Below the pieces are notes generated by a model. The model was not told where the DNA came from. It did not search any database and saw only the letters and a list, made by a program, of their open reading frames with translations. This document shows positions 1 to 64,000 of a stretch of DNA of 64,000 nucleotides, in pieces (within the stretch, counting starts at the first letter, position 1; every line of letters begins with the position of its first letter). Source of the DNA: an uncultured Dehalococcoidia bacterium (GTDB taxonomy: Bacteria > Chloroflexota > Dehalococcoidia > Lucifugimonadales > UBA3495); NCBI GenBank assembly GCA_964629875.1, contig CAZVRK010000008.1, positions 13,212-77,211 of the forward strand, in the 5' to 3' direction. The position numbers were made by a program, and so were the translations under genes.

Positions 1-398
1 GCATCTCTAGACATACCACGGTGAAATCCTGTAGAAGCATCGAATCCAAACACCTCGAAGTCGCCGGGAAACCCTCCAGATCCTACTCCCCAGTAAAACC
101 GCCCTTTCGCTAAATTGTCCAATTGAGCAATACGATGCGCGATCATAAATGGATCATGATTTGGCATACAGGTTACTCCCGTACCAAAAACAATGTTCTT
201 AGTGCGAGATAAGGCAGCCGCAATAAATTGATCTGGAGCGGGAATATTTTCCCAAACAGTGGTGAAATGCTCTCCAATCCAAGCCTCTTTGTATCCTAAT
301 TGGTCGAGACATTCCATTTGATGAAGATCAGATTCCATGGTATCTGCCGGATCTGAACCCGGGGGATGCAGCGGCATTGTGAAATATCCGACTTCCAT
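1..398 (-). CDS. LLM-class (luciferase-like) flavin-dependent oxidoreductase, N-terminal part only; the gene runs off the left edge of the window
   Basis: Absent from the ORF track because there is no stop inside the window. Reverse-strand translation from ATG 398..396 reads MEVGYFTMPLHPPGSDPADTMESDLHQMECLDQLGYKEAWIGEHFTTVWENIP..., a typical luciferase-like monooxygenase N-terminus. Confidence 0.75.
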   Translation of the reverse strand, partial: MEVGYFTMPLHPPGSDPADTMESDLHQMECLDQLGYKEAWIGEHFTTVWENIPAPDQFIAAALSRTKNIVFGTGVTCMPNHDPFMIAHRIAQLDNLAKGRFYWGVGSGGFPGDFEVFGFDASTGFHRGMSRD

Positions 399-537
399 AT
401 GCGCTCCCTTGGCTAGTCATAGTCCAGTATAACTACGGCAAGTATAAGTCATTAGCAGCGCTTCCTCAATCAGACTTGATGTTGCTACCAGATACTCCTA
501 AAATCATTATACGATTTACTAAACAAGGTGGCGTTTG

Positions 538-885
538 ATGCTGTTTGAGATTGAAGTATCCTCGGAACTTAACAGCCCTTTCGAATTTAATAGAGTATTT
601 GATTTATTATCTGATCCTTCACCGGTTAGACAGGTGTACACCTCCAATCTAGTAGGTCAGGACACCTGGTGTGACGTAATTGGATGGGATGAGTCTGGGC
701 CATGCCAAGCATTCGCTGCATTATCAGAAGATTCTGGCGACGGAGTCATACTTTTATTATATGGTGGCCAGGAAGGAATAAGGCTAAAACCTTCTGATTC
801 AACAGACGACTGGGATTTGAGCAATATAAATCAGTGGGGAGAACCCTGCTTGATGTTGGACAAAAACACATCTTATATCGAGTAA
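538..885 (+). CDS. hypothetical protein (about 115 aa)
   Basis: Track ORF 535..885. I prefer ATG 538 because AAGGTGG (525-531) lies 6 nt upstream. No recognisable motif. Convergent with the next gene, with 24 nt between the 3' ends. Confidence 0.5.
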   Translation: MLFEIEVSSELNSPFEFNRVFDLLSDPSPVRQVYTSNLVGQDTWCDVIGWDESGPCQAFAALSEDSGDGVILLLYGGQEGIRLKPSDSTDDWDLSNINQWGEPCLMLDKNTSYIE

Positions 886-909
886 GTACAGCCAGCGAAC
901 GATCGTTTT

Positions 910-2124
910 CTACAGTATTCTCATACGCCTTAGAATAACTTCTTGGATCTTAGAGGCAAAATCCACCAGATTATTACTGTCCGAAAAATCTAACATTTCA
1001 AACGTTTTAATCTGGTCCAATCCTTCAGATGTGTTAGACAAAATACTTTTATCCAGTGCAATACCAATTAAGGCAAGTCGATCCTCATTACTGCTAATCT
1101 GAGCGTGCATAACCTGACTAAACAAATTCCAAGTATACGGACTTCTGTAGGAATTTTCCGAACAGACTAGGATTTTGACATCATAGTTTCCCAAACGACT
1201 CAGGGGTGGAAATGATATATCCTTTACCAATTTATCCTCATCTCCCACCGGCATATACCAACAGTCTACGCCTGATTTGGAGATTTCTGACTGGAGTTCT
1301 GTCATAAACGTCGCATCCCTATAGGAACCCAATATTACTACCCGTACACTATAATCAGCAGCATCCCGTGTACATGCAACCAATTTATCCATCTCAGGCA
1401 AACCGGTTTCTACGAGAAATTTCATCGAAATATTTCCGTGAGATCTAATTAGCGTATTAATCCCAATAGTACTCGAGGAACTATGCCTGGCAGATTCCAG
1501 ATCTAAGGCTCCGCTCAAATCGCTATCACCAATAACAGTCATACCCATACGTACACTCGTAAACAATGTTCCATCTGTACTAACCCTAGTCAGGTTTGCA
1601 CACCTGACATCAGCACCCGACAAATTCGCTAAATCAAGATTAGTCCCCGTGAGTCTGGCATTCATTAGATTAGCACCCGTCATATCCGACTGTTTCATAT
1701 CAGTCAAAGTCAGATCTGCATTACTCAAGTTACAACCGCTAAAATCTGAAGCAGAGGCATCTGCTGATGAAACATCTGCATCTGAGAGATCGCAACCTGT
1801 AAACAAAACACCCTTCAAATTTGCACCAACCAGTGTAGCGCCCTTTAATACTGCCCCTGATAGATTTGACCGCTCTAGTATAGCGTCGTCCAATCTCACT
1901 CCAATAAGATTTGCATATAAAAGCTTGCTATTCCGGAGATCAGATTTGCTGAGGTCAGCGTGACTTAGATCGTCTTTAGATAAGTCTATATTACTGAGAT
2001 CCAGGTCTGACAAGACGGAACTCGACAGATCCAAACGTTTACTTTGGGAAGGTCCGTTTTCACGCCAACGAGATACACTCTGAGCACCTTCCCGAACAAT
2101 TTCTAAGTGCTCCTGATTAGCCAC
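910..2124 (-). CDS. pentapeptide-repeat protein with a C-terminal TIR-like domain
   Basis: Residues about 31-210 are uninterrupted A(D/N)LXX-type repeats (DLSNIDLSKDDLSHADLSKSDLRNSKL...ANLSGADVRCANL). Residues about 258-385 carry TIR-like blocks: YSVRVVILGSYRD, GVDCWYMP, YDVKILVCSENSYRSPYTWNLF, RLALIGIALD. Confidence 0.8.
   Translation of the reverse strand: MANQEHLEIVREGAQSVSRWRENGPSQSKRLDLSSSVLSDLDLSNIDLSKDDLSHADLSKSDLRNSKLLYANLIGVRLDDAILERSNLSGAVLKGATLVGANLKGVLFTGCDLSDADVSSADASASDFSGCNLSNADLTLTDMKQSDMTGANLMNARLTGTNLDLANLSGADVRCANLTRVSTDGTLFTSVRMGMTVIGDSDLSGALDLESARHSSSSTIGINTLIRSHGNISMKFLVETGLPEMDKLVACTRDAADYSVRVVILGSYRDATFMTELQSEISKSGVDCWYMPVGDEDKLVKDISFPPLSRLGNYDVKILVCSENSYRSPYTWNLFSQVMHAQISSNEDRLALIGIALDKSILSNTSEGLDQIKTFEMLDFSDSNNLVDFASKIQEVILRRMRIL
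1495..2034 (-). repeat. pentapeptide-repeat coding tract (about 35 consecutive 5-residue units)
   Basis: 5-residue periodicity with a central L/F/M and flanking D/N/S/G is visible throughout residues 31-210 of the 404-aa ORF. Confidence 0.8.
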
Positions 2125-2214
2125 ACATATCTCCTTACTGCATTTAGAAACACCCTCCCGATTGCGATCAATTGGAGAGGGTGTTCGATTACCAGATATC
2201 GTCCGACGGTCTTA

Positions 2215-3390
2215 CTAATCATTCGCAGGAACAGTCAATGAGTCGATCTCAGCACCAGAAAACAATGGCATTACATCCTCTGCAAAAATGCTAAGTTGTT
2301 CTTTGAATTCTGCCCAAGGCATGCCTTCTGGCCACTGGAACACTACATCTTCTAATCCAGGGTATTTCTCCTCTATGCCTTTCAGGTAAGAGACAAATTC
2401 TTCTGATGAACCACAGAACCACGCCTTTTGTTCGACGCCATCTTCAACACGTGGAGTCCTGGCAGGAGCTCCGGGAGTGCCCCAAGGTCTGCCTTCCTCA
2501 TCCGTATAACGTACATATCCAAATGGAGCAAACCACTTATATCGTTCGTCATGATACGGTCGAACTTTCTCCATAGCCTCAGCTTTATTATCAGCAATGT
2601 AAAAACCCACCCCAAATGCGATATTTTCCCCTAGAGCTACGTCCTTACCTGCGTTTTTATATGCCAACTGGTAATTACTAATCATTTCATCAGCCATTAC
2701 CTCTCCAGTCAAAGCAACCATTCCCTTTATCCCATGTTGAGCCATAAATTCAATAGATCTACCACTTGTAATGGGCTGCCATATCTCTACCGGCAGATTC
2801 ACTGGCCTAGGCACTAATGTCACGTCAGTCATTTCGTACCCTCTGTATGGTACCTCAGCAGGTATAGTGTGTTTAGGCCCTTTATGGCTAAAAGAATCTT
2901 CATTGAAGGCCTTCAAGATGATTTCCATGTTTTCTTCAAAAACTGCCCGATTTGCGTCTTGGTCAATCAATGGAGCCCCCATGGTTTCTACTTCTCGTGA
3001 TTGATAGCCACGACCAACACCGAATATCAACCTGCCCCTGGTCATCACGTCTGCCATAGCAAAATCTTCCGCCAACCGTATCGGATGCCACATAGGTACA
3101 ATATTGAATCCCGCGCCAAACTTTAACCTCTTGGTAATGCCGGCTAGATGAACACCTAAAAGGGTTAGGTTTGGAAATACTTCGTAACCCTCACGTTGGA
3201 AATGATGTTCCGCTGCCCAGAGACAGTAGAAACCCAAATCATCCATGTGTTTCGCCAATTCTTCGGCATGATAATAAGGCTCTATTAAGGTCTCATTTGG
3301 ATAACGCCGATCATTTGCTGGCGTGGCATCTGCTCCTACGTCTTCAAAATCGATTTGCCCTACATACAACACTGAAAACCGTTTAATCAT
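2215..3390 (-). CDS. LLM-class flavin-dependent oxidoreductase (luciferase-like monooxygenase)
   Basis: 391 aa. Contains ...LGFYCLWAAEHHFQREGYEVFPN...FGAGFNIVPMWHPIRLAEDFAMADVMTRGRLIFGVGRGY..., the hallmark TIM-barrel LLM blocks. Confidence 0.9.
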   Translation of the reverse strand: MIKRFSVLYVGQIDFEDVGADATPANDRRYPNETLIEPYYHAEELAKHMDDLGFYCLWAAEHHFQREGYEVFPNLTLLGVHLAGITKRLKFGAGFNIVPMWHPIRLAEDFAMADVMTRGRLIFGVGRGYQSREVETMGAPLIDQDANRAVFEENMEIILKAFNEDSFSHKGPKHTIPAEVPYRGYEMTDVTLVPRPVNLPVEIWQPITSGRSIEFMAQHGIKGMVALTGEVMADEMISNYQLAYKNAGKDVALGENIAFGVGFYIADNKAEAMEKVRPYHDERYKWFAPFGYVRYTDEEGRPWGTPGAPARTPRVEDGVEQKAWFCGSSEEFVSYLKGIEEKYPGLEDVVFQWPEGMPWAEFKEQLSIFAEDVMPLFSGAEIDSLTVPAND

Positions 3391-3497
3391 AGCAACTATT
3401 ACCTCATTGGATAGATAAATATATAGAAGATGATTTATTATATCAGCGGCCTATATGATTGAAAATGTCATGTGGAGAGTGTGATAAGGAGTTAATC

Positions 3498-4274
3498 ATG
3501 GACCTAGGATTAGAGGGAAGGATAGCAATGGTAACCGGAGGCAGCCATGGTCTGGGATATCAGATCGCTTCGTGCCTGGCCAGAGAAGGTTGTAAAGTGT
3601 CGCTCTGCGCTAGAGATAAAAGACGAGTAGATGAAGTTGTCTCTGAGATACAAAGCCAAGGGTTCACAGCCCGTGGCAGTCAGGCAGATGTAACGAATGA
3701 AGCCGATTTACAGCTATTTTATAACGAAACATTGGACCAGCTCGGCCATCCTGACATCCTAGTAAACAATGTCGGTGGCAGACGGGGTTCAGTAAACTTC
3801 GCAGATACAAGCATGGATCAATTCATAGCAGGCCTAGACCTGAACCTTATCAGTGCTGTCCGACTCACAAAACTAGTCATTGATCATATGAAATCTCAGG
3901 AATGGGGAAGAATAATAAACATTGCCTCTATATCGGGTAGAGAACACGGAGGCTCCATTGATTATATGACCGCGAAAGCCGCTCTAATCGCCTTTTCTAA
4001 ACACCTTGCCTTGCAATCCGCTCAATACAATGTGCTGGTGAACTGTGTTGCACCCGGGTCCATAGATTTCCCAGGGAGCACCTGGGACCGATACCAAAGG
4101 ATAGAGCCACCTGATGTAGTAGCAGAATTCATTGATCGGAACTTGCCGATGGGAAAATTTGGCTGGCCTGAACCAATAGGTGAGACAGTAGCCTTCCTAG
4201 CATCAGAAAAAGCCGATTTGATTACCGGAGCGTGTCTCAACGTAGACGGAGGGCAATCACATTCATTAATATGA
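3498..4274 (+). CDS. SDR-family oxidoreductase
   Basis: Has TGGSHGLG (the TGxxxGxG Rossmann motif), NNVG, and the S...YxxxK catalytic pattern (SISG...YMTAKAA). Start moved to ATG 3498 (AAGGAG 6 nt upstream) from the track start at 3459. Confidence 0.9.
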   Translation: MDLGLEGRIAMVTGGSHGLGYQIASCLAREGCKVSLCARDKRRVDEVVSEIQSQGFTARGSQADVTNEADLQLFYNETLDQLGHPDILVNNVGGRRGSVNFADTSMDQFIAGLDLNLISAVRLTKLVIDHMKSQEWGRIINIASISGREHGGSIDYMTAKAALIAFSKHLALQSAQYNVLVNCVAPGSIDFPGSTWDRYQRIEPPDVVAEFIDRNLPMGKFGWPEPIGETVAFLASEKADLITGACLNVDGGQSHSLI

Positions 4275-4283
4275 TCCTACAAC

Positions 4284-5090
4284 CTAATGAGAAAGATTGC
4301 CCAAAAATTCTCGCCATACTGAAACGCATGCCGCCGGATCTGAGTGCTGGATATAACCAGAGCCACCTGCTATCTCCGCCAGACGTCCGTTATTCAGCAA
4401 TTCTGCCATAACTTTCCCTCGATCTATGGTGTTCATCGCACTCTCTTTACCAACCACGACTAAAGTCGGAGTTTGGATAAGCGGCAATACATTCGTCAGA
4501 TCCACTGTGGACAGATATTCTAAAGTTTCAACCACAACATGTTGCGATGTCTGGCTCATTTGCTCCGAATACCACTTATGATGTTCAGGATTAGACTTAC
4601 CAGGTTCCAACCTATTGTCGGCAGTTTTAGTTATCCAGCTTGCGACGCCTTCTTCCTTCACTAATTTGTGGTATTCAAGATACGTAGGCACACCTGTGAA
4701 TTTGTATGGAGAAGTGCAGGTAGTCAATGATAACAATCGTTCAGAATGTTCGTAAGCAAATTGGAGACCGATTGTACCTCCGATAGTTTCACCAACAAAA
4801 TGAACTTGCTCGAGGTTCAGCATATCTAATAGAGCCAACAGATCATTAGAGAAACCACTCAAACTCCAGTTATACCCGGGTTCTGGGACAGTAGATTTGC
4901 CAAATCCTCTAGCATCCACTCGGATGACACGATAATGCCTTGCCAGCAGTGGAACCCACTCGTACCATAAAGCGGAGTTTTTGGCATTACCATGGTGAAG
5001 AACTACAGTCTCCGGAGTCCGCCATGGATCTGCGTAACAATCATCTTCATAATACATTTGTAGATTATCCGGCAGATTAGCGAAAGGCAT
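4284..5090 (-). CDS. alpha/beta-fold hydrolase family protein
   Basis: 268 aa. Shows an HHGN oxyanion-type block, a nucleophile elbow HFVGETIGG (Thr where Ser is expected) and a C-terminal GSGYIQHSDP His block. Confidence 0.8.
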   Translation of the reverse strand: MPFANLPDNLQMYYEDDCYADPWRTPETVVLHHGNAKNSALWYEWVPLLARHYRVIRVDARGFGKSTVPEPGYNWSLSGFSNDLLALLDMLNLEQVHFVGETIGGTIGLQFAYEHSERLLSLTTCTSPYKFTGVPTYLEYHKLVKEEGVASWITKTADNRLEPGKSNPEHHKWYSEQMSQTSQHVVVETLEYLSTVDLTNVLPLIQTPTLVVVGKESAMNTIDRGKVMAELLNNGRLAEIAGGSGYIQHSDPAACVSVWREFLGNLSH

Positions 5091-5158
5091 ATTAACACTC
5101 CTCTATAAAACCAATGGAACAATTAGAATAAACTCCACATACGATTAGATTTACTAGC

Positions 5159-6487
5159 CTAAACATTTGACGATCGGACCGCTTCTAGCCTGCTGGGTAG
5201 TTTTGGTCGGCGCATTAAAACGTAGAATACTCCTGATACCAAGGCGCTGGCAAAAGATACCCATATAATCATAAGATAACTGTCGTATTTATCGAACCAC
5301 CATCCAGCAGCCCATGGTAATCCTACTAAAGCCCAACTATGACTTAGATTGATTATCCCGCGCAGTGTAGCAAAGTAATTTCTTCCAAAATAATCTCCTA
5401 TAGCACCCCAGTTGATCGGAGTTATACCTTCTGCAAGCCCTCCCAAAAATGCCGCGAGAAGGAACATCCATAAAGATGCACCGTATATCAAAACAAGCAT
5501 AGAAACTGCGTAAAGTACCATACCCCCACCGAGTGACACTTGTTTTGGAACTCTATCTCCAATGAATCCAAAGAATAACTTGGACGGCACATTCATACCT
5601 AACCAAAATGCAAATATTAGGCTGGCCGTAGCTACATCCAAACCTTTCCAATGCAGGATAGCCACTATATGGACCTGGATTGGAGCCTTTGCAATTTGTC
5701 TAAACATAGTACCAATCAACAAGAACCAATAAGTCGGTGTTAATAACGCTTCTCTCAGCATAAAATCAGGGCTGTCATAATAACTGAGAGTACGGCTTTC
5801 GCTATTACTCAGTCCCTCTGACTGAGCATTTCTAATTTTGTTTAACTCTTCAGGATCCGCACCATCTGGAAGTAAACCAACGCTTTCCGGAGAACTCTTA
5901 ACAAAAGCCGAAAGAGGTAATATAACAAAAAAGTAAGACGCAGCCGCTAGCGCAGCAGCCCATCGCCAACTAAAATATGCAATTAGCAATCCAATCAAAG
6001 GTATCAGCAGCATTGATCCAAGATTTCCCGACGCTTCCTGTATGGCCAAGGCTCTGACTCGGTATTTGCTAAACCACATGTTCACAGTGGCGGCAATAGC
6101 GTGCTGAAATCCCATCGTCGCCCCAACTGCGATAAACACTAAATAAGCGACAGCGAACATCCAAACATTGGGAGCCAGGGCAAATATTACAAAGCCAATA
6201 CCGGCCAGAACAGTTCCCAGAATCATCATTTTCTTGGAACCAAATCTATCCACTAAATAACCAACTATTGGACCTTCTACTGCACCTTCAGATCTAGCCA
6301 ATGAAAATATCAATGAAGAGGTAGCTCTACTCAACCCGAGACTATTTTCCACAGGGAGAAGAAACAGTGCACTCCCCTTAGAGAAAAAAGCATTGTTTAA
6401 CGACCCCATAAAGCTGATTAGAGCAAGGAGTTTCCATCCATAGAATATCTTGGATGAAGATTTGGACGAACTATTTGAGATATCCAT
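5159..6487 (-). CDS. MFS transporter
   Basis: About 12 hydrophobic spans; N-terminus ...KIFYGWKLL... and a D-R-x-G-S/R-K loop (LVDRFGSKK). Start moved to ATG 6487 (AAGGG 5 nt upstream) from the track start at 6562. Confidence 0.85.
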   Translation of the reverse strand: MDISNSSSKSSSKIFYGWKLLALISFMGSLNNAFFSKGSALFLLPVENSLGLSRATSSLIFSLARSEGAVEGPIVGYLVDRFGSKKMMILGTVLAGIGFVIFALAPNVWMFAVAYLVFIAVGATMGFQHAIAATVNMWFSKYRVRALAIQEASGNLGSMLLIPLIGLLIAYFSWRWAAALAAASYFFVILPLSAFVKSSPESVGLLPDGADPEELNKIRNAQSEGLSNSESRTLSYYDSPDFMLREALLTPTYWFLLIGTMFRQIAKAPIQVHIVAILHWKGLDVATASLIFAFWLGMNVPSKLFFGFIGDRVPKQVSLGGGMVLYAVSMLVLIYGASLWMFLLAAFLGGLAEGITPINWGAIGDYFGRNYFATLRGIINLSHSWALVGLPWAAGWWFDKYDSYLMIIWVSFASALVSGVFYVLMRRPKLPSRLEAVRSSNV

Positions 6488-6634
6488 GTACACCCTTATG
6501 GATCGTGCTGTCCTATTGATGCGCAGAGGATTATAGCACAGCAACCCTTTGAAACATTCCAAACCACTATCCTAACAAGTAATACATGGATTACAAATCA
6601 AATAGGAATAAACCCTGTTAGTGTGACTGTTGTG

Positions 6635-6985
6635 CTAATCAGTTAAAGGTATAGCTATTGATACTCGTTCTATCGAGCCCACTGCTTTTGTCGTATGCCC
6701 TCTGCCAGTTAGGTCATCTGCCAGTAAGACATCGCCTGCATTGAAAATATGAACCGTGCCATCCCCTAGTCCTATTTCAGCTTGACCTTGAAGTGTAATC
6801 ACATACTGGCGCCTAGGAGCCACGTGGAAATCTTGAAAATTACCACTCGCTACGCGCCGGAATTGAATGCCCGAAGCTCCCTCCATGGCAGTACGTTCAG
6901 CATCTGCAATCTTTTCATACGGAAGTTCTAATTCTTCAAGATGAGATTCACCATCTTCCCCAGTATAAACCCTTATAACCTGCAT
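6635..6985 (-). CDS. cupin-domain protein
   Basis: 116 aa. The small beta-barrel-like sequence with blocks ...FHVAPRRQYVITLQGQAEIGLGDG...GDVLLADD..GHTT resembles single-domain cupins. Confidence 0.6.
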   Translation of the reverse strand: MQVIRVYTGEDGESHLEELELPYEKIADAERTAMEGASGIQFRRVASGNFQDFHVAPRRQYVITLQGQAEIGLGDGTVHIFNAGDVLLADDLTGRGHTTKAVGSIERVSIAIPLTD

Positions 6986-7053
6986 AACCTGTGCTCCCTC
7001 TAAAAATTTTATAGCGCAAAAAATAGTACCATATCGAATAGCTCAGCTTACAC

Positions 7054-7734
7054 CTAATTTTCAACTTGATGTATGTATGATGACCCACTTCTGCATATAT
7101 CTACCAGACAACACTCAACACACTTAGGGTTTGTCTTCGTACAGTGAACTTTAGCATGCTGAACTAGTAACGCATGATATTCATTAAACAATTTAATATT
7201 TGCAGGAATACTTTCATGAAGAAACTTCTGCCATGCATCATAATCTGCCCGTGGTGACTCTGGTGTAATACCAATCCTAGTAAAAATTCTTATGGTATAA
7301 GCATCGATTATAAAGAACGGGTATCCGGCTGCATAAACCATAATGTCATCGGCTGTCTCTGGCCCTATACCATGCAGTGACAACAATTCTTTCCTCACAA
7401 ACTCAGGGGATTGTCTCAAGAATAAATCTATTCTTCCTGAATAATTACTTACTACATACTCAGCGAAAGCCTTCAACGTTTTGGTTTTCGAATTGTAATA
7501 TCCGCTCGGCCTAATCAAGAGCGATAATTCCTCGAATGATATATCACTCAGAGAATCAACGTCGATGCATGTAGCGTCTTGCATATTGTGGATAGCCAAT
7601 TCAACGTTTTTCCATGAGACAGCCTGGGTTAAAATCGCTCCAACTACCACATCAAACTGACTATCTCCTGGCCACCATGATTGGTCTCCATACTTCTGAT
7701 GCAAACGTTCATACATCTCTATTGGTAAAGACAT
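7054..7734 (-). CDS. endonuclease III-related HhH-GPD base-excision repair protein
   Basis: Helix-hairpin-helix LLSLHGIGPETADDIMVYA followed by a C-terminal Cys cluster (CTKTNPKCVECCLVDIC) typical of the Nth/MutY superfamily [4Fe-4S] loop. Confidence 0.8.
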   Translation of the reverse strand: MSLPIEMYERLHQKYGDQSWWPGDSQFDVVVGAILTQAVSWKNVELAIHNMQDATCIDVDSLSDISFEELSLLIRPSGYYNSKTKTLKAFAEYVVSNYSGRIDLFLRQSPEFVRKELLSLHGIGPETADDIMVYAAGYPFFIIDAYTIRIFTRIGITPESPRADYDAWQKFLHESIPANIKLFNEYHALLVQHAKVHCTKTNPKCVECCLVDICRSGSSYIHQVEN

Positions 7735-7773
7735 GCACTCTCCGCTACAAAACCTTAATTAGCTGAGCATCAA

Positions 7774-8466
7774 TCAAAGTTTTACTAATGGGATTCTCTT
7801 TGTTATTTCTATATCACTTAATGAGACTCGGCAAGAATAAGCATAAACTTCTACCCCATATTGCATAGCATCTCTTAGGGCATAGTAAAAATCAGGATCT
7901 GATTCTTCTTGGATTCTGCACTTATCAACATCTTCACGCTGAACAATGAAAACAACAGCAGATCTATATCCTTCCTGTTTCGCACGGATCAGCCCATTGA
8001 CATGTTTAGTACCTCGGCTAGTCGGAGCATCGGGAAACAATGCTACTCTATCTTCCACAAGTGTGACCGATTTAGTTTCGATAAAGCACTGAGATTCCTT
8101 ATTTTTCAAAAACAAGTCGAACCTACTATCTTCGTATGAAACTTCGCGCCTAATATCAATATATCCGGTGAAATCCTGTATAAGTTCACCCTGTATTGCC
8201 TCTTCCAACAAGAAATTAGGCAATCTAGAATCAGCTGAGCATAGATCTGTCTCCATCTGCACCAATGTTAAGTCAAAGGCCGTCTTCCTATGACTAGAAT
8301 CCACAGGAGCAAGCCACATAGTGTACTCTGGAATCAAAAGCTCGCCCAATCGACCTGAGTTAGCAACATGAACCATCATCTCATTCCCGTTTACATCCAT
8401 CAGGGCTGCAAACCGATTAAGTCTTCGGATAAAAGTCCCAGATATTAGGTTCTTAGGCAAGTCCAT
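7774..8466 (-). CDS. sfsA: DNA/RNA nuclease SfsA (sugar fermentation stimulation protein homolog)
   Basis: The N-terminal ...GTFIRRLNRFAALMDVNG...VHVANSGRL and the later blocks match SfsA. The track start at 8481 is TTG; ATG 8466 gives an SfsA-like N-terminus. Confidence 0.8.
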   Translation of the reverse strand: MDLPKNLISGTFIRRLNRFAALMDVNGNEMMVHVANSGRLGELLIPEYTMWLAPVDSSHRKTAFDLTLVQMETDLCSADSRLPNFLLEEAIQGELIQDFTGYIDIRREVSYEDSRFDLFLKNKESQCFIETKSVTLVEDRVALFPDAPTSRGTKHVNGLIRAKQEGYRSAVVFIVQREDVDKCRIQEESDPDFYYALRDAMQYGVEVYAYSCRVSLSDIEITKRIPLVKL

Positions 8467-8571
8467 GTTTATCAAGCCCAATAGATTGCAAAATTGTTGG
8501 CTATTAGTCGTAGCATATATAATGTAGATATCTTTTTAAACCCATCATATTTACAGGTAAGGTTAACACTT

Positions 8572-9405
8572 TTGGAAACATTCTCAGAAAAGCTAACCAA
8601 CTCAGCGAACTCAGCTAAAAGTCTAGTATGCATTGGGCTGGATCCTGATTTGACTAAGATGCCTATAAGCAATGTGTTCACGTTCAACCAGTCCATAATA
8701 GACTCTACGGCTGACTTAGTATGCGCATACAAGCCGAATTTTGCATTTTATGAATCCCTTGGACTTGACGGATTGGTAGCCTTAGAGAGAACTGTAAAAT
8801 ATATCAGAGACCAATTAGCGCATGTAATTGTAATAGGGGATTGTAAGCGCGGTGACATCGGAACATCTAGTGAAGCATATGCCACGGCCATGTTCCAGGT
8901 TTGGGGATTTGACGCAGTCACCATAAATGCATGGGGAGGAAAAGACACGGTTGAAGCATTCGTAGCGGATGAACGGTACGGCGCATTTATTTGGTGTAGA
9001 GGCTCAAATCCAGGCTCAAGCGACTTACAAGACCTCATAGTTCAAACTGACGGCGTAAACAAACCGTTATACGAACATTTAGCTACCAAATCCACAGATT
9101 GGGGGCACGGCAATTTGGGCCTTGTAGTCGGAGCGACTGTACCTGAACAATTACGCGTAGTCAGGGAACTATGCCCCACTTCTCCCATCTTAATTCCGGG
9201 TATTGGAGCTCAAGGAGGAGAACTTAAGGCGTCCGTATTATACGGAGTCGACGCACATGGCAGGTCCGCGATTATCAGTTCTTCCCGAGGCATATTATAC
9301 GCCAGTTCTGGAAAAGACTATCCAAAAGTCGCCCGCGAAAGGACCTTCGAGCTAAAATCCGAAATTAACGACATTTTAGCGGAAGCAGGCAAGGGATGGC
9401 CTTAA
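8572..9405 (+). CDS. pyrF: orotidine-5'-phosphate decarboxylase (long, type-2 form)
   Basis: ...SLVCIGLDPD..., ...IGDCKRGDIG..., ...GIGAQGG... are PyrF active-site blocks. Start is uncertain: the track uses TTG 8494; TTG 8572 (METFSEKL..., GGTAAGG 9 nt upstream) gives the usual distance to the GLDP motif. Confidence 0.85.
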   Translation: METFSEKLTNSANSAKSLVCIGLDPDLTKMPISNVFTFNQSIIDSTADLVCAYKPNFAFYESLGLDGLVALERTVKYIRDQLAHVIVIGDCKRGDIGTSSEAYATAMFQVWGFDAVTINAWGGKDTVEAFVADERYGAFIWCRGSNPGSSDLQDLIVQTDGVNKPLYEHLATKSTDWGHGNLGLVVGATVPEQLRVVRELCPTSPILIPGIGAQGGELKASVLYGVDAHGRSAIISSSRGILYASSGKDYPKVARERTFELKSEINDILAEAGKGWP

Positions 9406-9602
9406 TACTAGAGATTGGGTCAACAATCCGACTTAAAAAACCCCATCCTTGTGGAAGTTATGATTGGACAGTGACCAGATTAGGAACAGACATAGGATTA
9501 TTGTGCATTGATTGTAAAAGAAGGATTATGATATCCCGTAGCCAATTGGGCCGCCGTTTAAAAGAGATAGTGTCAAATGGCGAAAATGGGATCGCACACT
9601 AG
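9396..9602 (+). CDS. DUF951-family small protein
   Basis: 68 aa. ...RLKKPHPCGSYDWTVTRLGTDIGLLCIDCKRRIM... matches the conserved DUF951 pattern (HPCG...W...R.G.D....C..C). Overlaps the pyrF 3' end by 10 nt. Confidence 0.7.
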   Translation: MALILEIGSTIRLKKPHPCGSYDWTVTRLGTDIGLLCIDCKRRIMISRSQLGRRLKEIVSNGENGIAH

Positions 9603-9630
9603 ACTGGATATTACTCAATTAAAGAACCAT

Positions 9631-10881
9631 TTATAGTTCTTTCTTACTCAAAGTTTCTCTCACGAACACCATTACGCCTACCGCGGCGCAAATTAACAAA
9701 GCGGCATCTACAATCAACGACGCAGCAAATCCAGAAAGATCAGCGATACCCCCAAGCAACAGAGCTCCAATAGCAGATCCAACACCGCCAAATGTTCTAT
9801 AGAGCCCCATGGTTACACCTTCAAGACCAGGTGGAGCTATATCGGCAAAAAACGCCAAACTCGGAGGCCCAGCTAATCCTTCACCCAATCCTAGCAAAAT
9901 GCCAGATAATATTAATTTGGGCACATTATCTGTGAATATAAAAAGAATGAGACCTATGACGATCAATGTAACAGCAGGGATTATTGTCGATTTCCTGCCG
10001 AATTTGTCAGACAAAAAACCTGCGAGCATGGTCGTGAAGAATTGCGGGATATGCGTAACACTGATAAACGATCCTAGCTGAGAGGCGGTAAATCCTTTGT
10101 TCTCTCCGTATAATGGCAGTACACTAAACCTTCCTCCTTGTCTATTAGCCACAATCATTAGAGTGAACATCCCTACAAATATGAATGCGGGACTTATGAG
10201 CAATGTCAGCAATCCATGTTTCTCTACTATGTCACCGTCGTTATCATGTGATTCATTTCCCGTCTGATTCCTGACCATTTCGGAAGTTGAGGAGTTGTCT
10301 GATCTACTCTCCGGCACAAGAAATTGCAGTACTAGAAACGACATAGCGACAAATACCGCAGAGATATGTAAAGGAATCCTATATCCCCATCTGTCTCCCA
10401 GATAACCCCCTAATAAAGGCCCGAGACTTTGACCCGCCAATATACTCATTTCGAGAAGACTGAGGAACCTCGCTCTATTATCTGCACTTGCAACATCCCT
10501 TAAGTAAACAGATGATCCTGTCAGATAAACACTCCATCCAAGTCCTGATATGAATCTCCAGCACACCAACCACGTATACGAAAAGGAGAAAGCCACCATC
10601 ACCGCGCCGAACACACTAACGATAGAGCCAATTTGAAGCACTACCCTTCGACCGTATCGCTGAGTTAAGTATCCTGCTGGTAAACTAGTGAAAATCCTGC
10701 TGATACCAAATAACCCAACAGCTATACCCACCTGAGTGCGATTGACGTGAAATTCTGATTCAGTAAACAGCGGTAAAATGGGCGCTAAAGCACCCATCCC
10801 AACACTAGTCAAAAAGATAGTGGTGCACAAGTAAAATACACCAGGACGAGTATGAATACTCTTAAAAACAGCTTTTAACAT
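9631..10881 (-). CDS. MFS transporter
   Basis: 416 aa, 12 predicted hydrophobic spans, loop motif GYLTQRYGRR (the G-x-L-x-D-R-x-G-R-R type). Confidence 0.85.
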   Translation of the reverse strand: MLKAVFKSIHTRPGVFYLCTTIFLTSVGMGALAPILPLFTESEFHVNRTQVGIAVGLFGISRIFTSLPAGYLTQRYGRRVVLQIGSIVSVFGAVMVAFSFSYTWLVCWRFISGLGWSVYLTGSSVYLRDVASADNRARFLSLLEMSILAGQSLGPLLGGYLGDRWGYRIPLHISAVFVAMSFLVLQFLVPESRSDNSSTSEMVRNQTGNESHDNDGDIVEKHGLLTLLISPAFIFVGMFTLMIVANRQGGRFSVLPLYGENKGFTASQLGSFISVTHIPQFFTTMLAGFLSDKFGRKSTIIPAVTLIVIGLILFIFTDNVPKLILSGILLGLGEGLAGPPSLAFFADIAPPGLEGVTMGLYRTFGGVGSAIGALLLGGIADLSGFAASLIVDAALLICAAVGVMVFVRETLSKKEL

Positions 10882-10982
10882 ACGGTTTTAGATTATCGGG
10901 AGACTCACAGTGGAATACTGCAATGCTCCTACAAATCTAGTATTCCGTCGAGATATTTCCGAAAACATGTATATCTATTGGA

Positions 10983-11909
10983 TTAGCGACCTCTAGGACT
11001 TAAATTCCATTCAGAAACTTCAGGATGGAATCCCTCCAATTCATCAACTAATGCATCAATGAAATTGCGCACCGCACGGCCAATGAACTTGCCTTTTAAA
11101 GTGCAAATACCTATATCAGCAGCAGGAAAGATATGATCCATTCTCACCACACCTAGTTTGTCATGGTCATCCGGATGAAGTGTGAAGTCACTTCCAATCG
11201 CAATCCCCATTCCTATCTCTACATATTGTTTAATCAGCTCAGTGTTATCCATCTCTAATACGACTTCATAGTTGACTGATTGTTCTTTCAACGCGGATTC
11301 AACTCTCTTCCTAGTAAGGCTTTCTGGACCTGCAAGGATTAGGGGCCAAGGAGCAGCATCCTCCAAAAGTATCGAAGGCTTCGATAATAACTCATGGCCG
11401 GGTGGCGTCATCATAACAATGTTATATTCAAACAATTTACGGAATTCCAGAGTAGTATCTTCCTGACTCGGGGCTGTACAAATTGCCAAATCAACTTCCC
11501 CTGACTTCACTAGCTGTATCAGAGAAGCATAACTACGTGCAACTAATTTTAGTCTCACATCAGGATAATCTTTCCAGAAAGTACGAATTGGATTTGGCAG
11601 GTGATGCATGATCAAATCTGGATAAGCGCCAACTACAAACGACCCACGTCGTTCAGAGTAATCCATATGGGTTTTCAATGAATCAACGGAACTAACGATT
11701 GGTGTAATCAATTCTAAAAAAGTCCGTCCATCCGAAGTAAGTTGTATAGGCCTCTTGATGCGATCAAAGAGGATGATCCCAAATTCGTCTTCCAACTTTT
11801 TTAAATGGGTAGTAACTGTTGGTTGACCCAACTCTAGCCGGCCAGCTGCCTTAGAAACACTCCTAAGTCTAGCGACGTGATAAAAACTAGTTAATTCGCG
11901 CAACTCCAT
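10983..11909 (-). CDS. LysR-family transcriptional regulator
   Basis: N-terminal wHTH MELRELTSFYHVARLRSVSKAAGRLELGQPTVTTHLKKLEDEFG..LFDR plus a C-terminal substrate-binding domain. Divergent from the ferredoxin gene. Confidence 0.9.
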   Translation of the reverse strand: MELRELTSFYHVARLRSVSKAAGRLELGQPTVTTHLKKLEDEFGIILFDRIKRPIQLTSDGRTFLELITPIVSSVDSLKTHMDYSERRGSFVVGAYPDLIMHHLPNPIRTFWKDYPDVRLKLVARSYASLIQLVKSGEVDLAICTAPSQEDTTLEFRKLFEYNIVMMTPPGHELLSKPSILLEDAAPWPLILAGPESLTRKRVESALKEQSVNYEVVLEMDNTELIKQYVEIGMGIAIGSDFTLHPDDHDKLGVVRMDHIFPAADIGICTLKGKFIGRAVRNFIDALVDELEGFHPEVSEWNLSPRGR

Positions 11910-11952
11910 CCAATCACAACCTCTGAGAAAACAGTATATGCACCATACCTTA

Positions 11953-11966
11953 GTATTTCGAAATAC
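11953..11966. promoter_or_regulatory. perfect 14-bp palindrome GTATTTCGAAATAC; candidate LysR-type operator
   Basis: Read directly. It lies 44 nt upstream of the LysR start and 21 nt upstream of the -35 box of the divergent ferredoxin promoter. An AT-rich dyad of this type is compatible with a T-N11-A LTTR box. Confidence 0.4.
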
Positions 11967-11986
11967 AATATATCATATAATATTAC

Positions 11987-12015
11987 TTGACAAAATAAAT
12001 CAGGAAATCGAGAAT
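11987..12015 (+). promoter_or_regulatory. putative sigma-70-type promoter for the ferredoxin gene
   Basis: TTGACA (11987-11992), 17-nt spacer, GAGAAT (12010-12015). Confidence 0.4.
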
Positions 12016-12047
12016 ATACGTAGCAACAATAATCAGGGGAGGTACAA

Positions 12048-12287
12048 ATGGCCTTCGTGATCACCGAACCGTGCGTAGGTGTAAAAGACGCCACATGTTT
12101 GACCGTATGCCCCGTAGACTGTATACACACAAGCGACGAAGCCGATCAATATTATATTAGCCCTGATGACTGCATCGACTGCGCATACTGCGTAGAGGCC
12201 TGCCCAGTCCAAGCAATATTCGACGAATTTACAGTACCGGCGCAGTGGCGCCAATACATCAACAAGAATCGAGAATTTTACAAATAA
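12048..12287 (+). CDS. ferredoxin (FdxA-like, [3Fe-4S][4Fe-4S] type)
   Basis: 79 aa. MAFVITEPCVGVKDATCLTVCPVDCIH...CIDCAYCVEACPVQAI shows the Cys spacing of 7Fe ferredoxins. GGGGAGG SD upstream. Confidence 0.85.
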   Translation: MAFVITEPCVGVKDATCLTVCPVDCIHTSDEADQYYISPDDCIDCAYCVEACPVQAIFDEFTVPAQWRQYINKNREFYK

Positions 12288-12406
12288 GTCACTGGTTGGT
12301 AATCTTCACGTTCTAAATTAGAGTGCGGCCTTTCATAGAGCTATAACAAAAGAACAATAACCGTTAACATACCTAACCATGTTCTTCATTATGGAAAGGG
12401 GTTTAA

Positions 12407-13936
12407 TTGGACATACTTAGGGAAACAATTCGTAGGTTAAACGTAATTGGCCACTATCGAGAGCTTGGCACAAATCGCCAACGCAAAGAAAGTATGATAG
12501 CCCTAGCGTCCACCCAGCTATTAGTCCAACTTTCCAGCATGCCCATAGCCATGACTATACCCTCAGTCGCTAGGCACTTTGAAGTAGAAGTATCACAAGC
12601 ATCCTGGATGGTAGTTATCCGATTGCTGATGTTAGGTAGCACCGTATTTTTAGCTGCCAGACTGGGAGAACGGTACGGGTACACCAGAATATACTTTATT
12701 GGCGCCATCCTTATGACCGTTGCCAGCGTCCTATCAGCAGCGTCTAACACTTTACTAACCCTGATTTTATGGAGCGGTGTAGTTGGACTCGGTGGAGCAT
12801 TGATCACCGGTAACGCTAATGCAATTCTAGCTCAGGTATTTGATGCCAACGAGAGAGGTAGAGCTTTCTCAGTAATGGTAGTATCTGCTCGACTCGGAAC
12901 TCTAATAGGTTTGGCCTTGTTCGGTATTTTCTTACAGTACTTCAGTTGGAGACTCGTATTTCTAACAAGCCTCCCAATAGGCCTACTGGCCATGAAAAAC
13001 AGTTACCCGCTTTTAAAATACCAGGCAGAACAATTCAAAGACACAGTGCGATCAATTAACATTAATTACGTAGCAGCAGCACTTATGGTGGCCACGCTTG
13101 GAGCTCTAATACTTTCAGGACTGCACATTCACGAAGGATCGGAAACCTTCACTTCAAGCGAAGCTCTAGCCTACCACGTTCCAATGCATCTATTGTTCTT
13201 TGCCCTACTTGGGCTATTCATAGTAGTACAAGGCAGAACTGGCGAACCATTTGTGCAGTTCGAGTACTTCAAACAGAAAGCTTTCTCCATGGCGCTTTAC
13301 AGCAACACTACATTCCATTTGTCTATGCTAGCGGTTACAACACTCATACCAATCGTTATCGAGAATGGGCTAGGCTATTCACCAATAGTCGTTGCTTTAG
13401 TTATAATACCAAACCAGCTCATGGGATTATTCCTACCTGCGCTAGCCGGTTGGATCTATGACAAATACAACCCTCGTTGGCTTAGACCATCCGCATTAAT
13501 GGGCATAGCTCTGGGCTTTGTACTTGTCGCATTCTTCGCCGGCGTAGTACCAGTGTGGGGAATCCCAATACTGTTGCTACCAGCGTACATAGGATCTAAC
13601 CTTTTCAACACCGCGAACAATGCTCTAGTAATGAACACTCTACCGGAGAGTACTGCCTTCGCTTCAGGAATGTTGGAAACTACCAGACAGATGGGACACA
13701 CTGTAGGTGCAACCATTAGCGCTGCAGTCGTCAGCTTAGCTATCCCTGTAACTATTGAATTTCTCAGTCCCAGTGATCTCCAAGCAGTATACAGAGAAGG
13801 GTTCAGATACGCAGCTATCGCAGTAGTGTGGATCATGGTATCAGGTAGCATAGTCGCGGCATTCCAAAAAATGCCAAACACTATGCAGAAAGGTAAAGAT
13901 TCTGACCCCAAACCCCAACCAGCAGGCGGAGACTAA
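12407..13936 (+). CDS. MFS transporter (14-span, DHA2-like)
   Basis: 509 aa with many hydrophobic spans. TTG start supported by GAAAGGGG 5 nt upstream. Confidence 0.8.
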   Translation: MDILRETIRRLNVIGHYRELGTNRQRKESMIALASTQLLVQLSSMPIAMTIPSVARHFEVEVSQASWMVVIRLLMLGSTVFLAARLGERYGYTRIYFIGAILMTVASVLSAASNTLLTLILWSGVVGLGGALITGNANAILAQVFDANERGRAFSVMVVSARLGTLIGLALFGIFLQYFSWRLVFLTSLPIGLLAMKNSYPLLKYQAEQFKDTVRSININYVAAALMVATLGALILSGLHIHEGSETFTSSEALAYHVPMHLLFFALLGLFIVVQGRTGEPFVQFEYFKQKAFSMALYSNTTFHLSMLAVTTLIPIVIENGLGYSPIVVALVIIPNQLMGLFLPALAGWIYDKYNPRWLRPSALMGIALGFVLVAFFAGVVPVWGIPILLLPAYIGSNLFNTANNALVMNTLPESTAFASGMLETTRQMGHTVGATISAAVVSLAIPVTIEFLSPSDLQAVYREGFRYAAIAVVWIMVSGSIVAAFQKMPNTMQKGKDSDPKPQPAGGD

Positions 13937-14077
13937 CCAACAAAACCGGCCTAAGTCTAATAAATCGTTCCGCCGCCAATCACCCTGACAAGCCTACACT
14001 CATTGATGCTACACGTTCGCAAAGGTAAACTGTTGGTAACATCACTGTCACAAACCATCCTTATAGGAGACTAATAC

Positions 14078-15031
14078 ATGGCCATATTCTTACGTGATTC
14101 CGAAGTGTCCGAATCGTTAACCATGAATCAAATGATTGAAAAAATCGAATCCATGCAATCGCATTATGGGGAAGGCGAAGCATCTAATCTCCCAAGACGA
14201 AAGATCATAGCGAGCGGCGGAATGCTCGCAGTTATGGGAGGGGGGTTATTTTATGAGGGCGTCCTCGGAGTCAAAACTTACACGGTTGTGAAGGGACAAT
14301 ATTCTTTTCAAGTAAGCCTTTATGATGCCGAAACAGGGAAGCTATTATGCTATACCCAGGCCAATCGCCTAGGGCAATTACGGACAGGTGCCACCACCGC
14401 CGTGGCGGCAAAATATTTGACTACTAAGTCCAACATGACAATCGGAATCATTGGAACAGGATACCAGGCAGCAACTCAACTAGAAGCTGTTTCCAAAGTA
14501 CGAGACATTGCCAACATTCTGGCTTTTAGCCGTACTGAATCTAGCCGACAGCAATTTGCTGAAAACATGAGCACTTCGCTCCAGATACCGGTCACATCAG
14601 CAAAATCAGCAGAAGAAACGGTCAAGAATTCCGACCTAGTAATCTGTATAGCCGCAACTATGGATCCCGTAATAAACGGAGATTGGATATCATCTGGCAC
14701 CACTCTTGTAGCCGCAGGCCCTACTACGTGGAGAGCGAACGAAGTAGATACCTTAACAATAAAACGAGCACACAAAATAGTAGTTGACTCTATAGAACAA
14801 GCTCCAATTGAGTCCGGAGATTTATCAAGTTCCGTCGATCAAGGAATCATTCAGTGGAGTCAATTAGTTGAATTGAGACACATTGTATCCGGCAACCAAT
14901 CAGGCCGAGATAACAACGATCAAATCATATATGCCAAATTAATGGGCACTGGAGTAGCAGACGTCGCAGCAGCCAAACTAGCATATGATACCGCCAAACA
15001 GTTAGGCATCGGGACTGAAATGGACTGGTAG
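14078..15031 (+). CDS. ornithine cyclodeaminase / mu-crystallin family protein
   Basis: 317 aa. ...LRTGATTAVAAKYL... and the Rossmann motif IGIIGTGYQA are family signatures. Confidence 0.85.
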   Translation: MAIFLRDSEVSESLTMNQMIEKIESMQSHYGEGEASNLPRRKIIASGGMLAVMGGGLFYEGVLGVKTYTVVKGQYSFQVSLYDAETGKLLCYTQANRLGQLRTGATTAVAAKYLTTKSNMTIGIIGTGYQAATQLEAVSKVRDIANILAFSRTESSRQQFAENMSTSLQIPVTSAKSAEETVKNSDLVICIAATMDPVINGDWISSGTTLVAAGPTTWRANEVDTLTIKRAHKIVVDSIEQAPIESGDLSSSVDQGIIQWSQLVELRHIVSGNQSGRDNNDQIIYAKLMGTGVADVAAAKLAYDTAKQLGIGTEMDW

Positions 15032-15032
15032 A

Positions 15033-18000
15033 TCATTTAAATGATAGATACTCTACCGTAGGCTGCACATTGTAGCTACCTTCATCATCCAGAAGACTCT
15101 CTACAGCAGCCCTAGCGGTATCCAAAGATGTGAAACAAGGAATACGTTTTTCAACGGCGGCTCTCCGAATATCGAAACCGTCTCGAAGAACGTTAGTGGA
15201 CCCAGTAACTGTGTTTACGACAGCTTTTACGCTCCCGTCTTCTATAACATCAATAACGTTGGGATGTCCTTCGTTCAATTTTTTCGTTGTCATAGTGACC
15301 GGAAAACCCATAGCCGTTATCATTGCCGCAGTCCCTTCCGTTGCATATAGGTTGCATTTAGCATCAACCAGTGATCGAATCATTGCAGTCGACTCAGACT
15401 TATCTGTATCTGCAATGCTCAACAATACTCCAGAACCTTTTGACAAACTTAAATTCGCTGCCAGCAAAGCTTTTGATAATGCTTTCGGAAAATCTACATC
15501 TACTCCCATAACTTCCCCTGTAGACTTCATCTCCGGACCTAAGAACCAATCTACTCCTACTAATTTCGCCATCGAGAACACAGGGGCTTTAATACCTACT
15601 AAATCCTGTTTTGGCCATAGCCCGCCCTTGTAACCTAAGTCTGACAACTTCTCACCGAGCATCACTCGTGTTGCTATCTTCGCTACTGGAAGGCCAGTAA
15701 CTTTTGATATGAACGGTATTGTCCGACTGCCCCTTGGGTTCACCTCAATTATGTATATCGATGATGAGTTTACAGTAGCCGATTCAACGTTAGGACTTCT
15801 ATAGGCTCCCCCGCCGCTGATGACAAATTGAATATTCATCAAGCCAATCACTCCTAGTTCCAATCCAATTCGAGTGGCATAATCAACGATGGTATTTACT
15901 TCCTCTTCTGTAAGATTCAGACCGGGATATATGGCCATTGAATCTCCACTATGTACACCAGCTCTTTCAATATGTTCCATTATCCCCGGTATGAGAACTT
16001 GTTCACCGTCACAGATTGCATCGACCTCACACTCTTTACCCTCAACATAATGGTCTACCAATACCCGTTGATCGGGCGTAACTTGTGTAGCCACCGTTAA
16101 GTATCTGATCAATTCCGTGGCATTTTGTACAATCTCCATAGCTCTACCACCGAGCACATAACTTGGCCTTACAACTATTGGATACCCTATAGTCTGAGCT
16201 ATGTTCAAAGCCTCTTCTACCGAAGCAACTGCAGCACCTGGTGGCTGAGGGATACCCAACCTAGCCATAAATTCTTCGAATTTATGTCGGTCGGACGCAA
16301 TGTCAATTGCTTGTGCACTAGAACCTAATATAGGTAAACCCACTTGATCTAGTGATTGGGATAGATTAATCGCCGTTTGACCACCAAATTGAACTACTGA
16401 AGCGGGAGGATTCCCGTCTATAGTTTCATTATCAATTATGTCTCTAACGGCTTCTTCATCAAGTGGCTCAAAATACAACCGGTTACTAGTATCAAAGTCA
16501 GTAGAAACAGTCTCAGGGTTAGAGTTAATCATTACGCTATTTAAACCAGATTCGGATAAAGCAATAGCCGCATGAACACTACAGTAATCAAATTCTATGC
16601 CTTGTCCTATTCTGATGGGGCCACTGCCAATGACTATAGCTTTATCGGCCATTAAACATGGTGCCTCATTCTCGTTATCGTAACTGCTGTAGTAATAGGG
16701 GGTAACTGCTTCGAATTCCGCTGCGCAAGTGTCAACCATCTTATACACAGGGCGAATACCCAATCCAATCCGCAATTGTCGAGCCTGTTCAGGTAACATA
16801 TCAGACAGGGTAGCTATTTGCTTGTCAGCAAAGCCTAGCTTTTTAGCTTGTAATAACAATGTGCCATCGAGCTCCTCTGATAACAGCCGTCGTTCCATGT
16901 TTACTATACGTTCAAGCGCACTTATAAACCAAGGATCAATATAGGCTTTACTCTGGATGTACTGAGAGCTGTAATCACGTCGCAAAGCGGCCATAATCGC
17001 CCATAATCGAAGGTCATTAGGATACAAAGGCAATGCATTAACATCTAATTCGCCACTTTGTTCCTGCAACCACGCAGGGTCTTCCCAGAGTAAAGTTCTA
17101 TTATCTATTTCTAAAGAACGTACTGCTTTTTGTAATGCGGCTTCAAAAGACCTATCCACAGCCATTACTTCACCAGTAGCTTTCATTTGAGTAGTAATAC
17201 GTCGGTCACCATTTGGAAATTTATCAAATGGCCACCTAGGTATCTTCACAACACAATAATCCAACGCAGGCTCAAAGGCTGCTCCTGTTGTGCTAGTAAC
17301 AGCATTCGGAATTTCATCCAATCTCTTGCCGATAGCTATCTTGGCTGAGACACGAGCGATGGGATAGCCAGTGGCCTTACTTGCAAGCGCAGAACTTCTA
17401 CTCACACGGGGATTCACCTCAATGATGTAATATGGAGAGTCAGCATTCCAATCAGAAGAAAGCATTTTTTCAACATCCGGATGTGGCCTGAGTGCCATTT
17501 GAATGTTGCATCCGCCCTCAATACCCAATCCTCGGATTATCTTAAGGCTTGCACTTCGTAACATCTGATATTCTTTATCAGTTAAAGTCTGACTAGGAGC
17601 CACTACAATGCTATCCCCTGTATGTGCTCCCATTGGATCAAGGTTTTCCATATTGCAAATAGTAATACAATTATCTGCTCCGTCCCTGATTACTTCGTAC
17701 TCAATCTCTTTCCAACCGACAAGGGATCGTTCCAACAGAATTTGAGAAATAGGACTAGACGCCAGTCCAGACTCGACAATAGATTCGAACTGATCCCAGG
17801 TTTCTGCTATTCCTCCACCTGTACCTCCAAGTGTATAAGCAGGACGTATCACTAGAGGCAGCCCTGTTTCTGTGGCAAATGCACGAGCCTCTACAGCCGT
17901 AGAAACGGTAATATTTGGCGGCTCAGGTTCACCAATATCATGCAGAAAAGTGCGAAAGAAATCTCTATCTTCAGATTTTCTTATAGTATCTAGGGGAGTG

Positions 18001-18353
18001 CCAAGTAGCTTAACCCCATATTTATCCAACACACCCTCATCAGACAGTGCTACAGCTAAGTTCAGAGCAGTCTGGCCTCCGAGAGTGGGCAGTATGCCAT
18101 CCGGACGCTCCTTATCGATTATTCTATCGATAACTTCAACCGTAAGGGGTTCAATATATACCCTATCTGCCACATCACTATCGGTCATTATTGTCGCAGG
18201 GTTAGAGTTGATCAGGATAGTTGTTATCCCCTCTTCTCGCAAGGATTTACAAGCCTGCGTGCCTGCATAATCGAATTCTGCTGCTTGTCCGATAACAATA
18301 GGGCCTGACCCTATAACCAACACTTTCTGGAGTCTATCTAACCCTTCAACCAC
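15033..18353 (-). CDS. carB: carbamoyl-phosphate synthase large subunit
   Basis: Duplicated ATP-grasp halves (VLVIGSGPIVIGQAAEFDYAG... and AIVIGSGPIRIGQGIEFDYC...) plus an MGS-like C-terminus. Start moved to GVG-context GTG 18353 (AAGGAG 9 nt upstream), which gives a canonical N-terminus; the track starts at GTG 18392. Confidence 0.95.
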   Translation of the reverse strand: MVEGLDRLQKVLVIGSGPIVIGQAAEFDYAGTQACKSLREEGITTILINSNPATIMTDSDVADRVYIEPLTVEVIDRIIDKERPDGILPTLGGQTALNLAVALSDEGVLDKYGVKLLGTPLDTIRKSEDRDFFRTFLHDIGEPEPPNITVSTAVEARAFATETGLPLVIRPAYTLGGTGGGIAETWDQFESIVESGLASSPISQILLERSLVGWKEIEYEVIRDGADNCITICNMENLDPMGAHTGDSIVVAPSQTLTDKEYQMLRSASLKIIRGLGIEGGCNIQMALRPHPDVEKMLSSDWNADSPYYIIEVNPRVSRSSALASKATGYPIARVSAKIAIGKRLDEIPNAVTSTTGAAFEPALDYCVVKIPRWPFDKFPNGDRRITTQMKATGEVMAVDRSFEAALQKAVRSLEIDNRTLLWEDPAWLQEQSGELDVNALPLYPNDLRLWAIMAALRRDYSSQYIQSKAYIDPWFISALERIVNMERRLLSEELDGTLLLQAKKLGFADKQIATLSDMLPEQARQLRIGLGIRPVYKMVDTCAAEFEAVTPYYYSSYDNENEAPCLMADKAIVIGSGPIRIGQGIEFDYCSVHAAIALSESGLNSVMINSNPETVSTDFDTSNRLYFEPLDEEAVRDIIDNETIDGNPPASVVQFGGQTAINLSQSLDQVGLPILGSSAQAIDIASDRHKFEEFMARLGIPQPPGAAVASVEEALNIAQTIGYPIVVRPSYVLGGRAMEIVQNATELIRYLTVATQVTPDQRVLVDHYVEGKECEVDAICDGEQVLIPGIMEHIERAGVHSGDSMAIYPGLNLTEEEVNTIVDYATRIGLELGVIGLMNIQFVISGGGAYRSPNVESATVNSSSIYIIEVNPRGSRTIPFISKVTGLPVAKIATRVMLGEKLSDLGYKGGLWPKQDLVGIKAPVFSMAKLVGVDWFLGPEMKSTGEVMGVDVDFPKALSKALLAANLSLSKGSGVLLSIADTDKSESTAMIRSLVDAKCNLYATEGTAAMITAMGFPVTMTTKKLNEGHPNVIDVIEDGSVKAVVNTVTGSTNVLRDGFDIRRAAVEKRIPCFTSLDTARAAVESLLDDEGSYNVQPTVEYLSFK

Positions 18354-18402
18354 TGCTACTGGCTCCTTCCGCCAAAATACTCCGAATGTCACTAACTTTT
18401 AT

Positions 18403-18822
18403 CTAAACTTGAGGAAGCCTTCCTGGTAGATCTATGAGTTCCCTATCGTAAAGCGTATTAAGCATTTGATAGATGAACGAACCGTAAAGCTTTCCATCCC
18501 AATCGAATTTATTCATTCCAGGGAACTCCTGTTGAGATCTGGGCGGCACTCTGAAATTGACTCGATATTCGTCCACTTTCTCCAGCTCAACGCATCCCAC
18601 TGGTTCATCAACAGTTTGATTATTAGTTTTATCTATCAAGGCTACTGACAAACCCCAATTACTGCCTAGTTGGGCTCTATTTATCGTACCTATCTGATAC
18701 CCATAATTATTACAACTAAATGTTGGCACCACTTGGTCCAACAAACCCAGCGCATCCGACAAACTCGTCGGAAGCTCCACCTCAACCCCCTCCTCTAACA
18801 AAACCATACTAAAAGAAGACAC
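18403..18822 (-). CDS. hypothetical protein embedded between carA and carB
   Basis: 139 aa. GTG start with GGAGG 4 nt upstream. No motif I recognise. Same strand as the pyr genes, with the stop 49 nt before the carB start. Confidence 0.6.
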   Translation of the reverse strand: MSSFSMVLLEEGVEVELPTSLSDALGLLDQVVPTFSCNNYGYQIGTINRAQLGSNWGLSVALIDKTNNQTVDEPVGCVELEKVDEYRVNFRVPPRSQQEFPGMNKFDWDGKLYGSFIYQMLNTLYDRELIDLPGRLPQV

Positions 18823-18925
18823 AAAACCTCCAAATATTGCAAAAAGAAATTAATAATACCTAGAAGAAGATTGGTGTTGGTTATCAACCTATTCTATTTA
18901 ATCTAACCATTACTGAGACTACTAA

Positions 18926-20014
18926 TCACCTCCCATTAATCAAGCTTATAAATTTATCAAACAGATACTCGTTATCCTTTGGACCTGGAGCGGCTTCCGA
19001 ATGATACTGAATCGTAAATAAGGGTATATCCCGATGGACAAGCCCTTCAACTGTCCCGTCGTTTAAGTTTACATGAGATACATCTAAACCTGGAGGCAAT
19101 GAATCTCCATCTACCGCGTACCCATGGTTCTGTGCAGTTATATAGATTCGTCCTGTTTCCATATCTTTAACCGGATGGTTCCCGCCGCGATGGCCAAATT
19201 TTAACTTGTAAGTATTTGCTCCTAGCGCTCTAGCAATCAACTGATGACCCAGACATATTCCCATTACAGGAACTTTCCCCAAGACCTTCTTCACGTTTTC
19301 AACAATATAATCAAGGTGTCTTGGATCCCCGGGCCCAGGCGAAAATAAAATACCAGAAGGTTCCAGGGCTAACATATCATCGGCCGATGTGTTCGCGGGT
19401 ATTGCTATCACTTCACAGCCACGCTGCTCCAGAAGGCGAAGGACATTGTATTTCAGCCCTACATCATTCACCAAGATACGATAAGACGAGTTTGACGAGG
19501 TTTTAGTATCCGATTCCCATGTATAGTGCTCGGTAGTAGTTACAGTGCTGACCAGATCCAAATCGTCATATTGCGGGAGTGTAGCTAACCTAGTTAAAGA
19601 CACACCCGGGTCATCTGTAGAGATAATCCCCGACATCACTCCTTGGTTTCTTAGTCTTTTAGTAATCGCACGAGTGTCTACTCCAGATATACCTGGTATA
19701 CCATATTCGGCTAAATACTCGTGCAATGTGGTTCTGCTTAAACCATGACTAGGTTCATCGCAACACTCTCTCACTATCAAACCCGACACTTGTATAGTTC
19801 TAGATTCCACATCTTCAAGATTAATACCATAGTTACCTATAAGCGGATATGTCAGAGTTACTAGTTGACCAGAATATGATGGATCCGTTAATACCTCCTG
19901 ATAGCCGGTCATACTAGTATTGAATACCACTTCACCATGAGCACTACTCACAGCACCAAATGCTTCCCCCGTATGAACTGACCCGTCAGCCAACACTAAA
20001 TGTGTTACAGCCAC
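18926..20014 (-). CDS. carA: carbamoyl-phosphate synthase small (glutaminase) subunit
   Basis: N-terminal ...GEAFGA...GEVVFNTSMTGYQE..TDPSY.GQ and the triad block GICLGHQL...HGYAV. Confidence 0.95.
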   Translation of the reverse strand: MAVTHLVLADGSVHTGEAFGAVSSAHGEVVFNTSMTGYQEVLTDPSYSGQLVTLTYPLIGNYGINLEDVESRTIQVSGLIVRECCDEPSHGLSRTTLHEYLAEYGIPGISGVDTRAITKRLRNQGVMSGIISTDDPGVSLTRLATLPQYDDLDLVSTVTTTEHYTWESDTKTSSNSSYRILVNDVGLKYNVLRLLEQRGCEVIAIPANTSADDMLALEPSGILFSPGPGDPRHLDYIVENVKKVLGKVPVMGICLGHQLIARALGANTYKLKFGHRGGNHPVKDMETGRIYITAQNHGYAVDGDSLPPGLDVSHVNLNDGTVEGLVHRDIPLFTIQYHSEAAPGPKDNEYLFDKFISLINGR

Positions 20015-20018
20015 ACTC

Positions 20019-21383
20019 CTACTCCTTTATCCCTATACCTGAGTCTTGATAGACTACTCCGCCATCTACTATGGTCATTTGTACCTGCCCATGCAATGTC
20101 GCCCCATTTAAAGGAGTATTCCGTCCTTTAGAAACAAACATCTCGGAATCTACCGTCCATTCCTTATCAGGATCTAGCAATACTAAATCCGCGGTTGTAT
20201 TAGGTTCTAAACTTCTATAATTGTTGAATTGAGATCCCAGCACATGAGCCGGACCTGTAGTCAATCTATCAATTAAAGTAGATAACGTCAGGTGACCTGA
20301 ATGTACAAGCTGGCAAAGAGATCCTACTGCAGTCTCCAATACACTGATACCAAAAGACGCTTCCTCATACGTCACTTGTTTACTCGCAACATCGTGGGGA
20401 GCATGATCGGTAGCAATACAATCTATGACTCCTTCGTTAAGACCTGCTATCAAGGCTGTCACATCGTCCAATGTACGTAATGGTGGATACACCTTTGTCG
20501 AAGTGTCGTAACTATCGTCGACGGATGTAGTATGGAGACCATTAGACACGGACAAAACTCTTTCGTCGGTCATTAGCAGATGATGCGGACAAACCTCGGC
20601 AGTTATACTTAAACCTTTAAATTTTGCTTCACGCACTAACGATACTGACCCAGCTGTACTAAGATGCGCAACATGCAACTTACCCCCGGTTAATTCAGCT
20701 AGAGCAATGTCCCTTGCCACCATCGCTTCCTCTGCTGCAGCCGGTATTCCCGGTAGACCTAAGCGAGTAGCTACAGATCCTTCGGCCATCACACCGCCTT
20801 TTGATAAAGTGTGATCCTGACAATGATTACTAATAGGGAGTCCAAGATCTTTGCTATACGCTAAAGCCAATCGCATGATATTAGAATCCCATACTGGGTC
20901 TCCATCATCACTGAAGGCGACTACTCCTGCAGTGGCTAACTCTTCCATTTCAGCCAATTCCAGACCTTTCCGACCCTTTGTCACACATCCAATTGGGCAG
21001 ACACGGACCACCCCGTCTTCGGCAGTTTTGGTGCGTATATAATCAACCACTGCAACATTATCAATAGCAGGGTCCGTGTTGGGCATACTGCATAAAGTAG
21101 TGAATCCCCCTTTAGCGGCTGCTCTAGTACCAGTTGATATAGTCTCTTTATACTCGAATCCAGGTTCCCGCAGATGACAATGCAAATCAATAAAACCTGG
21201 ACAAACTATTAATCCACCGGCATCTACAACCATTAGGTCAGAAGAGGCTTCAATATCTATGTGATCTTCTCTAGCAACGATCATTCCATCATTGATAAGC
21301 AAATCACCGTTACGATCATATCCCGAATAGGGATCAATAATGTGACCGTTTGTTATCAAAATCCGTGGTTTACTGACCATCAT
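20019..21383 (-). CDS. pyrC: dihydroorotase
   Basis: GFIDLHCHLREPG (HxH metal site), ...VAHLST..., ...ATDHAPH... are amidohydrolase / dihydroorotase type I blocks. Confidence 0.95.
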   Translation of the reverse strand: MMVSKPRILITNGHIIDPYSGYDRNGDLLINDGMIVAREDHIDIEASSDLMVVDAGGLIVCPGFIDLHCHLREPGFEYKETISTGTRAAAKGGFTTLCSMPNTDPAIDNVAVVDYIRTKTAEDGVVRVCPIGCVTKGRKGLELAEMEELATAGVVAFSDDGDPVWDSNIMRLALAYSKDLGLPISNHCQDHTLSKGGVMAEGSVATRLGLPGIPAAAEEAMVARDIALAELTGGKLHVAHLSTAGSVSLVREAKFKGLSITAEVCPHHLLMTDERVLSVSNGLHTTSVDDSYDTSTKVYPPLRTLDDVTALIAGLNEGVIDCIATDHAPHDVASKQVTYEEASFGISVLETAVGSLCQLVHSGHLTLSTLIDRLTTGPAHVLGSQFNNYRSLEPNTTADLVLLDPDKEWTVDSEMFVSKGRNTPLNGATLHGQVQMTIVDGGVVYQDSGIGIKE

Positions 21384-22399
21384 GCATGCTCCTCTTCTAT
21401 CTGATGGCCGCCTACTGTTACTTGATACAACAAGGCCATTCTGAGTGCTACTCCATTGGTGACTTGTTCTTCTATCAGAGACATCTGCCCATGAGCTACA
21501 CCAGTACTGATCTCTATACCTTCATTCATTGGCCCGGGATGCATGACTAAGACTTGTTTACTAGCCTTAGTCAACCTGTCCTCGGTAACTTGCCAACGGC
21601 GTATGTATTCCCTCAAAGAAGGTAGATAACCGCCATTTTGCCGTTCATTTTGCAGGCGCAGTGCCATGACTACGTCTGCGCCATTAATAGCATCATCTAA
21701 ATCCGACTGAATGCTAACCTGAGGCAAGACGTGAGCGTTACCGTCATCATTATTCAATCCGTAAGGCATCAACGTATTTGGTCCGCTTAGAACGACTTCG
21801 GCACCCAGTTTGCTAAACGCCCAAATCGCTGAACGAGCTACTCGACTATGCAAAACATCGCCAACGATGACAATTTTTAATCCTCTTAAATATCCCAGTT
21901 TAGACCGAACCGTATAAGCATCTAGAAGGGCTTGCGTCGGATGGGCATGCAAGCCGTCTCCAGCGTTTATGATACTAACCTTCGGCAAGTGTTTAGCCAA
22001 CAAATTAGGAGCTCCGGAATATGGATGCCTAACAACAATTACATCCACTCCCATTGCCTGCAGGGTTAGCCCTGTGTTAAGAAGTGACTCTCCTTTATCA
22101 ACACTACTCCCGGAAGAACTCATGTTGATAACATCTGCGCTAAGTATCTTTCCTGCTTCCTCAAAAGATATACGAGTTCGTGTACTTGCTTCATAAAATA
22201 AAGTCACTATTACACGACCTCTTAGCGCAGGTACTTTTTTAATATCCCTACGCAACACCTCTGACATTGCATCAGTCTGATCTAAAATACTGATTATTTC
22301 ATCCTCAGATAAAACGTCGACATCCAAAAGGTGTTTTCTATTTGTGTTTGCAACGCTTGCATTTCTGGAAGCTAGCACATTGTTTTCAACATCAACCAT
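21380..22399 (-). CDS. pyrB: aspartate carbamoyltransferase catalytic subunit
   Basis: [13 protein letters not shown] (STRTR carbamoyl-phosphate motif), [15 protein letters not shown] 22399 overlaps the pyrR stop (ATGGTTGA); the track start at 22441 would overlap pyrR by 50 nt. Confidence 0.93.
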
Positions 22400-22946
22400 T
22401 GTAGTTATTAACGTCCCCAGACCTGACAATAACAACGTCATCAGTACCGTCAGTCTCTATCAATCTGACCTTCACTTGTTCTTCCAGGCTAGTCGGTATA
22501 TTTTTACCCACATAATCTGCTCTGAGAGGCAATTCACGGTGGCCTCTATCAACTAATACTGCTAACTGTATTTCCTTTGCTCTACCGAAGTCCTGAAGAC
22601 TATCCATAGATGCCCTTATACTCCTGCCAGTGAATAAAACATCATCTACTAGGACTACTTTCATCCCGCTAATATCTGATGTAAGAGTGGTAGGCTTGAT
22701 CGGTGGCGCTATTCTTAGTTTCACGTCATCCCGATACAAACTTATGTCGAGAGATTCCACAGGAACAATTGTCCCTTCAAATTTTTGTATATTTTCCGAC
22801 AACCGCTGAGCGATGGTAACACCTCGTGTGTACAGGCCAACCATTATGAGGCCATCTGTTCCTTTGTTCTTTTCTAATATCTCGTGAGAGATCCGGGCCA
22901 AGGCCCTCCTGACATCCTGATCATTCATTACTTTATGTTGATTCAT
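22392..22946 (-). CDS. pyrR: bifunctional pyrimidine operon attenuation regulator / uracil phosphoribosyltransferase PyrR
   Basis: [29 protein letters not shown]... is very close to Bacillus-type PyrR. PRPP motif [13 protein letters not shown]. Start set at ATG 22946 (the track begins at TTG 22952). Confidence 0.95.
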
Positions 22947-22964
22947 AACCAAATGCCCTCTGAC

Positions 22965-23000
22965 GTAAAAAGGCCTTGCACATAAACTGGCAAGGCCTTG
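22965..23000 (-). terminator. intrinsic terminator of the pyr leader (attenuator terminator)
   Basis: Minus strand reads AAGGCCTTGC-CAGTTTATGT-GCAAGGCCTT followed by TTTAC: a perfect 10-bp stem (22970-22979 / 22990-22999) plus a U-run, ending 20 nt before the pyrR ATG. Confidence 0.8.
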
Positions 23001-23049
23001 AACATGTCCAAATATTCTTCAAAGAATGCGAACATCTTGGTCTTAGTAC

Positions 23050-23080
23050 TTTGCCAGTCTCTCTGGACTGCCTTAAAAGC
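23050..23080 (-). promoter_or_regulatory. PyrR-binding hairpin (anti-antiterminator) of the pyr attenuator
   Basis: Minus strand reads CUUUUAAGGCAGUCCAGAGAGACUGGCAAAG. It contains the conserved PyrR box UUUAA...GUCCAGAGAG in a CAGUC/GACUG stem. Its 3' side ACTGGCAA (23051-23058) is complementary to TTGCCAGT in the terminator 5' arm (22986-22993), i.e. an antiterminator. Confidence 0.8.
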
Positions 23081-23140
23081 GTGGCGCCCCTATTTGCGCC
23101 GGACCTATCTATTAAATTGTTCGGCACATATTAACAGAAT

Positions 23141-23172
23141 AATGGGATATATGGAAGTTCATATATCCCATT
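23141..23172 (-). terminator. AT-rich perfect 12-bp hairpin immediately after the VWA gene stop (putative terminator)
   Basis: AATGGGATATAT-N8-ATATATCCCATT starts 4 nt after the TAG at 23178..23176. The U-tract is weak (ATTCTGTT). Confidence 0.4.
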
Positions 23173-23175
23173 ATT

Positions 23176-25206
23176 CTAAGCTGCTATCCTTTTACGACGG
23201 CTACTTATATAGTCAACTAAAACATATTGACCCAAACTATCTGAGCTACTATAAAATGCCCTTCCACGATTTATCCGAGTCAAATTATCTATAAAGTTCA
23301 CTAATTGATAATTGTTCTCCAACATGAAAGTATTGATAATAATACCTTCCTTAGTACATTCCCGAACTTGCTTTAGAGTTTCCAATTCAGTTCGGTAACT
23401 GGGAGGATAATTAAAGTAAGCTTGACCATTCTCTAGGTGAGCTGTAGGCTCTCCATCAGTTATTAATAGTATTTGACGTGTGCTACCCCTATGCTTTGAT
23501 AATAGTTTCCGGGCCAACATTAGACCATGATGTAGATTAGTTCCCGAATCCCACATGTTCCAACTCGAAGTTGGCAACTCCTTTTCAGAGATTTCCTGAG
23601 CGTATAAGGAAAACCCCACAATATCCATTGAGTCTCTGGGATACTGCATCTTGATCAGTTCCATTAGTGCAAGTGTAACCTTTTTTGCAGCTTGAAAATT
23701 ATTATACAATCCCATTGATCTACTTTGGTCTAACAAAACCACCGTAGACGCTCGAGTGCTATGCTCTTCTCTGTATATTTCAAAATCATCTGGAGATATC
23801 CTTACAGGTATATCAGTTCCCGATCGCAATATCCCATTTTTCAGGGTAGCCTGCATGTCTATCTGAAGAGGATCTCCAAATTCATAAGGTTTGGTATCTC
23901 CTAGTATTTCCCCTCCAGATCCCCTAATGTCTGTTTCATGGCCGCCTAGACGGTCTTTTTTCAGATTAACAAAAACTTCTTTAAGGGCCTTCTGTCCTAT
24001 TTTACGCATTCCTCTAGCTGTAAGTTGTAATTTCTCATCACCATCCAGATACCCGGCATCTTTTAACATCTGGATCATTCGCTCCATCTCTTGGAAAGAT
24101 GCCCGAGCATCCTCACCTAACAGGGCTTCTAATTCGTCTACGTCCACATCACTCAAGTCGCCGCTTCGGGAAGCTTCAAGAAGAGCATGCTCTAACTTAT
24201 CCAAATCCTGTAATTGTTCCATTAAGTCCATAGCCTGAGTCATGCTCAGAGTGTCATCTCCCAGAAACGGGTACTGCCTAGAAAGATCTGATGCCGGGGC
24301 AATTTGGCCCATAAGGCTCGCTATCTGAGCCATCATATCTTGCATTTCAGGATCAATCACAGCATTTAATGAATCCTCTAGCTCTCTTCTCGCATCCGGT
24401 GACATACTATCCAACATTGACTGCATTTGGCCAAATTGGCGAAATAACATTTCTAACAATTCTTCAAAAGTGTTTGGATAATCAGGGGCAAACATATCCC
24501 CAAATTTATCCATAAACTCTTCAAATCTTGGTTCAATACCCTGAGATTTATCACGAAGCATTTCAATGAGTGATCGAAGCATATCTTTCATTTCGTTGAT
24601 CTGTTCCGGTCCCATCCCGTTCATCTGATTCTTCATCTGACTCGACAGATTATTAGCCATCTGACTCTTTAATTGGTCCACCAATTCCTGAAATTCCTGA
24701 CGCGCTTGCGCGTCTACAAACTCGTATTCCATCAACATTTGCACCCTGCCACTGGGTGAACCAGGCAAATTATCAAGAAATTCTGAGTTCTGCCTTAATC
24801 GATTATCTTGCATATCTTTTAATGCAGAGATTTCCTCAGATGTGAGATTCCTAAGCTTAGAATCGTCGTGATATGAGTCCTCTGAACGTTCTTGAATAGT
24901 GGATCGTTCTGTTTCAATGATGTGATCCAACTTTTGTGCAAGATCGTCAATTATAGAATCTAAATTATTCTTCTGGAGTTCTTGACGGCGGCGGTTTTTG
25001 ACCTTTTCCAGGAGATCTTTAAGTCCTGAGATTCCTTCCTTCTCAGATGAGTTCACACCGTTGCGGAGCATGTCTCTAAGAGCCGAAGCAATATCACCTC
25101 GTTTCAAGAAATCTTCTGACAGACTATCCATCAAGGTCGACGCGTCAAACTCGAAGATACGCTGTGTTCCATCCCATTTAGCATATCTATAGTCTCGATA
25201 CAACAT
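23176..25206 (-). CDS. VWA-domain protein with a long acidic coiled-coil N-terminal region
   Basis: 676 aa. The C-terminal von Willebrand A domain has a MIDAS-like block VVLLDQSRSMG and LLITDGEPTA. The N-terminus MLYRDYRYAKWDGTQRIFEFD... resembles VWA partners of MoxR/CoxD-type AAA+ ATPases. Confidence 0.8.
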   Translation of the reverse strand: MLYRDYRYAKWDGTQRIFEFDASTLMDSLSEDFLKRGDIASALRDMLRNGVNSSEKEGISGLKDLLEKVKNRRRQELQKNNLDSIIDDLAQKLDHIIETERSTIQERSEDSYHDDSKLRNLTSEEISALKDMQDNRLRQNSEFLDNLPGSPSGRVQMLMEYEFVDAQARQEFQELVDQLKSQMANNLSSQMKNQMNGMGPEQINEMKDMLRSLIEMLRDKSQGIEPRFEEFMDKFGDMFAPDYPNTFEELLEMLFRQFGQMQSMLDSMSPDARRELEDSLNAVIDPEMQDMMAQIASLMGQIAPASDLSRQYPFLGDDTLSMTQAMDLMEQLQDLDKLEHALLEASRSGDLSDVDVDELEALLGEDARASFQEMERMIQMLKDAGYLDGDEKLQLTARGMRKIGQKALKEVFVNLKKDRLGGHETDIRGSGGEILGDTKPYEFGDPLQIDMQATLKNGILRSGTDIPVRISPDDFEIYREEHSTRASTVVLLDQSRSMGLYNNFQAAKKVTLALMELIKMQYPRDSMDIVGFSLYAQEISEKELPTSSWNMWDSGTNLHHGLMLARKLLSKHRGSTRQILLITDGEPTAHLENGQAYFNYPPSYRTELETLKQVRECTKEGIIINTFMLENNYQLVNFIDNLTRINRGRAFYSSSDSLGQYVLVDYISSRRKRIAA

Positions 25207-25321
25207 AGTCGTTCTATACTCCTAATAGATTCCCTCTATGTAGATGATAATGGTTATTAACCTATGCCTGCAATAAGTATTTCTGCAATGCATATAATAC
25301 ATAAAATCAAGCCAGAACTTG

Positions 25322-25350
25322 TTGACATCCACAGCATGTCTGCATAGACT
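25322..25350 (+). promoter_or_regulatory. putative sigma-70-type promoter
   Basis: TTGACA (25322-25327), 17-nt spacer, TAGACT (25345-25350); 33 nt upstream of ATG 25384. Confidence 0.5.
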
Positions 25351-25383
25351 CTGGAGAACCTTCGACCCCTTTTATACTTTATT

Positions 25384-26697
25384 ATGAGAATAAATTTACG
25401 ATATTGGATAGCACAGCAGAATAAGATAGCTTGGTCCGGATTCACATTAGGGCTGATAATCATATATATCTTCATTCTTAAATTCGTAGATCTGCCTGTG
25501 GACATGAGTGATTTTCCAGGAGTAAACCCGATAAGAACGTTGTTGGGAGCTATTGCTACTGGACTAATAACGGCTCAGGCGCTTATCTTCACGATTACAC
25601 TGGTCGCAGCTCAACTTAATGCCAGATACTCCCACAGTATGATTGCAAGCGTATTTACGTGGCCAACAGCACTACTAATGAGTCTCTATGTATTTAGCAG
25701 CATCTATTCCATGATTACCCTGGCAGTCCTAAGCACGAGACCCACTACGTTCACAATAAATTTACCTATTGGTTCACTAAGCGTGCATCCCGCATCGATT
25801 AGCATATGTTTAGCAGCCACATGCTTGATATTACTCATACCTTATCTTTGGTCTTTCAAAAGCATCCTAAATCCGGAATACATGGCCAGCCACGAATATC
25901 ACCAACAGCTAAACAAATTACTCAAAACCCGCGGTTTAGGTAACGAAGATACATCAGCCTTATCTGACATAACACTTAGCGCCTTCGGATACCGGGACTA
26001 CAAGACATTTGAATTCGCTTTTCAAAGATTAGCAGACCTAAGCTTAATGGCATGGCAACAATCCATAATCGGAACTGCTGAAACCATTCACAGGAATCTG
26101 GTTGAAATAACTATAAATAGTATCGACGATCCGAGATGCCCACGCGTTGCCTGCGAAGCACTAGGAGCGATGGGCAAGGAATTAATTACGCAATCGTCTG
26201 CAGAAGGCGCGAGACAAGTAATAATTGGATTATCAGAGGTAGGCGAAATCTCACTTGAGAAAGGCAATCTTTCACTCACTCGAGAACTATGCTCAATAAT
26301 AAGCAACATTGGGGAGACTGGCGCTAACAATAATCTAGGAGTACTTTGTGAAGAATCTGCCTATTCCTTGGGCCAAATAGGAGGAACGGCAGCGGTGAAT
26401 AATGCATCAGATCTAGTTAGACAGGTATCAGCTTGTATTCGTCGAGTCGGATACGCATCACATGTCAACAATCAGATGCTGGGGACGACACAGTCATTAA
26501 GTTCGCTTTGGAATATAGGTGCTTCTGTTCCCATTTTACTAGCAGATTCTATTAGAACTGTCAGTAGGGAACTAGAACTTCTTGAACAAACCACCAGCAT
26601 AGATCAATCAGACAAGGCCTATGAGTCCACGCCACGAAGTGATGGCCTAACGGCGTTTAGAAATTATTATATTGATAACATACGTGGATCGAGGTAA
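25384..26697 (+). CDS. membrane protein, DUF2254-like
   Basis: 437 aa. Four N-terminal hydrophobic spans, with LLGAIATGLITAQALIFTITLVAAQLNARYS resembling the DUF2254 signature, then a soluble helical C-terminal half. Confidence 0.55.
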   Translation: MRINLRYWIAQQNKIAWSGFTLGLIIIYIFILKFVDLPVDMSDFPGVNPIRTLLGAIATGLITAQALIFTITLVAAQLNARYSHSMIASVFTWPTALLMSLYVFSSIYSMITLAVLSTRPTTFTINLPIGSLSVHPASISICLAATCLILLIPYLWSFKSILNPEYMASHEYHQQLNKLLKTRGLGNEDTSALSDITLSAFGYRDYKTFEFAFQRLADLSLMAWQQSIIGTAETIHRNLVEITINSIDDPRCPRVACEALGAMGKELITQSSAEGARQVIIGLSEVGEISLEKGNLSLTRELCSIISNIGETGANNNLGVLCEESAYSLGQIGGTAAVNNASDLVRQVSACIRRVGYASHVNNQMLGTTQSLSSLWNIGASVPILLADSIRTVSRELELLEQTTSIDQSDKAYESTPRSDGLTAFRNYYIDNIRGSR

Positions 26698-26723
26698 ACA
26701 CCCCTGCATAAAGCTCCAAACAA

Positions 26724-27602
26724 TTATGCATCAGGATCATAATTCTCTGAGGCCTCTAACATGTCAGACAACCCAACCATATCAAATGCCTCAGTAACAG
26801 ATACCATATTTTCCACCAGATGCTCTGTAGACCCAAACTGCTTGAGTTCACTCATCACATTTGACACTACATTACAGACTGTTAATAAAGCACTAACAGG
26901 ATAGATTACTATTTTAAATCCTATATCTTCTAGTTCCGAAATGTTATATAACGGTGATTTTCCGGTCTCAACCAAGTTGTACAGCAAGGGTACTGGAAAC
27001 AGTTTTGTTATAGCTTCGGCCTCATTACGACTCCGTAGAGCTTCCACAAATAACACGTCAGCTCCTGCATCAATATACTGCCAACATCTATCTACGGTGT
27101 CATCCCAACTCGTCACAGCTAGCGCATCAGTCCTTACGATTAATGTGAAATCAGGATCATTCCTAGCGTCCACTGCAGCTTTTATTTTGGACACCATGTC
27201 AGATACACCTATGACCTGTTTGCCATCCAGATGACCGCATCGCTTAGGAAACTCTTGATCTTCTAAGTGTACCGCGGCTACTCCCGATCGCTCATAATCT
27301 CGGATCGTTCTTTGGACATTCAACACACCGCCATACCCAGTGTCCGCATCAGCTATTACTGGGATATCAACAGTAGAACATATGTCTCTAGCGCTAGAAA
27401 CCATTTCAGTCGCTGTCGTTAATGCAAGATCTGGGTATCCATATTTAGCTACAGAAGTACCCGCCCCTGTCATATAAACAGCAGGGAATCCTGTCTTTTC
27501 TATTATCTTCGCAGTAAGACAATCATATGCTCCTGGGGCAGCAATAATACCTGGTTTTCGTAATAAAGTTTTGAACTTATTTCTTTGACTCATATTATTC
27601 AC
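26724..27602 (-). CDS. isocitrate lyase / PEP mutase superfamily protein (methylisocitrate lyase or oxaloacetate decarboxylase-like)
   Basis: ...GAYDCLTAKIIEKTGFPAVYMTGAG...IPVIADADTGYGG...AAVHLEDQEFPKRCGHLDGK... are the superfamily active-site blocks. Confidence 0.85.
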   Translation of the reverse strand: MNNMSQRNKFKTLLRKPGIIAAPGAYDCLTAKIIEKTGFPAVYMTGAGTSVAKYGYPDLALTTATEMVSSARDICSTVDIPVIADADTGYGGVLNVQRTIRDYERSGVAAVHLEDQEFPKRCGHLDGKQVIGVSDMVSKIKAAVDARNDPDFTLIVRTDALAVTSWDDTVDRCWQYIDAGADVLFVEALRSRNEAEAITKLFPVPLLYNLVETGKSPLYNISELEDIGFKIVIYPVSALLTVCNVVSNVMSELKQFGSTEHLVENMVSVTEAFDMVGLSDMLEASENYDPDA

Positions 27603-27613
27603 ACAGCGTGGTA

Positions 27614-28372
27614 TTAGGCTATTAAGCCACCGTCTATTGTAAGAACTTGTCCAGTTATATATCCGGCATTGGGAGTACTTAGGAAAGCTACTAATTCAGC
27701 CACTTCGTCCCCTGATCCAAACCTACCCATTGGGATACGGTTTAAGATTGTGTCTTTGGCGTCATCTGACAATTGTTCAACCATGCCACCGTTATCTATA
27801 AAACCTGGAGCGACAGCATTCACAGTCACATTTCTTGAAGCAACTTCCCTAGCAACGGCTTTAGTAAATCCTATCAGGCCTGCTTTCGCCGCTGCGTAAT
27901 TGGCCTGGCCAGGGTTACCGCCAATGCCAACCACAGAAGAGATATTTATTATTCGACCATTTCTACGTTTAATTAATTGTGGCATTACATACTTCGTACA
28001 CAGGAAAGCGCTCTTAAGGTCAACATCTATAACATTCTCCCAATCCTCAAGACTCATACGCATTAACAATTTATCCCTGGTAATACCCGCATTATTAATT
28101 AATATGTCTATTTGACCCCAATGTTCATTTATTTGAGCAACTACATTCGAGGCCGCGGTTTCCGAGGAAACATCACCCTGGATAATGATCGCGTCGCCAC
28201 CAGCCTCAATAATCGACTGTGATACAGATTCAGCCTCATCTCGACTAGAATTGTAATTGACTCCGACCTTAGCGCCCATAGCTCCCAATTTCTTAGCTAT
28301 CGCAGATCCTATGCCACGAGAACCACCAGTCACTAAAGCTACTTGTTCAGATAGAATTTGCTGCACGAACAC
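27614..28372 (-). CDS. fabG: 3-oxoacyl-[ACP] reductase
   Basis: TGGSRGIG, NNAGITRD, GRIINISSVVG..GNPGQANYAAAKAG, PGFI. The FabG-specific blocks are intact, and it directly follows plsX with 0 nt gap. Confidence 0.88.
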   Translation of the reverse strand: MFVQQILSEQVALVTGGSRGIGSAIAKKLGAMGAKVGVNYNSSRDEAESVSQSIIEAGGDAIIIQGDVSSETAASNVVAQINEHWGQIDILINNAGITRDKLLMRMSLEDWENVIDVDLKSAFLCTKYVMPQLIKRRNGRIINISSVVGIGGNPGQANYAAAKAGLIGFTKAVAREVASRNVTVNAVAPGFIDNGGMVEQLSDDAKDTILNRIPMGRFGSGDEVAELVAFLSTPNAGYITGQVLTIDGGLIA

Positions 28373-29401
28373 TTAACCACTCTCTGCCATCAAAGCTGTG
28401 ACTTCTGCAAGTTCATTCCGCATGCTATCCACTAAATGCAGGTCAAAACAGCGTACTGCCGTATTAATTGCTCCTGATACCCCATCTGCCTTTGAAGAGC
28501 CATGACCCAAAACTACCGGAGCATTAACCCCAAAAAGTGGCCCTCCCATCTTTCTGGGAAGGTTGGTTATCCGCCACAGATCAGAAATAATCGATTCAGA
28601 TTGGGAATTTTCCAACTGTGAAGATAGTCCTTTTTGCAAATACGATCCCAATGCCGCCCCAAGACCTTCAGTAAATTTCATGAGTATATTACCAACGAAT
28701 CCGTCGCAAACAATCACATCAGCTTTGCCAGTAAAGAAGTCCATACCCTCTACATTACCAACAAAATTCATATGACTATCCTCAAATAATTTATAACATT
28801 CTTGAACTTGTCTATTGCCTTTAGCCTCTTCAGCGCCAACGCTCAACAACCCCACGCGAGGATTTTCAAGGCCAATAAACGTTCTAGAAAAGGCTGTACC
28901 TAAGGCCGCAAAACTCAGCATTAAAGAGGGCCTACAGTCCACGTTGCTACCCATGTCGACCAACATAGTCTTAGGCGCCATACCAAGGAAAGGTCCACCA
29001 ATACAAGGTCTTTCTAATCCGTCCATTAGTCCTAGTATCATCACTGAACTAGCCATAGATGCTCCAGTAGAACCCATCGAGACCAACACGTCAGCTGCAC
29101 CGGATTTCAATAGCTTTGTCGCAACTATGATTGAAGCGTCAGGTTTAGATCTCATTGCATGGAGCGGATGCTCATCGTCTCCTATCTTGTCAACAGAAGG
29201 AACAACAGTGACCAAAGAATTATCGTAGTCATATTTAGACAATTCTTCTTCCACAGCTTTTTTATCCCCAACCAATAATACTTCTATATCAGCTACTTTT
29301 AGAGCCTCTAATGATCCCAATACCGTTTCGGTGGGGGCAAAATCACCACCCATAGCATCAACAACCACCCGAACCCTAGACATTTTGCCACTAGTATCCA
29401 T
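28373..29401 (-). CDS. plsX: phosphate acyltransferase PlsX
   Basis: ...VVVDAMGGDFAP..., ...GSTGA..., ...DGFVGNI..K..EG... are PlsX signatures. Confidence 0.9.
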   Translation of the reverse strand: MDTSGKMSRVRVVVDAMGGDFAPTETVLGSLEALKVADIEVLLVGDKKAVEEELSKYDYDNSLVTVVPSVDKIGDDEHPLHAMRSKPDASIIVATKLLKSGAADVLVSMGSTGASMASSVMILGLMDGLERPCIGGPFLGMAPKTMLVDMGSNVDCRPSLMLSFAALGTAFSRTFIGLENPRVGLLSVGAEEAKGNRQVQECYKLFEDSHMNFVGNVEGMDFFTGKADVIVCDGFVGNILMKFTEGLGAALGSYLQKGLSSQLENSQSESIISDLWRITNLPRKMGGPLFGVNAPVVLGHGSSKADGVSGAINTAVRCFDLHLVDSMRNELAEVTALMAESG

Positions 29402-29421
29402 ACCAATATCCTTTAATTGCT

Positions 29422-29844
29422 CTAGGAGACTGCAATAAGGTCTGTTTGTAACCGTGCAGTCCCTGTGATAACTTCCTGATCGTCACGCTCATTGATTATA
29501 CCAACAGAACACTCAATAAACCTGATATTTTTACTTTCGGAAAACTTTTCAACTTTCCCGTACGATCTTAAAACATCGCCTATGTAAGCTGGCCCTTTAA
29601 ACCGAGCTTTCAGAGACCCAGATTCTATCCACGCCAACCCGAAGTGAGAGGTCATCATTTCATAAACTAATGATAATGTCAGCATGCCATGCGCGATCCT
29701 ATCTCCAAAGGTCGTCGTAGTAGCAAACTCTTTATCTAAATGAAGCGGGTTATAATCCCGAGATATATCGGCGTAATCGTATATTTGTTGTTCCGTAATC
29801 TTCATTGTTAAGGTAGGTAACAATTCCAACTTAGGCTCCCACAT
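29422..29844 (-). CDS. MaoC-family hot-dog dehydratase, catalytic-type subunit (HadB-like)
   Basis: 140 aa. The hydratase-2 motif is present: YADISRDYNPLHLDKEFA (D-x-N-P-L-H-x5-A). Confidence 0.8.
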   Translation of the reverse strand: MWEPKLELLPTLTMKITEQQIYDYADISRDYNPLHLDKEFATTTTFGDRIAHGMLTLSLVYEMMTSHFGLAWIESGSLKARFKGPAYIGDVLRSYGKVEKFSESKNIRFIECSVGIINERDDQEVITGTARLQTDLIAVS

Positions 29845-29853
29845 AACTTATTA

Positions 29854-30243
29854 CTACTTGCCCTCAATCGCAAACGGCTGTAAAACGGTTGTTTTTCCGG
29901 TTTGTACAATCTCTCCATTCAAGTTAGAAACATTGTAGTCTACCGTCGTAAATATTACCGATCCTCTGCGGCGAGATCCCGATACAGTGGCAGATCCCTC
30001 AATCTGTTCACCGAAAGGTACAGATTTAAAAGCGTTAATTTCTTGCAAACTGTGGATTGTTCCACTCGGCAACTCAAGTACATTCAATAATGAACCCAAG
30101 ACTCGCGCCGAGATAAACAGCGGAGGAACTACTTCGACGGACGAATACAATTGATTTTTATCTCCAACAGCCGACAGGTAAGTCATCACTATCTCTCGTG
30201 TCGTTTCCCATATTCCTAAATGCAGATCTTGTGGTTCTGACAT
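29854..30243 (-). CDS. hot-dog fold protein, non-catalytic-type dehydratase partner (HadA/HadC-like)
   Basis: 129 aa. The corresponding motif is degenerate (GDKNQLY, no His). It lies 9 nt upstream of the catalytic-type paralog. Confidence 0.65.
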   Translation of the reverse strand: MSEPQDLHLGIWETTREIVMTYLSAVGDKNQLYSSVEVVPPLFISARVLGSLLNVLELPSGTIHSLQEINAFKSVPFGEQIEGSATVSGSRRRGSVIFTTVDYNVSNLNGEIVQTGKTTVLQPFAIEGK

Positions 30244-30334
30244 CAGCCTCAGGCATCACTCCCAAAACATTTTACGAAACAACAGTCATTATAGCGGGCA
30301 CCCGCGTATAGGAGTAAGACGTAGTGCGGCATCA

Positions 30335-31558
30335 TTACTTATCTTCTACGATGCTGAACGCTTCAATAGCCAAATCAACTATATATTCTCCTATGGCCAA
30401 CGAGGATGTAGCTCCCGGAGACGGTGCGTTAAGCACATGAACAGCTATATCTCCCTGTAATATATTGAAATCATCTGACAAACTTCCGTCTTTGGCTACC
30501 GCTTGTGCTCTAACCCCTGATCCCCCCGTATCAAGATCTGAACCAGAAATAGTAGGAATCAATTTCTGAAGATCTCGAACGAATACATTTTTTCGATAGG
30601 ACCTATTCATTTCTGATATTCCTGTCTTCCAATGCTTAGCCGACATTTTCCAAAAGCCAGGAAATCTTAGCATGTCCAATGATTCTCTTAATCTAATATC
30701 ACTTTTCTTGTAGCCCTCTCTCGACCACGCCAATACTGCATTGGGTCCCGCTTCAACCTGACCATGTATATTTCTAGTGTAATGAACACCCAAAAACGGG
30801 AACCGCGGATCTGGCACTGGGTATATCAACCCTTTAACCAAGTACTGGCTGTCTGGTTTCAGAGTATAATATTCTCCCCTGAAGGGCACGATCTGCAAAT
30901 TAGTTTCCTCACCCATAAGACCCGCCACTTTATCAGCATAAAGCCCTGCACAATTAATGATATGGCGCCCTAAAATAGACCCCTTATCTGTCTGGACTTC
31001 TTGAATACCGGCAGTCGGAATAATATTGGATACACCTGCCCCCAGATAGATCTCTCCACCAGATTCTTGGAATCTGCTTGCGTACGCCTTCGCAACCCTG
31101 ACATAATCCACAATACCGGTGCGAGGAGCCCAAAGCGCTTTGATACCATATGCATGTGGCTCTATTTCTGACAACCTCTCAGGGCCTACTATCTCAAGTC
31201 CTTGTACACCGTTTGCTACTCCCCTTTCATAGAGGTCCTGAAGCCTACCCAACTCACTTTCTTCAGTAGCAATGATTGCTTTGCCACACCGGTCATATTC
31301 GATCTCGTTCGCGTCACAAAAATCTACTAACTTCTGAACTCCTGCGACACAAAATCTGGATTTCCATGATCCCGGTCGATAATATATTCCTGAATGTATG
31401 ACTCCGCTGTTATGACCCGTTTGGTGAGAAGCTAACTCAGGTTCTTTTTCTACTACCGCTATTTTGCCGGAAGGATATCGTTGTGACAGTTGCATTGCCG
31501 TAGACAATCCGAGAATTCCGCCGCCAATAATAACTACATCATATTGTTGTGATTGCAT
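30335..31558 (-). CDS. lhgO: L-2-hydroxyglutarate oxidase/dehydrogenase (FAD-dependent)
   Basis: YDVVIIGGGILGLSTAMQL...VVEKE..LASHQTGHNSGVIHSGIYY.PGS.K is collinear with E. coli LhgO. Start set at ATG 31558 (MQSQQYDVV...); the track starts at 31594. Confidence 0.85.
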   Translation of the reverse strand: MQSQQYDVVIIGGGILGLSTAMQLSQRYPSGKIAVVEKEPELASHQTGHNSGVIHSGIYYRPGSWKSRFCVAGVQKLVDFCDANEIEYDRCGKAIIATEESELGRLQDLYERGVANGVQGLEIVGPERLSEIEPHAYGIKALWAPRTGIVDYVRVAKAYASRFQESGGEIYLGAGVSNIIPTAGIQEVQTDKGSILGRHIINCAGLYADKVAGLMGEETNLQIVPFRGEYYTLKPDSQYLVKGLIYPVPDPRFPFLGVHYTRNIHGQVEAGPNAVLAWSREGYKKSDIRLRESLDMLRFPGFWKMSAKHWKTGISEMNRSYRKNVFVRDLQKLIPTISGSDLDTGGSGVRAQAVAKDGSLSDDFNILQGDIAVHVLNAPSPGATSSLAIGEYIVDLAIEAFSIVEDK

Positions 31559-31731
31559 ATCTAACTCTGAATTAAGATTATTTGAACCACGCATATCCTA
31601 GCATTCGCACCATCTAGTGTAAATCTAACTTGGGAATCTAAAGAAGTATTATTCTTCTTGACCCATGTGAAGCGCTATGCTTAACTGTTATTTCTCTTCT
31701 AAGAAAGATAATCTCCAATCAAGGAGGATCC

Positions 31732-32781
31732 ATGGAATTCGGCATGTTCATGGAATTCGGCACTAGGACAGGTGCCTCGGAACAAGAAGCATTTTCAGAA
31801 GGTTTTTCATTAGTAGATGCCGCTGAATGCTGGGGGCTAGACGGAGCTTGGCTTGCTGAGCTACATTTCAATCCTGGCAGGTCAGTATTATCATCACCTA
31901 TAACCATCGCCAGTTCCATAGCCACGCGTACAAAATCTCTCCGAATCGGCATGGCAGTATATGTCCTACCCTTAAACAACCCAATTCGCATTGCTGAAGA
32001 GGTAGCTACAATAGACCAAATCAGCGAAGGTCGGTTTGAATTAGGCATAGGCAGGAGCGGATTTCCGAGAGCCTATGACGTTTATGGGATACCTTACGAC
32101 GAGAGCAGAGCTAGGTTCGATGAAGCCCTGCAAATTCTAATAAAATGCTGGACTGGACCCGAATTTAGTTACGACGGTAATTTCTACCAGATAACCAATG
32201 CACAGCCCACACCACAGCCCTACCAAAAGCCGCACCCACCTGTAAGAATAGCAGCTACTACACCAGAAACTTTCACTAGATTAGGAGAGCAAGGCTGGCC
32301 AATTTTCGTAGGTCTAAGAGGGATGGATATCCATGAATTGTCGGAAAATATCAAGGTATATAGAAAAGCCTGGTCTGATTCGGGACACCCCGGCCAGGGA
32401 AAAGTCTCATTAAGAATGCCAGTATATGCCGCTGACACCGACCAAATCGCCGCCGATGAAGCCTACGAAAGTATTAGTTCGTATTTTGGCAGAATGGGGA
32501 CACTATATAGAGAATCTGCTGGTTCTTCAGGAATTAATGCCACAGAATTACGGGATAATAGAGCGGCTCGATTAGCAGCGCTGTCTTATGAAGAGATGCT
32601 CGATACCAAGGTAGCCTTTGGAAGCTCCAGCTCTCTGATAGAAAAATTTCAACATCTTGAAGAGATCCTCGGTGTCAACGGTATAGTAGCAGAACTAAAT
32701 CCTGGAGGTCTCATCCCATCGGACAGGGTGTTAAACAGCTTGAAATTGATAACCCATAAGATAATGCCTAGTTTCAAATAA
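31732..32781 (+). CDS. LLM-class flavin-dependent oxidoreductase
   Basis: MEFGMFMEF...GLDGAWLAELHF...LPLNNPIRIAEEVATIDQISEGRFELGIGRSG are LLM blocks. AAGGAGG SD upstream. Confidence 0.9.
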   Translation: MEFGMFMEFGTRTGASEQEAFSEGFSLVDAAECWGLDGAWLAELHFNPGRSVLSSPITIASSIATRTKSLRIGMAVYVLPLNNPIRIAEEVATIDQISEGRFELGIGRSGFPRAYDVYGIPYDESRARFDEALQILIKCWTGPEFSYDGNFYQITNAQPTPQPYQKPHPPVRIAATTPETFTRLGEQGWPIFVGLRGMDIHELSENIKVYRKAWSDSGHPGQGKVSLRMPVYAADTDQIAADEAYESISSYFGRMGTLYRESAGSSGINATELRDNRAARLAALSYEEMLDTKVAFGSSSSLIEKFQHLEEILGVNGIVAELNPGGLIPSDRVLNSLKLITHKIMPSFK

Positions 32782-32830
32782 AGAACACACCTAAACATCC
32801 TGGTCATATTGGCCAAATAGGAGACATATT

Positions 32831-33799
32831 TTGAAAGTCGCAATTTTGGATGACTATCAATCTGTAGCAAAGGATATGGCCGACTGGAAAAGCCTTTCAG
32901 GTACAGATGTCGAGTTTTTTTCAGACCACATATCAGAAGATCAAGAGCTCGTCAGACGACTAAAACCTTTTGACATCATCATGGGCATGCGGGAGCGGAC
33001 GCCTTTTCCCAAGAGCCTAATTGACCAACTACCTAATTTGAAACTCCTGATCACTAGCGGTGCGCGAAACGCGTCATTTGACTTGGAAGCCGCCACAAAC
33101 CACGGAATTCTAGTATGCGGCACACAAGGTTCGGGAGAAGGCCCAACAGAGTTAACGTGGGGACTAATACTCGCATTATTACGAAATATACCTCAAGAAG
33201 ACAGACTCACACGGGAAGGCAAATGGGGAACATCAGTTGGTATAGGATTAAAAGGTAAAACAATTGGATTGTTAGGCTTAGGACACATAGGATCACTCGT
33301 CGCTAAAGTAGCTGACGCATTTGGAATGAATGTTGTGGCATGGAGCCAGAATCTTACACCAGAACGTGCTGCCGAATGCAATGCTAAGTTAGTATCAAAA
33401 ACAGAGTTATTCGAACTATCCGACATTCTATCTATACACGTCAGATTAAGTGACCGAACGAGAGGATTAGTTGGTGAGGCTGAGCTGAATCTAATGAAGG
33501 CAACATCATACTTAATCAACATTTCGCGTGGCCCCATAGTAGACGAAGATGCATTAATATCACATCTCAAGTCTCAAAAATTAGCTGGTGCGGGGTTAGA
33601 TACTTTTGATGTAGAACCACTTAGTCCAAATCATCCGTTGATGTCCCTGTCGAACGTAGTGTTGACACCTCACATTGGATACGTAACACAAGAAGGATAC
33701 ACAGCTTTCTATCAAGGGGTGGTAGAAAACATCAAGGCTTTTATATCGGGAGAACCCATAAGAGTTATAAACCAAGAAGTCTTAAACAAGAAAAATTAA
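32831..33799 (+). CDS. D-isomer-specific 2-hydroxyacid dehydrogenase family protein
   Basis: GLLGLGHIGSLVA (NAD fold), NISRGPIVDE, TPHIGY (R/E/H catalytic set). TTG start. Confidence 0.88.
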   Translation: MKVAILDDYQSVAKDMADWKSLSGTDVEFFSDHISEDQELVRRLKPFDIIMGMRERTPFPKSLIDQLPNLKLLITSGARNASFDLEAATNHGILVCGTQGSGEGPTELTWGLILALLRNIPQEDRLTREGKWGTSVGIGLKGKTIGLLGLGHIGSLVAKVADAFGMNVVAWSQNLTPERAAECNAKLVSKTELFELSDILSIHVRLSDRTRGLVGEAELNLMKATSYLINISRGPIVDEDALISHLKSQKLAGAGLDTFDVEPLSPNHPLMSLSNVVLTPHIGYVTQEGYTAFYQGVVENIKAFISGEPIRVINQEVLNKKN

Positions 33800-33808
33800 G
33801 GAGTCAGC

Positions 33809-34777
33809 ATGAAAGCGGTAAGAATAAGAGAATATGGAGGACTAGAGGTACTTAAATGGGAGGAGGCAGATGTTCCGACTCCCCGACCACATCAAGTTTT
33901 GATCAAAGTAGAATCCTCTGGAGTCAATTATGCTGATATCATGCGACGACAAGGAAATTATCCAGGTCCTGAATTACCTGCTACCTTGGGGCTAGAAGCC
34001 GCCGGTATCATTGAAGCTATAGGATCTGATGTATCATCTCCTCTTCAGATTGGACAGAGAGTAATGGGTATGGGACCTCAGGGAAATGCCGAATATGTAG
34101 CAATCAACGCTAATCTAGTGTTCCCCTATCCAGACAATGTAGACCCACAAGTCGCAGGAGGAATGCCAATCGTATTCTTGACAGCTTATCATCTACTTAG
34201 AAGCAGAGGCCAGATGCAATCGGGAGACAATGTGCTAATCCAAGCAGGTGCCTCCGGTGTTGGTACAGTAGCAACACAGATGGCACATACTTGGGGCGCC
34301 AAAGTAATAACCACAGCTTCAACAACAGATAAACTTGAACTGAGCAAATCTCTAGGGGCAGATGAAACTATTAACTATACTGAAGAAGATTTTGAGCAAA
34401 AAGTGATGGAGATTACAGAAGGTAAAGGAGTACAACTAATACTAGAATCCGTAGGAGGCTCGGTACTGGAAAAAAGTGTAAAGTGCGTAGCGCCATATGG
34501 ACAACTAATAAGCTACGGCAACGCATCCGGAGTCACAGCGAACATCCCATCAACTGACTTCACATCGGCGAATCGTCGGATTACTGGCTTTAGCATGGGA
34601 CGCTCTCCAGTAGGAACTTTAGACCACGAATCAGCTATGAAGGAACTAACCCCCATGATCGCATCAGGAAGTCTAAGGTTGATAGTAGATCAGATACAAC
34701 CCATGGCCGAGGTAGCTAAAGCCCACGAACATCTTTCCAATCGCGGCACTCGCGGCAAAGTGATACTCATTCCTTAG
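33809..34777 (+). CDS. NADPH:quinone oxidoreductase / zeta-crystallin-type MDR protein
   Basis: ...SGVNYADIMRRQGNYP... and AGASGVGT. Lacks the catalytic zinc ligand pattern. GGAG SD upstream. Confidence 0.88.
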   Translation: MKAVRIREYGGLEVLKWEEADVPTPRPHQVLIKVESSGVNYADIMRRQGNYPGPELPATLGLEAAGIIEAIGSDVSSPLQIGQRVMGMGPQGNAEYVAINANLVFPYPDNVDPQVAGGMPIVFLTAYHLLRSRGQMQSGDNVLIQAGASGVGTVATQMAHTWGAKVITTASTTDKLELSKSLGADETINYTEEDFEQKVMEITEGKGVQLILESVGGSVLEKSVKCVAPYGQLISYGNASGVTANIPSTDFTSANRRITGFSMGRSPVGTLDHESAMKELTPMIASGSLRLIVDQIQPMAEVAKAHEHLSNRGTRGKVILIP

Positions 34778-34790
34778 TAAAATAGAAGGC

Positions 34791-34828
34791 GGGGTGTAGT
34801 AAACGCATTAAGAATGGGACTACACCCC
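34791..34828. terminator. bidirectional hairpin between convergent genes
   Basis: GGGGTGTAGT-N18-ACTACACCCC, a perfect 10-bp stem flanked by A/T-rich runs on both sides (aaaataga / aattatttt). Confidence 0.6.
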
Positions 34829-34844
34829 AATTATTTTAGCCAGT

Positions 34845-35105
34845 CTATTCTTCAGATTCTGAAATTAAACCCATCTTCAACTGGTTTATCCACCACCACA
34901 AACGATCCCAAACTATCCTTCTCTCCGAGTCAGTAAGTCCTCTCCCCAAATGGTCCCGACAAGCAACAACTCCTTGCCCTGCCAAGTGACCCCAACTACC
35001 CGGCTCATTTCTAAACAGACCAACAACGCTCTGCCGATTTTGGCTTAACACATTTATTAGGATCTCATTCAAATCAGAATCATTTAGTTCGGGATTTGAT
35101 GACAT
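34845..35105 (-). CDS. hypothetical protein (86 aa, Trp-rich C-terminal half)
   Basis: The ORF's ATG lies 8 nt after the ThiS GGG codons and overlaps the thiS 3' end by 22 nt. No motif recognised. Confidence 0.35.
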   Translation of the reverse strand: MSSNPELNDSDLNEILINVLSQNRQSVVGLFRNEPGSWGHLAGQGVVACRDHLGRGLTDSERRIVWDRLWWWINQLKMGLISESEE

Positions 35106-35317
35106 ACTAAAGGCAACCCTCCACCAACAGGGCGAACTATTTCCAACAGGTCGCCATTGGATAGTTTAATCTGGGCAAAGTTTGCTTTTTGGACGACCTC
35201 TCCGTTATACCCTACAGCAACAAATTTAAGATCCACATCTATAGTCAACAAATAGGTTTCCAAAGAACTATTATCTTCCGCCTGGCGTGGTTTTCCATTA
35301 ACTGTAAGATCAATCAA
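35084..35317 (-). CDS. thiS: sulfur-carrier protein ThiS with a 10-residue extension after the GG terminus
   Basis: MIDLTVNGKPRQ...GDLLEIVRPVGGG is a 67-aa ThiS/ubiquitin-like fold sequence. The ORF continues LPLVCHQIPN before the TAA. Located downstream of thiG-thiE. Confidence 0.75.
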   Translation of the reverse strand: MIDLTVNGKPRQAEDNSSLETYLLTIDVDLKFVAVGYNGEVVQKANFAQIKLSNGDLLEIVRPVGGGLPLVCHQIPN

Positions 35318-35355
35318 TTATTGCTGTCCTAACATAGAAGGTATAGGCATTGTAG

Positions 35356-35994
35356 TCATATAACACTATCATACAACACAGTCTTTAGTCTCTTGGCTGC
35401 TTCAAAAGGATCAGGGGAGCCCAACACACTGTCTATCACTGCAACTCCAGATGCACCGGCATCTACTACAAGTCGCGCATTATCTGGCGTAATCCCACCG
35501 ATACCCAATATTGGGATAGACACTTCACCAGAATCTTTCATAGCTCGTATTAAATTCGGACCTTCAGGCAATTTACCAGGGTGAGAATTTGTCGCGAACA
35601 TAGTACCAGCTATCAAAAAGTCTACCCCTTCTTTTTGAGCTATTATGGCGCTGTGAACACTATGTACTGATTTACCGATAAGGGCATCTGAGCCAATAAC
35701 GGCTCGGACTTGTTCTATTGGCTCACTCGTCTCTGGTAAATGCACTCCGATTGCCCGATCCTTTGCGATTTGGACATGCCCATTTACCAAAATGTGTGTT
35801 GGCTTCTGCACCCTCTCGATAATTACACGAGTCAGATATTCCAGCATTTCCTCTTCAAGATCTTTTTCTCGAATCTGAATCATATCTGCCCCTCCGCTGA
35901 CCGCGCTAGCTAAACTATCCACTAGAGTATCTAGCTGATATCTTTGGGAGTCAGTTACTATACAGAGGCACGGCAATCGCAAAAGCTCTTTCAC
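35356..35994 (-). CDS. thiE: thiamine-phosphate synthase
   Basis: ...GADMIQIREKD..., ...GVHL..., ...IGKSVHS..., ...PILGIGGI... are ThiE TIM-barrel blocks. Confidence 0.9.
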   Translation of the reverse strand: MKELLRLPCLCIVTDSQRYQLDTLVDSLASAVSGGADMIQIREKDLEEEMLEYLTRVIIERVQKPTHILVNGHVQIAKDRAIGVHLPETSEPIEQVRAVIGSDALIGKSVHSVHSAIIAQKEGVDFLIAGTMFATNSHPGKLPEGPNLIRAMKDSGEVSIPILGIGGITPDNARLVVDAGASGVAVIDSVLGSPDPFEAAKRLKTVLYDSVI

Positions 35995-36000
35995 TGCTAA

Positions 36001-36780
36001 TCAGCCAGGCTGCGGAACATCAGATGTTGGGCTGCTCGCATTAGCATAATTTCTAGTAGGGATTCTCCCCGCTAAGTAAGCCTTACGGCCCGCCTCCACC
36101 CCCAGTTTGAAAGCCTCACCCATAAGAGCAGGATCCTCAGCCTGCGCTATTGCAGTATTAACTAACACCGCATCTGCCCCTATCTCTAAAGCTTTGGAAG
36201 CGTCCGAGGGAACCGCCAAGCCTGCATCTACTACAACAGGAACGTTCGCTCGTTCGATTATTATCCTTACTTCCTCTACTGTATGTATGCCTTGGCCAGA
36301 ACCAATAGCCGATCCGAGAGGCATCACCGTAGCACACCCTACCTCTTCAAGTCTCAAAGCTAACATAGGGTCAGCGTGTATGTAAGGCAGGACCGTAAAT
36401 CCTTCCAATACCAGTTGCCTAGCTGCCTCTAGAGTTGCAGCAGGATCTGGAAATAAGTATTTGGGATCAGGGATAACTTCTAGCTTAACAAAATCTGTCT
36501 TCGCCACTTCCCTACCCAATTTTGCAACGAAGACCGCCTCTTCAACCGTTTGACACCCGGCTGTATTAGGTAAAATATTATATTTATCCCAGTCAATATA
36601 ATCTAAAATAGTCTTCTCATTTGGATTATCTAAATCCAATCGCCTTATAGCTACCGTCACCATCTCTGTCCCAGACGATTCCAACGCCTGAACCATATCT
36701 TCCATACTTCGGTATCTACCCGTCCCAACTATCAATCGAGATTTAAAAGTTTTCCCGCCTATAACCAAATCATCAGACAT
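36001..36780 (-). CDS. thiG: thiazole synthase
   Basis: ...LIVGTGRY.S...MVTVAIRR...[13 protein letters not shown]...KLEVI.D...L.PD...VMPLGS.IGSG.G... is highly conserved ThiG sequence. AAGGAG SD upstream. Confidence 0.95.
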
Positions 36781-36800
36781 TTTATATCTCCTTGAACACT

Positions 36801-36842
36801 GATATAAGGACCGCCGACATAAATGCCGGCGGTCCTTATATC
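36801..36842 (-). other. perfect 16-bp stem hairpin in the thiG leader
   Basis: GATATAAGGACCGCCG-N10-CGGCGGTCCTTATATC. It ends 21 nt before the thiG ATG, has no U-tract on either strand, and the SD (AAGGAG) lies just outside the stem. Confidence 0.7.
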
Positions 36843-36953
36843 ATATTAGTTTCTCTCTATTATTCTGAGCCAACCCATTTGTCGTAAAGTTATTCATCCT
36901 TATCATACGGACTCATGATGATATTGCTATACACATTACCGTCGCTTCGGCCC

Positions 36954-36982
36954 AGCTTAGCACCCGGCATATGCTAAGTCAA
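36954..36982 (-). promoter_or_regulatory. putative promoter of the thiG-thiE-thiS operon
   Basis: Minus strand reads TTGACT (36982..36977), 17-nt spacer, TAAGCT (36959..36954). Confidence 0.4.
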
Positions 36983-37016
36983 CGCAGATACAACTCATGT
37001 AAAATTAGTCCTGCCG

Positions 37017-37697
37017 CTATAGCTCATACTCTTTAACGACATCAGTCACTATCAAACGGGCCATAGTAATCGACTGAACTTCTTCTACGGTCCATCCAGG
37101 CGCTATTTCTTTTAAAACCAAACCTTCGTATGTTGGAGCCATTACAGCAATGTCGGTCACTATCAATGACACACATTCTTTACCGGTGATAGGGAAAGTA
37201 CACTCATCTACTATTTTTGAATTATCACTACGATCAGTATGTTCCATAGCTACGATTACCTGTTTTGCACCTGCGGCCAAATCCATCGCACCACCAATGT
37301 TACCGACACCTCTTTCTGGCAACATCCAGTTAGCGAGATCTCCTCTTGCCGACACTTGATGTGCCCCAAGGACCGTGACATCAACATGTCCTCCTCTTAT
37401 CATCGCAAATCCATCAACTGAACTGAAAAAGGCCATGCCAGGAACAGCGGCCAAGAATTGACCTCCAGCATTGATCAAGTCAATATCCTGACTATCTTCA
37501 TCAGCTAGAGGACCACAATTCAGAACCCCACTTTCGCTATGGTAAAAGACAATACTATCGTCAGATACAAAGGTAGAAACGAGAGTTGGGATACCTATTC
37601 CCAGATTTACATATCCGCCGTCTGGCAATTCTTTTGCAACCCGCATTGCCACTACTTCTCTAGGTAATCTTTCTTTATTTTCGATCATTAAGTTCAC
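37017..37697 (-). CDS. 3-oxoacid CoA-transferase subunit B (class I CoA-transferase beta)
   Basis: ...GGYVNLGIGIPTLV..., active-site block YHSESGVL (the SENG-type Glu), FAMIRGGHVDV..LGA.QVS..GDLANW, GGAMDL. Confidence 0.9.
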   Translation of the reverse strand: MNLMIENKERLPREVVAMRVAKELPDGGYVNLGIGIPTLVSTFVSDDSIVFYHSESGVLNCGPLADEDSQDIDLINAGGQFLAAVPGMAFFSSVDGFAMIRGGHVDVTVLGAHQVSARGDLANWMLPERGVGNIGGAMDLAAGAKQVIVAMEHTDRSDNSKIVDECTFPITGKECVSLIVTDIAVMAPTYEGLVLKEIAPGWTVEEVQSITMARLIVTDVVKEYEL

Positions 37698-37712
37698 ATT
37701 AATCCACGATAA

Positions 37713-39092
37713 TTATTCATAGGGAGAGAAATCGGTGGGTCTAATAACTATTCGATCTATATATATCCCAGGGGTCACAATTTCGTCTGGATCCAAATCG
37801 CCGACTTCCACTACTTCATCAACTTCTACAATAGTTACGTCAGCAGCAGGTGCCATAACTGGGTTGAAGTTTCTTGACGTACCCTTGTAGATTACATTAC
37901 CCAGTTTGTCCGCTTTATAACCTCTTATAAGACAAAAATCAGCTCTTAGTCCCTTTTCCAATATGTATTCTTTGCCATTAATTACCCTAGACTCTTTACC
38001 TTCTGCTATTAGCGTGCCCACTCCTGTCGGAGTGAAGAAAGCCGATATACCGGAACCACCTGAACGCAATCGTTCTGCCAGAGTCCCTTGAGGTACTAGC
38101 TCTAATTCAACATCCCCTCTTCTATAAGCCAATTCAAAGGCAGTAGGGCGAGAAGCAGAAGGTGATACTGGATAAGATGCAACAGCTTTTGACACCTGAC
38201 CATTATCTATCAACAATGTATGATCAATAGCCTGTTGGCCAGATGGTGTCCCAAAATTTACCACTCTGGCTATTCCGGCAGTGTTGCCAATGATCGTAAG
38301 TCCCGTAGCTCCATGATCTCGCAAAGACACTAACAAATAGTGGGGCATACCCCCAGGCCCCGCAAACCCATCAATCATAACTGTAGCTCCATCAGGCAAA
38401 TCAGACATCGCTGAAATACCTGTGTCATACACTTTGGATATCTCTCCTTTTGCTTCGGAACCAAATGTAATATTTGTCAGTGACGGTGCAATTTCGATCG
38501 GCATGCCCTGAATGGTAGTCAACTCATCAACAGACCAACCCTCAGCTAACTCTTTTAAGATGAAACGATTGTCAATTATATCCAAAACAGCGATATCGGT
38601 AATAATCATATCCACACAAGCAATACCATCAGGAGCCACACTGCATTTATCTTTTAATACACTTTCACCCTTATCATTGAAATGTTTTGCAACTGCTATT
38701 ACTCGTTTAGGATTATTAAGTAAATCGACTGACCAACCAGGAGCTTCGAGGCCAGTTGTGCTAAGGGTGGACACCGAAACCATATCTCCCGATGCAGTAA
38801 CCTCTCCAGCTTCTACAATAGCAATATCGACATGTCCTCCGTGCATCATTGCAGCGACATCACTGATGCTATGGAAAGAACTTCCATGTTTGTTCCCAAA
38901 AGAGTCACTTGAAAACGTTGTGGGGGTCAGTTCCCCGTCTTCATCTATCAGCCACGCATGGGGGTCATATGATAAACGTTTGCCGATAGCATTTGGCAAT
39001 CCACTCCCGACAGAGACAAGCTGCCCTGGTAACATTTCTCTCTTTATCCGAAGTGCTAATGCATCTAAATCTAGTGTTTTCTTCTCAATCAT
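37713..39092 (-). CDS. fused class I CoA-transferase: divergent B-like N-terminal domain plus A-subunit C-terminal domain
   Basis: Residues 1-205 are collinear with subunit B (LPGQLVSVGSGLPNAIG; WLIDEDGEL; MMHGGHVDIAIVEAGEVTASGDM; ITDIAVLD). Residues 215-459 are collinear with subunit A (DGATVMIDGFAGPGGMP...PQGTLAERLRSGGSGI.AFFTPTGVGT...GDLDPDEIVTPGIYIDRIV). Confidence 0.85.
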   Translation of the reverse strand: MIEKKTLDLDALALRIKREMLPGQLVSVGSGLPNAIGKRLSYDPHAWLIDEDGELTPTTFSSDSFGNKHGSSFHSISDVAAMMHGGHVDIAIVEAGEVTASGDMVSVSTLSTTGLEAPGWSVDLLNNPKRVIAVAKHFNDKGESVLKDKCSVAPDGIACVDMIITDIAVLDIIDNRFILKELAEGWSVDELTTIQGMPIEIAPSLTNITFGSEAKGEISKVYDTGISAMSDLPDGATVMIDGFAGPGGMPHYLLVSLRDHGATGLTIIGNTAGIARVVNFGTPSGQQAIDHTLLIDNGQVSKAVASYPVSPSASRPTAFELAYRRGDVELELVPQGTLAERLRSGGSGISAFFTPTGVGTLIAEGKESRVINGKEYILEKGLRADFCLIRGYKADKLGNVIYKGTSRNFNPVMAPAADVTIVEVDEVVEVGDLDPDEIVTPGIYIDRIVIRPTDFSPYE

Positions 39093-39112
39093 TTGCCGAT
39101 CCTACTATTGCT

Positions 39113-39799
39113 TTATGGCTCTATAGATTTAATTAATCGATTCACAAAAATACCAGGAGTTACAATTAATTCTGGATCCAAATCTCCAACCTCGCAAATA
39201 TCCCTGACCTCGGCAATAGTTATGTTCGCTGCCATAGCCATGACAGGACCCCAATTTCTTGCCCTTCCTTTATATATTAGGTTACCCAAGTCATCGGCTC
39301 GTTGCGCGCCGATCAGAGCAAAATCTCCTCTTAAAGCCTCAAGATAAAGACATTGCTCACCGTCAATATCTTGAGTTTCGTATCTATTAGATAAGGACGT
39401 GCCTACTCCGACAGGAGCAAACACACCACCTAATCCAGCGCCACCCGCTCGGAGTTTTTCAGCTAAGATCCCTTGTGGTATTACTTCTATCGACAAGTCC
39501 CCTGAATTCCATTGTGATTCGAGTAAGCCACCTCTATTCCGGTAAAACGGAAATGCAGTTATTAGACGTGCAATCTGGCCTTTTTCTATAAGCGGATCTA
39601 AGACGGTAATTGGCTGATCATTATAATCGGCACAAGGAGAAAATACACACACCAATCCTGATATATCTTTTTCCGCAATTGCCTTAATCAAAGTGTTCGG
39701 TATTCCGTTTAGCGAAACACCTCCTATCAGCAAGGTAGCTCCACTACATACATCCGCTAAAGCATTTTCCGCTGAGGCATACACTTTCTTAGCCGGCAT
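39113..39799 (-). CDS. 3-oxoacid CoA-transferase subunit A (class I CoA-transferase alpha)
   Basis: ...SGATLLIGGVSLNGIP..., PQGILAEKLRAGGAGLGGVFAPVGVGT, GDLDPELIVTPGIFVNRLI. Start set at ATG 39799 (GGAG 5 nt upstream); the track starts at TTG 39814. Confidence 0.88.
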   Translation of the reverse strand: MPAKKVYASAENALADVCSGATLLIGGVSLNGIPNTLIKAIAEKDISGLVCVFSPCADYNDQPITVLDPLIEKGQIARLITAFPFYRNRGGLLESQWNSGDLSIEVIPQGILAEKLRAGGAGLGGVFAPVGVGTSLSNRYETQDIDGEQCLYLEALRGDFALIGAQRADDLGNLIYKGRARNWGPVMAMAANITIAEVRDICEVGDLDPELIVTPGIFVNRLIKSIEP

Positions 39800-39872
39800 G
39801 GCATCTCCATTCAATCCTAATGCAGATCATACAATACTCGTAACTTTTTTGTCCGGAAATCTAGCGCTTTCT

Positions 39873-39906
39873 AAAAATAGCCGCCCCGCTGTTGCGGGAC
39901 GGCTAT
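39873..39906 (-). terminator. rho-independent terminator of groEL
   Basis: Minus strand reads ATAGCCGTCCCGC-AACA-GCGGGGCGGCTAT followed by TTTT, 37 nt after the groEL stop. Confidence 0.85.
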
Positions 39907-39942
39907 CACTAAACTCTAAACAAACTTAGTTACAGTTCTATA

Positions 39943-41580
<1,638 letters not shown>

Positions 41581-41597
41581 CTAATCTACTTTTAGAA

Positions 41598-41897
41598 TTA
41601 TGATATTTTAGCTAAAACATCGCTCTCACGCAGAATGAGATACTCGTCGTCGCCGTCTTTGTATTCAGTACCAGCGTATTTTGAGTAGATTACTTTATCA
41701 CCTGCGCTCAATTCCATGGCAACCCGAGTTCCATCATCGGTGACTCTGCCAGGGCCCACCGCCACGACTTCTCCTTCCTGTGGCTTCTCTTTAGCCGTAT
41801 CCGGGAGGAATATTCCACCTTTGGTTGTTGACTCTTGTTCGCTAGGCTTGACAATCACTCTTTCGCCCAACGGTTGAAGCGTTACTTTGGTTACCAC
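41598..41897 (-). CDS. groES: co-chaperonin GroES
   Basis: 99 aa. ...[12 protein letters not shown]...[22 protein letters not shown].... GTG start with AAGGAGG 5 nt upstream. Confidence 0.95.
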
Positions 41898-41987
41898 TTT
41901 TGCCTCCTTATTTGTTTACTCACAGTAACGTTCTGTTTATTACATGCGATTTCACACATGATGCGGTCCACGCAAATGTGCTAAATT

Positions 41988-42016
41988 ATCGTAAATAAGC
42001 ATGCCCCACTTGTCAA
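41988..42016 (-). promoter_or_regulatory. near-consensus sigma-70-type promoter of groES-groEL
   Basis: Minus strand reads TTGACA (42016..42011), 17-nt spacer, TACGAT (41993..41988). Confidence 0.6.
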
Positions 42017-42078
42017 GAGATAAACCGAACATTAACATCTTTACTAAATGGTACAACTTCACCACGTAGAGAACACGT

Positions 42079-42855
42079 ATGAATAACAACACCACATACC
42101 TGAGCATCAAAGACCAGATAGCAACCGTAGTACTAAATAACCCTTCTAGAAAAAACGTTATAGACCAAAATATGGCTGGCAACCTCAACGCGATTTTCCA
42201 TCAGTTAAATGAAAATGAACATATTTCCGTAGTAGTTATTACTTCCACAGGGCCTGTTTTTTCGACAGGCAGAACATCAATTAACATCAAAACACCCCTA
42301 AGCGAACGCAAACAACTCTTACATGAATTAAGTATTTCAAATAATTTAACCCGCCTTAAGGTGCCTTTAATCGCAAGCATAAATGGTGACGCGATGGAGC
42401 ATGGGTTGGAAATAGCCCTCTGCGCAGATATCAGAATTTGCAATATGTCGGCCCGCTTCAGATTCAACGACCTTCACAACGGTCTGGACTTTCCTATGGA
42501 TGGCGGCACTCAACGATTGCCACGTCTGATCGGATCCTCTTGGGCCATGGACATGCTTCTAACAGGACGGATCGTATCTGCTCAAGAAGCCCTTTCAATA
42601 GGCTTAGTAAACAAGGTGGTAAAAGATGAGCTTCTCGAGAAAACAACCGAACAAGTAGCGTCATCAATCGCCACTGGTGGCACTATTGCAAATCAATATG
42701 TCAAAGAATCAGTTTATAAAGGCATGGAAATGAGCCTGATTGAAGGATTGACACTAGAGACGGATCTTAATGTCATACTACAAAGCACATACGATAGGTC
42801 AGAAGGAATAAAATCTTTCCTTGAAAAACGCCCTCCTCTATTCAGAGGGGAGTAA
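42079..42855 (+). CDS. enoyl-CoA hydratase/isomerase (crotonase) family protein
   Basis: 258 aa. ...VVVITSTGPVFSTG..., ...PLIASINGDAMEHGLEIALCADIRI..., C-terminal ...EGIKSFLEKRPP.F. Confidence 0.88.
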   Translation: MNNNTTYLSIKDQIATVVLNNPSRKNVIDQNMAGNLNAIFHQLNENEHISVVVITSTGPVFSTGRTSINIKTPLSERKQLLHELSISNNLTRLKVPLIASINGDAMEHGLEIALCADIRICNMSARFRFNDLHNGLDFPMDGGTQRLPRLIGSSWAMDMLLTGRIVSAQEALSIGLVNKVVKDELLEKTTEQVASSIATGGTIANQYVKESVYKGMEMSLIEGLTLETDLNVILQSTYDRSEGIKSFLEKRPPLFRGE

Positions 42856-42877
42856 TCACACAAAAGGACATAACTAA

Positions 42878-43420
42878 TTGCAATTAAAATTAGACTTACA
42901 CACTCATATCTGGGAAGCATTCAACTTTCAACCTCTATCACTACAAATCGTCGAAAAGGTTATATCCGAAGTAAAATCCAAAGGTATCGACGGAATTGCC
43001 ATAACCGATCACCATAACAAAGAGTGGGCTTTCCAATTTCGCGAATTAGCTGAAGAACATTTCCCAGAGCAAATTATAATAATCCCAGGTTGGGAGATCG
43101 AGATCAGGCCTCCGAACAGTCCTTTCGACGAATATCAAGTAACTGAATTATTTTTGGATAGTGGTGACGTATTTCGAATATATTGTCATCCTGGATATTA
43201 CAGTCCGAATATAATAATTGAGGAGAACATACACGCTATAGAAATAGACAATTACATCCATAACTGGCACATCAGAAAACAACAAGTACAAAATATTGCC
43301 GACGAATACAATCTAATGACCGTAAAGGTTAGCGACGCTCACAATATTGAGAACATAGGGCTCAGATACACTGAAGTCAGTCTGGATGAACTATATCAAA
43401 GAGCTTCAGGGAAACATTGA
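42878..43420 (+). CDS. small PHP-domain-like metal-dependent phosphoesterase
   Basis: 180 aa. N-terminal DLHTHIWEA and GIDGIAITDHHN match PHP motifs I/II; later His residues (CHPG, DAHN). TTG start. Confidence 0.6.
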   Translation: MQLKLDLHTHIWEAFNFQPLSLQIVEKVISEVKSKGIDGIAITDHHNKEWAFQFRELAEEHFPEQIIIIPGWEIEIRPPNSPFDEYQVTELFLDSGDVFRIYCHPGYYSPNIIIEENIHAIEIDNYIHNWHIRKQQVQNIADEYNLMTVKVSDAHNIENIGLRYTEVSLDELYQRASGKH

Positions 43421-43422
43421 TA

Positions 43423-44139
43423 ATGACATCTACATATACCACTATCCGCCTAACAATAAATAATAATACCGCACATATTGCACTCAATCGCCCGAAATAC
43501 CTGAACGCTTATAACATTCAGATGAGAGATGAATTTTCCGAAGTATTACACCTAGCACAACATGACCAAGATATTCGTTGTGTACTAATAACAGGCGAAG
43601 GATCCGCTTTCTGTGCAGGCGCGGACTTAACAGAATTTGGTACCGCTCCTTCTCAAACAATCGCTCGATATGTCAGGTGGGAGAGAGATGTATGGGGACA
43701 AATGACATCACTCCCTAAGCCAATAATTACGGCTGTCCATGGATATTGCATTGGTTCTGGGTTAGAAATAGCTTTACTTGGTGATATTAGAATCGCTAGT
43801 GACAATGCTACTTTTGCCATGCCTGAAACACATTTGGGTATGATCCCAGCTGCTGGTGGAACACAAACATTGCCGCGAGTTACAGAAATCTCTACGGCAT
43901 TAGATATACTCTTAACAGGGGAGAGATTCGATTCTCAAAAAGCTCTATCCTCTAGAATAATTTCTCGCATACTAAAGGACGACCAATTATTAAAACATGC
44001 CTATGCATTGGCTGATAAAGTGTCAAACATACTCCCTGAAAAATCATCTGCACTAAAAGCGATCTTGCGGAGCAATGAGAGACTCTCGGCCACACCATCT
44101 CTATCAGTTGAGCAACGATTGGCTCTTATTAACATATAA
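43423..44139 (+). CDS. enoyl-CoA hydratase/isomerase (crotonase) family protein
   Basis: ...VLITGEGSAFCAGADL..., ...PIITAVHGYCIGSGLEIALLGDIRIA.... Start set at ATG 43423 (the track's TTG 43417 overlaps the preceding stop). Confidence 0.88.
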   Translation: MTSTYTTIRLTINNNTAHIALNRPKYLNAYNIQMRDEFSEVLHLAQHDQDIRCVLITGEGSAFCAGADLTEFGTAPSQTIARYVRWERDVWGQMTSLPKPIITAVHGYCIGSGLEIALLGDIRIASDNATFAMPETHLGMIPAAGGTQTLPRVTEISTALDILLTGERFDSQKALSSRIISRILKDDQLLKHAYALADKVSNILPEKSSALKAILRSNERLSATPSLSVEQRLALINI

Positions 44140-44185
44140 TACCAATATATATACTCATGGGTACTCACGACATTTTTCACTTGAG

Positions 44186-45748
44186 GTGAAAGCATTGAAC
44201 ACTTCTGAATTTCTAACCATAACAAACCTTATAGTGCCTGAAAGAACAGCAATAATCTTTGAGAACACAAAAACTACTTTCGAAGAACTACAAGATAGGG
44301 TAAACATGTTGGCGAATGCTATGTTTGACTTGGGAATAAGCAGGGGTAGCAGAATCGCTTTCATGCATGTCAACACTAACCAAGCGATTGAAATATATTT
44401 TGCCACGGCTCAACTCGACGCTATATATGTCCCAATCAATTTTCGTGCAAAAGAAGACGAATTGACTCAAATGCTCGAAATATCTCAGCCAGACTTGTTA
44501 TTCATAGGCAATAGATATCTACCATTAACAGACACGCTGCTAAACAAAGAAACTTTGCGTAACGATCAGTTGATAACACTCGATTCTCAAGAAAGTAATC
44601 AGTTTCTATACTATGAAGATATTCTAGCTGAGCAATCTGGTGAGCAAATACATTTTCCGGAAGATGACGATTCCGATACTACGGTTATTATGTTCACTGC
44701 AGGAACAACAGGTACACCAAAGGGTGTGATGTTAAGCCATAATAGTTTCTCATCTTATTTACTTTCTACAGTCTCACCAGCGGACCCAGATATAAGCGAA
44801 ACTAATCTAATTACAGTTCCGTTTTATCACATAGCTGGACTACAGGCAGCGTTAGCAGCTATTTACGGTGGCCGCACAATGGCAATCATGCGGCAATTCG
44901 AACCTCTTGATTGGCTCAAAACCGCAGAAGATCATAAAGCAAACAGGGCTATGCTTGTACCAACTATGCTGAAGCGAATAATAGACCACCCGCACTTCCA
45001 TGACTTTGATTTATCCGAGATGAGCGTCATCACATACGGAGCCGCACCAATGCCGTTAGATGTCATTAGGAAGTCAATCACAAGTTTTCCCAATACGATG
45101 TTTATAAACGCCTTCGGACAGACTGAAACAGCATCAACTATTACAATGCTTCCCCCAGAAGACCACATACTTGAAGGCTCCCCAACTGACATAGAAATTA
45201 AGTTGAGGAGGCTCACATCTATAGGGAAACCGTTGAGCGATATTGAACTATTGATAGTCTCTGAAGACGGAAAACCAGTCAACTCGGGCGAAATAGGAGA
45301 GATAGTAGCTCGTGGTGATAGATTGATGACAGGTTATTGGAATCAAGAGTCAGCTACTTCAGAAACATTAAGATCCGGATGGCTTTACACAGGAGACTTA
45401 GCCTATCAAGATGAGGACGGGTATATCTTTTTGTCTGGGCGAGCAAAGGATTTTATCAAAAGAGGTGGTGAGATGATCTCTCCCGAAGAGGTTGAGCAAG
45501 TTTTAAGGTCCCACCCTCAAGTGTCCGATGCCGCTATCATAGGAACCCCAAACGATGAATGGGGAGAAGAAGTTGTCGCTGTTGTAGTTGCAGAAAGTCC
45601 TACACCATCCAAAGATGCCCTGATTGAACATTGTGGTGAGCATCTAGCAAGCTATAAGAAACCAAAATACGTCTTCTTCATAGACGAACTCCCTAGGAAC
45701 ACTATGGGAAAGGTGCTCAAAAGAGATCTTAGAGAGCTATACAGTTAA
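44186..45748 (+). CDS. AMP-dependent acyl-CoA synthetase/ligase (ANL superfamily)
   Basis: AMP-binding motif FTAGTTGTPKGVMLSH, ...YGQTE..., ...GWLYTGDLA..DEDGY....GR.KD.IKRGGE.ISP.EVE.... Start is uncertain: the track's ATG 44075 overlaps the upstream gene by 65 nt; GTG 44186 removes the overlap. Confidence 0.85.
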   Translation: MKALNTSEFLTITNLIVPERTAIIFENTKTTFEELQDRVNMLANAMFDLGISRGSRIAFMHVNTNQAIEIYFATAQLDAIYVPINFRAKEDELTQMLEISQPDLLFIGNRYLPLTDTLLNKETLRNDQLITLDSQESNQFLYYEDILAEQSGEQIHFPEDDDSDTTVIMFTAGTTGTPKGVMLSHNSFSSYLLSTVSPADPDISETNLITVPFYHIAGLQAALAAIYGGRTMAIMRQFEPLDWLKTAEDHKANRAMLVPTMLKRIIDHPHFHDFDLSEMSVITYGAAPMPLDVIRKSITSFPNTMFINAFGQTETASTITMLPPEDHILEGSPTDIEIKLRRLTSIGKPLSDIELLIVSEDGKPVNSGEIGEIVARGDRLMTGYWNQESATSETLRSGWLYTGDLAYQDEDGYIFLSGRAKDFIKRGGEMISPEEVEQVLRSHPQVSDAAIIGTPNDEWGEEVVAVVVAESPTPSKDALIEHCGEHLASYKKPKYVFFIDELPRNTMGKVLKRDLRELYS

Positions 45749-45781
45749 TATCGATAATACGAATGTAAGGGGGAATAAAGA

Positions 45782-46714
45782 ATGAAAATCGCAGTCATGG
45801 GAACCGGAGGTGTTGGAGGTTACTTTGGCGGTCTATTAGCTAGAAACGATCTCGATGTTACTTTCATAGCCAGAGGAGAACATCTCAAGGCTATTCAAGA
45901 TAAAGGCTTAAGAATAAACAGTAAAAACGATGGCGACTTCACTGTTTACAAATCTGCAACGGATAACCCATCCACACTCTCGAAACAAGACCTAATATTA
46001 TTCACTGTAAAAATGTTCGACAATACAGCAGCCATAGAATCCATAAAACCGATTGTAGGTGACCAAACCACTATACTCACACTTCAGAACGGTGTAAGTA
46101 ACGGATACGATCTAGCTGACATATTTGGAAACGAACGAGTCATGATCGGCACAGCAATGCTAGAAGGTCGCATATCAGAACCTGGAGTAGTCACTCAAGG
46201 AGGACCAGGTGCTGCTCACTTCGGAGAAATGTATCAAGGTATCAGTGAGAGAGGAAAAGAGCTACTCTCATTGTTTGAAGCCTCCAACTGGAAGGTCCAA
46301 CTCCAGGAGAACATGCTCGATACCTTGTGGAAGAAATTCGCATATTTATCAGCATGCGCATCCACTTGCACGGCCAGCAATTCAAGCATGGGGGAAATGC
46401 GTTCTATTCCAGAAACTCGCAATCTAATACTTAATGCAATCGAAGAAGGCTTTAAAGTCGGCAGGGCATATGGTGCGCCGATCGCTGATGATGCAATGGA
46501 TTGGGCTATTTCTGCACTAGATAATTTTCCTTATGATGGCAAGTCTTCTATGGCTAAAGACTTCGCTGAAAATCGTGCGGTAGAACTGGAAGGACTCACT
46601 GGGACGGTAATCAAAATGGCAGAACGTCTGCAGATTGATACTCCAATCAACAATATGTTATACGCAGTATTAAAACCCTGGGCAGAGAGAATAAATCACC
46701 AAGACAAGATTTAA
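45782..46714 (+). CDS. 2-dehydropantoate 2-reductase (ApbA/PanE) family protein
   Basis: MKIAVMGTGGVGGYFGGLLA Rossmann start, ...LQNG..., C-terminal ...E...G....: the ketopantoate reductase family layout. Confidence 0.82.
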   Translation: MKIAVMGTGGVGGYFGGLLARNDLDVTFIARGEHLKAIQDKGLRINSKNDGDFTVYKSATDNPSTLSKQDLILFTVKMFDNTAAIESIKPIVGDQTTILTLQNGVSNGYDLADIFGNERVMIGTAMLEGRISEPGVVTQGGPGAAHFGEMYQGISERGKELLSLFEASNWKVQLQENMLDTLWKKFAYLSACASTCTASNSSMGEMRSIPETRNLILNAIEEGFKVGRAYGAPIADDAMDWAISALDNFPYDGKSSMAKDFAENRAVELEGLTGTVIKMAERLQIDTPINNMLYAVLKPWAERINHQDKI

Positions 46715-46718
46715 ACGT

Positions 46719-47078
46719 TTATTCATGGGAAGGGCGAGCGAAACTTATTTCATGGCCATCCGGATCACACACATGGAAGTATCGCTCCTTCCACGGCGCA
46801 TTGGAAGGAATCGTTAGGGTATCTAAACCATCGGCAATCAAACGATCATAAAGTGCATCAACATCATCAACATATAATATTAATCGACCCCACCATTTCA
46901 TACTCAGCGACTGCGTCAGAATCAAGTTTAAATAACTATCACCAATTCTAAAACTCGAAAACTCGCTATTTGGACCGCCATATAATAACTCCATGCCTAC
47001 ATGGTCAGCATAAAACACGACCGATTTTCCCATATCACGGACAGCCAATGTTACTGCGCTTATACTTGTAATAACCAC
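46719..47078 (-). CDS. VOC (glyoxalase/bleomycin-resistance/dioxygenase) family protein
   Basis: 119 aa. ...VTLAVRDMGKSVVFY...GMEL... and ...FHVCDPDGHEISF.., the paired beta-alpha-beta-beta-beta module signature. Confidence 0.75.
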   Translation of the reverse strand: MVITSISAVTLAVRDMGKSVVFYADHVGMELLYGGPNSEFSSFRIGDSYLNLILTQSLSMKWWGRLILYVDDVDALYDRLIADGLDTLTIPSNAPWKERYFHVCDPDGHEISFARPSHE

Positions 47079-47107
47079 TACCTATGACCTCACTATCTGA
47101 CATGCGG

Positions 47108-48241
47108 TTAATAAGACTGGAACAAATTACCCCAATCAGTCTTTAGTGCCGACTTGATTCTTCGTTTACCATAAGTATTTAGCCAATACCCGTTATGATA
47201 TAGATTTGACGCTAAAAAGGCCCATCCCACTATGGGACTCCTCAAAAGAGCATTTTCCAGAAATTTCAGAGGACCCCAATAAATGAGCTTTTGACCTTTG
47301 CTGGCTAAAGTATTTTCAGCCCTGCTAAAATTCCAGTTCACTTTCTCTATATCTTCTCCAACTATATTCAATGCCTTTATATCTGCACATCCCAGCCCAC
47401 GTTCATGAGCCAAACGAATGAACTGTATACTCATAGGATCAAATCCCATCATATAGGCCGACACGGCATCAATAGCAACTTGATCTGAACTGGACACAAG
47501 TGTGTTTTTAACATGCCAGCGCATAGCCCTAGGCCCAGGTCCATCTCCTGCGAAGGTTCCATCCATAACCGCAAATATACCAGGATGGATTTCCTGTTGA
47601 ATTGCCAACAAATCCACTAGAGTCTCATGTATAACTGAATGAGTCCAATGACGTTTCCTATGCAGTAATCCACCAAAAGCGTTCTTCATTGCCCCTGTCA
47701 TAGTAGTGAAAACATGGGTTTTCATAGTCGGTAGATGAACGATATTCTTTCCTTCGAATGTTTCTGGTATTTGTATGCCTTCAGGGAATATAGAATCCAA
47801 GACCAACATATCGGCTTTAGGCTTGTAATCAACCCAAACATTGGGTGGAGTATCTAAATGAACCACCGGAAGATCACATTTATCTTGAACAGCTTTGTGT
47901 TTATTGTTGCGTTCCCCTTCATAAGAATCTACTACGACAGTTCCATTGTGTGCTCCCACCAAATTCTCGTACCCCAAGCTTCTTAGAGCACATATCACGC
48001 CCTCTAACTGCCAGGGAGAAGTAGAACATGCTGGATACCAATGTTGCCATGAGATATTAATCTTCAATAACGTCTCAATATCCTTACTAAGACATTGCGT
48101 AACCCCTGCCAATTCCATAGAAGTCTTGACGTCTTCTAATACTGTATTAGGGGTAGTCCGAACAACAGAGACAGTACTTACTCCCGTATTCGCAGCAATT
48201 TTATTACCATTGTCGGAACTATTAACGTTATCAAACGCCAT
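47108..48241 (-). CDS. DUF362-domain protein
   Basis: 377 aa. ...LLKINISW...TSPWQLEGVI..L..LGY..., ...LPTMKTHVFTTMTGAMKNAFGGL..., ...FAVMDGTFAGDGPGPRAM..., ...SSDQVAIDAV...MGFDP... follow the DUF362 pattern as I remember it. Confidence 0.7.
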   Translation of the reverse strand: MAFDNVNSSDNGNKIAANTGVSTVSVVRTTPNTVLEDVKTSMELAGVTQCLSKDIETLLKINISWQHWYPACSTSPWQLEGVICALRSLGYENLVGAHNGTVVVDSYEGERNNKHKAVQDKCDLPVVHLDTPPNVWVDYKPKADMLVLDSIFPEGIQIPETFEGKNIVHLPTMKTHVFTTMTGAMKNAFGGLLHRKRHWTHSVIHETLVDLLAIQQEIHPGIFAVMDGTFAGDGPGPRAMRWHVKNTLVSSSDQVAIDAVSAYMMGFDPMSIQFIRLAHERGLGCADIKALNIVGEDIEKVNWNFSRAENTLASKGQKLIYWGPLKFLENALLRSPIVGWAFLASNLYHNGYWLNTYGKRRIKSALKTDWGNLFQSY

Positions 48242-48264
48242 ACGAACAACTCCTATTCACCATC

Positions 48265-49167
48265 TCAGACGCTGTTAATCCACAAAACCAATATAGCGGT
48301 TACGAGCCAAACAGCGCACGCAGATAATAGCGGCAAATCTTGAAATATTAGGCGCTCTGGAGATTCAGATACATCAGAATTATTAAGAAGATATAAATAC
48401 CTAAATAAACCAAAAGCTACCATGGGAACCGTCATCAACATAGAATGATCAGAGGGAAGATTATCTGCTTCTATTGTATAAAGAGTATAACTGAGTAAAG
48501 AAGCAGCAGCAGTAATATTCACAAGTTGTGATATTAAAGGTCCTGAATACTGCTTTAAAACCCCTCTGTAAGAGCCCTCTGTATCTCCATATAGCCTTAA
48601 CTCAGCATATCTTCTACCAAATACTATAAATAATGCAGCGCATGCCGTTACTATATACAGCCAGGGAGAAGGAACCACTCCAATAAGCACTGCTCCTGCA
48701 GCAGTTCGTAGAATATAACCACTAGCCACTAAGAACGCATCCAACAATACAATACTTTTCGCTCCAAACGAATACAATAGGTTTATGCATATGTAGACTA
48801 TCCCCAGTCCGCCCAAGACTATGTCGATATACCACATTAACGATATTCCAGTCAGTGACAAAGCCAGCATAAGACACACTGCAGTACTCACAGGAACTTT
48901 ACCAGAAGCTATCGGTCTGTATTTCTTGGCTGGATGCTTAGTATCATTTTTCTTATCTTTCAAATCATTTAGGATGTATACGGAACTAACCGTTAAACAG
49001 AAGGCACAAAAAGCCAGTCCCAATTTGGAGAGCATACCACTAACGACGTTAAAGTCATCGGGAGACCAAACGTCGGAAATAGTGAACAAAAATGGAACAA
49101 AGATTAAGAAATTTTTAATCCACTGTCGAGGCCTCAGACAAATTATATGAGCATAAAAAGTATTCAT
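48265..49167 (-). CDS. UbiA-superfamily prenyltransferase, decaprenyl-phosphate phosphoribosyltransferase-like
   Basis: N-terminal LRPRQWIKNFLIFVPFLF and Asp-rich motif YILNDLKDKKNDTKHPAKKYRPIASG, with about 8-9 hydrophobic spans, as in Rv3806c-type enzymes. Start is ATG 49167 or TTG 49176. Confidence 0.78.
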   Translation of the reverse strand: MNTFYAHIICLRPRQWIKNFLIFVPFLFTISDVWSPDDFNVVSGMLSKLGLAFCAFCLTVSSVYILNDLKDKKNDTKHPAKKYRPIASGKVPVSTAVCLMLALSLTGISLMWYIDIVLGGLGIVYICINLLYSFGAKSIVLLDAFLVASGYILRTAAGAVLIGVVPSPWLYIVTACAALFIVFGRRYAELRLYGDTEGSYRGVLKQYSGPLISQLVNITAAASLLSYTLYTIEADNLPSDHSMLMTVPMVAFGLFRYLYLLNNSDVSESPERLIFQDLPLLSACAVWLVTAILVLWINSV

Positions 49168-49297
49168 TGACCGCAAAGGCTTAATATTAATCCGATATGA
49201 CCGTTCTTCTGATCTTAATTATAATCCACTCAGCTGAGAATTTGAGTATGAATGACATGCAAAAAATAACATAAGTGCGGCTTGCTTGTAGTGCAAA

Positions 49298-50236
49298 TCA
49301 CACGCGACGTAATGGCCTTAATAAACGTTTGTCACCCTTATATAAAACCCCGATTGCCACTAGTCCTAATACAACTGCAAACCACAATGTAGCTAATCGT
49401 ATCAGCAAAACCGCTGACACAGCTTCACCTTTCTCCAACCCTATATTTACCAAAAAAGCGAGCATACTTACTTCGGTACCTACTAAACCTCCCGGTATTG
49501 CCGATATACCACCAACAATGGTAGACCAAGCGTATATAGGGACTGAAAACCACAAATTATTTTCTGTGCCCAATCCTTTCAGGATTAAGTATAAAGCAAT
49601 ACCTTCGCTAGCCCACGCTACAACTCCTAAGAGTGTAGCTATAATTAAGACTCTGACTTTCAATAAGACATCAAACGCAGACCTTGAAGAATCTATTTGT
49701 TGTTTCCATCTTGAGATAAATGGAACCCGATACAACAAATTACCTATCGAAGACTTAAAAAAGATTACAAACACCACCGAACTAGCTGTCAGAAAACAAC
49801 AAATAACAAGCACCTCTATAGGTATAAGTCCCAATCCAGTTAGACCTACTAACAAGACTGATACTAAATCGGTCAATCTTTCCATAATTACTACCGCTGC
49901 AGAGCGAGCCACCGGCATATTAGCTTGCTGCTTCAATAAGTAACATTTGAAAAATTCGCCCACCTTACCCGGTGTCACAGAAAGAGCTAACCCACTGAAG
50001 AACACCAGTACACTGGCGCGGAATGGAAGATTCACATGAAGAACTTTTAGATAATACGCCCATCTAACAAATCGGACCCCATAATTTACTAACGCAAGAA
50101 TTAATGCGAATAAGAAATAATGTTTAGGGTAATCCGATACTATTCGAATTACTTCTCTAAAATCTCCATACATTGCCAACCCTATGAATACTAGCACTGA
50201 GACGGAAACAATTAGGACTAATTTAAATCTATTCAC
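49298..50236 (-). CDS. flippase-like / lysylphosphatidylglycerol-synthase TM-region family membrane protein (UPF0104)
   Basis: 312 aa, about 8 spans. VRFVRWAYYLKVL, SVTPGKVGEF and IMERLTDL match the TIGR00374 / LPG_synthase_TM pattern. The start overlaps the larB stop by 8 nt. Confidence 0.72.
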   Translation of the reverse strand: MNRFKLVLIVSVSVLVFIGLAMYGDFREVIRIVSDYPKHYFLFALILALVNYGVRFVRWAYYLKVLHVNLPFRASVLVFFSGLALSVTPGKVGEFFKCYLLKQQANMPVARSAAVVIMERLTDLVSVLLVGLTGLGLIPIEVLVICCFLTASSVVFVIFFKSSIGNLLYRVPFISRWKQQIDSSRSAFDVLLKVRVLIIATLLGVVAWASEGIALYLILKGLGTENNLWFSVPIYAWSTIVGGISAIPGGLVGTEVSMLAFLVNIGLEKGEAVSAVLLIRLATLWFAVVLGLVAIGVLYKGDKRLLRPLRRV

Positions 50237-50993
50237 TTTTTGAAATTACGCCTTGATTGATTTGGGCTGCCAAATACCCGGCGCCGAATCCATTGTCGAT
50301 ATTTACGGTAGCAACACCTGGAGCACAGCTGTTAAGCATCCCCAACAACGCTGACAATCCTTCAAAATTAGATCCATATCCTACACTTGTCGGCACTGCC
50401 ACAATAGGCACAGATACTAATCCAGCAAGCACACTGGCAATAGCAGCCTCCATACCAGCTATAACAATGATGACATTTGAGTCTCTCAGTATAGACAATG
50501 AATCAAACAACCTATGAATGCCCGCGACGCCAACATCGTTAACTCGAACCACTTCATTACCCATTACTTCGGCCGTGACAACTGCTTCTTCTGCAATATT
50601 TAAATCCGCAGTCCCTGCTGCAACTACGCTTATACCAGGTCGGGATATAGTTTCAGAGTCGGGGCGGATTATAATAGCGCTTGCTAATTCATTGAACTCT
50701 GCATCGCTAGAAATTTCTTGGACATACTTAAACGTCTCCACATTCGTCTTTGTAACGAGTACAGGCTGATTTCGCCCTAGCATAGATTGGACTATTCCAA
50801 CAACCTGCTCCGGAGTCTTTCCGGGTCCAAATATAACTTCTGGATGTCCAGTACGAGTCGGGCGATGGTGATCCACTTTCGCAAAGCCTATATCTTCATA
50901 AAAAGTTGAGCCAATTTCAGTAAGCACGTCCTCGACACTCATAGTACCGACATTCAAAGCGTTGAGAATATCTCGCAAATCTCGTGGTTTCAT
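50229..50993 (-). CDS. larB: nickel-pincer cofactor biosynthesis protein LarB (PurE-like NaAD carboxylase/hydrolase)
   Basis: ...VDHHRPTRTGHPEVIFGPGKTPEQV..., ...VVAAGTADL..AEEA..., ...VIIVIAGMEAAIASVLAGLVSVPIVAVPTSVGYG... are LarB-specific blocks on a PurE-like fold. Confidence 0.85.
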   Translation of the reverse strand: MKPRDLRDILNALNVGTMSVEDVLTEIGSTFYEDIGFAKVDHHRPTRTGHPEVIFGPGKTPEQVVGIVQSMLGRNQPVLVTKTNVETFKYVQEISSDAEFNELASAIIIRPDSETISRPGISVVAAGTADLNIAEEAVVTAEVMGNEVVRVNDVGVAGIHRLFDSLSILRDSNVIIVIAGMEAAIASVLAGLVSVPIVAVPTSVGYGSNFEGLSALLGMLNSCAPGVATVNIDNGFGAGYLAAQINQGVISKSE

Positions 50994-50996
50994 ATA

Positions 50997-51161
50997 CTAG
51001 CTTATTGTCCTCTTAGGCTTCAGGATTGGTGTTTCAAAATGGTCAAACGCATAGATAACGTCATCCTCCTCGACCCTTGCTACTACCAAATCTATTATTA
51101 CGGCTGAAATCACTTCACTATTCTCCAATAATATTACTAAGTTATAAGGACCATCTGGCAT
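50997..51161 (-). CDS. possible small protein (54 aa) immediately upstream of larB
   Basis: Below the ORF-track size cut-off. Reads MPDGPYNLVILLENSEVISAVIIDLVVARVEEDDVIYAFDHFETPILKPKRTIS, with its TAG ending 3 nt before the larB ATG. No SD seen, so weak. Confidence 0.25.
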   Translation of the reverse strand: MPDGPYNLVILLENSEVISAVIIDLVVARVEEDDVIYAFDHFETPILKPKRTIS

Positions 51162-51342
51162 TATATGCTTATATATCGACTTAATAGAAATATATCCCTG
51201 TTAGTGAAGATTCCAGATTGTCGTCGGATTCAATAACATATTATGTCAATTAGCAACTAAACACATTCAATACGTGATCACTTTTGTTGATATCGTGACA
51301 GATGTTCTCACAAATAGCACTATACAACATCATTTTACGACT

Positions 51343-51371
51343 TTGACACTAAACACTGAACCATGTAGCAT
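51343..51371 (+). promoter_or_regulatory. putative promoter of the PEPCK-like / DapA-like gene pair
   Basis: TTGACA (51343-51348), 17-nt spacer, TAGCAT (51366-51371); 71 nt upstream of the TTG start. Confidence 0.5.
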
Positions 51372-51442
51372 AGTCGGCGCCATATTACGGCTAAATCCCC
51401 GCATTATTTCGCAATAATCGCCATCATAATTAAGAGGTTCTT

Positions 51443-53728
51443 TTGACTGACAAAAGCCATACATCTCAATCAACATCTCGACTGTCAGGCCCACCAGTAA
51501 ATCCCAAGTTTCGTAGCGCGTTAGATGAACTGGTAGCTCTAGCACACCAAGGCCAATCGCCACAAAGCGAAGTATACAATCCTTCTGATGAGTGGCTAAC
51601 CACAAGAATGCCTATTTTGGATGATCTTCCACAAGAACAACAAGAGAAAATTCTTCAAGAAGTAGCAGAGCTAGAGAAGGTAGCAGAGGAAGCCAACTCA
51701 GTTGGCAAGGCAGCCACAAGAGTCTGGCCCGAAGCCGTAGTAAGGCTAGATAATGGAGGTCTTGATTTCTTTAGCCAACTCGGGGTAGTTCGCCGCCCAG
51801 ATTTAACTCAATACTTTGTAGACGGATTCGAAGCAAACCGAGACGGAATAGCATTTAGTTCTGAAAACCAAGAGCTATTCTCAGAAGTATTCGAATACAT
51901 ATCCGCGGCCATGCGATCACACTTTAAAGACGCGACTACTATTATCCAAACTGATCGTCAGATCGCAGATGCGCCAGGTCGGTCATTTCACGCCCGGCAG
52001 TTACTATTTGGGGTGAGATACCTCCAACTTCCATACATGTGGAAACAGTTGACTTTTGACCTACCTGAGCCAGAATACCAGAATACTCCAGACATAATAG
52101 AAGTTACCATCCCGAACTGGCTGGAGGATTTAGGTTTACCAGATAGTCTAAAATCACGAATCAATGAGTCAGGATTAACTCAACTAATATTCAAAGCTCC
52201 GACAAAAGGATTATCTCTGCATTTGGGATTTGACTATGCCGGCGAGCACAAAATGGGGCCTCTATCTATAGCCATGTTCCTAGTTAAACAGAATAACGGA
52301 TTGGCAGTCCAAGCTTCTTTAAGCGTGGCTAGGGCAAAAACCATAGAAGGCCAATATAAGAATACCGGTATGGTCACTATTGGCCCGTCACTTCACGGAA
52401 AAAGCACCCTAACTATCATGATAGAACTTGCCAATAGCGCTCTGGGAGAACTCCTCCGACTCCAACCTGACCCGTCAGAGGGTGTATACCCAATGAACGA
52501 TGATATTGTACTTCTCCAACCATTATCAAATCCCATTGAAACGACCAGAGGTGAGAATCGAATTAGAATATCTCATGGAATCGATGGTACGGAGAACAAC
52601 TTTTACGCCGTGCCATTCGGACTAACTCATGAGGACGATCCAATAACGTACGATGTGGTCCGGGGTACTATTGACTCCCCGAACCCTCAGGAGACGCTAG
52701 AAAACGTCCCCGTTCATACATCTGACCGTACGCCGAACTATTTGGAAAATCCTGTCCGAAATATGCGTATGATTTTATCCAGATCACGGTTACTAGCTCG
52801 TAAAGGAACTGATAAACTTCTTGGCTCTATGACTCAAGACAGAGTATCTGACTCAGTTCACGTTCCTATGGACCACACCGATCAAGTCTTCTTTCAAGCA
52901 GTGATGCGACAAAACACCATTATCCCACCTCTCAGAAAATTAAATCTGGACCAATACATTCGAGTACTGATGTATGGGGAAGCAGTCCAAATGGGTGCCG
53001 CCATCGGGGCTATAGGACAACCGTATGTTGAATACTTTTCAGATCCTTTCATCATTGGACTTGAAGATGAAAACGCCAACCTAATGTATTACATACTTCA
53101 ACAGATGGAACGTGGCGGTCTACCACATAGTTATTATGTGTTTAACACCGGAGGGGTAGGAGCAGATTCAAATGAGCAAGCCACAGGAGATAAGTACAAA
53201 AAAATACCCAGGGAACTAACTTTAATGCTCCAAGAGGCTGTACTCAGGGAAGCAGTTAAGTTTCAATATGACGCCACCTTAGGATCAGAAGTAGCCGTAG
53301 CAATCGTAGACGAAGATGGTAACGAAATTATGGATCTCCGGAACGATTGGTTGCCAATCAACATATATGGGGAATCCAGTTATACAGAAAGAGTGACACA
53401 ACTTCGGAGGAGACGGTACTACGGACTGGATTCCGCTGACAAAGCAGGAATATTAAGATATACCAAAGTAACAGATACCCTCATGGACATGAGTGATATA
53501 CCAGCACCTCAGAACGAACGCGAATTAGCGTGGCTCTTATCATTCTCGTGGAATGTTGACGAAGCATACAATTCTCTAAAAGAACTTTCCGAACACTTAA
53601 CAGAGGGCTATAGACCTATTCCACACCTGCTAAGAGAGCTACGCAGCAAATATGAGTCTGGACTACAAACAGGATTAGAAATATCAGAATCGGGACAAGC
53701 AGCTCTGTCCGACCTCGGCCTCAAATAG
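51443..53728 (+). CDS. divergent PEP carboxykinase (ATP)-fold protein, function unknown
   Basis: 761 aa. TTG start with AAGAGG 5 nt upstream. The core (residues about 255-665) is collinear with PckA blocks: YAGEHKMG (cf YGGEMKKG), GPSLHGKSTLT (cf GLSGTGKTTLS), NDDIVLL (cf GDDEHGW), ETLENVPV (cf LLENV), NMRMIL (cf NTRVSYP), IIPPLRKLNLDQ (cf VLPPVSKLT..Q), FNTGGVG (cf VNTGWNG), KKIPRELTLMLQEAVL (cf KRISIK.TRAIIDAIL). Confidence 0.7.
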   Translation: MTDKSHTSQSTSRLSGPPVNPKFRSALDELVALAHQGQSPQSEVYNPSDEWLTTRMPILDDLPQEQQEKILQEVAELEKVAEEANSVGKAATRVWPEAVVRLDNGGLDFFSQLGVVRRPDLTQYFVDGFEANRDGIAFSSENQELFSEVFEYISAAMRSHFKDATTIIQTDRQIADAPGRSFHARQLLFGVRYLQLPYMWKQLTFDLPEPEYQNTPDIIEVTIPNWLEDLGLPDSLKSRINESGLTQLIFKAPTKGLSLHLGFDYAGEHKMGPLSIAMFLVKQNNGLAVQASLSVARAKTIEGQYKNTGMVTIGPSLHGKSTLTIMIELANSALGELLRLQPDPSEGVYPMNDDIVLLQPLSNPIETTRGENRIRISHGIDGTENNFYAVPFGLTHEDDPITYDVVRGTIDSPNPQETLENVPVHTSDRTPNYLENPVRNMRMILSRSRLLARKGTDKLLGSMTQDRVSDSVHVPMDHTDQVFFQAVMRQNTIIPPLRKLNLDQYIRVLMYGEAVQMGAAIGAIGQPYVEYFSDPFIIGLEDENANLMYYILQQMERGGLPHSYYVFNTGGVGADSNEQATGDKYKKIPRELTLMLQEAVLREAVKFQYDATLGSEVAVAIVDEDGNEIMDLRNDWLPINIYGESSYTERVTQLRRRRYYGLDSADKAGILRYTKVTDTLMDMSDIPAPQNERELAWLLSFSWNVDEAYNSLKELSEHLTEGYRPIPHLLRELRSKYESGLQTGLEISESGQAALSDLGLK

Positions 53729-53751
53729 AGTCAAGTGAATAGGAATACGTT

Positions 53752-54642
53752 ATGACACAAAGATTTACAGGCGTACATTGGATGCTCGCAACCCCGTTTA
53801 ATGATGACGAGAGTATTGATCTTAATTCAATAGAAAACCTGGTTTCGGAAGCTAGATCTAGCGGTTGCGAAGGCGTTGTTGCCCTGGGAGTCACAGGAGA
53901 GGCCGCACGAATGACGGACGAGGAGCGAATCGCTGTAGCCAAAAAAGTTATTCATAGCGCAGGTACATTACCTGTAACACTTGGTGCAACTGGAGCTGGC
54001 ACAAAGGCCACAGTCGATTATTGCGTACAAGCACAAGAGATCGGAGCAGCAGCAGTAATGGTTTCAGCACCGAGCATGGGGAAACCAAATCTCGACTCTT
54101 TGTTAATTCATTATGAAAGGATTGCTGAGTCCATAGATATCCCGATTGTCGTCCAAGATTACCCTCAAACTTCTGGAGTTCAGATGCCTCCCGCATTTTT
54201 TGGCCGTGTAGTGGAGAATATACCTAAAGCCCATTATCTGAAATTAGAGGATCCTCCCACTCCGACTAAGATAACAGCGATTAAAGATGTCATAGGCGAC
54301 AAAATGTCTATTTTTGGTGGACTAGGAGGTGTGTTCTTACTGGATGAATTACGTAGAGGCTCCTCCGGAGCAATGACAGGATTTGCATATCCCGAGGTCC
54401 TAGTAGCTATCTGTAACCATATGTATGCAGGAGAAACATCTGCTGCTGAATCCATATTTAGGACAAATTTGCCGGCCTTTTTGTTTGAATTCCAGGAGGG
54501 GATAGGAGTAGCGATAAGAAAACAATCATTATTCGAACGAGGCCTAATCAAATCCCCACGCGTACGCCATCCAGGCCCTCAAATAACTAACTCCACAAAA
54601 ACCGAACTAATTGAACTACTAACCAGTGTCGGTCTCAGATAA
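53752..54642 (+). CDS. dihydrodipicolinate synthase (DapA/NAL) family class I aldolase-like protein
   Basis: 296 aa. ...GVVALGVTGEAARMTDEER..., ...PIVVQDYP..., ...YLKLED... are family blocks. It lies 23 nt downstream of the preceding gene, with AGGAA SD. Confidence 0.82.
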   Translation: MTQRFTGVHWMLATPFNDDESIDLNSIENLVSEARSSGCEGVVALGVTGEAARMTDEERIAVAKKVIHSAGTLPVTLGATGAGTKATVDYCVQAQEIGAAAVMVSAPSMGKPNLDSLLIHYERIAESIDIPIVVQDYPQTSGVQMPPAFFGRVVENIPKAHYLKLEDPPTPTKITAIKDVIGDKMSIFGGLGGVFLLDELRRGSSGAMTGFAYPEVLVAICNHMYAGETSAAESIFRTNLPAFLFEFQEGIGVAIRKQSLFERGLIKSPRVRHPGPQITNSTKTELIELLTSVGLR

Positions 54643-54675
54643 CCATCAAATCTCACTTTTGGCCGATATTAAGAG

Positions 54676-55935
54676 CTATGCGATTTCAACCGGCTTTATT
54701 GGAGGTTTAGCTGAAAGCCCCATTAAAACCGTGATTCCACCCAGAATTGCAAACCCATAAAAAGCTGACATGTAAGTTCCTGTGACATCAAACACATAGC
54801 CTGATAACACCGCTCCAATTGCCTGCCCTCCGGCCAGCATAGATTCTGTAACACCCCTTATAGATCCGAGTGAGCTGCGGCCAAAATAGTCAGCATACGC
54901 AATAGGAGGTACCACTAGCATACCGGCAACTCCGACACCGAATAAACCTGCATAGGCTAGAGCCTCAATGTTTGTATCTGCTTGAGGGAATAATCCTATA
55001 GACAGTGCTATCACCATTGCAACTGCAGCAAAGACAAATCTGACTGGTACTTTTTCAGCTAGCCACCCCCAAGCTAAGGTGCCAACACCAGCCATCACAC
55101 CACTGCCACTAACAGCGAGTGCTGATATCCTTAGGCTAAGACCCTGATCAATAAAATACGCTCCCTGATGCATATTAGTACCAGATTGAATCAAGTATAG
55201 GAATCCAGTACCTATCGCTAATAACCACAACGACCGGGTACCAATTGCCTCTCTAACGTTCCACTTAGGCTCTTCAGTGGTTGCCTCTCCGACTTCATCT
55301 TCCGATTTATTAGAGGTATCTCCATCTGGAAGCAATCCCACATCTTCAGGGCTTTGGCGAATGAATATTAGTACTGGCAGGAGAGCAAACACCCACACCA
55401 TGGCTCCCAATAGAATCCAGGCTTGTTGCCAACCTCTAGATTGAATAAATATAAACGCCACGTACGGGAATACTGCCATTCCTACAGCATGACAGAAAAA
55501 TAAAATCCCATTTGCTCTACCCCTCATCTTTACAAACCATCTGGACACTACAACAGACGCACCTATGGGAATAGGCCCAGTGAATAGCACTCTGCCAAAC
55601 CCAAAAGCAGCATAAAATGTCACCAGCAACGTGGCCCATGAGAGGGAAACTGTAGTTATCCCAAGCAAAAATACCCCTGTTAACAACACCCATCTAACGC
55701 CAAATTTGTCACAAGCCCAACCAGTTACAGGAGCGCCGACTATTGAGAGAAGACCTCCCAAACTTGCGGCCCCAGCTATCTCTGTTCTAGACCATCCCAG
55801 GTCAGCTTCCATTGGATACACGAATACTGCAATGGTTAAACTACCAGCAGCATTCCTGACGAACATTGATAATCCAGCAGAGAGTACTATTACCCACCCA
55901 TAGTAGAATGGTAAACGATTAACGTATCGGTTCAA
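54676..55935 (-). CDS. MFS transporter
   Basis: 419 aa, 12 spans. N-terminal ...PFYYGWVIV... (OFA-like) and loop WACDKFGVRW. Confidence 0.85.
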   Translation of the reverse strand: MNRYVNRLPFYYGWVIVLSAGLSMFVRNAAGSLTIAVFVYPMEADLGWSRTEIAGAASLGGLLSIVGAPVTGWACDKFGVRWVLLTGVFLLGITTVSLSWATLLVTFYAAFGFGRVLFTGPIPIGASVVVSRWFVKMRGRANGILFFCHAVGMAVFPYVAFIFIQSRGWQQAWILLGAMVWVFALLPVLIFIRQSPEDVGLLPDGDTSNKSEDEVGEATTEEPKWNVREAIGTRSLWLLAIGTGFLYLIQSGTNMHQGAYFIDQGLSLRISALAVSGSGVMAGVGTLAWGWLAEKVPVRFVFAAVAMVIALSIGLFPQADTNIEALAYAGLFGVGVAGMLVVPPIAYADYFGRSSLGSIRGVTESMLAGGQAIGAVLSGYVFDVTGTYMSAFYGFAILGGITVLMGLSAKPPIKPVEIA

Positions 55936-56312
55936 TCTACAATCTCTTCCAAAGTATCTGCTTCCTTTTTTTCACTTTTAAGAGCAGCATACATTGCACC
56001 CAGCGCGCTCATACTACCAGAATACAGTGTTAGTATTACCACCAGGATCCAAATGAAAGCAACTTTATTCGGGCTAATATCAAGCACTGCAATCAGCGCA
56101 AGTGCTATCAGTATAAAAACTGCTAGACTAAAAACTCCGATCCAGGCACCATATTTTAGCCCTCTGATAGATGGAGAATCAGTTCTATCTTTGGCAAATG
56201 AAATACCCACATAGCCGGCAATGAATGGACTAATTGGCCACGTAAAGTGAACAACTGGGATTAGAAGATATCCCACAATAATACCTAATCCTACAAGAAT
56301 CCCTATACCCAT
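55932..56312 (-). CDS. small integral membrane protein (4 predicted spans)
   Basis: 126 aa, hydrophobic. The stop overlaps the downstream MFS start (4-nt overlap), suggesting co-translation. No family recognised. Confidence 0.5.
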   Translation of the reverse strand: MGIGILVGLGIIVGYLLIPVVHFTWPISPFIAGYVGISFAKDRTDSPSIRGLKYGAWIGVFSLAVFILIALALIAVLDISPNKVAFIWILVVILTLYSGSMSALGAMYAALKSEKKEADTLEEIVD

Positions 56313-56479
56313 TAGGTTCCCTCTTTATATTATTGAACTCGCTCAAAAATGATAGGGTTTATATAACAAGCCTATGCCATATTCAAAGCACTAAATAAAT
56401 CAAGCAAAAAAGCGCGCGTGTAAGTATACTTGATTATTAGTAATATTAAGAGCCCTAACTCACATAGGGAAGAAGGAAT

Positions 56480-57184
56480 ATGTCTACGATTAACACCGAT
56501 AAAATTAAAACACTAACTTTCGATATATTTGGAACAGTTCTTGACCTAGCAGGTAGCTTAATCCCTCCTACTCAAGAATTTTTATCAGCACACAACACGA
56601 ATATATCAGGCCAAATATTTTGGCAGGACTGGAGATCTCGCCAGAGGATAGAACAGTATCAAGACAATCTTCTAATGCTGGGACACTCTGGATATCAATC
56701 TACCTGTCGAAGAGCATTTATATACTGTTTAAATCTGCACAAGATCCCGTTTGAGGAAGATGAAATAGACGACTTCATGTCTGTATACCAAGCCCTCAAA
56801 CCATACCCTGATGCCATAGAAGGACTGACAAAACTCTCAAAGAGGTATGAATTAGTGGCTTTGTCCAACGGTGAACTAAACTTCTTAGAACATCTGGTAG
56901 AAAATAACATCAGAATCCCGTTCAATGCGATATTTTCGGTACAAAGTGTCGGTCAATTCAAACCGCATCCGAGCATATATAGATACGCTGCTCAATCATT
57001 GAACCAATCTCCCGAGGAGATAATGATGGTCGCTGCACACGCATTCGACATACTGGGCGCACAAAGTTGCGGTTACAAGAGTGCATACGTGAACAGATAC
57101 GACCTGCCAACAGAGTATTCAGCGTACCAGCCAGATTTAATAGTCGAAGATTTTCTAGAATTGTCCCAAATTTTATTAGCTTAG
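56480..57184 (+). CDS. haloacid dehalogenase type II (HAD superfamily)
   Basis: FDIFGTVLD (DxxGT nucleophile motif), ALSNG, FKPHPSIY, and a C-terminal ..AHAFD..GA...G are (S)-2-haloacid dehalogenase-type blocks. Confidence 0.82.
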   Translation: MSTINTDKIKTLTFDIFGTVLDLAGSLIPPTQEFLSAHNTNISGQIFWQDWRSRQRIEQYQDNLLMLGHSGYQSTCRRAFIYCLNLHKIPFEEDEIDDFMSVYQALKPYPDAIEGLTKLSKRYELVALSNGELNFLEHLVENNIRIPFNAIFSVQSVGQFKPHPSIYRYAAQSLNQSPEEIMMVAAHAFDILGAQSCGYKSAYVNRYDLPTEYSAYQPDLIVEDFLELSQILLA

Positions 57185-57262
57185 TTACAGTATGAATACG
57201 TTGGAAACTAAGAATCTCAGGTGTTATACTTCGGTAACAAGGCGACCCTAGGAGAGTTTGCG

Positions 57263-57694
57263 ATGCGGATACCTATGAAGGTCGATTACGGCGTACGAGC
57301 ACTCATGGAGCTTGCAACCAAATACGGCCAAGGCCAAGTTCAAACAGCTGATATAGCATCAAAGCAAGGGATCCCGGAATCATACCTAGAACAACTCATG
57401 GCCGCCCTTAGCAAAGAAGGGTTAGTAGAGAGTCGCAGGGGCCCCAGAGGCGGTCACTCTCTAAGCATGGATCCTTCTGAGATAACCCTGAGCATGGTAA
57501 TGAATACTCTGGAACCAAACAGTTCCCCGCTCGATTGCATAACCTCACCTGAAGACTGCATGTTTTCAATATCCTGCGCTCAGCAGGAAATATGGAAATC
57601 GGTTGAACAATCCATACACGACGTATTGAGTAGCATCACCCTAGACAATCTCATTCAAAGGCAAAATTACTTAACCGAAACAGTAATTACCTAA
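57263..57694 (+). CDS. Rrf2-family transcriptional regulator (CymR/IscR-like)
   Basis: MRIPMKVDYGVRALMELA......IA..QGIPESYLEQLMAALSKEGLVESRRGPRGGHSL. Start set at ATG 57263 (AGGAGAG 6 nt upstream). Confidence 0.85.
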   Translation: MRIPMKVDYGVRALMELATKYGQGQVQTADIASKQGIPESYLEQLMAALSKEGLVESRRGPRGGHSLSMDPSEITLSMVMNTLEPNSSPLDCITSPEDCMFSISCAQQEIWKSVEQSIHDVLSSITLDNLIQRQNYLTETVIT

Positions 57695-57735
57695 CTGACT
57701 ACACCAACCCTGAGAAGTAAAATCCGACCATGATC

Positions 57736-57764
57736 TTGACAAGGCATCGCACCCCGGATAGACT
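57736..57764 (+). promoter_or_regulatory. near-consensus promoter of the moeB-like / cysteine synthase leader
   Basis: TTGACA (57736-57741), 17-nt spacer, TAGACT (57759-57764). Confidence 0.55.
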
Positions 57765-57774
57765 CGAGTATTAG

Positions 57775-57828
57775 ATGAACACAAAAATCACTATTTACCA
57801 ATACTGTTGTAACTGTCCCCACAAATAG
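57775..57828 (+). CDS. putative Cys-rich leader peptide (17 aa) MNTKITIYQYCCNCPHK
   Basis: ATG sits 10 nt after the -10 box, so the mRNA is essentially leaderless. TGT TGT AAC TGT at 57805-57816. The stop TAG 57826-57828 lies inside the first hairpin. Confidence 0.45.
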   Translation: MNTKITIYQYCCNCPHK

Positions 57829-57902
57829 GGACAGGTTAAACACATTAGCCAATGAGCCTGTGCCCGACCGGATTAAGATCCAGTAAGGAGCGCGGGCTTT
57901 TT
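57813..57902 (+). promoter_or_regulatory. putative transcription attenuator (alternative hairpins 1:2, 2:3, 3:4 plus U-tract)
   Basis: 1:2 is CTGTCCC (57813-19) / GGGACAG (57828-34). 2:3 is GGGACAGG (57828-35) / CCTGT-G-CCC (57857-65). 3:4 is GCCCG (57862-66) / CGGGC (57893-97) with an inner GGAT/ATCC helix, then TTTTT (57898-57902). Confidence 0.5.
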
Positions 57903-57954
57903 ACTTGTATACGGGACAATATTTCGAGGTAATATTACTGGAGGTAACCAGAAA

Positions 57955-58791
57955 ATGACACAACAATCCAAACCGCTTACTCCGGACCAAGTTAAACGAT
58001 ATAGTCGCCACATCATTATGAACGACGTCGGAAGTAGCGGACAACGAAAACTAATGGAATCGAAAGCATTAATCATTGGAGCCGGAGGTTTAGGCTCTCC
58101 AGCAGCTGTATATTTGTCCCTAGCAGGCGTTGGAACAGTTGGTATGGTGGATTTCGACGTCGTAGAACTTTCTAACTTGCAGAGGCAAATACTACACCAT
58201 ACTCCAGATGTGGGAAGGCCGAAATTAGAGTCCGGAAAAGACAATCTGTTAGCCTACAATCCCGACATAAACGTTGTTCTGCACGAAGTAAGGCTAGAGT
58301 CCGATAATGCCATGGACATCATTAGTCAGTACGATCTCGTAATTAACGGCGCTGACAACTTCGCCACTAGGTACCTTGTGAATGACGCCTGTTACCTTTT
58401 GAATAAGCCTCTAGTAGATGGCAGCATACTTATCTTTGACGGCCAGGCTACTGTGTTTGTTCCCGGCGAAGGATGTTACAGATGCTTATTCCCATCACCT
58501 CCTCCTCCTGGCATGGTTCCTAACTGTGCTGAGGCAGGAGTACTAGGCGCTCTAACAGGACTCGTGGGAAGTATACAAGCGACAGAAGCCTTAAAATACT
58601 TCTTAGGAATTGGAGAAAGCTTAATATCTAGGTTACTACTGGTAGACGCTCTATCCATGACATTCAGAGAGGTTAAGCTAAAGCGCAATCCACAGTGCCC
58701 GCTTTGTGGCGACAATCCAACGGTAACAGAATTGATTGATTACGAAATCTTCTGTGGAGTCGGCAGTCCTGAGGAAATGGGCGTCATTTAG
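57955..58791 (+). CDS. ThiF/MoeB/HesA-family adenylyltransferase (sulfur-carrier-protein activating E1-like enzyme)
   Basis: YSRHI......G..GQ.KL....ALIIGAGGLGSPAAVYLSLAGVG.VGMVDFD.VELSNLQRQ, plus zinc CxxC pairs (CYRC, CPLC). No rhodanese domain. Confidence 0.85.
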   Translation: MTQQSKPLTPDQVKRYSRHIIMNDVGSSGQRKLMESKALIIGAGGLGSPAAVYLSLAGVGTVGMVDFDVVELSNLQRQILHHTPDVGRPKLESGKDNLLAYNPDINVVLHEVRLESDNAMDIISQYDLVINGADNFATRYLVNDACYLLNKPLVDGSILIFDGQATVFVPGEGCYRCLFPSPPPPGMVPNCAEAGVLGALTGLVGSIQATEALKYFLGIGESLISRLLLVDALSMTFREVKLKRNPQCPLCGDNPTVTELIDYEIFCGVGSPEEMGVI

Positions 58792-58862
58792 ATCGCGCAT
58801 ATCGCCTAGCGCTCTATAACATCTGACTACAATACAATATAGGATGGATAAAACCTTACAAA

Positions 58863-59813
58863 ATGGTAACTAAGCAAAATTATAAAGGCATTCTGTCAAC
58901 TATCGGCAATACTCCGGAAGTAGAGTTGGAAAACCTGAGCCCTAATCCGTCCGTCAAGATAATAGCTAAGCTAGAAGGGCAAAATCCAACAGGGAGCGTC
59001 AAAGACCGCATTGCCCTAAGAATGATCGAACAAGCCGAAAGATCAGGGGATCTTAGTAAACAAAAGACAATCTTAGAACCGACTAGCGGTAATACCGGTA
59101 TATCCTTGGCTATGATAGGCAGATTGAAAGGATATAAAGTAACAGTAGTTATGCCAGAAAATGTCAGTTCCGAACGTACTCAGTTGCTGGAGGCATACGG
59201 GGCAGAAATAATATATTCAGACGGATCTCTAGGAACCAATGGATCCATAGATCGCGCTCATGAGGTTTATCAAAACCATCCTAGCGAATATATCATGATG
59301 TATCAATACGGTAACGAAGCCAATCCTGATGCCCACTACCACGGCACGGCATTAGAGATAATTGACAGGCATCCTGACTTAACCATGTTTGTAGCCGGGT
59401 TAGGGACAGGTGGGACTCTAATGGGTAACGCTAGAAGGCTAAAAGAGCATAACCCGGACGTAAAAATAGTTGCTGTCGCTCCGGAGCCTGATGATTTCAT
59501 ATCTGGATTACGTAGATTGGAGGATGGCTTTATACCTCCAATATTAGACATATCACTACTAGATGCCAGACTCATGGTCGGCAGCTACGACGCATTCCAC
59601 ACTACAAAACGCTTGTTAAGCGAAGAAGGAATTTTCGCGGGAGTTTCCTCTGGATCTGTAGTCCACGCCGCCATTAGACAATCGGAACGCATGGAACAAG
59701 GCAAAATAGTATGTTTGCTCGCAGATGGAGGTTGGAAATACTTAAGCACCAGCCTCTGGACAAAAGACTACTCCGACCTTGAGCGCGAATCAAAGGGCAA
59801 AATATGGTGGTAA
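58863..59813 (+). CDS. cysteine synthase family PLP enzyme (CysM/CysK type)
   Basis: ...KLEGQNPTGSVKDRIAL.MI (PLP Lys), TSGNTGISLA, GTGGT, the Trp-synthase-beta-like fold. Confidence 0.88.
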   Translation: MVTKQNYKGILSTIGNTPEVELENLSPNPSVKIIAKLEGQNPTGSVKDRIALRMIEQAERSGDLSKQKTILEPTSGNTGISLAMIGRLKGYKVTVVMPENVSSERTQLLEAYGAEIIYSDGSLGTNGSIDRAHEVYQNHPSEYIMMYQYGNEANPDAHYHGTALEIIDRHPDLTMFVAGLGTGGTLMGNARRLKEHNPDVKIVAVAPEPDDFISGLRRLEDGFIPPILDISLLDARLMVGSYDAFHTTKRLLSEEGIFAGVSSGSVVHAAIRQSERMEQGKIVCLLADGGWKYLSTSLWTKDYSDLERESKGKIWW

Positions 59814-59890
59814 ATATATAGATCCGGAAAGGGATGCCGCCAGGCAGTTATAATACGCCAAAGCAATCGGTACCACTGAGCCAGGAAATC

Positions 59891-59919
59891 TTGAAAGTGC
59901 ATCCCCCCAATGATATACT
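59891..59919 (+). promoter_or_regulatory. putative promoter of the nusA operon
   Basis: TTGAAA (59891-59896), 17-nt spacer, TATACT (59914-59919). Confidence 0.5.
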
Positions 59920-59938
59920 CACCGAACATAGTTTAGTA

Positions 59939-59966
59939 GAAAGCGGGTTTAGCCCGCTTTCTTGCT
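59939..59966 (+). terminator. intrinsic-terminator-like hairpin in the nusA leader (or the terminator of the cysteine synthase gene)
   Basis: GAAAGCGGG-TTTAG-CCCGCTTTC followed by TTGCT. A 9-bp stem with a U-rich 3' side, 20 nt downstream of the -10 box and about 50 nt upstream of the nusA ATG. Confidence 0.55.
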
Positions 59967-60015
59967 GGTTGGCGACTACTAAGCTAGCTAAATGTGAAAA
60001 TCGGGGAGTTTGACA

Positions 60016-61656
60016 ATGAAAAGCGACTTCTTAATCGCGTTAACTCAGCTAGCCGCAGAACGCCACCTTCCGAAAGAGCAGGTTTTATCAGCGATAGAAG
60101 TAGCTCTTGCATCAGCATTTAAGAAAGATAGCCCAGCGTCTGGGCAAAATATAACGGTTAATCTAAATCCCAATACTGGAGATGTCAGCGTCTTCGCACT
60201 GAAAACAATAGTAGAGACAGTCGAAGACTCCGATCGAGAAATTACTGTAGTCGACGCCCAGTCTATCCAGAAAGGCGCAGAGATAGGGGCGGAAATTGCG
60301 CTACCGGAGCCATTACCTCATAACGCCAGTCGAATTGCTGCCCAAACTGCCAAACAAGTCGTCCTTCAAAAACTACGAGAAGCAGAACGCGAATTATTAT
60401 ATGAAGAGTTCATACAACATAAAGACGACATAGTCTCAGGAATCATAGAACAAGTTGACGGCAACCGTGCTGTACAAATCGATCTGGGCAGAGCCCAAGC
60501 TATCATGCCCAGTGACGAACAAGTCTTTAATGAACGATATCGAAAAGGCCAACGGCTGAAAGTCTTCGTATTAGACGTCCGGACTAGTCCTAAAGGACCC
60601 GAGATACTAGTATCTCGAAGTCATAAGAATCTACTAAAAAGACTATTTGAGATTGAAGTTCCTGAAGTGTATAACGGCGTCGTTGAAATAAAAGCGATCG
60701 CTAGAGATCCCGGATTCAGAAGCAAAGTCGCAGTCAACTCCACACAAGATGGTATCGATCCCGTGGGTTCCTGTATAGGGGTTAGAGGCAATCGAATCCA
60801 AAGCATAGTTAACGAATTGCAAGGGGAAAAAATAGACGTAGTCCCTTGGGACGATGATCCCAAAGAGTTCATCGCTAAAGCCTTGAGTCCTTCTGAGGTA
60901 GTACACGTAGAGCTTGAACAAGCCGAACAAACAGCGGTAGTAGCAGTACCAGACCGCCAATTATCGCTGGCCATAGGAAGAGAGGGACAAAACGCAAGAT
61001 TGGCCGCTAGACTCGCGGGCTGGCGATTAGATATAAAAGGCCTATCAGAATGGGAAGCGTATCAAGAAACCAAACAACTTCAGACTGTTGAAGAGGCAAT
61101 TGAGTTACAGACTGAGACAGAGGAGGATACCACTCTCACTTCAGACACCGTCGATTCAGAAGCTAGCTTAGTTACTGAACTTGAAACGGAAGAGACACTA
61201 GTTCTGGAGACCACTGAGATCATAGATAGCACTGAGACTCCCCCTGAGGAACTAGTAGATAATATACAAGCATCATCTGAGATTGCCCAAGACTCACCTA
61301 GCGAGACTCAACTAATAGATGAGGATGCAGTGCTTGAAGCTCTGATTAGAGAAGAGGAAATGACTGAGGAGACGAGCCAAGCATCTGACAATCAGGCATC
61401 TACTCCTGATCAAAGTCTAAGTGTAGACAGCTTACAAGAATTTACATTAGACGACCTAAGCTCGTCGGAGACTTATATCGAAGAAGATGAGGATACCGGC
61501 ATACCTGATGCGCCTATTCTCACCCCTGATGCGGGTAAAATTCGATTTGCCGAAGATATAGTTCCGGAGCAACGAGGCACAGGCAGAAGAGACAGACGTA
61601 GCCGAAGGAGTGGGCCAGCTGCAAACACAAATCGCCGCGGAGGCCCTGGCAGATAG
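60016..61656 (+). CDS. nusA: transcription termination/antitermination factor NusA with a long acidic C-terminal tail and Arg-rich end
   Basis: NTD (MKSDFLIALTQLAAERHLPKE...), S1 (..IVSGIIEQVDG..), KH1/KH2 (..GSCIGVRGNRIQ.., ..AIGREGQNARLAARL.GW..DI). Start set at ATG 60016 (GGGGAG 7 nt upstream). Confidence 0.95.
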   Translation: MKSDFLIALTQLAAERHLPKEQVLSAIEVALASAFKKDSPASGQNITVNLNPNTGDVSVFALKTIVETVEDSDREITVVDAQSIQKGAEIGAEIALPEPLPHNASRIAAQTAKQVVLQKLREAERELLYEEFIQHKDDIVSGIIEQVDGNRAVQIDLGRAQAIMPSDEQVFNERYRKGQRLKVFVLDVRTSPKGPEILVSRSHKNLLKRLFEIEVPEVYNGVVEIKAIARDPGFRSKVAVNSTQDGIDPVGSCIGVRGNRIQSIVNELQGEKIDVVPWDDDPKEFIAKALSPSEVVHVELEQAEQTAVVAVPDRQLSLAIGREGQNARLAARLAGWRLDIKGLSEWEAYQETKQLQTVEEAIELQTETEEDTTLTSDTVDSEASLVTELETEETLVLETTEIIDSTETPPEELVDNIQASSEIAQDSPSETQLIDEDAVLEALIREEEMTEETSQASDNQASTPDQSLSVDSLQEFTLDDLSSSETYIEEDEDTGIPDAPILTPDAGKIRFAEDIVPEQRGTGRRDRRSRRSGPAANTNRRGGPGR

Positions 61657-61687
61657 TAATTTAGCAACACTCTCGGTAGGAGATTAC

Positions 61688-61923
61688 ATGAATAAACACT
61701 ATCACTTCCCCAGGCGGGCATGCACAACGCGGTAGTAAAATATCACAACGGAAGTTTCGTACGGATCGTGGACACCATTGAAGGCCACATTGTTGTCGAA
61801 CATTCAAAAAAGCCACCCAGGTGAGGACGCTACATTTTTAAATCAGAGACATACTCGCAGAATCAAACCTTACAAATGACATTAGCCAAGGGTCCACATA
61901 GCTACGAATTCAGAAGTGGATAG
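61688..61923 (+). pseudogene. ylxR: decayed ylxR (DUF448) homolog between nusA and infB
   Basis: Frame A reads MNKHYHFPRRACTTR-stop (61688-61735). The frame offset by -1 reads ..VVKYHNGSFVRIVDTIEGHIVVEHSKKPPR-TGA-GRYIFKSETYSQNQTLQMTLAKG... The pieces are collinear with B. subtilis YlxR as I recall it (MNKKKKIPLRKCVVTG...ELIRVVRSKEGEISVDPTGKKNGRGAYL...). Confidence 0.4.
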
Positions 61924-61986
61924 CTTAAGTCTAAGCGAAACAACCTAACACAAAATTAGCGCAGAATAGCATTACTAGGATCTGAT

Positions 61987-63807
61987 ATGACCTATGAAGA
62001 TAACATAACAAACCAAGACACCAGCCGACCTAATGAAGGCCGTGAGGCTAGAAAGACGCCAAGTCGCACTCTGATACTGCCAGAAACTCTAAGTGTCAAG
62101 CAATTGGCGGATCTCTTAGACGAGAGCGCTATAGACGTTATAAAACAGTTGATGCGTAGCGGTATTATGGTATCAATGAACCAGATTATCGACCATCAAG
62201 TTGCATCAGTAGCTGCCAATGCATTGGGTATACGTACCCGAGTAAACGAAGATGCCGCAAATGGTGCACACTTATCCAGCGAAACAGATTCCGCTGCAGA
62301 CGATAGCAACTTGATATCTAGACCTCCTGTGGTAACTATTTTGGGGCACGTGGATCACGGTAAAACGAGCCTTCTAGACGCGATACGACAAGGACATGTC
62401 GCTGAGAATGAAGCAGGGGGAATAACACAACATATTGGCGCTTACCAAATCGAGACCGCGGGACAAATCGCGACATTTCTGGATACGCCTGGCCATGAAG
62501 CTTTCACAGCAATACGGTCCCGCGGTGCTCGCGTTACTGATATTGCAATCCTCGTCGTAGCAGCTGATGACGGATTAATGCCGCAAACCCTAGAAGCTAT
62601 TAGCCACGCGAAGGCGGCGGAGGTTCCCATAATAGTCGCTATTAATAAAATGGATCTACCAGGAGCAGATCCAGAACGAGTCAAACGTCAATTAAGTGAA
62701 CAGAACCTACTAGTCGAAGACTGGGGCGGCGATGTCATATCTGTTGAGGTCTCTGCGAAAACAGGTGACGGCCTAGACACACTACTAGAAAACATCTTTT
62801 TAGTATCAGAAATATCAGAACTGAAAGCTAATCCAGATAAACCCGCCACCGGGGTAATCATAGAATCAAAACTTGATCGAAGACGCGGCCCTACCAGCAC
62901 TGTCTTAATTCAAGGAGGAACACTCAATATTGGAGATTACATAGTAGCAGGCAAAAGCTGGGGCCGAATACGCGCCATGGCAAACGATCGCGGAGAGCCC
63001 GTTAATAAAGTATTACCCGGAACTCCAACCGAACTTCTCGGTTTCAATTCAGTTCCATCCGCTGGGGACCTGTTCTCTGTATCAAACACCGAAAAATCAG
63101 TCCGCTCTATAGCCCAATCATCAGGAAAGTCATCTAGCTCGCAAGCATCCCAATCACGCGCGATTACCTTAGACGAAATAGTGAATCAAATTGACGCCGG
63201 TGATATAAAAGAACTGAACTTAATTTTGAAATGCGACGTACATGGTAGTAGTGAAGCTGTCTGCAAATCGTTAGAGCAGCTGACCGCTCAAGAAGCCCGT
63301 ATTCGAATCTTACACTCCGCCGTCGGAGGCGTAACCGAATCTGATGTCCTATTGGCCAGTGCCTCCCAAGCTATCATTCTAGGATTCAACGTACCAGAAG
63401 AACTCGGAGTTGAGAAAGTAGCCGAGCGAATGAGCGTCGAAATAAGACATTACGACATCATATATAAACTTATTGAAGAAATGGAACTGGCTCTTCAAGG
63501 AATATTGGATCCTACGTACCGCGATATAATTATTGGCCAAGCCGAAGTGAGGGAAGTTTTCCCATCTCGTCGTGGAACTCAAATAGCAGGTTGCCGAATC
63601 ATCGATGGAAGAGTAACCAGAGGTGCTAACATGAGAGTAGTACGAAATTCTGAAACGCTACACGAATCTGCTATAGCCAGCCTCAGACATTTCAAGGAAG
63701 AAGTGAACGAAATGAACTCAGGCACAGAATGCGGAATCATGATTCAAGGATTTAATTCATTTGAGGAAGGCGACATACTCGAGTCTTACCGACAAGAACG
63801 AGTCTAA
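61987..63807 (+). CDS. infB: translation initiation factor IF-2
   Basis: G-domain [31 protein letters not shown], followed by the conserved domains II-IV. Short N-terminal region (606 aa total). Confidence 0.95.
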
Positions 63808-63851
63808 ACGACACTCCGCATCATCAGGAAATAAGCTAACGACGAGGACAC

Positions 63852-64000
63852 ATGTCCAGAAGAACGGACCGAATAAATGTTTTAATGCGTCAGGAGCTGA
63901 GCGGATTAATTTCCAGGGAACTAAAAGATCCCCGCGTATCAGGAGTTATTACTATCACCCAAGTAAACACCTCCAGTGATATGCGGAACGCTCGTGTTTA
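63852..64000 (+). CDS. rbfA: ribosome-binding factor A, N-terminal part (runs off the right edge)
   Basis: Not in the ORF track as such. ATG 63852 gives MSRRTDRINVLMRQELSGLISRELKDPRVSGVITITQVNTSSDMRNARV..., the RbfA N-terminus. Canonical position after infB. Confidence 0.85.
   Translation, partial: MSRRTDRINVLMRQELSGLISRELKDPRVSGVITITQVNTSSDMRNARV

What the first reader, a model, noticed from the sequence alone, without database searches (positions are those of the whole stretch)
57695..57954. Cys-codon leader peptide with trp-style alternative hairpins upstream of the moeB-like and cysteine synthase genes
The 260-nt gap after the Rrf2 gene contains a near-consensus promoter (TTGACA 57736-41, N17, TAGACT 57759-64). 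Ten nt after the -10 box an ATG (57775) opens an 18-codon ORF, MNTKITIYQYCCNCPHK-stop, with three Cys codons in four positions (TGT TGT AAC TGT, 57805-57816). Segment 1, CTGTCCC (57813-19), overlaps the last Cys codon and pairs with segment 2, GGGACAG (57828-34), which overlaps the TAG stop. Segment 2 (GGGACAGG, 57828-35) can instead pair with segment 3, CCTGT-G-CCC (57857-65, one bulged G). Segment 3 supplies the 5' arm GCCCG (57862-66) of a hairpin closed by CGGGC (57893-97) and followed by TTTTT (57898-57902), 52 nt before the moeB-like ATG. This is the 1:2 / 2:3 / 3:4 logic of classical ribosome-mediated attenuation. Stalling at Cys codons would mask segment 1, allow 2:3 pairing and prevent terminator formation. 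A ribosome reaching the stop would cover segment 2 and allow termination. The regulated genes make cysteine through a sulfur-carrier route, so the sensed amino acid fits. Leader-peptide attenuation is established for trp, his, leu, thr, ilv and pheA. I do not recognise a characterised Cys-sensing version on a leaderless transcript in this kind of organism.
Basis: partly seen in the sequence, partly recalled or inferred. Interest (0 to 1): 0.7.

Follow-up and report, generated by a model that had tools for sequence, protein, structure and literature searches.

The report
Cysteine-sensing leader-peptide attenuator in SAR202 bacteria
A tiny cysteine-rich reading frame and three competing RNA hairpins ahead of two cysteine-synthesis genes form a classical ribosome-read "attenuator"; it is conserved in ocean SAR202 (Chloroflexota) bacteria, also guards their sulfite- and sulfate-reduction genes, and is a new example of a well-known type of switch.

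Summary

**What is in the window**
- A consensus promoter at 57736-64.
- A 17-codon sORF at 57775-57828, MNTKITIYQYCCNCPHK*, starting 10 nt after the -10 box.
- Hairpin 1:2, alternative hairpin 2:3, and a terminator 3:4 followed by U5.

**Conservation**
- The window is SAR202/Dehalococcoidia.
- In 79 of 80 related species the same architecture precedes the moeB-like and cysK/M pair.
- The sORF N-terminus varies freely but has no in-frame stop (0/717 triplets, against 39 and 27 of 638 out of frame).
- Codon -6 is Cys in 78/79, split TGT 42 / TGC 36. Codon -4 is Cys in 76/79.
- An AT-rich lineage rewrote all four segments and kept all three pairings and the Cys codons.

**Fold simulations**
- With a ribosome on a Cys codon, 2:3 forms in 72-73/79.
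- With a ribosome on the stop codon, the terminator forms in 79/79.

**Wider distribution**
The same leader precedes sulfite reductase in two of the same genomes. It also precedes TauE-cysH and DUF2061-cysH operons in other Chloroflexota, so it looks like a regulon.

**Novelty**
Cys-sensing leader sORFs are already known in mycobacteria and predicted for Rhodobacterales cysS. This is a new member of a known kind. No experiment supports it yet.

The parts
57736..57741 (+). -35 hexamer TTGACA
   Evidence: Exact TTGACA is found in all 80 leaders, with a matching -10 box at 16-18 nt in 79 of them. Beyond the -10 box, it is the only conserved block in the promoter region.
57759..57764 (+). -10 hexamer TAGACT, with a 17-nt spacer
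   Evidence: The family consensus is TA(G/A/C)ACT at 17-18 nt from the -35 box.
57775..57828 (+). Leader sORF: 17 codons plus TAG, MNTKITIYQYCCNCPHK*. There is no Shine-Dalgarno, and the ATG lies 10 nt after the -10 box.
   Evidence: Family-wide, the ORF is 15-18 codons in 66 of 78. In the variable N-terminal part there are 0 of 717 in-frame stop triplets, against 39 and 27 of 638 in the other two frames.
57805..57816 (+). Regulatory Cys codons: TGT TGT AAC TGT (codons 11, 12 and 14)
   Evidence: Family-wide, codon -6 is Cys in 78/79 (TGT 42, TGC 36), codon -4 is Cys in 76/79 and codon -8 in 29/79. No conserved pairing explains the invariance of codon -6.
57813..57819 (+). Segment 1 (CUGUCCC), the 5' arm of the anti-antiterminator hairpin. 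It overlaps the last Cys codon and the Pro codon.
   Evidence: hairpin -12.5 kcal/mol. Helix 1:2 pairs in 85-89% of cells across the family, against 33-53% when slid.
57828..57837 (+). Segment 2 (GGGACAGGUU). It starts with the G of the stop codon and pairs either with segment 1 or with segment 3.
   Evidence: In the family consensus, TAG is followed by GGGGCAGGC.
57854..57865 (+). Segment 3 (GAGCCUGUGCCC). Its positions 57855-65 form the 3' arm of antiterminator 2:3, with G57862 bulged. It is also the 5' arm of the terminator.
   Evidence: 2:3 is -13.7 kcal/mol. Helix 2:3 pairs in 87-92% of cells across the family, against 30-50% when slid, on an alignment that was not fitted to it.
57887..57899 (+). 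Segment 4 (GG.GCGCGGGCUU), the 3' arm of the terminator
   Evidence: terminator hairpin -24.9 kcal/mol. Compensatory G-C to A-U changes occur at one pair in 7-8 species.
57898..57902 (+). U-tract (TTTTT) of the intrinsic terminator
   Evidence: A U-run follows the stem in about 77 of 80 leaders.
57940..57944 (+). Shine-Dalgarno GGAGG of the first regulated gene
   Evidence: A GGAGG or AGGAGG precedes the moeB-like start in the related loci.
57955..58791 (+). First regulated gene: a MoeB/ThiF-family adenylyltransferase of 278 aa, with no rhodanese domain
   Evidence: NCBIfam NF004281 scores 291 bits against a cutoff of 266, and Pfam ThiF matches at 1e-80.
58863..59813 (+). Second regulated gene: a cysteine synthase of the CysK/CysM subfamily, 316 aa
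   Evidence: TIGR01136 cysKM scores 356 bits against a cutoff of 344, and Pfam PALP matches. It lies directly downstream of moeB in 80 of 80 loci.
57221..57694 (+). Context only: an Rrf2-family regulator gene with a C-x6-C-x5-C motif. It is not shown to act on this promoter.
   Evidence: It lies directly upstream in 61 of 80 loci, and the leader is also present in the loci that lack it. No conserved operator-like block occurs near the promoter.

Best explanation
This is a ribosome-mediated (leader-peptide) transcription attenuator that senses charged tRNA-Cys. It controls the moeB-like and cysK/M operon of a SAR202 (Dehalococcoidia, Chloroflexota) bacterium.

Proposed sequence of events:
1. 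A strong, apparently constitutive promoter starts transcription a few nt before the ATG of a 17-codon sORF that has no Shine-Dalgarno.
2. When cysteine is plentiful, the ribosome reads through the Cys codons to the TAG. There it covers segment 2. After release, segments 1 and 2 pair. Either way segment 3 is free to pair with segment 4, and the terminator plus U-tract stops RNA polymerase about 50 nt before moeB.
3. When Cys-tRNA is scarce, the ribosome stalls with a Cys codon (57805-16) in its A site. It then covers segment 1 but not segment 2.
4. Segment 2 pairs with segment 3 as soon as segment 3 is made, the terminator cannot form, and the operon is transcribed.

Shown here: the sequence features, the alternative pairings and their energies, their conservation, and selection on the reading frame and on the Cys codons.

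Inferred: the transcription start site, translation of the sORF, stalling, and the kinetic choice between 2:3 and 3:4.
For: - Anatomy and energetics in the window match the model. The three hairpins are -12.5, -13.7 and -24.9 kcal/mol, and the leader folds at z = -4.5 against shuffles.
- In the window, masking the footprint of a ribosome on any of the three Cys codons makes the nascent RNA fold into 2:3. Masking the footprint at the stop codon leaves only the terminator.
- Across 79 orthologous leaders, 2:3 forms in 72-73 with a Cys-stalled ribosome. The terminator forms in 79 of 79 with a ribosome at the stop codon.
- 79 of 80 species with MoeB 81-98% identical carry the element.
- The reading frame is under selection. 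There are no in-frame stops in 717 variable codons, against 39 and 27 of 638 out of frame. The ATG sits 9-11 nt after the -10 box in most loci.
- Cys codon -6 is kept in 78/79 with TGT and TGC used about equally, and it is not part of a conserved helix.
- The Pro and Thr codons after the Cys codons are imposed by the stem. The AT-rich lineage L056/L059 replaced all four segments (AUCCUCC / GAGGGUA / CACCCUCC / GAGGGUG-UUU), lost the conserved Pro/Thr codon pattern (L059 has no Pro at all), and kept C-x-C and all three pairings.
- All three helices pair in 85-92% of cells, against 30-55% for slid controls, and show some compensatory changes.
- The same leader precedes sulfite reductase in the genomes that carry L002 and L035. 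It also precedes TauE-cysH and DUF2061-cysH operons in other Chloroflexota. This ties the Cys codons to sulfur assimilation rather than to one gene.
- No Rfam family matches, so a known riboswitch or T-box does not explain the region.
Against: - There are no transcript, ribosome-profiling or reporter data. SAR202 is uncultured.
- At equilibrium the terminator (-24.9) beats the antiterminator (-13.7), so read-through must be kinetic. With a Cys-stalled ribosome, the full-length MFE keeps 2:3 in only 23-29 of 79 leaders.
- Covariation is modest because the segments are highly conserved. Most of the support is conserved complementarity, not compensatory change.
- Most family members have only two Cys codons, and these are separated by one codon. 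One member (L045) has a single Cys codon.
- The U-tract is short (5 U), and in three loci it is degenerate or interrupted.
- The 5' end of the transcript is unknown, and so is how a sORF without a Shine-Dalgarno is initiated.
Confidence: 0.85

Rival explanations
1. The sORF senses cysteine, but the output is not intrinsic termination. Ribosome position would control translation initiation of moeB by sequestering its Shine-Dalgarno, as in mycobacterial polycysteine sORFs, or it would control Rho access.
For: The only experimentally dissected Cys-sensing sORF works translationally (10.1101/834739). In the present leaders the terminator is thermodynamically dominant even with a stalled ribosome.
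Against: A GC-rich stem followed directly by a U-run is conserved in about 77 of 80 leaders, and its 5' arm is exactly the sequence that pairs with segment 2. The distance from the terminator to the moeB Shine-Dalgarno varies from about 40 to more than 200 nt with no conserved sequence. A conserved SD-sequestering helix is therefore unlikely.
Confidence: 0.06
2. The sORF encodes a functional Cys-rich micropeptide, for example a metal-binding peptide or a RiPP precursor processed by the adjacent ThiF-like enzyme. The hairpin would merely set the mRNA ratio, as in microcin C operons (that comparison is from memory).
For: The C-terminal motif C-x-C-P-x-T is conserved in most members. The neighbouring gene is an E1/ThiF-type adenylyltransferase.
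Against: - The N-terminus is unconstrained.
- The Pro and Thr codons coincide with stem nucleotides, and the conserved Pro/Thr pattern breaks down in the lineage that re-coded the stems (L056/L059).
- The same leader precedes sir and cysH operons that have no ThiF-like gene.
- The MoeB-like protein is full-length similar to MoeB/MoeZ and has no extra peptide-binding domain.
- Segment 1 is mirrored by segment 3, which no peptide function would require.
Confidence: 0.03
3. It is a structured cis-regulatory RNA (a riboswitch or a protein-binding leader), and the short ORF is incidental.
For: The hairpins are well conserved, and the RNA folds much better than shuffles.
Against: - Stops are absent only in the sORF frame.
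- The ATG lies at a fixed distance from the -10 box.
- Cys codon -6 varies synonymously and lies outside any conserved helix.
- The stop codon is always placed at the first base of segment 2.
- No Rfam family matches.
- There is no conserved ligand-pocket-like junction; the segment 2 to segment 3 spacer and the inner hairpin are unconserved in sequence.
Confidence: 0.03
4. The upstream Rrf2 (IscR/CymR-like) protein regulates the operon mainly at transcription initiation. The hairpin would be only the Rrf2 gene's terminator or a constitutive one.
For: Rrf2 lies directly upstream in 61 of 80 loci. CymR-type Rrf2 proteins control cysteine metabolism in Firmicutes (NCBIfam NF047409 matches at 5e-27, below its cutoff).
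Against: - The terminator lies downstream of a consensus promoter, not between Rrf2 and that promoter.
- The leader is present in the 19 loci where Rrf2 is not directly upstream, 12 of which show no Rrf2 match at all, and also in sir and cysH loci.
- No conserved operator-like block lies around the promoter.
- Rrf2 control could still act in addition to attenuation; it does not replace it.
Confidence: 0.03

Closest known systems
Classical leader-peptide transcription attenuators of amino-acid operons (trp, his, leu, thr, ilv, pheA in Proteobacteria; trp and ilvB in Actinobacteria)
   Same: - A promoter-proximal sORF with clustered codons for the pathway's end product.
- A 1:2 anti-antiterminator, a 2:3 antiterminator and a 3:4 intrinsic terminator, with segment 1 overlapping the regulatory codons and the stop codon next to segment 2.
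- A similar order of hairpin energies: the E. coli trp values of about -11, -12 and -20 kcal/mol are recalled from memory, against -12.5, -13.7 and -24.9 here.
   Different: - The sensed amino acid is cysteine.
- The host is Chloroflexota, a phylum for which I found no described attenuator.
- The sORF has no Shine-Dalgarno and starts about 10 nt after the -10 box.
- The regulatory codons are usually only two or three and are interleaved (C-x-C), not a tandem run.
- There is no sequence homology to any Rfam leader family.
Mycobacterial polycysteine leaderless sORFs, the 'Cys ribulon' (Canestrari et al. 2020, bioRxiv 10.1101/834739 / Mol Microbiol 114:93)
   Same: - Cys codons near the C-terminus of an unannotated sORF at the very 5' end of the transcript.
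- Downstream cysteine and sulfur metabolism genes.
- Several operons per genome carry such sORFs, giving regulon-like coordination by ribosome stalling (compared).
   Different: - The mycobacterial Ms5788A acts by freeing a sequestered ribosome-binding site, which is translational attenuation without a terminator. Here a conserved intrinsic terminator and antiterminator are present.
- The mycobacterial sORFs need at least two consecutive Cys codons and are truly leaderless. Here the consensus is C-x-C, and a short 5' UTR is likely.
- The phylum differs and there is no sequence similarity.
uORFC-8-2 motif upstream of cysS in Rhodobacterales (Brewer et al. 2021, PMC8632094)
   Same: A predicted ribosome-mediated attenuator with a conserved AUG, Cys codons around positions 14-15 of the peptide that lie within the first stem, and a terminator with a U-run.
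   Different: - It controls the tRNA synthetase gene rather than biosynthetic genes.
- It is alphaproteobacterial.
- Its Cys codons are tandem.
- As described it has two stems, with no 2:3 alternative reported.
- The sequence is unrelated, and nothing in Rfam matches the window.
Candidate Cys leader peptides upstream of actinobacterial cys and cbs operons (Seliverstov et al. 2005, PMC1262725)
   Same: Short ORFs with runs of Cys codons next to the stop codon, upstream of cysteine biosynthesis genes.
   Different: No terminator or alternative hairpins were found there, and a Rho-dependent mechanism was suggested. Here the complete hairpin set is conserved.

Membership tests
Leader-peptide (ribosome-mediated) transcription attenuator | A short ORF near the 5' end of the transcript that is enriched in codons for the regulating amino acid | tested here: met
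   The window sORF has 3 Cys in 17 codons. Family sORFs are 14.5% Cys, against 0.93% in the window's long ORFs. Codons -6 and -4 are Cys in 78 and 76 of 79.
Leader-peptide (ribosome-mediated) transcription attenuator | The sORF is under selection as a reading frame | tested here: met
   There are 0 of 717 in-frame stop triplets, against 39 and 27 of 638 in the other frames. Codon -6 uses TGT 42 times and TGC 36 times. The spacing from the -10 box to the ATG is fixed.
Leader-peptide (ribosome-mediated) transcription attenuator | An intrinsic terminator (GC-rich stem plus U-run) between the sORF and the first structural gene | tested here: met
   The stem spans 57854-57899 at -24.9 kcal/mol and is followed by U5. 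The family median is -27.7 kcal/mol.
Leader-peptide (ribosome-mediated) transcription attenuator | An antiterminator (2:3) that is mutually exclusive with the terminator, and an anti-antiterminator (1:2) that is mutually exclusive with 2:3 | tested here: met
   The shared segments are 57828-37 and 57854-65. Family-wide, 85-92% of cells pair for all three helices, against 30-55% when slid. The re-coded lineage keeps all three pairings.
Leader-peptide (ribosome-mediated) transcription attenuator | Geometry: a ribosome stalled on the regulatory codons masks segment 1 but not segment 2, and a ribosome at the stop codon masks segment 2 | tested here: met
   Footprint-mask folding gives 2:3 in 72-73 of 79 leaders when stalled at Cys, and the terminator in 79 of 79 when at the stop codon. 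The assumed footprint of 12 nt 3' of the first A-site base comes from general knowledge.
Leader-peptide (ribosome-mediated) transcription attenuator | The regulated genes make or supply the sensed amino acid | tested here: met
   The CysK/M cysteine synthase passes the TIGR01136 cutoff. Sister copies of the leader precede sulfite reductase and CysH operons.
Leader-peptide (ribosome-mediated) transcription attenuator | Read-through rises when the cognate charged tRNA is limiting | not testable with these tools
   This needs term-seq, reporter assays or in-vitro coupled assays.
Mycobacterial polycysteine leaderless sORF attenuators | The transcript begins at the start codon (truly leaderless) | not testable with these tools
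   The ATG lies 9-11 nt after the -10 hexamer in most loci. That suggests a UTR of 2-4 nt, but the transcription start site is unknown.
Mycobacterial polycysteine leaderless sORF attenuators | At least two consecutive Cys codons | tested here: not met
   The window does have two consecutive Cys codons (CC-N-C), but the family consensus is C-x-C. Codon -5 is never Cys and codon -7 is Cys in only 5 of 79.
Mycobacterial polycysteine leaderless sORF attenuators | Translational attenuation by sequestering the ribosome-binding site, with no intrinsic terminator | tested here: not met
   A conserved terminator with a U-run is present. The spacer between the terminator and the Shine-Dalgarno is unconserved.
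uORFC-8-2 motif (Rhodobacterales cysS) | Location upstream of cysS in Rhodobacterales, with tandem Cys codons at about positions 14-15 | tested here: not met
   The host is Dehalococcoidia, and the downstream genes are moeB-like and cysK/M. The Cys codons are interleaved.
Known RNA families (T-box, SAM and other riboswitches, Rfam leader families) | A match to an Rfam covariance model | tested here: not met
   There were no hits at gathering thresholds across the 64-kb window. Only a chance snoRNA-like hit (E = 5.7) appeared in 57600-58050.

The most novel reading that the evidence does not exclude
The leader is one copy of a Chloroflexota-wide 'Cys ribulon'. In this reading, sulfur assimilation and cysteine synthesis (sir, tauE-cysH, DUF2061-cysH, moeB-cysK/M) in SAR202 and other Dehalococcoidia are coordinated mainly by ribosome stalling on near-leaderless sORFs, not by a transcription factor.

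A second subtype is found upstream of cysH and sir in other Chloroflexota, once in tandem. Its peptide M-R-F-x-D-D-L-F-H-L-C is conserved at the amino-acid level, and it often has a single Cys codon. In the novel reading, this subtype senses cysteine through a nascent-peptide-assisted arrest, not through simple codon-run starvation.
Probability: 0.2. Interest if true: 0.7.

Novelty: new member of a known kind. Interest (0 to 1): 0.45.

Why it matters
- It extends classical leader-peptide attenuation to Chloroflexota. It also gives a complete terminator/antiterminator example that senses cysteine; the described Cys-sensing sORFs act translationally or are only predicted.
- SAR202 is an abundant, uncultured deep-ocean clade whose sulfur metabolism is of ecological interest.
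- The leader could serve as a culture-independent read-out. The ratio of metatranscriptome reads before and after the U-tract would report cysteine limitation in situ.
- The covariance model built here (R1) finds further copies, so the regulon can be mapped.
- The peptide-conserved subtype, if it proves to be an arrest peptide, would be of wider mechanistic interest.

Tried and rejected
- **Rfam.** I scanned the whole window at gathering thresholds and the region at E <= 10. Nothing relevant matched.
- **Second copy nearby.** The covariance model found only one copy per locus in the 64-kb window and the 80 loci. The minus-strand hits are the palindromic terminators.
- **Sulfur-carrier gene.** I looked for a ThiS/MoaD/CysO-like ORF ending in GG beside the operon in the window and in all 80 loci. 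None was convincing, so the 'sulfur-carrier route' stays an inference.
- **Structural explanation for Cys codon -6.** I tested whether it pairs with an extension of helix 1:2. Only 44% of cells pair, the same as slid controls, so I rejected this.
- **Rrf2 operator.** I looked for a conserved operator around the promoter. Only the -35 and -10 boxes are conserved.
- **Shuffled-duplex z-scores.** Mononucleotide-shuffled duplex z-scores for 1:2 and 2:3 were only about -2. C-rich against G-rich segments pair well even when shuffled, so I did not rely on this test.
- **RiPP or micropeptide reading, and Rrf2-terminator reading.** I considered both and rejected them; the reasons are given under the rival explanations.
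- **Metagenome pattern scan.** About half of the 20 hits were chance matches inside unrelated sequence.
- **Literature.** Searches for a Chloroflexi or SAR202 Cys attenuator found nothing.
Full report
**Observation.**
- Promoter: TTGACA (57736-41), a 17-nt spacer and TAGACT (57759-64). This is the best promoter-like site in 56000-60200.
- sORF: the ATG at 57775, ten nt after the -10 box, opens MNTKITIYQYCCNCPHK and ends at TAG 57826-28. The Cys codons are at 57805-07, 57808-10 and 57814-16.
- Fold of 57771-57905: -40.7 kcal/mol, against -24.7 +/- 3.6 for dinucleotide shuffles (z = -4.5). It contains hairpin 1:2 (57813-19 with 57828-34).
Positions 57854-65 pair with 57887-88 and 57890-99 around a small inner hairpin, and the run TTTTT at 57898-57902 follows.
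- Folded separately, 1:2 is -12.5 kcal/mol, 2:3 is -13.7 and 3:4 is -24.9. The 2:3 helix pairs 57828-37 with 57855-61 and 57863-65, with G57862 bulged.

**Organism and genes.** The MoeB-like protein has relatives of 81-98% identity in 80 species-level genomes. All are labelled SAR202 cluster, Dehalococcoidia or Chloroflexota.
- The first gene downstream of the leader is a MoeB/ThiF-family adenylyltransferase (NF004281 above cutoff).
- The second is a CysK/CysM-subfamily cysteine synthase (TIGR01136 above cutoff).
- The upstream gene is an Rrf2-family regulator, IscR/CymR-like but below the equivalog cutoffs.
- CysK/M follows MoeB in 80 of 80 loci. Rrf2 is directly upstream in 61 of 80.
- No ThiS/CysO-like carrier ORF is adjacent in any of them. 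The 'sulfur-carrier route' is therefore an inference from the gene pairing.

**Conservation of the sORF.** Upstream of the orthologous moeB-like genes, 79 of 80 loci carry the same arrangement:
- TTGACA, 17-18 nt, then TA(G/A/C)ACT.
- A spacer that is 9-11 nt in most loci and has no Shine-Dalgarno.
- An ATG (rarely TTG) and an ORF of 15-18 codons in 66 of 78.
- An ORF ending of ...TGY-NNN-TGT-CCN-NNN-ACA-TAG.

Locus L035 lacks the element altogether. The N-terminal part differs freely between species yet contains no in-frame stop: 0 of 717 triplets, against 39 and 27 of 638 in the other two frames.

The Cys codons behave as follows:
- Codon -6 is Cys in 78/79, with TGT 42 and TGC 36. That is the signature of selection on the amino acid or codon class.
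- Codon -4 is Cys in 76/79, almost always TGT because its U lies in the stem.
- Codon -8 is Cys in 29/79.

The near-invariant TG of codon -6 is not explained by an extension of helix 1:2, which pairs in 44% of cells, the same as slid controls. A comparable sORF occurs by chance 0.005 times per 330 nt elsewhere in these loci. Cys is 0.93% of codons in the window's long ORFs and 14.5% of the sORF codons. Around the promoter only the -35 and -10 boxes are conserved, with no operator-like block.

**Conservation of the RNA logic.** The consensus segments are as follows:
- Segment 1: CCUGUCCC.
- Segment 2: GGGGCAGGC, beginning at or right after the G of TAG.
- Segment 3: GCCUGCGCCC.
- Segment 4: GGGCGCAGGY, followed by a U-run.

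On the MAFFT alignment A1, helices 1:2 and 3:4 pair in 85% of cells and 2:3 in 87%. Slid controls give 30-55%. On the covariance-model alignment A3, which was fitted to 1:2 and 3:4 but not to 2:3, the values are 87.6% and 91.7%.

Compensatory changes exist. One example is G-C to A-U at one terminator pair in 7-8 species, and there are several in 2:3. They are few because each segment has to satisfy two partners. A recurrent A-to-G change in segments 2 and 4 is absorbed by U in segments 1 and 3.

The strongest single argument comes from the AT-rich lineage L056/L059. It uses entirely different segments (AUCCUCC / GAGGGUA / CACCCUCC / GAGGGUG-UUU) yet retains 1:2, 2:3, 3:4, the stop-codon position and the C-x-C codons. 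The conserved Pro/Thr codon pattern breaks down there (L059 has no Pro at all). So the Pro and Thr codons are imposed by the stem, and the Cys codons are not.

**Simulation of ribosome positions.** I masked the mRNA up to 12 nt beyond the first A-site base.
- In the window, a ribosome with any of the three Cys codons in its A site leaves segment 2 free, and the nascent RNA (before segment 4 is made) folds into 2:3. A ribosome on the stop codon covers segment 2, and only the terminator forms.
- Across 79 leaders, 2:3 forms in 72-73 when the ribosome is stalled at Cys, and the terminator forms in 79 of 79 when it is at the stop codon. Free RNA shows 1:2 plus the terminator in 67-68.
- At equilibrium the terminator usually wins even with a stalled ribosome: 2:3 persists in only 23-29 of 79. 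Read-through must therefore be a kinetic decision, as in classical attenuators.

**Beyond this operon.** Model R1 finds only one copy in the 64-kb window. A metagenome pattern scan for segments 2 and 3 returned additional moeB-type leaders. It also returned the same architecture in front of other genes:
- TauE/SafE permease plus CysH PAPS/APS reductase, in L082 and L098. CysH passes the NF002537 cutoff.
- NirA/Sir-type sulfite reductase, in L085 and L090/L096.

Sulfite-reductase homologues are labelled Dehalococcoidia or Chloroflexota. Two of them lie on contigs whose lengths match those that carry moeB loci L002 and L035.
- Both have the leader just upstream of sir.
- L101 3868-3974 has the sORF MICTAVSACFCTCPPT*.
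- L102 3760-3871 has MPEPITFNLCRCFCTCPPT*.
- The genome of L035, which lacks the moeB leader, still has the sir leader.

Further copies precede TauE-cysH or DUF2061-cysH in other Chloroflexota contigs. L082 has two leaders in tandem. The element is therefore a regulon-type signal for sulfur assimilation and cysteine synthesis, which independently supports cysteine as the sensed quantity.

**A second subtype (side observation).** The leaders in L082 (both copies), L085, L098, L104-L106, L109-L110, L112 and L114, upstream of cysH (and sir in L085), encode M-R-F-x-D-D-L-F-H-L-C-x-(C/R)-... Half of them have only one Cys codon. Among 10 distinct sequences, Arg is encoded by AGA, CGA, CGG and AGG. 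Leu is encoded by five codons, and Asp, Phe and His by two each. The peptide itself is therefore under selection. This contrasts with the window's subtype and is unexplained; it may reflect nascent-chain-assisted stalling.

**Mechanism, with status of each step.**
- Shown by sequence and comparison: the promoter, the sORF as a selected reading frame, the selected Cys codons, the three mutually exclusive helices, the terminator with its U-run, and the association with cysteine and sulfur genes.
- Inferred: the transcription start a few nt before the ATG, Shine-Dalgarno-independent initiation, stalling on Cys codons when Cys-tRNA is scarce, co-transcriptional formation of 2:3 that prevents termination, and termination when the ribosome reaches the stop codon or never loads.

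**Comparison with what is known.**
- The logic is that of trp/his-type attenuators.
- Cys-sensing sORFs are already described. Mycobacterial polycysteine leaderless sORFs were shown experimentally; they act translationally and have no terminator (10.1101/834739).
- The uORFC-8-2 motif upstream of Rhodobacterales cysS was predicted, with a terminator (PMC8632094).
- Cys leader peptides without terminators were predicted in Actinobacteria (PMC1262725).
- The present family is not a member of any of these. The phylum, the regulated genes, the Cys-codon pattern and, compared with mycobacteria, the output mechanism all differ.
- I found no paper on a Chloroflexi or SAR202 version and no Rfam family that matches.

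**Verdict.** It is a new member of a known kind. The leaderless initiation, the sulfur-carrier pathway and the claim of no precedent need the corrections given above.

Noticed in passing
That makes at least two attenuator-controlled sulfur operons per genome. The genome of L035 has lost the moeB leader but keeps the sir leader.
   Followed up: partly
L082 488-601 and 675-787; L085 2985-3101; L098 247-360; L104 3275-3384; L105 3300-3409; L106 1332-1444; L109 2044-2153; L110 2022-2131; L112 2058-2171; L114 2050-2165: A second leader subtype sits upstream of TauE-cysH, DUF2061-cysH, cysH or sir. Its peptide M-R-F-x-D-D-L-F-H-L-C is conserved at the amino-acid level: Arg uses 4 codons and Leu uses 5, while the residues stay invariant. 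Often it has only one Cys codon. This suggests a role for the nascent peptide, and it remains unexplained.
   Followed up: partly
L082 430-800: Two complete leader units, each an sORF plus a terminator, stand in tandem ahead of the TauE-cysH operon. The second unit has no obvious promoter of its own.
   Followed up: no
L056 3857-3968; L059 3868-3972: An AT-rich lineage replaced the sequence of all four stem segments and kept the architecture and the C-x-C codons. This is a natural whole-structure compensatory experiment.
   Followed up: yes
L035 3600-4000; L051 3793-3914; L045 3842-3956; L014 3762-3875: Natural variants exist. L035 has no leader at all. L051 has a 2-nt deletion that frameshifts the sORF. 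L045 keeps only one Cys codon. L014 has TAG changed to CAG, which extends the sORF by four codons into segment 2.
   Followed up: no
L103 1875-2969; L104 1573-3384; L105 1589-3409; L109 and L110 800-2150: Transposase genes (IS110, DDE_Tnp_1 and DDE_Tnp_1_4 families) lie right next to cysH leaders. In L103 one lies between the leader and the DUF2061-cysH genes.
   Followed up: no
window 57221-57694: The Rrf2 regulator carries a C-x6-C-x5-C motif (CITSPEDCMFSISC), typical of Fe-S-binding IscR-like proteins. It is syntenic with the leader in 61 of 80 loci, but no conserved operator was seen near the leader promoter.
   Followed up: partly
window 57955-59813 and all 80 related loci: A MoeB/ThiF adenylyltransferase and a CysK/M gene are always paired, but no ThiS/CysO-type carrier gene or JAMM protease gene is adjacent. 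The sulfur donor for this cysteine synthase is unresolved.
   Followed up: partly
A1 columns 19 and 45 (window 57811 and about 57837): The base before segment 1 and the base after segment 2 covary (G-C in 20 sequences, A-U in 19). In about half of the species this extends helix 1:2 by one pair.
   Followed up: no
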